Origin: Promethearchaeota archaeon Loki_b31
Lineage (GTDB): Archaea > Asgardarchaeota > Lokiarchaeia > Sigyniarchaeales > SOKP01
NCBI GenBank assembly: GCA_005222975.1
Contig: NJBI01000058.1
Coordinates: forward strand, 1 to 19,376
Length of the DNA: 19,376 bases
Direction of reading: 5' to 3'
In this document: positions 1 through 19,376 of the stretch, piece after piece
Layout of the letters: every line of letters begins with the position of its first letter
How positions within the stretch are numbered: position 1 is the first letter of the stretch
Program-made: the position numbers and the translations under genes
The notes under the pieces: generated by a model
What the model saw: the letters and a program-made list of their open reading frames with translations, nothing else
Told to the model about the DNA's origin: nothing
Database searches by the model: none

Positions 1-306
1 GACTTTATCGATTCTTTAAATAATAATATCAGCTCTAATCAAAAAAGAAATAGAATTTTGTCGAGTTAGAAGATTTCCAGATTTAATTAAAAATTTAATA
101 GAAATTAATAACTTAGTAACTCAAGAAATTACTTTATTTTTTGTTTAGAAAATATATAAATGTTTAAATATTAAAATTTGAGATTAATATTTTAAAATTA
201 TCTTAGTTACCTTTAGTTCTAGCAATAATTATTTCTAATAAAATAGCGAAGGTAAAAAAAATAAGAACAAAATTAATTATTTTTTTTCAAAGCGGTCTTT
301 TTCAAC

Positions 307-1506
307 TTAATACCGTTTGTTTAATTTTTCTAACAGATTTTTTTTCCGTCTAAGTTTCTTTTTAAGCTCGTTAAGAGCGTCAGCGACCGCATAATCGTAA
401 GGAGTAACTTTATTTTCAGTAGCTCCTTGAATTACTTCAAATGTTTTTTCTGTGATTTTTGATTTAATATATTCAAAAATTTCGTCTGCGTTATTCGCAA
501 CCTTACTCATTAAAATTGCTAAAACCTCTCCAGCATTGGCTACAAAATCAGGGAATGCGATAATACCCTTCTCTTTTAATGCGTCTGTAATACCTTTCGC
601 GTATGGGATATTTGCTGCGGGAACTAATGCAACTGCGTTGATTTTATCGATATTTTTTTGATTTATTACATCTGGACGCGCTCCAGGAATTATGAAATCA
701 GTGTGATAATCTGACGATAATTCAAATAGTCGTTCTTTTGGAATTTTGATAAGGTTTTTACTTATATAATGGCTAATTAAATCGTCTCCATACTCCAACT
801 TTAACTTTAGTAATTCTTCAATATTAAGGCCGTCTTCGTCAAAGATAGCACCATTAATAGTTGAGACTCCCGTTAGAGTAAAGCCTAATTCGTTCAAACT
901 CATAGCTAAAGCAGTTCCTACTTTACCAAAACCCTCTAACATTACATTTGGTTTTTTGGAAGTATTAAGCTTTTTCTTAATTAATTTTTCTAAGTTATTA
1001 TAGATTACTTCTAAACAATAGACTACTCCATAACCCGTAAATAATTCTTCCACGGGAACCCCAAGTTTTACCATACCAATCTCTTTTGGCGCTAAGTTTG
1101 GCACGCCCATTACTTTAAACATTTTTAATAAATCATCGCCGTTGGTTCCCATATCTGGACCGGGGTAATAAACATCGCTTTTAATAAAAGGTTCTATTGA
1201 TTTTGCAAAGCTTGTAAGTAAAATTTCTTTTTTTTCCTTGTCCAGAGGATCCCCCCATATACCTGCTTTTGCCCCTCCAATTTTCATCCTATAAGTACAG
1301 AATTTAAGTGACATTGCCCGGGATAATCTAATCATCTCGTCAAGCGAAATATCGGGAGCAAGTCTTACTCCTCCGGCGGGGATTCCGTAAGCAGAATTGT
1401 CTATAACTAAAACTGCGTTTAAATCCGTTGAAGGGTTTTTTAGAATGATAATTTTTTCGGGTCCAATCTCATCTAACAATGAGTAATCGCGAATACTAAA
1501 ATCCAT
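307..1506 (-). CDS. Glu/Leu/Phe/Val (ELFV) family amino-acid dehydrogenase, probably not glutamate-specific
   Basis: 399 aa. Family motifs GGVR, MSLK, GGAKAG (catalytic Lys), PGPDMGT, TGYGV, Rossmann GFGKVG, AANIP and PDFVANAG. GAGG RBS upstream of ATG. Confidence 0.9.
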   Translation of the reverse strand: MDFSIRDYSLLDEIGPEKIIILKNPSTDLNAVLVIDNSAYGIPAGGVRLAPDISLDEMIRLSRAMSLKFCTYRMKIGGAKAGIWGDPLDKEKKEILLTSFAKSIEPFIKSDVYYPGPDMGTNGDDLLKMFKVMGVPNLAPKEIGMVKLGVPVEELFTGYGVVYCLEVIYNNLEKLIKKKLNTSKKPNVMLEGFGKVGTALAMSLNELGFTLTGVSTINGAIFDEDGLNIEELLKLKLEYGDDLISHYISKNLIKIPKERLFELSSDYHTDFIIPGARPDVINQKNIDKINAVALVPAANIPYAKGITDALKEKGIIAFPDFVANAGEVLAILMSKVANNADEIFEYIKSKITEKTFEVIQGATENKVTPYDYAVADALNELKKKLRRKKNLLEKLNKRY

Positions 1507-1685
1507 CTTAAATTAATCCTCGAAAATTTTTTAAAATAAGAAATAATTGATTAATAATTTGATTGGCTTACTTATATACTTTTAAATTAGCGTTAAGTTA
1601 GTATATTTTCCTATTTTTTGAGAATTTTGTCAAATATTGAAGCTTAATTTGTAACCTTTTTTTATTATCACAAATTTTAATCCTT

Positions 1686-2975
1686 ATGAAAAATAAAAAG
1701 CCAACTTTGTTCGAAGTATATCCGAATTTAAAGGGAAAAGTTCCTTGGATCTCAATATTAACGGGAATACCTTCTGATGTTGATAGGTTAACAGAATTAG
1801 AAAATTACTTGAAATTAAAAGATGGCGAAATATATATTAAGCGTGATGACAAAGATCATAAAATATATGGTGGCAACAAACTCAGAAAGTTTGAATTTAT
1901 TTTTGGGGAGGTTCTAAAGAAAAAAAAGAAAGGTATAATAACTTTGGGAGGAATTGGTACAAATCACGGAGCTGCTTGTGCAATTGTAGCGAAAGAACTC
2001 GGTTTAAAATGTGAACTGTTTTTATCCCTTCAACCAATAACTTGGCATGTTCAGCGTTCTCTCCTGCTATACGATTATTTTGGGGCAAAATTACATTTTA
2101 CAAAGAGTTTTGAACTAGGACTTCTTAAAAGCTTACTTTTTAGATTATTTCATCCAAAATATTATTTAATGTTATACGGAGGGTCACCATTTCTAGGAAT
2201 TGGGACTCCTTTAGGATCTATCGGTTTTATAAACGCTGTTTTTGAATTAAAAAAACAAATAGATGAAGGGATTATACCTGAACCAGATATTATTTTTGTA
2301 GCAGCAGGATCGAGTGGAACATCGGCAGGGTTAACTGCGGGTTGCAAGCTCTTAGGACTAAAAACTAAAGTTTATGCTGTAAATGTTTCTCAAGATATTG
2401 TTGTTAACCCAAAAAACCTAATCAAAATCGCAAATAAATCCATTAAATATTTAAGAAAACGAGATAAATCTATACCGGATGTCCAAGTTAATAAAGGTGA
2501 TTTTGATATGATTAAGGGATATTTGGGCTCTAATTACGGCGTAAAAACAGTTAAGGGGCAAAAAGCGGTAGATTTAGTTTACGAACTAGAGGGGAAAAAG
2601 CTGGGCTTCAAATTAGAAACGACTTATACGGGAAAAACGATGGCAGCAATGTTAGATTTTTTTGAAAAAGAAGAAAATAAATCTAAGAAAGTTCTTTTCT
2701 GGAACACTTATAATTCGAACGATTTGGATAAATATCTTAGAGAAATTGAATTTGATTACGAAAAGTTACCAAAAAAATTTCATAAGTATTACGAGCAACA
2801 AGCCTTCCAATGTTGGCGCCTTGCAAATTGTCCCGAAGAAGTGCGAATAGAATGTCCTGCGTATCTAAACCACGAATATAGGTTCTGGAAAGTTGCTGAG
2901 TGTAAGCTTCCCGAGGAAAAGAAAATAGAAGTTCAAGAAAAAGTGAGAAAGGTTATTGAGTTAGAAGATGCTTAA
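1686..2975 (+). CDS. PLP-dependent D-cysteine desulfhydrase / ACC deaminase family enzyme with a C-terminal Cys-rich extension
   Basis: 429 aa. IYIKRDD...YGGNKLRKFEF (PLP lysine), GGIGTNH, AAGSSGTSAGL (phosphate loop), LETTYTGK, VLFWNT. Confidence 0.88.
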   Translation: MKNKKPTLFEVYPNLKGKVPWISILTGIPSDVDRLTELENYLKLKDGEIYIKRDDKDHKIYGGNKLRKFEFIFGEVLKKKKKGIITLGGIGTNHGAACAIVAKELGLKCELFLSLQPITWHVQRSLLLYDYFGAKLHFTKSFELGLLKSLLFRLFHPKYYLMLYGGSPFLGIGTPLGSIGFINAVFELKKQIDEGIIPEPDIIFVAAGSSGTSAGLTAGCKLLGLKTKVYAVNVSQDIVVNPKNLIKIANKSIKYLRKRDKSIPDVQVNKGDFDMIKGYLGSNYGVKTVKGQKAVDLVYELEGKKLGFKLETTYTGKTMAAMLDFFEKEENKSKKVLFWNTYNSNDLDKYLREIEFDYEKLPKKFHKYYEQQAFQCWRLANCPEEVRIECPAYLNHEYRFWKVAECKLPEEKKIEVQEKVRKVIELEDA

Positions 2976-2989
2976 TCAATTTTATTTAA

Positions 2990-4609
2990 CTAAAGTTCAA
3001 ATTCTTCTATAAGTTGTTTTTGAAGAGTTGGCCGATCTACTTTAGCAAGATGAGTAATTGGCAATTCTTTCTTAAAAACAACTTTTTTTGGCACTTTAAA
3101 GTTCGCTAATTCTTTTTTACATATTTCAATAATTTCACTTTCAACAACTTCTTGTCCGGATTCAGGAACCACTGCAACCCAAACTATTTCGTTATAAATT
3201 TTGTCAGGAATTCCCACTGCTGCAACCATAGCTACCTTTGGATGTTTTACTATTACATCTTCTACTTCTGAAGGAAGAACTGTATAACTGCCAACTCGAA
3301 TAATGAATTTTATCCTTCCTTTGATATAAATCCTACCATCTTCAGTAATATAACCTAAATCTCCAGATCTGCACCAACCATCCTCCGTAAAGGTCGTTTT
3401 ATTTTCCTCGGGCATCTCATAATAGCCAGGTATAGTTAAAGTTCCTTTAAATAACATTTCCCCAATTTCTCCAATAGGCACTTCGTTGTTATTCTCGTCC
3501 ACTATTTTCATTTCTTGGTCAGGTAAGAGCTTGCCAATATAACCTTTGGCTAATTCTTCTAAAGGATCCCCTATATCTGTAAAAGTAACCTCTGGACCTG
3601 ATTCGGTACTTCCATAAGCATTAAGAATATTGGGACAGATTTTATCTCGCATCCCAGTTAACAAGTCCATACTTACCTTTTCACCACTTATAATAGATAT
3701 TAATAGAGAAGATGTATTAAAATTATTTAAATCAGGTAAACTTAGCATTATTGCGTACATTGTAGGAACTCCTCCAATTAATTGAAGTTTAAACCTTTTA
3801 ATTGCCCTTAAAACTGCGTACGGATTCCATTGTTCTTGTAACACAATTTCGCAACCAGCCACTAAAACTGTTCCCATTATTTCAATTGACCCTCCAGCGT
3901 GACTTGGGGGAAAATTATTTAACATTTTAAACCTTGGTTTTTACCCTAAAGGTACTCCTTTTTCGTGAATATAAGTCGCTTCAAGGAAACTAGCATGGGC
4001 AATATTTTTATGCGTTAATAAGGCTGATTTTGGCACGCCTGTGGTACCCCCCGTAAATATAATTAAAGCACCGTCGTCTGGACTCAATTTAGAACGCGCC
4101 TTTTTTAACTCTTCGCTTAGTCCATAATCTTTTTCTAATAATTCTTCAAAGGGAGTGCCGAACTCGTCTTTCCCAATCATAAAATACTTTATATTAGGAT
4201 TAAAATTTGAACTAAGGTTCTTTATCAAATTTGCGATGTCGTAACCCCGTGCTTTTCCAATTAAGAATACAAGTTTAGGGTCAACATGAGGTATGAATCT
4301 CTGAAAATCAGCGGATCTGAAACGAACGTCCATAGGTACGCAAATGGCTCCGATTGAGTTAGCTGCTAAATATATAAGTGGATATTCCATAATCATTGGG
4401 ATAATAGTTATAATTGTATCGCCTTTTTTAACTCCCAAGCTAAGAAACACTTCCGCTAAATGATCGATAGCGTCAGCTAATTGCTGGGCGTTATATTTCT
4501 TCCATTTAAACTTGATAAAAGGGAACTCTGGATCTATGGAAGCCCAATGATGCACATATTGCCATAAATAATCTAATTTTGGGATTTTAAAAGTAATATA
4601 AATCACCAA
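2990..4609 (-). pseudogene. Long-chain acyl-CoA synthetase (AMP-forming, class I adenylate-forming enzyme) interrupted by one in-frame TAA at 3941-3943
   Basis: ORFs 3941..4609 and 2990..3925 share one frame and read ...KGVPLG*KPRFKMLNNFPPSH.... The N-half has the AMP-binding loop FTGGTTGVPK; the C-half has YGSTE, SGDLG, KGRIK and the terminal KVDR lysine. Joined length is about 540 codons, typical of the family. Could be a sequencing error rather than a real pseudogene. Confidence 0.8.
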
Positions 4610-4641
4610 TTTTCTTATTTTGATTTATATTCTATTTATAT

Positions 4642-6141
4642 TTAATTAGTCTTTAACTCTTTGATATCAGAAATAATTCTTTTGAGTAATTCATATATTT
4701 TTCCAACATCAGAGATCTTTAATCTTTCGCTCGGAGAATGCAGCCCCTCCACTGTGGGACCAAGTGATACCATTTGGAGTCCTGAAATCTTAGTACTAAT
4801 CATTCCAGTTTCTAATCCCCCATGAATAATGTTAGTTTTTACGGGTTTTTCCAGTAAGGCATCATATTGTTTTTTAACATATTCTAAAAACTTAGATTCT
4901 AGATCTGGTAACCATTCTGGTAAAACAGGTCTTAAAAAAACACTCCAACATCCAAGTTCTCCTAGTTGTTTCATAGAAACACAAAATGAGTTCAATTCAC
5001 TTCTTATTATGCTACGAGGATAAAGCCAAATAATTTCGTTGTCGTTTTCAGTGTTAACGATGGCAAGATTATTTGAACTTTCTACAAATCCCTCATAAAT
5101 GTGGGATTTTTTAAGCACGCCATGAGGTATTATATGAATAGTCGATATCAATAATCTTGAATCCTCATTTGACAAATAATTGTCAGGAGAAACATTCTTA
5201 TTTTCAATTTTAAGGTTAGGTTCAAATTTCTCATAATATTGATAAATAGATGAGATTTCTTCATTTAACAATTCTTCAAATTTCTCGTGATTTTTTACAT
5301 TAATCCCAAATTTTATTAAAGATTTAGCCGGGATAACATTTGATTTAGTACCACCTTGCCATTTGCAGACATAAATTTTAATTTCTTGATGGATTTTTGA
5401 TAAAATTCTACTCACTAACTTATTTGCATTAGCTCTAGGTAAGTGAATAGCTCCTCCCGAATGTCCACTTAATAGTCCATGAACTAAAAGTTCATAGAAT
5501 TCCAAATTATCTCTTTCTTTATATTCTTTCCAAGTAAATATTTTTGAAAACCTTACTCTTCTTCCACAAACAGAACCAATTACAATTTCTTCGAGAGGTC
5601 CACCATCTAAATTAATCATTAATTTACTTTCTATTCTAAGTTTTGAAGGATCTAATAAGGTTGCTCCATCAAAGCCATCTTCTTCATTCACAGTTAATAA
5701 AACTTCAATGGGTCCGTGGGATTCAATCGAAGTATCAACTAAAATAGCTATCGCAAGTGCAACTCCAATACCATCGTCAGCGCCTAGTGTAGTTCCATCC
5801 GCATCAACCCATTCATTATTTTTTTGAATGCGTATTGGTATCCCTTTATTAAAGAAATCAAAACCTTCGGGTTTATCAGTTTCACAAACCATATCAAGGT
5901 GAGCTTGAAGCATTATTGGTGGATTTGATTCTAATCCTGAAGTTGCAGTTTTCTTGATTAAAATATTTCCAACATCATCTTGGAATAATTTGTAATCAAT
6001 ATTATTTGATTTGCCAACCTCTAATATAAAATCTTTTATCACTTCACGGATTCTTTCTTCATGTCTAGAAGGTCTTGGGGTATTTGATATCATTTCAAAA
6101 ATATCCCATACAATTTTAGGTTTTAAATTTTCTAATACCAT
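4642..6141 (-). CDS. pepD: Aminoacyl-histidine (beta-Ala-His) dipeptidase, peptidase M20C
   Basis: 499 aa. PRPSRHE, LQAHLDMV, TTLGADDGIG, NEEDG, GHSG, IHGGLETG, LHSPSE motifs. GAGG RBS. Confidence 0.9.
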   Translation of the reverse strand: MVLENLKPKIVWDIFEMISNTPRPSRHEERIREVIKDFILEVGKSNNIDYKLFQDDVGNILIKKTATSGLESNPPIMLQAHLDMVCETDKPEGFDFFNKGIPIRIQKNNEWVDADGTTLGADDGIGVALAIAILVDTSIESHGPIEVLLTVNEEDGFDGATLLDPSKLRIESKLMINLDGGPLEEIVIGSVCGRRVRFSKIFTWKEYKERDNLEFYELLVHGLLSGHSGGAIHLPRANANKLVSRILSKIHQEIKIYVCKWQGGTKSNVIPAKSLIKFGINVKNHEKFEELLNEEISSIYQYYEKFEPNLKIENKNVSPDNYLSNEDSRLLISTIHIIPHGVLKKSHIYEGFVESSNNLAIVNTENDNEIIWLYPRSIIRSELNSFCVSMKQLGELGCWSVFLRPVLPEWLPDLESKFLEYVKKQYDALLEKPVKTNIIHGGLETGMISTKISGLQMVSLGPTVEGLHSPSERLKISDVGKIYELLKRIISDIKELKTN

Positions 6142-6243
6142 TATTATCCTCTAATTAGCTATTTATTATTGTTTTCTATGTTAATAGATTATTTAACATA
6201 GGATATATTTTAATGCAAAATCTTTTAATTTTGAATAGTAAAA

Positions 6244-7200
6244 ATGATTTTTTTAATGTATCTTTTATTGTTTCTTATGATTTTTTTATGGGGATTCTCT
6301 TTTATAGTTGTTGATATCGCTATGGATTTTGTACCTCCGCTCTCAATTGCTTTATATAGGTTAATAATTGCCGCAATTTCTATGACTATTGTTGATTGGT
6401 ATTTAAGAAAAAAAAAAAATAAACCCTTGACAAATTCTTTAATAGAAAGTGAAGATGAGAATTCTAATAAGCAATATTGGCTGTTTATATTTTTAGCAAG
6501 TTTAGCAGGAGTGTCCCTATATCTTTTTATAATCTACTCAACTATAGATTTGATAGGTCCGTCAATACCTGTATTTTCAGATTGCTTGATTAACCCCATG
6601 CTTATTACAATTATTGCTCTTGTTGTTTTCAAAGAGAAGTTAAACAAGAAAAATATAATAGGTTTAGCTATAGCCTCTTTTGGAGCATTTTTATTAATAA
6701 CGGGAGGTAATTTAGGAGTTCTTCAACCTGATTCACCCAATTTTTTAGGATATATCCTTTCTCTTTTAGCTCCTTTAAGTTGGACAAGTTATACGATCGT
6801 TATAAAAAAATTGAAAAAATACAATAGATTCAAGTCTGATTTTCAAAATCTTAAAAATATCTCTATATTTGGATGTTTAGAATTATTTCTCTTTGTTATT
6901 CTAAGTAATCAATTTGATGTGTTTCTTAATAATATCTTAAATGTCGTTGTTTTTCTGTGCGCTTTATACCTCGCTTTAGGACCTTTCGTAATCGGTTATT
7001 ACATTTGGAATTTTTCTCTTAAGAAGCTAAAATCTTCAAATGTTGCATCGTTTTTGTACTTGCAACCGTTTTTGACCTTAATTTTATCAATTATCTTTCA
7101 GCGCGACGATGTTATCGGTTTATGGAATATAATTGGAGGGTTTGTTGTAATGATCGCAATAATGATAATTAACTATAAAAAGCAAATTCCTTCTAATTGA
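6244..7200 (+). CDS. DMT superfamily / EamA-type transporter
   Basis: 318 aa, about 10 hydrophobic segments in two repeats. LWGFSF, PPLSIALYR, FKEKL, ASFLYLQP motifs. Exact start among nearby Met codons is uncertain. Confidence 0.88.
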   Translation: MIFLMYLLLFLMIFLWGFSFIVVDIAMDFVPPLSIALYRLIIAAISMTIVDWYLRKKKNKPLTNSLIESEDENSNKQYWLFIFLASLAGVSLYLFIIYSTIDLIGPSIPVFSDCLINPMLITIIALVVFKEKLNKKNIIGLAIASFGAFLLITGGNLGVLQPDSPNFLGYILSLLAPLSWTSYTIVIKKLKKYNRFKSDFQNLKNISIFGCLELFLFVILSNQFDVFLNNILNVVVFLCALYLALGPFVIGYYIWNFSLKKLKSSNVASFLYLQPFLTLILSIIFQRDDVIGLWNIIGGFVVMIAIMIINYKKQIPSN

Positions 7201-7336
7201 ACACATTTCGAAAGGTTTGAGTTCTTTTAAATTAATTTCCTTTACCAATTCTGACAAAAAACTTTTTATGCCGAAATTAATTGAAGTACTTATAATATTT
7301 TGCTAACTAAATGAAAGAAAAGAAGTGGAAAAGATT

Positions 7337-8104
7337 ATGGAAGATATTATCTTATATGAAAGACAAGGGAATATTGGAAAGATAACTCTAAATAAGCCAG
7401 AACAAAGGAATACAATAGATATACATGTTCTCAAAAAGTTAATAGGCTACTTCAAACAAAGCGCTGAAAATGGCGATGTATGCGTTATTTATGCTGCTAA
7501 CGGGAAGCACTTTACTGTTGGTGCTGATTTGAAATATGGCTATGATTTACTTACTAACAAAGAAAGATTGGCTGAGGCCATTGAATTTCTTGAATCTTGG
7601 CAAATTCTCACTCGAGCTATGTTAGCACATCCAGGAATAATAATTGTTGGATATCACGGCTGGGTAATTGGGGGCGGTTTTGAGCATACACTTATATGTG
7701 ACTTGAAAATTGCCGCAACGGATACACGAATCATGTTGCCAGAAGTAGGAGTTGGACTTTTCTTTTCAAACGCGTCTACAAAGTTATTGCCTAGAATTGT
7801 CGGGGAAACTCGAGCAAAACAGATTATGCTTCTTGGAAATGAGATCTCTGCTGAAGAGGCTCTAAATATAGGCTTAATAAATCAAGTTTGTAAACCAGAA
7901 GGCCTAAATCGTATTCTAAAAAAAACTGCGAACATGATCGTTTCAAGAGGCCACCTTGCTCTTCAGTATACAAAGAAGTTTATAAATGAAAACCAAGATT
8001 TAAGTATTGAATCCGTTTTAGCACGCGAATCAATAGCAATGATTACAACTGGGCAGTCTGAAGAACTTAAAAAAAGACTTGAAAAATTTGTTAAGAAAGA
8101 GTAA
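7337..8104 (+). CDS. Enoyl-CoA hydratase/isomerase (crotonase) family protein
   Basis: ITLNKPEQRN, FTVGADL (oxyanion hole), GGGFE and LPEVGVG (both catalytic Glu positions present), ISAEEALNIGLIN. ATG at 7337 preferred; alternative GTG at 7325. Confidence 0.9.
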   Translation: MEDIILYERQGNIGKITLNKPEQRNTIDIHVLKKLIGYFKQSAENGDVCVIYAANGKHFTVGADLKYGYDLLTNKERLAEAIEFLESWQILTRAMLAHPGIIIVGYHGWVIGGGFEHTLICDLKIAATDTRIMLPEVGVGLFFSNASTKLLPRIVGETRAKQIMLLGNEISAEEALNIGLINQVCKPEGLNRILKKTANMIVSRGHLALQYTKKFINENQDLSIESVLARESIAMITTGQSEELKKRLEKFVKKE

Positions 8105-8114
8105 AGAATTGTAA

Positions 8115-8567
8115 TTATTGATTAAAATCTCTGAAAAAATCAGTTATTTTGATTAAATTATTGTTATTCATGTCCATAATTAACCTTACAATAATACCTT
8201 TGACAAGGAGCGTATCTTTTGATTTATTGTTTTTATAACAATCCATCGCAAGAGTTATAGAGGTGTTTCCTACTTTTATAACTCGAGTGTGAATAAAAAT
8301 TTTATCGCCGAAAGTAGCCGATCCAAAATATTCAATTTCCACCTTTCTAACTGGAAAAACAATCCTTTCTTTGTGTAGCGCGCCACAATCTTTATTAAGC
8401 TTTTGTACAAAACTTATGAAGCCATCGTCAAAATAATTAAGATATTTGTTAGAATGGACAACCTGCATCAAATCAGTATCGTCGACTCTAACTTCAATTT
8501 CTTTAAAATCCTCAATTCCAAGCAGTTTATCTATTACTACCTTATCTTTCTCATTAACTTCCTTCAT
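8115..8567 (-). CDS. Acyl-CoA thioesterase (4HBT/YbgC hotdog fold)
   Basis: 150 aa. VRVDDTDLMQVVHSNKYLNYFD signature, EIEY...FGD and VGNTS. GGAG RBS. Confidence 0.88.
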   Translation of the reverse strand: MKEVNEKDKVVIDKLLGIEDFKEIEVRVDDTDLMQVVHSNKYLNYFDDGFISFVQKLNKDCGALHKERIVFPVRKVEIEYFGSATFGDKIFIHTRVIKVGNTSITLAMDCYKNNKSKDTLLVKGIIVRLIMDMNNNNLIKITDFFRDFNQ

Positions 8568-8651
8568 AATAACTCCAAAAACTACTAACCTAATAACTTA
8601 ATAATTTTTAATAATAATTTAATAGAAAAAAAATAAACTAAAAGCAAGTAT

Positions 8652-10184
8652 TTATTTCTCTAATTTTTTTCCTTTCATAGCTTTTCGAAATTTCTCAAGT
8701 TGTTTTCTAGGAGTAACAGTTGGTCTTTCGTATCTTTTCAATTTGGACTTAATTCCAAAAAGGTACTTAGAAATATTTTTCAGTTTCTCAAGATCATAAC
8801 GCATCATCATAGTTATAGTTTCCATTGACGGCGATCCTCCCCCATGTAAGCCAGCTACTTGTAATAGACCGGCAAATTCTGAAACCGCGAAAGCTTCAAT
8901 GCCTCTAAAACAGCGTAAAATATTTTCTGGTTTAATTCTTGGATTTCTCTTCATATATTTCATAGCAAGTTCACCAACATCTTCAGAGAAGAAAGATCCT
9001 TCGTAAGGTAGTGTTGCAATAAGACCGCCAGAAAGGTCTGCTAAAACCTTATACTCATCGTAAATCATTTCTCCTGCAAGTCTCCTTCCTGCGTTGGTTA
9101 AAATCTCGTCTGGAACTTGTGTTCCAGAAGGCGCTTTTTCAGAGTGTTTTGCACTAGATTCGCCGGCAGCAAAAACGAGTTCCGCAGTACCTATAAGGTG
9201 AGAAAGTTTGTCTTGAACATGAGATGTTTTTTCAATGCCATTATATTCTGCAACTAATGCTGCAGCACTCGCTATAACTTCTGTTAAGGCAGGCTTACAG
9301 CCAGTATAACTATGGCGGTGAAAGTGAGCAAACATAAGTGCTAGAAAACCAGCATATGCCGTTTGCCTAGGATCTCCATTACCATTTAAAAAAATCCTAT
9401 CGTTGGGAACAAAAACATCGTCAAAGATAATAAAAGTCTCAGCGTCTCCAAATTTCCCAGCAGGAAATTCCATGTGTTTACTTTTTCTAAAGTTAGCAGG
9501 TCTCGTTAATAGTTTTACTCCATCCCAATCTGTAGGTAATGCAAATGATACGGCGTAATCTTTATCTTCCGGGCCCATATACCTACAAGGGACTACAATC
9601 AGCTCATCTGCGTATGGTGTGTTTGTAATGCTAACTTTACACCCTCTAACAACTATTCCATCTTCTCTCGTTTCAATAACCCTTAAATATTGATCTGGGT
9701 CTTCTTGTTCGTGAGGTCTCTTCAAACGATCTCCTTTAGCATCAGTTTGAGCCGCACTAGCGACTAAATCGTTCTCTTGAAAATATTCTAAATATTTCTT
9801 AAACCTTTCATAATGATCGGTGCCAAGCGCTTGGTCTAACTCGTATGTAATTACGCTAAGTGCGTTTAAAGCGTCGCACCCCATACACCTTTGAATGCAT
9901 CCCCCTACTCTATGACATAATAATCGCGTCATTAACTGCTTTTTTAAAAGATCCTCTTCGCTCTGATGGATGTGGCAAAACCGGTTAATTTTCTTTCCAG
10001 TTAAATGAGAGGTAACTACACATAAATCTTCAAATTCCTCGCTATGAGCGCAGTCATAGGTAACTTTTATGATATTTTGACCACCCTGTAATCGAGGGTC
10101 ATCCCGACCTACTAATTCGTCACCAATGTAAATATTTGGCTTCATTTTATATAATCGGGCTAAATAATCTTCAAATGTTTTCAA
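8652..10184 (-). CDS. abfD: 4-hydroxybutyryl-CoA dehydratase / vinylacetyl-CoA isomerase (FAD, [4Fe-4S]; HpaB-like fold)
   Basis: 510 aa. INRF, GGCIQRCMGCD (CxxxC), AQTDAKGDR, HRHSYTGCK (His and Cys cluster ligands), LHGGGSP. TTG start with GAGG RBS. Confidence 0.85.
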   Translation of the reverse strand: MKTFEDYLARLYKMKPNIYIGDELVGRDDPRLQGGQNIIKVTYDCAHSEEFEDLCVVTSHLTGKKINRFCHIHQSEEDLLKKQLMTRLLCHRVGGCIQRCMGCDALNALSVITYELDQALGTDHYERFKKYLEYFQENDLVASAAQTDAKGDRLKRPHEQEDPDQYLRVIETREDGIVVRGCKVSITNTPYADELIVVPCRYMGPEDKDYAVSFALPTDWDGVKLLTRPANFRKSKHMEFPAGKFGDAETFIIFDDVFVPNDRIFLNGNGDPRQTAYAGFLALMFAHFHRHSYTGCKPALTEVIASAAALVAEYNGIEKTSHVQDKLSHLIGTAELVFAAGESSAKHSEKAPSGTQVPDEILTNAGRRLAGEMIYDEYKVLADLSGGLIATLPYEGSFFSEDVGELAMKYMKRNPRIKPENILRCFRGIEAFAVSEFAGLLQVAGLHGGGSPSMETITMMMRYDLEKLKNISKYLFGIKSKLKRYERPTVTPRKQLEKFRKAMKGKKLEK

Positions 10185-10386
10185 TTTTATTTCCTCTTTA
10201 TAATGTATTTTTAAATATTTAAATTATACTAATTAATAATAGATTGCTCTTGTTTTTTAAAGGTTTCTCTATGGTTTCCTTGTTCTTTATTATATAACAC
10301 ACCAAAAAACTAATAAATTTTTTATTCTGAATTTCTTTAACATTAATAATTTTTTAATTTTAGAGATATAATTTGAAGAATTTATC

Positions 10387-11550
10387 ATGAATGGTAAACC
10401 AAAAGGGATTACGGCTCCACCAAGCCGAGATGAGCTTTCCAGTCGATTAGAGAAAGTAAGAGCTATGATGATAGAAGAAAATTTGGATTATTATGTGTCA
10501 TTTGATCCAACTAACATATATTATTTAACTAACTTTGCAAACAATGTACACGAGCGTCCATTTATTCTAATTATCGAAAGAGAAGGGACCCCTAAAATGG
10601 TGGTTCCACTCTTAGAAAAGAGTCATGTAGAGTCAAGAACTCTTTGTGATCTTGAATTTCATAGTTATTTCGAATTTCCAGCTCCCGAAGGAGAAAATTG
10701 GTACGATTTATATCAAACGCTTATTAAAAAGGATAAAAAAGTTGGAATTGAGGCTGCAATGCCATCGGGGATTGCTGAAAAAACTCCTGGAAGTAAGGTA
10801 ATTACAGACATTATCGATGAGGTGCGAATTGTAAAAACAGATTACGAAATCGGAAGATCTGTCCATGCTTGTAAAATTATTAATAGAGGACATAAAGAAT
10901 TGCTTAAAATTTGCCGTCCTGGAGTGCCAGAATTTGCTTTATATCAGAAAGTCACAGGATTCATGACTTCGAAGATCCTCGCAGATATACCCGGTGCAAA
11001 TTTCATCGTCTGTAGAACGGTTGGAGCAGTTTGGCCACCCTCTTTTTCTCACGACCCGCATATAATTCCAAAACTTTTTGCTGAAATGGAAGAAGGAGGT
11101 CCACATGTTTCCATAGTATACGCACAGGTAGATGGCTATGGGGTTGAAATAGAAAGAACCTTCTTTTTAGAACATATTCCAGAAAAGGCTAAGAAACCTT
11201 TCGAAGCAATGTTCCAGGCCAGAGAGCTTGCTTATAGCCTTTTAAAACCAGGAACAAATATGGGTGAAATAGATAGTAAAGTAAGAAAGTTTATAACTGA
11301 AAAAGGATATGGCGACTACGTAATTCACCGCACTGGACATGGGCTTGGAATCACTGGACACGAGGCTCCGTATTTAGCTGAGGGATATGATAGACTTCTC
11401 GAGCCAAATATGTTAATAAGCGTTGAGCCGGGTATTTACATTCCGGGACTTGGAGGTTTTCGCCATTCTGACTCTGTCTTAATAACCGATGATGGTTATG
11501 TTAAATTAACCAAAGCTCCAGAAGAACTTGACGACCTTATAATTTCATAA
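10387..11550 (+). CDS. M24 (pita-bread fold) Xaa-Pro peptidase / creatinase-like hydrolase
   Basis: 387 aa. Creatinase_N-type N-terminus (NIYYLTNF), RIVKT..EI, HRTGHGLG, GHEAP, SVEPGIY. Several canonical metal ligands are substituted (see findings). Confidence 0.85.
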   Translation: MNGKPKGITAPPSRDELSSRLEKVRAMMIEENLDYYVSFDPTNIYYLTNFANNVHERPFILIIEREGTPKMVVPLLEKSHVESRTLCDLEFHSYFEFPAPEGENWYDLYQTLIKKDKKVGIEAAMPSGIAEKTPGSKVITDIIDEVRIVKTDYEIGRSVHACKIINRGHKELLKICRPGVPEFALYQKVTGFMTSKILADIPGANFIVCRTVGAVWPPSFSHDPHIIPKLFAEMEEGGPHVSIVYAQVDGYGVEIERTFFLEHIPEKAKKPFEAMFQARELAYSLLKPGTNMGEIDSKVRKFITEKGYGDYVIHRTGHGLGITGHEAPYLAEGYDRLLEPNMLISVEPGIYIPGLGGFRHSDSVLITDDGYVKLTKAPEELDDLIIS

Positions 11551-11570
11551 TAAAAAAGATTTATGAAAAG

Positions 11571-12074
11571 TTAAATTTCTTTTTTTATTTGGTCTATAGG
11601 TTTTCTTAGAGTCGGTTTCGGAATGTTTCCTTTAATATATCCAAAAGGTAAGATTGTTAAAAGAAAATCGTCTTTCCCTAGACTAAGTAATTCTTTAGCT
11701 TTTTCCCTATCCATTGAACCAATCCAACAAGTCCCTATTCCTAAAGACCAAGCCATCAACATCATATTCATTGAAACTAATGTTGTGTCTTGAATGTACC
11801 AATTAGGATTTTCTTTAATTTTTCCAACTATAGCTATAGCGACAGGAGCTCTTTTCATAAACTTACTATAAATAGCTGATTCTGAAATTTCCTTTAAAAA
11901 TTCTTTTTTTTTTATGATAATAAACTCCCATGGTTGCTTATTAGAAGCACTTGGAGTCCATCTTCCTGCCTCTAAAATCATTTCAAGATCCTTATCAGCA
12001 ATCATTTTATCGAGAAAGTTTCTGATGCTCCTTCTACTTTTTAAAAATTTTAAAAATTCTTCGGGATTAATCAT
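11571..12074 (-). CDS. Nitroreductase family flavoprotein
   Basis: 167 aa. RRSIR, PSASNKQPWEF, AWSLGIGTCWIG, C-terminal RKP. Confidence 0.93.
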   Translation of the reverse strand: MINPEEFLKFLKSRRSIRNFLDKMIADKDLEMILEAGRWTPSASNKQPWEFIIIKKKEFLKEISESAIYSKFMKRAPVAIAIVGKIKENPNWYIQDTTLVSMNMMLMAWSLGIGTCWIGSMDREKAKELLSLGKDDFLLTILPFGYIKGNIPKPTLRKPIDQIKKEI

Positions 12075-12195
12075 TCAATATTTCAACATCTATTACTAGT
12101 TCTAATTAAAGCTACAAAATCTGAATATCATTTAAATATAATCTTAATGAAATATTAATTCTTTAAATGATTGTTTAAAAAATTTTTAGGAAGAA

Positions 12196-13449
12196 TCATT
12201 CTTTCTTGTTATTATTGAAATACTCTGAACTAAGATTGGGAAATATCTTTTTTTTTCTTCCTTCGCTTTTGAAATGAACTAAATTAAGATCTATTAGCTT
12301 TTTAACGTGATATTGAATAGTTTTATGGTCAACCTTAAAGCGTTTTGTTATAATGCTATTCCATAGACCCGGTTCTTTTTCGATCAGTTGTAAGACTTCT
12401 AACGTTAATTTGCTCTTACTTAATTGAAGATCAAGGTTTGAAATGGGATTCTTCTGGTAATACGGAAAATACGCTATAAAATTCCCAATACGCTTTTTCC
12501 CAATAACCTTGTAGGTTTCTAATATATCGAGGTGCCACACGAGATTACCGGCAGCTATTTCGATTTTTCTTAATAGCTCGTTGAAATGAATACCAGGTTC
12601 ATTTAGAATTAAATCGATTATTTTATTCCTATTTTCGTTCTCTAATACGTCTATTAAGCTTAGCCGATGAGCGCCTTTCTCAATTGGAATCGTTCTAGTT
12701 TTTAAGTATTGGAAATAATCTTTTTTTGAAATTAAAATAACAAGCGATGCTATCCCAATAGCACCAACTATCAAAATAATTACCCAAATCCAATTATCAA
12801 AACCTTCAATAATCTCGAAAAAAGTAATGTAATATTCAGTGTCTGCTTGCAAGTTATTAAGAGACCCCTCTAAAAAATATTCAGAACTTGACTCATTATA
12901 TTGTTCAATTGTACTGATAACTTCCCACATTTCTTGCGAAGGCTCGTATAAAGCTAAAGAATAACTATTACTTGGATTAAAGCCGTATAGAGATCTTTTA
13001 AGACCTTTAATAGTCATACTTTCTATCGTTGTGTTAATATTTATTTGAAAGATGCAATCATATTTGTATTGAAATTGAGCATCTCCTTTTTTTGGTCCTT
13101 GAGGCGATCTAACCATCCCAAAATTTTGCATAGTTACTTTAGAGGTGATATTTAAGGAAATCGGATTAATATTATTAATAAGAAAGAGAATTTGACGATT
13201 TTCAATTTTATTTTCATATTGGATTTCTAAGTCAATAAAAGAATCTGTCGAGATTTCAAAAATTATATTGTTAGAAAAAATGTATTTCACAGATTCGTTT
13301 GGGTAGATTTGATCTTGAGTAGAAAAACCGGGTATACTTTCAGTTCTTTGAGATAAAACATTAGATATTAAGAAACTAAAATTAATAAAGATTAAAAGTA
13401 ATATAAGAACGCTGAAATTTGATTTGTTCCTTAATTTTAATTTAAACAT
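12196..13449 (-). CDS. Single-pass membrane-anchored transcription regulator: signal peptide, ectodomain, TM helix, two winged helix-turn-helix domains
   Basis: 417 aa. Basic then hydrophobic N-terminus; Asn/Ser-rich ectodomain with N-x-S/T sequons; TM at ~220-240 (WIWVIILIVGAIGIASLVILI); wHTH1 LENENRNKIIDLILNEPGIHFNELLR...LVWHLDILE; wHTH2 EPGLWNSIITKRFKVDHKTIQYHVKKL...EGRKK. Confidence 0.85.
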   Translation of the reverse strand: MFKLKLRNKSNFSVLILLLIFINFSFLISNVLSQRTESIPGFSTQDQIYPNESVKYIFSNNIIFEISTDSFIDLEIQYENKIENRQILFLINNINPISLNITSKVTMQNFGMVRSPQGPKKGDAQFQYKYDCIFQININTTIESMTIKGLKRSLYGFNPSNSYSLALYEPSQEMWEVISTIEQYNESSSEYFLEGSLNNLQADTEYYITFFEIIEGFDNWIWVIILIVGAIGIASLVILISKKDYFQYLKTRTIPIEKGAHRLSLIDVLENENRNKIIDLILNEPGIHFNELLRKIEIAAGNLVWHLDILETYKVIGKKRIGNFIAYFPYYQKNPISNLDLQLSKSKLTLEVLQLIEKEPGLWNSIITKRFKVDHKTIQYHVKKLIDLNLVHFKSEGRKKKIFPNLSSEYFNNNKKE

Positions 13450-13523
13450 TTAGATAATCCATTTTTTGATCGTTAGATTATTTTAATTATAAAATAAAAA
13501 AAAATATTGGTTTTTAGATATAA

Positions 13524-14234
13524 TTATTTTTTTGATGATTTTTTCTTTTTCACATAGATTACTGATCCGATAATTATTAAAGCAACAACGCCACCAATAC
13601 TCAATCCAATGATTAAAATTGTGTAGTCAGGTATAAGTATTGTCCATGTTGAAAAATGAGATACTTCAGCGGTTAGATAATCACCTTTTATGGTTGTTGG
13701 AACGCTAACCCATTCTTCCGTTGCTTCGTCGTAATAAGCCCATTGACCTATGCGATTTTCGTTAGTTACCCTTATACTTAATCTCGCTCGCGTGAAAGTA
13801 CCGTTGCATTCTAATTTAACTACAAATCCTTCTTGATATTGAACTCGATTGCGATTTCTAATTTGGTATGTATTGCCCTTTAATAAACCTAATTCTTTTT
13901 GTTCCTCCGTACAAGTCATACTCATTTGAAGATCGCCGCTACCTTCAATTTCAAGCGCAAAATCTTTAGCACCGATTTTTAAAGCTTCACAATCAAAGTC
14001 TACCTCTAAATTAACATTAGCGTTAAGTCTTAATTGAGTTCTATTTCTAAATCGAAACATGGTCATAGTGTTAGCTTGTATATGTGCGTGATATGTATCC
14101 GTATTAACTCCAATAGGATCATCATCTGGATCGCCAACGACTACGACATTGAAAGACGTAATCGTCGAAAATAGGATCATTAGAAAAATTGTACCTAAGA
14201 GAATTTTACTTAATTTTTTCATTTTTTTTATCAC
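13524..14234 (-). CDS. Secreted, C-terminally anchored surface protein with juxtamembrane HFS motif (candidate GAIN/ZU5-like autoproteolytic domain)
   Basis: 236 aa from GTG (alternative ATG at 14222). Signal peptide, beta-rich domain ending YYDEATEEWVSVPT...LTAEVSHFSTWTIL, TM ~206-228, then KKKKSSKK stop-transfer tail. ORF is solid; the function is inferred. Confidence 0.7.
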   Translation of the reverse strand: MIKKMKKLSKILLGTIFLMILFSTITSFNVVVVGDPDDDPIGVNTDTYHAHIQANTMTMFRFRNRTQLRLNANVNLEVDFDCEALKIGAKDFALEIEGSGDLQMSMTCTEEQKELGLLKGNTYQIRNRNRVQYQEGFVVKLECNGTFTRARLSIRVTNENRIGQWAYYDEATEEWVSVPTTIKGDYLTAEVSHFSTWTILIPDYTILIIGLSIGGVVALIIIGSVIYVKKKKSSKK

Positions 14235-14238
14235 TAAA

Positions 14239-14272
14239 TTGTTTTAATTAAAACAAAAAAAGGGCATATAAA
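14239..14272 (-). promoter_or_regulatory. Candidate promoter: TATA box (TTTATATG, 14265-14272) and perfect 18-bp palindrome TTGTTTTAATTAAAACAA (14239-14256)
   Basis: TATA-like element about 30 nt upstream of the GTG at 14234. The palindrome lies between TATA and start. The region is very AT-rich, so chance occurrence is possible. Confidence 0.5.
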
Positions 14273-14662
14273 AAGGATTGAGGAATAAAATTACCCGATT
14301 GAAAAGGATAATAAGTACTTTTAATCTGAAAGCAAATTTTAAAGTTTAAGTATAGTTTCAATTACTAGGATTATCCCTTAATTTATTTTTAATACTATAA
14401 AATTTTTTAAATCAATTTGCGGAAAGATTTCTAAAATTTTTTGTTTATCTTTTTAATTTTGTTTAAACATATTATCAGATGCAGTATTAAAGTCTCAAAA
14501 AATGAAGCTTCTTAATCCTTAAGTTTTAATATTATCGTTTTGAAAATATTATTATATATAAAATATTTTAAATAATATTAAAAAGAAATTCAGATTAAAT
14601 TTATTTTAACTAAATTAATATGAATTTTTTTAGATTATAATTTTAGAAATGGAGAAAAGCTT

Positions 14663-16918
14663 ATGAGCTTAAAAGAATTTACGAAGGAAATTTTCACGAG
14701 ATATGGTTTCTCTGAAGACCAAATTAATGTATATATTGTTTATCTTAGAGTCCCAAGAGCAACTTCGTCGGAAGTTTATTTGACTTTAACGGAAAAACAC
14801 CCTGAATTGACGTATGAAAGCGTTATTGAGATTACTAATTGGTTGGTTGAAAAAGGTTTTCTCAAAAAAGTAACTGGAATTGTTGACAGGTTTATTCCAT
14901 TAGAACCATACTTTGAATTATACATCGGAGAGTCTAAGATGTTTAGGGACGAAATTGCTAAAATAAAAGACTCAATTTTAGCGGATCAATCAGATCGATT
15001 TGAAAGATTGCAAGCTATCCAAGATAAAAGCATTAATGAAGTAGTAACTGCTGTTGACGACCAAATAAAAGCTTTTTTTGAAGATTCAGACACTAAGAAC
15101 AACAATAAAAGAGACCGAATTAACAGTTCAAGAAACCGGTTTACGGATACATCTAAAACTTTGGAAGAAAATCTTCATTCTATTATGGGTACACTAAATT
15201 CAGATATCAAAAATATCTCAGATACTAGAGTAAGAGAAAACGAATCTACGGTAAATAAAACAAAGGATAGCTTAACAGGATTAATTTCAGAGTTATTATC
15301 TGATTTTTCAAAAAGAGTAGAAGATTTAGAAAGAGAACTCAAAAGGGATTTAGATGATCACGTAGATCGCCATAAAACTATCGCAAACGATCTTAAACCT
15401 AGAATGGAACAAATTCTTGAAAAATATTTGGAAAGAATGGACAAGATAGTCGTAGACCTTAAAGGAAGGATTTCAAATCTATTAAAAGAACACTTAAACC
15501 ACCTTAAGAACGCCACCGATACCCTTCAAACTAATTTAAAGGCAACAGTCGACGAAAGACATAGGACTTTAACTGACCAAACCAATGAATTTAAAAGTAT
15601 GACGTTAACATTAATTGATAATCTTTTAGAACACGCTAATAGGTTTACAGATTTTTCGGCTGAAATGTCTAAAAAGGGATTTTTTTGGATGGGTAAAAAG
15701 AAAAAGTACAAAGCAAGACATGAAACTACGATTCAAAGCATTCTCAAATATACTGAACCTATGAAAGACGATTTTACAAACACAAGTGAGACATATATAA
15801 AAGATACACGAAGTACTTCGGACAACTTGAAAACTGACATCACAGATATTATCACTCTAGAAAACGATAATGTCGTTAGCGAAACCAACGATTTAGATCA
15901 CAAAGCACAAGAGACCATAAATGTACAATTAGAAACGCTTGCGAGTGATATGTCGGGAGAGATCGATTCAACTTTACAAAGTGGCGTAAAAGATTGCTCC
16001 GATACCACCGTTAAGCTTAAAGATTCGTTAGAGGACTCGCTTAAAACTCACCATAGACAATACGACGAAGCAATTAATAGACATAAAGACGAATCATTAA
16101 GGCACTATACTACATATGACACCGATATTAAAAGAATTAAAGAGGATTGGATTAGAGACCTTGATGATAAATTCACTGGCGGAAAAAGGGACAGTTCTGA
16201 AAAAATTACCGCTGAAATTAACTTGTGGGGCGACGAATCAGCAGACTTAGATAGAAACTTAAGTGAAATGCTTATTGATCATAAGTCTAAATACGAAGAA
16301 AATGCGAAAACTTTACAAAATAGTTTATCGAATACTACTCGAGACACAACACAAAACATTAAAGATGCGATCGCCGATTTCACGCTCCAATTTATGAACT
16401 CCATCGACGACGCCACAGAGTTAGCCGAAAAGAACGAAGGGAAGCTTAGTGATATACACAACACTTCAAGTTCAATTCCAGAAATAATGGACATTACGAC
16501 GTGGCAGATTGTAGGACGAGAAGCTCTGGTTGCAGCTATGAAGGATGCTATTTATAGGGTAAAATCTTCAATTATTATCGTAATGCCCTATGTGCTTCCA
16601 GAAATTTTACAAGTTATAAGTGAATACGCTTATCAGAAAAAGGCGGTAAGATTCATGCTAACCTCGAGATTTGATATGGCAACCTACGGCGATATCATAA
16701 AGAAGATGATTGCGCTGGGCAATATCCAATTCCGACAATTAAGTGGAGCTGGCGAATTCTTTGCGCTAACCAGAGACGCTGAAGAAGTCATCATTGGTCC
16801 TGCATCGGAAAAAGAAGGAGAAATGATAAGCGTGGTTTCCAATCAAACAGCCTATAGTATACTCTACTCCCAATTTATTGGTCCAATTTTTCAAGCGAAT
16901 TCCCGCCCGATAAAATAA
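14663..16918 (+). CDS. TrmB-like regulator with very long central helical/coiled-coil insertion
   Basis: 751 aa. N-terminal TrmB-type wHTH (YGFSEDQINVYIVYL...ATSSEV...LVEKGFL...RFIPLEP); ~85-610 charged helical rod; C-terminal TrmB effector/PLD-like domain (WQIVGREAL...KSSIIIVMP...RDAEEVIIGP). GGAG RBS. Confidence 0.7.
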   Translation: MSLKEFTKEIFTRYGFSEDQINVYIVYLRVPRATSSEVYLTLTEKHPELTYESVIEITNWLVEKGFLKKVTGIVDRFIPLEPYFELYIGESKMFRDEIAKIKDSILADQSDRFERLQAIQDKSINEVVTAVDDQIKAFFEDSDTKNNNKRDRINSSRNRFTDTSKTLEENLHSIMGTLNSDIKNISDTRVRENESTVNKTKDSLTGLISELLSDFSKRVEDLERELKRDLDDHVDRHKTIANDLKPRMEQILEKYLERMDKIVVDLKGRISNLLKEHLNHLKNATDTLQTNLKATVDERHRTLTDQTNEFKSMTLTLIDNLLEHANRFTDFSAEMSKKGFFWMGKKKKYKARHETTIQSILKYTEPMKDDFTNTSETYIKDTRSTSDNLKTDITDIITLENDNVVSETNDLDHKAQETINVQLETLASDMSGEIDSTLQSGVKDCSDTTVKLKDSLEDSLKTHHRQYDEAINRHKDESLRHYTTYDTDIKRIKEDWIRDLDDKFTGGKRDSSEKITAEINLWGDESADLDRNLSEMLIDHKSKYEENAKTLQNSLSNTTRDTTQNIKDAIADFTLQFMNSIDDATELAEKNEGKLSDIHNTSSSIPEIMDITTWQIVGREALVAAMKDAIYRVKSSIIIVMPYVLPEILQVISEYAYQKKAVRFMLTSRFDMATYGDIIKKMIALGNIQFRQLSGAGEFFALTRDAEEVIIGPASEKEGEMISVVSNQTAYSILYSQFIGPIFQANSRPIK

Positions 16919-16961
16919 GAGGAGCTTAACCAAAATCCCAAACTGGATAAACTAATACAAG

Positions 16962-16986
16962 ATTTATTTTTTATCTTTCTTTTTTT
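16962..16986 (+). terminator. Archaeal-type oligo(T) terminator
   Basis: T-rich tract (TTTATTTTTTTATCTTTCTTTTTTT) about 45 nt after the TrmB-like stop codon. Confidence 0.4.
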
Positions 16987-17192
16987 AACATTTTGAATAG
17001 TTTCTGAACACATTATTGATGAGGTAAAAACCAATCCGGAAAGATTGTTTAACGGATCATTAAGTAGTGTTTAAATAAAAATTCACTATAAATAAGCCTA
17101 AGTTAATTTTAACGGTTCAAGTTAAAGTTTTGAAAAAGTCAAAATTGAATAATATTAACAAGCTAATTTAATGAGTAATATTATTGCTTTTT

Positions 17193-17459
17193 TTACGTAT
17201 ACGCGTTCCAATTATCAACAGCTCTAAAGTATTCTAGTGCAATCTTTTCTGAACCCATAAATTCAATCCATTTCATCATTGCTTCAGTAGTCCCGCCCCC
17301 ATAGCCAACATAAGCGTCATATGTTAGTTCAAAAAAAGTATCGAGATTTTCTTTAAACTTTTCAAAAGTCGGGATGTTTTTAACTGTAGTTAGTTTTTTA
17401 AAAATGGTATAAACTTCTTGGTATTCGTATTCTTTTAATTCAACTTTTTTGGAATTCAT
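17193..17459 (-). CDS. Small hypothetical protein (~88 aa)
   Basis: Open frame with natural-looking composition filling the gap after the nuclease gene. ATG at 17459 (alternative GTG at 17465). No family recognised. Confidence 0.65.
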   Translation of the reverse strand: MNSKKVELKEYEYQEVYTIFKKLTTVKNIPTFEKFKENLDTFFELTYDAYVGYGGGTTEAMMKWIEFMGSEKIALEYFRAVDNWNAYT

Positions 17460-17515
17460 TTTCACTCATTTATATCTATTCGTTAAAATGGTGTATATTG
17501 TATTTAAATTTATTG

Positions 17516-19376
17516 TTATTTGGTACCAAGATATTTGCTTAAACTACTTAGTTTATTCTGAGGAATCTCGACCCCTGTCAGCTTTTTAAACTGTTTAAGA
17601 GCCTCAACTCCCCATCTGGAAGCATCCCAACTTTCTTTAATCTCTAATAAAATGATATTCTTCTCTCTACTAATTAGCCGTTTCTTTCTATCAGCCTCTA
17701 TTTGTCTGGGAAGTTTATGCCAATACGTACCCATTGCTTCAAAGGCTATGCCCATCCATTTATCGCCAAGACCTAAATAATCCTTCAAAGTCCTACTAAG
17801 GTCGAGATATCCATCAAATGCAAAAGCGTGGTGTACAAGAATATTTTCTTTAACACCGTCATCATTTATCGTAGAAACATATTTTTCTTTTACCACGGCT
17901 CTAACCTGCACCTCTGAAGCAAATTTTAGACCTAAAAAGTCCTCTATTTCTTTGTGAACTCTTCCCTGAAACTTAGTTGCGTGTTCCCTCGTCTTTTGAA
18001 ACTCTCTATATTTTGCCCTATAAGCATCGCGATATCGATCCAATACTTCCTTAGCATCTCGAAAGATTAGAGAACTCGAATCAGAAGGACTGTTCTTAAA
18101 GAGCCTATTAAAATAGTCGAGGAGTCTATTGAAATCATCCCCAAAGCCATATCCTTCAAAAAGATGATGCTTTAAGTCAGATACGCCAGCATCACTACTA
18201 AGAGTTTCGATATTCACAGACTCGCCGCTATTTGCCTCTGCGGCCGCAAAAAAGATAGCTCTAATGATTTCGTATTCAATAGTAAAAAAGTTTTTACCAA
18301 CTTCTAATTCTTTAGTTGTAGTTTTTGATACATATGTTGATTCATGATACCCGCCAAAAATATAGTAGTAAACGAGGTAAGACACGCTCTTCTTAAGAGT
18401 TTCTAAATTTTCACCCGTTATTTCTATACCCTTATCGCTAAACGCTTCTACTGTCAATTTATTAACTCTATAATCTATGGCTAAAAGTTCAGAAAGATCC
18501 ATACGCTTGAATATCTCCCGATTCTCAGTTGTCCATTTAAGCTTAGATACCCTTCCATATGTTGGAGTATCGCCAAATATAAACCACGACAGAAGATTGT
18601 CTGAAATTGGTAAACCAAACCTTTTTGGAAACATATAACGCAGATTTTCGATTAACCACGATTTAGGTGCCAATTCCTCAGAATCTTGTTGATACTTTAT
18701 ATGCGATATCGAAAACATACCTTGACCTGACTTACCTGAGACATGAAGCGAAAATTCTTTGTATTCCTTGATAAAATCTACTACTTTTCTGAAACTCGTT
18801 TCTTTCGCAGCGTCTTTTGTGATTGTACTATATTTTTGCACAATATGCAACCTCACTCGCTCCAGAATACCAACGCCAATGGCTCTATCTCTCTTAAGGT
18901 GACTGACCTTTCTAATATACTTATCTAACCGAAAATCAAAATGAGAAGAAAGTGGAATGCCAATGTCTAATATTTTATAACCGTATTCTTCTACTATAAT
19001 GTTTTTAAAATCTAACGCATATTTCACGCATAATGCTTCTAACTTTCTGTGATAGGATTGTTCATATTTTTTTATTTGTTTACTAGTCAATGGATTTAAA
19101 GAGTTCTCTGCTAAATTTCCTTGGTTTACACGACAATTATTTAAATATTTAATTTTCTCGTTTTTTTGTTCTTTCCTTAACTCTTTATATTTCTGCGAGA
19201 TGTGCTTAAAAAATTTGCTACGCACTCGATTAACAAAAAACCTGTTCAAAAGTTCCCACAAATGATTATAAAAATAATCTTTAAAAGCCCGAATATTTGC
19301 TAATAATTCTAATTGGATCGGACCTAAACCCTGTAGTCTTTCTGTTAAGGATTTTAATCTATTCTTTTCTATTTCA
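17516..19376 (-). CDS. Large protein (5'-truncated by window) with C-terminal Vsr/DUF559-like PD-(D/E)xK endonuclease domain
   Basis: The frame stays open upstream of the listed TTG (19261) to the window edge (EIEKNRLKSLTERLQGLGPIQLELLANIRAFKDYFYNHLWELL...). The C-terminus has FAFDGY...IAFEAMGTYWH...QIEADRKKRLISREKNIILLEI. Confidence 0.7.
   Translation of the reverse strand, partial: EIEKNRLKSLTERLQGLGPIQLELLANIRAFKDYFYNHLWELLNRFFVNRVRSKFFKHISQKYKELRKEQKNEKIKYLNNCRVNQGNLAENSLNPLTSKQIKKYEQSYHRKLEALCVKYALDFKNIIVEEYGYKILDIGIPLSSHFDFRLDKYIRKVSHLKRDRAIGVGILERVRLHIVQKYSTITKDAAKETSFRKVVDFIKEYKEFSLHVSGKSGQGMFSISHIKYQQDSEELAPKSWLIENLRYMFPKRFGLPISDNLLSWFIFGDTPTYGRVSKLKWTTENREIFKRMDLSELLAIDYRVNKLTVEAFSDKGIEITGENLETLKKSVSYLVYYYIFGGYHESTYVSKTTTKELEVGKNFFTIEYEIIRAIFFAAAEANSGESVNIETLSSDAGVSDLKHHLFEGYGFGDDFNRLLDYFNRLFKNSPSDSSSLIFRDAKEVLDRYRDAYRAKYREFQKTREHATKFQGRVHKEIEDFLGLKFASEVQVRAVVKEKYVSTINDDGVKENILVHHAFAFDGYLDLSRTLKDYLGLGDKWMGIAFEAMGTYWHKLPRQIEADRKKRLISREKNIILLEIKESWDASRWGVEALKQFKKLTGVEIPQNKLSSLSKYLGTK

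Follow-up and report, generated by a model that had tools for sequence, protein, structure and literature searches.

Two adjacent genes for single-pass membrane proteins

The window, a stretch of 19,376 nucleotides from the Promethearchaeota archaeon Loki_b31, carries two co-oriented genes on its minus strand, here called A and B, which are separated by a spacer of 74 nt. This arrangement had been described in the first-pass annotation and is reproduced in the ORF listing of the window (13524-14234 and 12196-13449). The listing begins gene A with GTG 14234, but the true start is more likely ATG 14222; the GTG falls within a Shine-Dalgarno-like AGTGA/AGGTG stretch that is kept in relatives of gene A, and the database copy of the product has 232 aa. 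Read from this ATG, gene A (13524-14222, minus strand) encodes a type-I membrane protein of 232 aa.

Both products begin with a hydrophobic, signal-like segment and have a single further transmembrane (TM) segment, after which basic residues follow; hydropathy thus agrees with the earlier claim of a signal peptide, an ectodomain and a single TM helix in each. In A, hydropathy is highest at residues 16-34 and 208-226; the TM helix (13551-13625, minus strand) is followed by the tail KKKKSSKK. Between them, A carries a β-sandwich of approximately 165 aa, which we describe below as a stand-alone MAIN domain of GAIN-B/ZU5-like type. About 10 residues separate the signal peptide from the first strand, and there is no large N-terminal adhesion or enzymatic passenger.

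Gene B (12196-13449, minus strand) encodes a membrane-tethered transcription-factor-like protein of 417 aa, as judged from the ORF listing and Pfam. Its signal peptide is followed by a sandwich homologous to that of A (residues 34-216; 12802-13350), a TM helix located by hydropathy at approximately residues 219-241 (12727-12795), a cytoplasmic juxtamembrane segment (SKKDY...KGAHRLS; 12664-12726) that is highly conserved among relatives, and two winged helices, all on the minus strand. The first winged helix matches PF24266 (HTH_HVO_0163_N; 12463-12639, 4.9e-15) and the second PF13412 (HTH_24, MarR/ArsR-like; 12277-12411, 1.8e-8). The cytoplasmic 96 residues are near-identical among relatives of B, and the ectodomains of the same proteins are just 50-55% identical. 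Transmembrane transcription regulators, as a broad class, combine a DNA-binding domain with one or more TM segments in a single chain. B has both; with an uncuttable domain outside (see below) and two winged helices inside, it can therefore be classed as one of them. ArnR and ArnR1 of Sulfolobus belong to this group (PMC10269533; PMC13286277).

The comparison with ToxR/ToxS made in the first-pass annotation is no more than a loose one. Like ToxR/ToxS, TcpP/TcpH, CadC and ArnR/ArnR1, B is a single-pass membrane DNA-binding protein, and the gene beside it encodes a small partner that also spans the membrane once. However, the N-terminal cytoplasmic OmpR-type winged helix and C-terminal periplasmic sensor of ToxR and CadC are not found: in B the sensor is N-terminal and outside and the DNA-binding part C-terminal, a reversed topology, and its winged helices are a tandem of MarR/ArsR/HVO_0163 type. 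Also unlike ToxR/ToxS-class systems, the partner of B is a paralogue of B's own sensor domain. Two paralogues of the B winged-helix region in the same genome (L003 and L004) were considered as further copies of the module and rejected, as no B-type ectodomain was present in the frames read.

Fold and HFS motif of the gene A ectodomain

The ectodomain of A spans approximately residues 40-202 (P0001 numbering; 13629-14117, minus strand), and its assignment as a MAIN-type β-sandwich draws on AF2, VIA and hhalign. The AF2 model (171 aa, pLDDT 92.7) is almost all-β. When compared by VIA with 48,161 PDB chains, it is closest to the GAIN domain of BAI3 (Z 7.3 over 123 aa, 3.8 Å), followed by those of CELSR1 (Z 6.6) and CD97 (Z 6.5), with the CARD8 FIIND at Z 6.0 and the ankyrin ZU5 at Z 5.6; GAIN domains occupy ranks 1, 2, 3 and 5, CARD8 FIIND rank 4, and ankyrin ZU5 ranks 7 and 11. 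Every one of these Z values lies below 8, in the middling range of the tool and under its level for a firm fold call, so that the GAIN-B/ZU5 topology of the model is to be read with that restraint. Foldseek also places GAIN domains on top (probability 0.95-0.96), and returns no PDB match with E < 1e-3 for the A or the B model. Model building and structure search, which the first-pass annotation had recommended, thus point to GAIN-B and FIIND/ZU5 domains as the best matches of A (Z ≤ 7.3).

The annotation had also noted that A carries an HFS motif and, beyond the membrane, only a lysine tail. The motif is His193-Phe194-Ser195 (13650-13658, minus strand), 8 residues N-terminal of the TM helix, and the tail follows as described above. 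From the alignment, the AF2 model and the comparison with MAIN domains, it is the predicted self-cleavage site (F/S). In the model, HFS (model residues 158-160) fills the turn joining the last two strands of A (151-156 and 161-167), which is where GAIN, ZU5 and MAIN domains self-cut. In the alignment of 62 diverse A sequences, whose mean identity is 32%, conservation reaches 90% or more in just 5 columns. Three of these hold H, F and S, which argues for a catalytic rather than a structural constraint. By analogy with these domains, A probably self-cleaves between Phe194 and Ser195, which we consider the most likely behaviour of the motif.

Some ZU5 and GAIN domains retain their fold without cleavage. 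The HFS of A could likewise be a structural relic, with uncut A acting as an accessory subunit for the stabilization or shielding of B, in the manner of ToxS with ToxR and TcpH with TcpP. The moderate fold match of A is consistent with such a role, as is the encoding of two single-pass proteins side by side. We nonetheless regard it as unlikely, in view of the conservation of H, F and S at such low mean identity, of the self-cutting of nearly all bacterial MAIN domains tested to date (see below), and of B, which has lost the motif and has diverged along a long branch.

In Pfam, A has no family, its matches to MunI, FixH and LPXTG being noise, and neither ZU5 nor GPS is matched by any member of the diverse A set. 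One row of alignment A3 contains a methyltransferase, so that one weak match there is spurious, and a PDB sequence search with the A profile found nothing. The A profile does match the HF[ST] domains of bacterial SLH-anchored adhesins (hhalign 97.8%, E 8e-13), with HFS aligned on HF[ST]; these domains, which adjoin SLH repeats, served as a stand-in for the reference member YfkN.

YfkN of B. subtilis and the IgA-Fc receptor of S. agalactiae are examples of Microbial Autoproteolysis INducing (MAIN) domain proteins (Brogan & Rudner, bioRxiv 10.64898/2026.05.12.724683). In that work, F/S cleavage of YfkN was demonstrated by Edman degradation and S-to-A mutants, and nearly all tested bacterial MAIN domains self-cut. 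The proteins described have a mean size of 158 kDa, nearly all with a passenger domain, and are so far release devices with no tie to signalling. No Asgard lineage is named in its text or in the part of the supplement tables that was covered, and the 'HTH' string matches displayed in that part are not HTH domains. The first-pass annotation had stated that no description of the gene pair was known; the self-cleaving domain is now published as MAIN in this preprint, and the A-B pair itself appears undescribed.

A shares with MAIN domains the GAIN-B/ZU5-like β-sandwich and the YYDE...W...HFS signature, whose HFS occupies the last β-turn, and with MAIN proteins the signal peptide and a C-terminal surface anchor directly after the domain, as seen by hydropathy. 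In contrast to them, A has 232 aa and lacks the large N-terminal passenger (adhesion, enzyme or toxin) that is typical of the family, if not strictly defining; its anchor is a TM helix instead of a sortase or SLH anchor; it is paired with a regulator that bears a dead copy of the domain; and its cleavage is predicted, theirs having been shown in bacteria. The GAIN domains of adhesion GPCRs and polycystin-1 and the ZU5/FIIND domains of PIDD, NLRP1 and CARD8 are its best structural matches (Z 5.6-7.3, below the level of a firm call), and the predicted cut site in the turn before the final strand corresponds to H-x-S/T in GAIN and to HFS/SFS in ZU5/FIIND. As in adhesion GPCRs, the cut piece is predicted to remain bound, and the stub strand by the membrane would resemble the tethered agonist. 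The helical GAIN-A subdomain, the GPS Pfam motif and the seven TM helices of adhesion GPCRs are absent from A, which has a single TM helix, and A differs from GAIN and ZU5 domains in that Pfam recognizes neither GPS nor ZU5 in its sequence. In a further difference from GAIN/ZU5 systems, the output here would be a separate single-pass DNA-binding protein.

Ectodomain paralogy and conservation of the gene pair

That the ectodomains of A and B align collinearly had been seen by eye, and BLASTP returns the same alignment, which at E = 2 and 18% identity is not significant alone. With profiles, the match becomes significant. With shallow A sequences, hhalign gives 83% and a score of 40; column shuffles score 12.6 ± 2.1, block shuffles 15.1 ± 3.0 with a maximum of 24, and reversed profiles 14-18. 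With the 62 diverse A sequences, it gives 98.4% (E 4.4e-15, 140 columns), and 98.9% in global mode. Reciprocally, A genes in other genomes are matched by the B profile at E 1e-8 to 1e-11, and B genes by the A profile. The A model also superposes on an ESM-Atlas cluster of B-type proteins with a TM score of 0.84 (166 residues, 2.5 Å). The two ectodomains are true paralogues, as the first-pass annotation had claimed and as the HHalign check it suggested now supports.

The annotation was equally accurate in stating that B lacks HFS and carries two cytoplasmic winged helices. At the position of HFS, B proteins have Y-[YF]-[IVLF] followed by a conserved T, and H-x-S/T occurs near the end of the ectodomain in none of 121 B relatives. 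The B ectodomain (AF2 pLDDT 88.6) shares fold and ancestry with MAIN, but without the catalytic H-x-S/T it is a dead copy.

Among the sampled genomes of one Lokiarchaeial order, 67 hold both genes, and in 66 of these A lies upstream of B in the same orientation (60/61 in family f1, 6/6 in family f2). A closed 4.36-Mb genome of the sister family has the pair with different flanks, and flanking genes vary across f1 and f2 genomes while A-B order and orientation persist; in the neighbourhood survey that had been recommended, adjacency thus extends far beyond that of the flanking genes. The same order is found in the GC-rich archaeal contigs L024 (GC 61%) and L025.

Two cis elements accompany the pair. 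Comparison of upstream regions places the TATA box of gene A, TTTTTATAT, at 14266-14274 (minus strand), approximately 48 nt before the ATG. A conserved operator-like box, GGGTAATTTTATTCCTCAAT (14277-14296, minus strand), lies 2 nt further upstream, directly ahead of the TATA box, the typical position for an archaeal activator. Its family consensus, TGGGAA-N6-7-TTCCTCAAT, is an imperfect dyad, present in 13/13 upstream regions of f1 and in L007 and L008, with degenerate forms in the sister family and in L024. The combination of box and TATA is unique in this genome and stands at the promoter of A only; a genome-wide search for more copies gave no second convincing site by a TATA box and gene, and no regulon emerged in this genome. 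The second element is a T9 run in the A-B spacer (13496-13504, minus strand), a candidate archaeal terminator or attenuator, with a run of T7-T13 at the same place in 8/8 lineages inspected, including GC-rich L024 and L025. RNA-library contigs from two studies cover parts of A and B, a weak hint of expression; they end on either side of the oligo-T spacer, and since they are assembled and of low depth, this break is at best a weak hint as well.

Tandem paralogues often remain adjacent for a time, and the interaction of A with B is putative. The two genes could accordingly be neighbours merely through tandem duplication, with unrelated present roles. We consider this very improbable: order and orientation persist in 66/67 genomes of two families despite changing flanks and recur in GC-rich lineages, and the promoter box and oligo-T run are conserved along with them.

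Two unusual chains join the parts differently. P0296, present in two samples, carries an HFS-bearing MAIN domain, a TM helix and the same double winged helix in one polypeptide. A scan of species genomes gave no relatives of this type and a word-indexed protein search returned P0296 alone, so that the form looks rare among what was searched. P0254, encoded at the syntenic place of B, combines an ectodomain of A type with a cytoplasmic part of B type; coming from a single 2.5-kb metagenome contig, it could be a chimeric assembly.

A candidate surface-to-DNA module

We propose that the A-B pair is a conserved surface-to-DNA module of two genes, built from one duplicated GAIN-B/ZU5-like (MAIN) domain, a reading to which we give a probability of roughly one half. 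A is exported and anchored by its single helix, and most likely cuts itself between Phe194 and Ser195; the β-sheet would keep the two pieces joined, as it does in the MAIN domains of bacteria and the GAIN domains of animals. Release of the outer 160 aa could then follow from force or from a ligand, and only the helix with a stub of 8 residues (STWTILIP) would stay behind. It speaks against the module that A, in contrast to nearly all MAIN proteins described, lacks a passenger on which force could pull or which could be set free. The paralogous ectodomain of B may read whether A is intact or shed, in a side-by-side heteromer or through the exposed stub of A; a complex prediction for the two ectodomains scored 0.00, which, being without controls, speaks neither way on contact. 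The readout would change DNA binding by B at the membrane or expose B to intramembrane proteolysis. B would act on the box beside the TATA box of A, giving feedback, as we infer for both the DNA target and the direction of regulation, and the oligo-T run downstream of A would hold the amount of B below that of A.

The presence of the box at the A promoter only fits A as a plain target gene of B equally well. B could be a self-sufficient one-component regulator whose own pseudo-MAIN ectodomain is the ligand sensor, and A its main target and a shed surface output. Such an output might, for instance, reshape the cell surface or free something from it. A genome-unique box directly upstream of the A TATA box would be expected of such a target; the conserved oligo-T run splits A from B, making them separately expressible; and the MAIN proteins known so far serve for release and not for signalling. 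In addition, other B paralogues form a second set, in which the upstream gene encodes a small, unrelated ectoprotein, so that a MAIN-paralogue partner is not obligatory for this type of regulator. We nevertheless consider this reading less likely than the two-gene module. The MAIN domain is all that A could release, binding of B to the box is putative, and both the paralogous ectodomains on a regulator and its neighbour across deep lineages and the single chains joining an HFS domain to a regulator fit shared sensing better.

Within the two-gene module, a more specific version can be put forward tentatively: a kinase-free mechano- or ligand-sensing system of Notch or adhesion-GPCR type, in which shedding of A is read by the dead MAIN domain of B, leading to activation of B or its intramembrane release to the chromosome, and P0296-type chains represent the ancestral form. 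The RsgI/SigI anti-sigma systems use autoproteolysis of a SEAL domain (PMC10328401). The A-B pair resembles RsgI/SigI and Notch in logic, as a juxtamembrane (self-)cut followed by dissociation could license intramembrane cleavage and release of a regulator. P0296-type chains would fit this logic in one polypeptide, and the genome that holds A and B also has a gene for an intramembrane protease of S2P type. Unlike A, RsgI and Notch have a SEA-like fold, and what they deliver is an anti-sigma factor or NICD; in the Loki_b31 pair, one protein has the cuttable domain and another is the regulator, and proteolytic release is putative.

Self-cleaving domains of GAIN, ZU5 and SEA type gate animal signalling in adhesion GPCRs, Notch-like receptors and inflammasomes, and Asgard archaea are the closest prokaryotic relatives of eukaryotes. 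Here, in Asgard archaea, a minimal MAIN domain has a membrane-tethered transcription factor as its neighbour, or in rare relatives shares one chain with it, and a conserved promoter element accompanies the module. The module could be the first link of a MAIN domain to signalling into the cell and, if shedding is indeed sensed, would give prokaryotic GAIN-like domains their first signalling role. It is a testable candidate for the coupling of juxtamembrane autoproteolysis to gene regulation without kinases or G proteins, and bears on the age of that coupling. As the pair occurs in the closed sister-family genome, work in cultured Asgard strains may be feasible.

Two adjacent genes with related ectodomains

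The open reading frames of genes A (13524-14234) and B (12196-13449) lie on the minus strand, 74 nt apart, and are thus co-oriented neighbors as proposed in the first-pass annotation. The start of gene A is most likely the ATG at 14222, which yields a protein of 232 aa, since the database copy has the same length and a conserved Shine-Dalgarno-like AGTGA/AGGTG includes the GTG at 14234. The surroundings are made up of genes of ordinary metabolism, among them those for an M24 peptidase, a nitroreductase, HpaB and an enoyl-CoA hydratase. Hydropathy analysis revealed in each protein a signal-like N-terminal segment and, further along, a single TM helix with basic residues after it, in agreement with the signal peptide-ectodomain-single TM arrangement initially suggested; both proteins are thus single-pass, N-out and C-in. 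The lysine tail ascribed to A corresponds to its C-terminus, KKKKSSKK. In B, a very conserved juxtamembrane stretch beyond the TM precedes Pfam matches to PF24266 (HTH_HVO_0163_N; 4.9e-15) and then PF13412 (HTH_24; 1.8e-8) which, with the C-in topology, bears out the two cytoplasmic winged helices.

The ectodomains had been aligned by eye, and BLASTP returns the same collinear alignment, though at E=2. Comparison with hhalign of profiles built from relatives gave 83% (E 8.5e-6), with a score of 40 as compared to 12.6+/-2.1 for column shuffles, 15.1+/-3.0 for block shuffles (maximum 24) and 14-18 for reversed profiles. When distant A-type sequences were added to the A profile by exhaustive HMM search, the result was 98.4% (E 4.4e-15, 140 columns), and global mode gave 98.9% across 163 columns. 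The B profile directly matched A genes of other genomes (E 1e-8 to 1e-11), and the A and B HMMs each recovered the other family in the fetched loci. AF2 models (pLDDT 92.7 for A, 88.6 for B) display an identical strand order, and the A model superposes on an ESM-Atlas cluster of B-type proteins with a TM score of 0.84. Judged from these profiles and predicted models, the two ectodomains are true paralogues.

The HFS motif and the MAIN family

Comparison of the A model with 48,161 PDB representatives placed among the best matches the GAIN domains of BAI3 (Z 7.3), CELSR1 (6.6) and CD97 (6.5 and 5.8), the CARD8 FIIND (6.0) and ankyrin ZU5 (5.6 and 5.4), with NLRP1 FIIND and UNC5b further down; Foldseek likewise ranks GAIN first. 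The Z values are moderate, but self-cleaving beta-sandwich families dominate the list. The HFS of A (residues 193-195) is located in a four-residue turn of the AF2 model that joins the last two strands, 8 residues ahead of the TM helix. Among 62 A-type sequences (mean identity 32%) only five columns are at least 90% conserved, and three of these are the H, F and S positions.

More weakly, the A profile also matches bacterial proteins that combine adhesin repeats with SLH anchors and in which the domain terminates in YYDE...W...HF[ST]xF/YAV. Compared with A, a profile of these domains gave 97.8% (E 8e-13), and the two motifs were aligned on each other. A belongs to the family that was named Microbial Autoproteolysis INducing (MAIN) domains in May 2026. 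As described in that preprint, MAIN domains have a GAIN-B-like fold and a conserved HFS, are cleaved between F and S as determined by Edman degradation, lose cleavage in S-to-A mutants and yield fragments that remain associated; the structure-based annotation given there assigns the domain to ZU5 and includes members from Bathyarchaeota (Brogan & Rudner, bioRxiv 10.64898/2026.05.12.724683). Fold, HFS and profile agreement with this family make a minimal, passenger-less, TM-anchored MAIN protein, with predicted cleavage, the best reading of A. The alternative in which A is a non-cleaving accessory protein seems unlikely.

The B domain has the same structural neighbors as A, at weaker scores (Z about 5.3), and the claim that it lacks the motif also held: Y-[YF]-[IV]-T occupies the position of H-F-S-T, and none of 121 B-type relatives carries HxS/T there. 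In the ectodomain tree, motif-less B-type and HFS-bearing domains split fully (support 99/98) along a long branch. This is consistent with the motif having been lost once, with divergence thereafter, although the tree is rooted only at its midpoint and this order of events is tentative.

Conservation and variants of the pair

In a sample of 301 genomes from the phylum, A was present in 60/68 genomes of the window's family and 7/7 of its sister family, and B in 60/68 and 6/7, respectively; elsewhere in this sample only short HFS-strand matches were found. In genomes with both genes, B follows A on the same strand and contig, at a near-constant distance, in 60/61 and 6/6 cases, the single exception probably being a contig break. 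Adjacency is thus conserved, and two GC-rich archaeal contigs (61% and 67% GC) likewise carry the pair. Flanks kept within the window's family are the nitroreductase downstream and a divergently transcribed 751-aa TrmB-like coiled-coil protein (14663-16918, plus strand; weak TrmB-type N-terminal wHTH match, long helical middle with an apolipoprotein-like match), while a closed 4.36-Mb sister-family genome keeps A then B with different flanks. That the adjacency of these paralogues reflects mere tandem duplication is very improbable.

The 751-aa protein stays beside A in the distant family members at loci L007 and L008, whereas the sister family lacks this arrangement.

Two representatives combine, in a single chain, an HFS-bearing domain with the TM helix, juxtamembrane segment and double wHTH seen in B. 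P0296 (481 aa; GC-61% contig, found in two samples) is directly preceded by P0289, an A-type gene with HFS. P0254, AT-rich and with its signal peptide truncated by the contig end, occupies B's place ahead of the nitroreductase, and its ectodomain groups within the A-type sequences from the window's family. P0254 is thus a natural A/B recombinant or else, as it is known from one short contig, an assembly chimera.

Taken separately, MAIN domains and transmembrane transcription regulators are already known. According to the preprint, no signalling has been tied to the MAIN domain, and it describes neither MAIN-TM-wHTH single chains nor a MAIN protein that stands alone beside a regulator with a dead MAIN copy; the pair itself therefore appears to be undescribed, in line with the first-pass annotation, while its self-cleaving-type domain is described there as MAIN (bioRxiv 10.64898/2026.05.12.724683).

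Some genomes carry a second group of B-type paralogues, with a motif-less ectodomain and the same wHTH part, always preceded by a gene for a conserved 180-196-aa (~190-aa) protein that is anchored at its N-terminus, has an outer part rich in beta structure and is unrelated to A in sequence (L014 4458-5033; L015 4272-4820; L016 3947-4525; L017 4189-4779, all in other genomes). The arrangement resembles a sister module in which the partner has changed. Additional A-type genes in some other genomes (L021 2899-3783, L022 2889-3818, L020 81-1055, L012 1343-3063) comprise forms of 294-309 aa in which an insert separates the two domain halves, a 324-aa form with a full domain and, after it, a second partial copy, and two tandem A genes ahead of B. 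P0243, P0308, P0311 and P0321 (archaeal or uncharacterized) contain MAIN-like domains in tandem, two or three per protein, with HFS(T/I)WT at the end of each; if every site cuts, strand exchange alone would hold the pieces together.

Promoter box, spacer and proposed sensor

A box, GGGTAATTTTATTCCTCAAT (14277-14296), lies directly upstream of A's TATA box. Its consensus reads TGGGAA-N6-7-TTCCTCAAT and then (C/G)C-TTTTTATA, and recurs in 13/13 sampled upstream regions across genera, within sequence that is otherwise not conserved. It also occurs in two more distant members of the window's family, with degenerate forms in the sister family and on the GC-61% contig; in this genome, box and TATA are combined once, at A. 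Archaeal activator sites typically sit just upstream of BRE/TATA, and B is the obvious candidate for the putative binder.

We give a probability of roughly one half to a two-protein sensor in which A would self-cleave and could then be shed, and the dead MAIN copy in B would read the state of A. The B ectodomain would pass this state to the winged helices, either with B still at the membrane or following intramembrane cleavage (this genome encodes an S2P homologue), and B would feed back on A's promoter. The box at that promoter also bears on the main rival, in which B senses alone and A is merely its target gene, a reading that we regard as possible but tentative. The accessory and tandem-duplication explanations are less likely than either.

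In the A-B spacer, the stop codon of A is followed by a run of T7-T13 in 8/8 lineages inspected, GC-rich ones included. Since oligo-T serves in archaea as the intrinsic termination signal, the expression levels of A and B probably differ. RNA-library contigs of two studies cover parts of A and B and break at the spacer, a weak hint at best.

Elsewhere in the window, a Pfam search with a 581-aa ORF (17516-19261, minus strand) gave no matches. An AMP-binding (acyl-CoA synthetase-like) enzyme appears to be spread over two adjacent minus-strand ORFs, 2990-3925 and 3941-4609 (profile positions 3-190, and 212-384 plus the C-terminal domain), which could be due to a frameshift, a sequencing error or a truly split gene.
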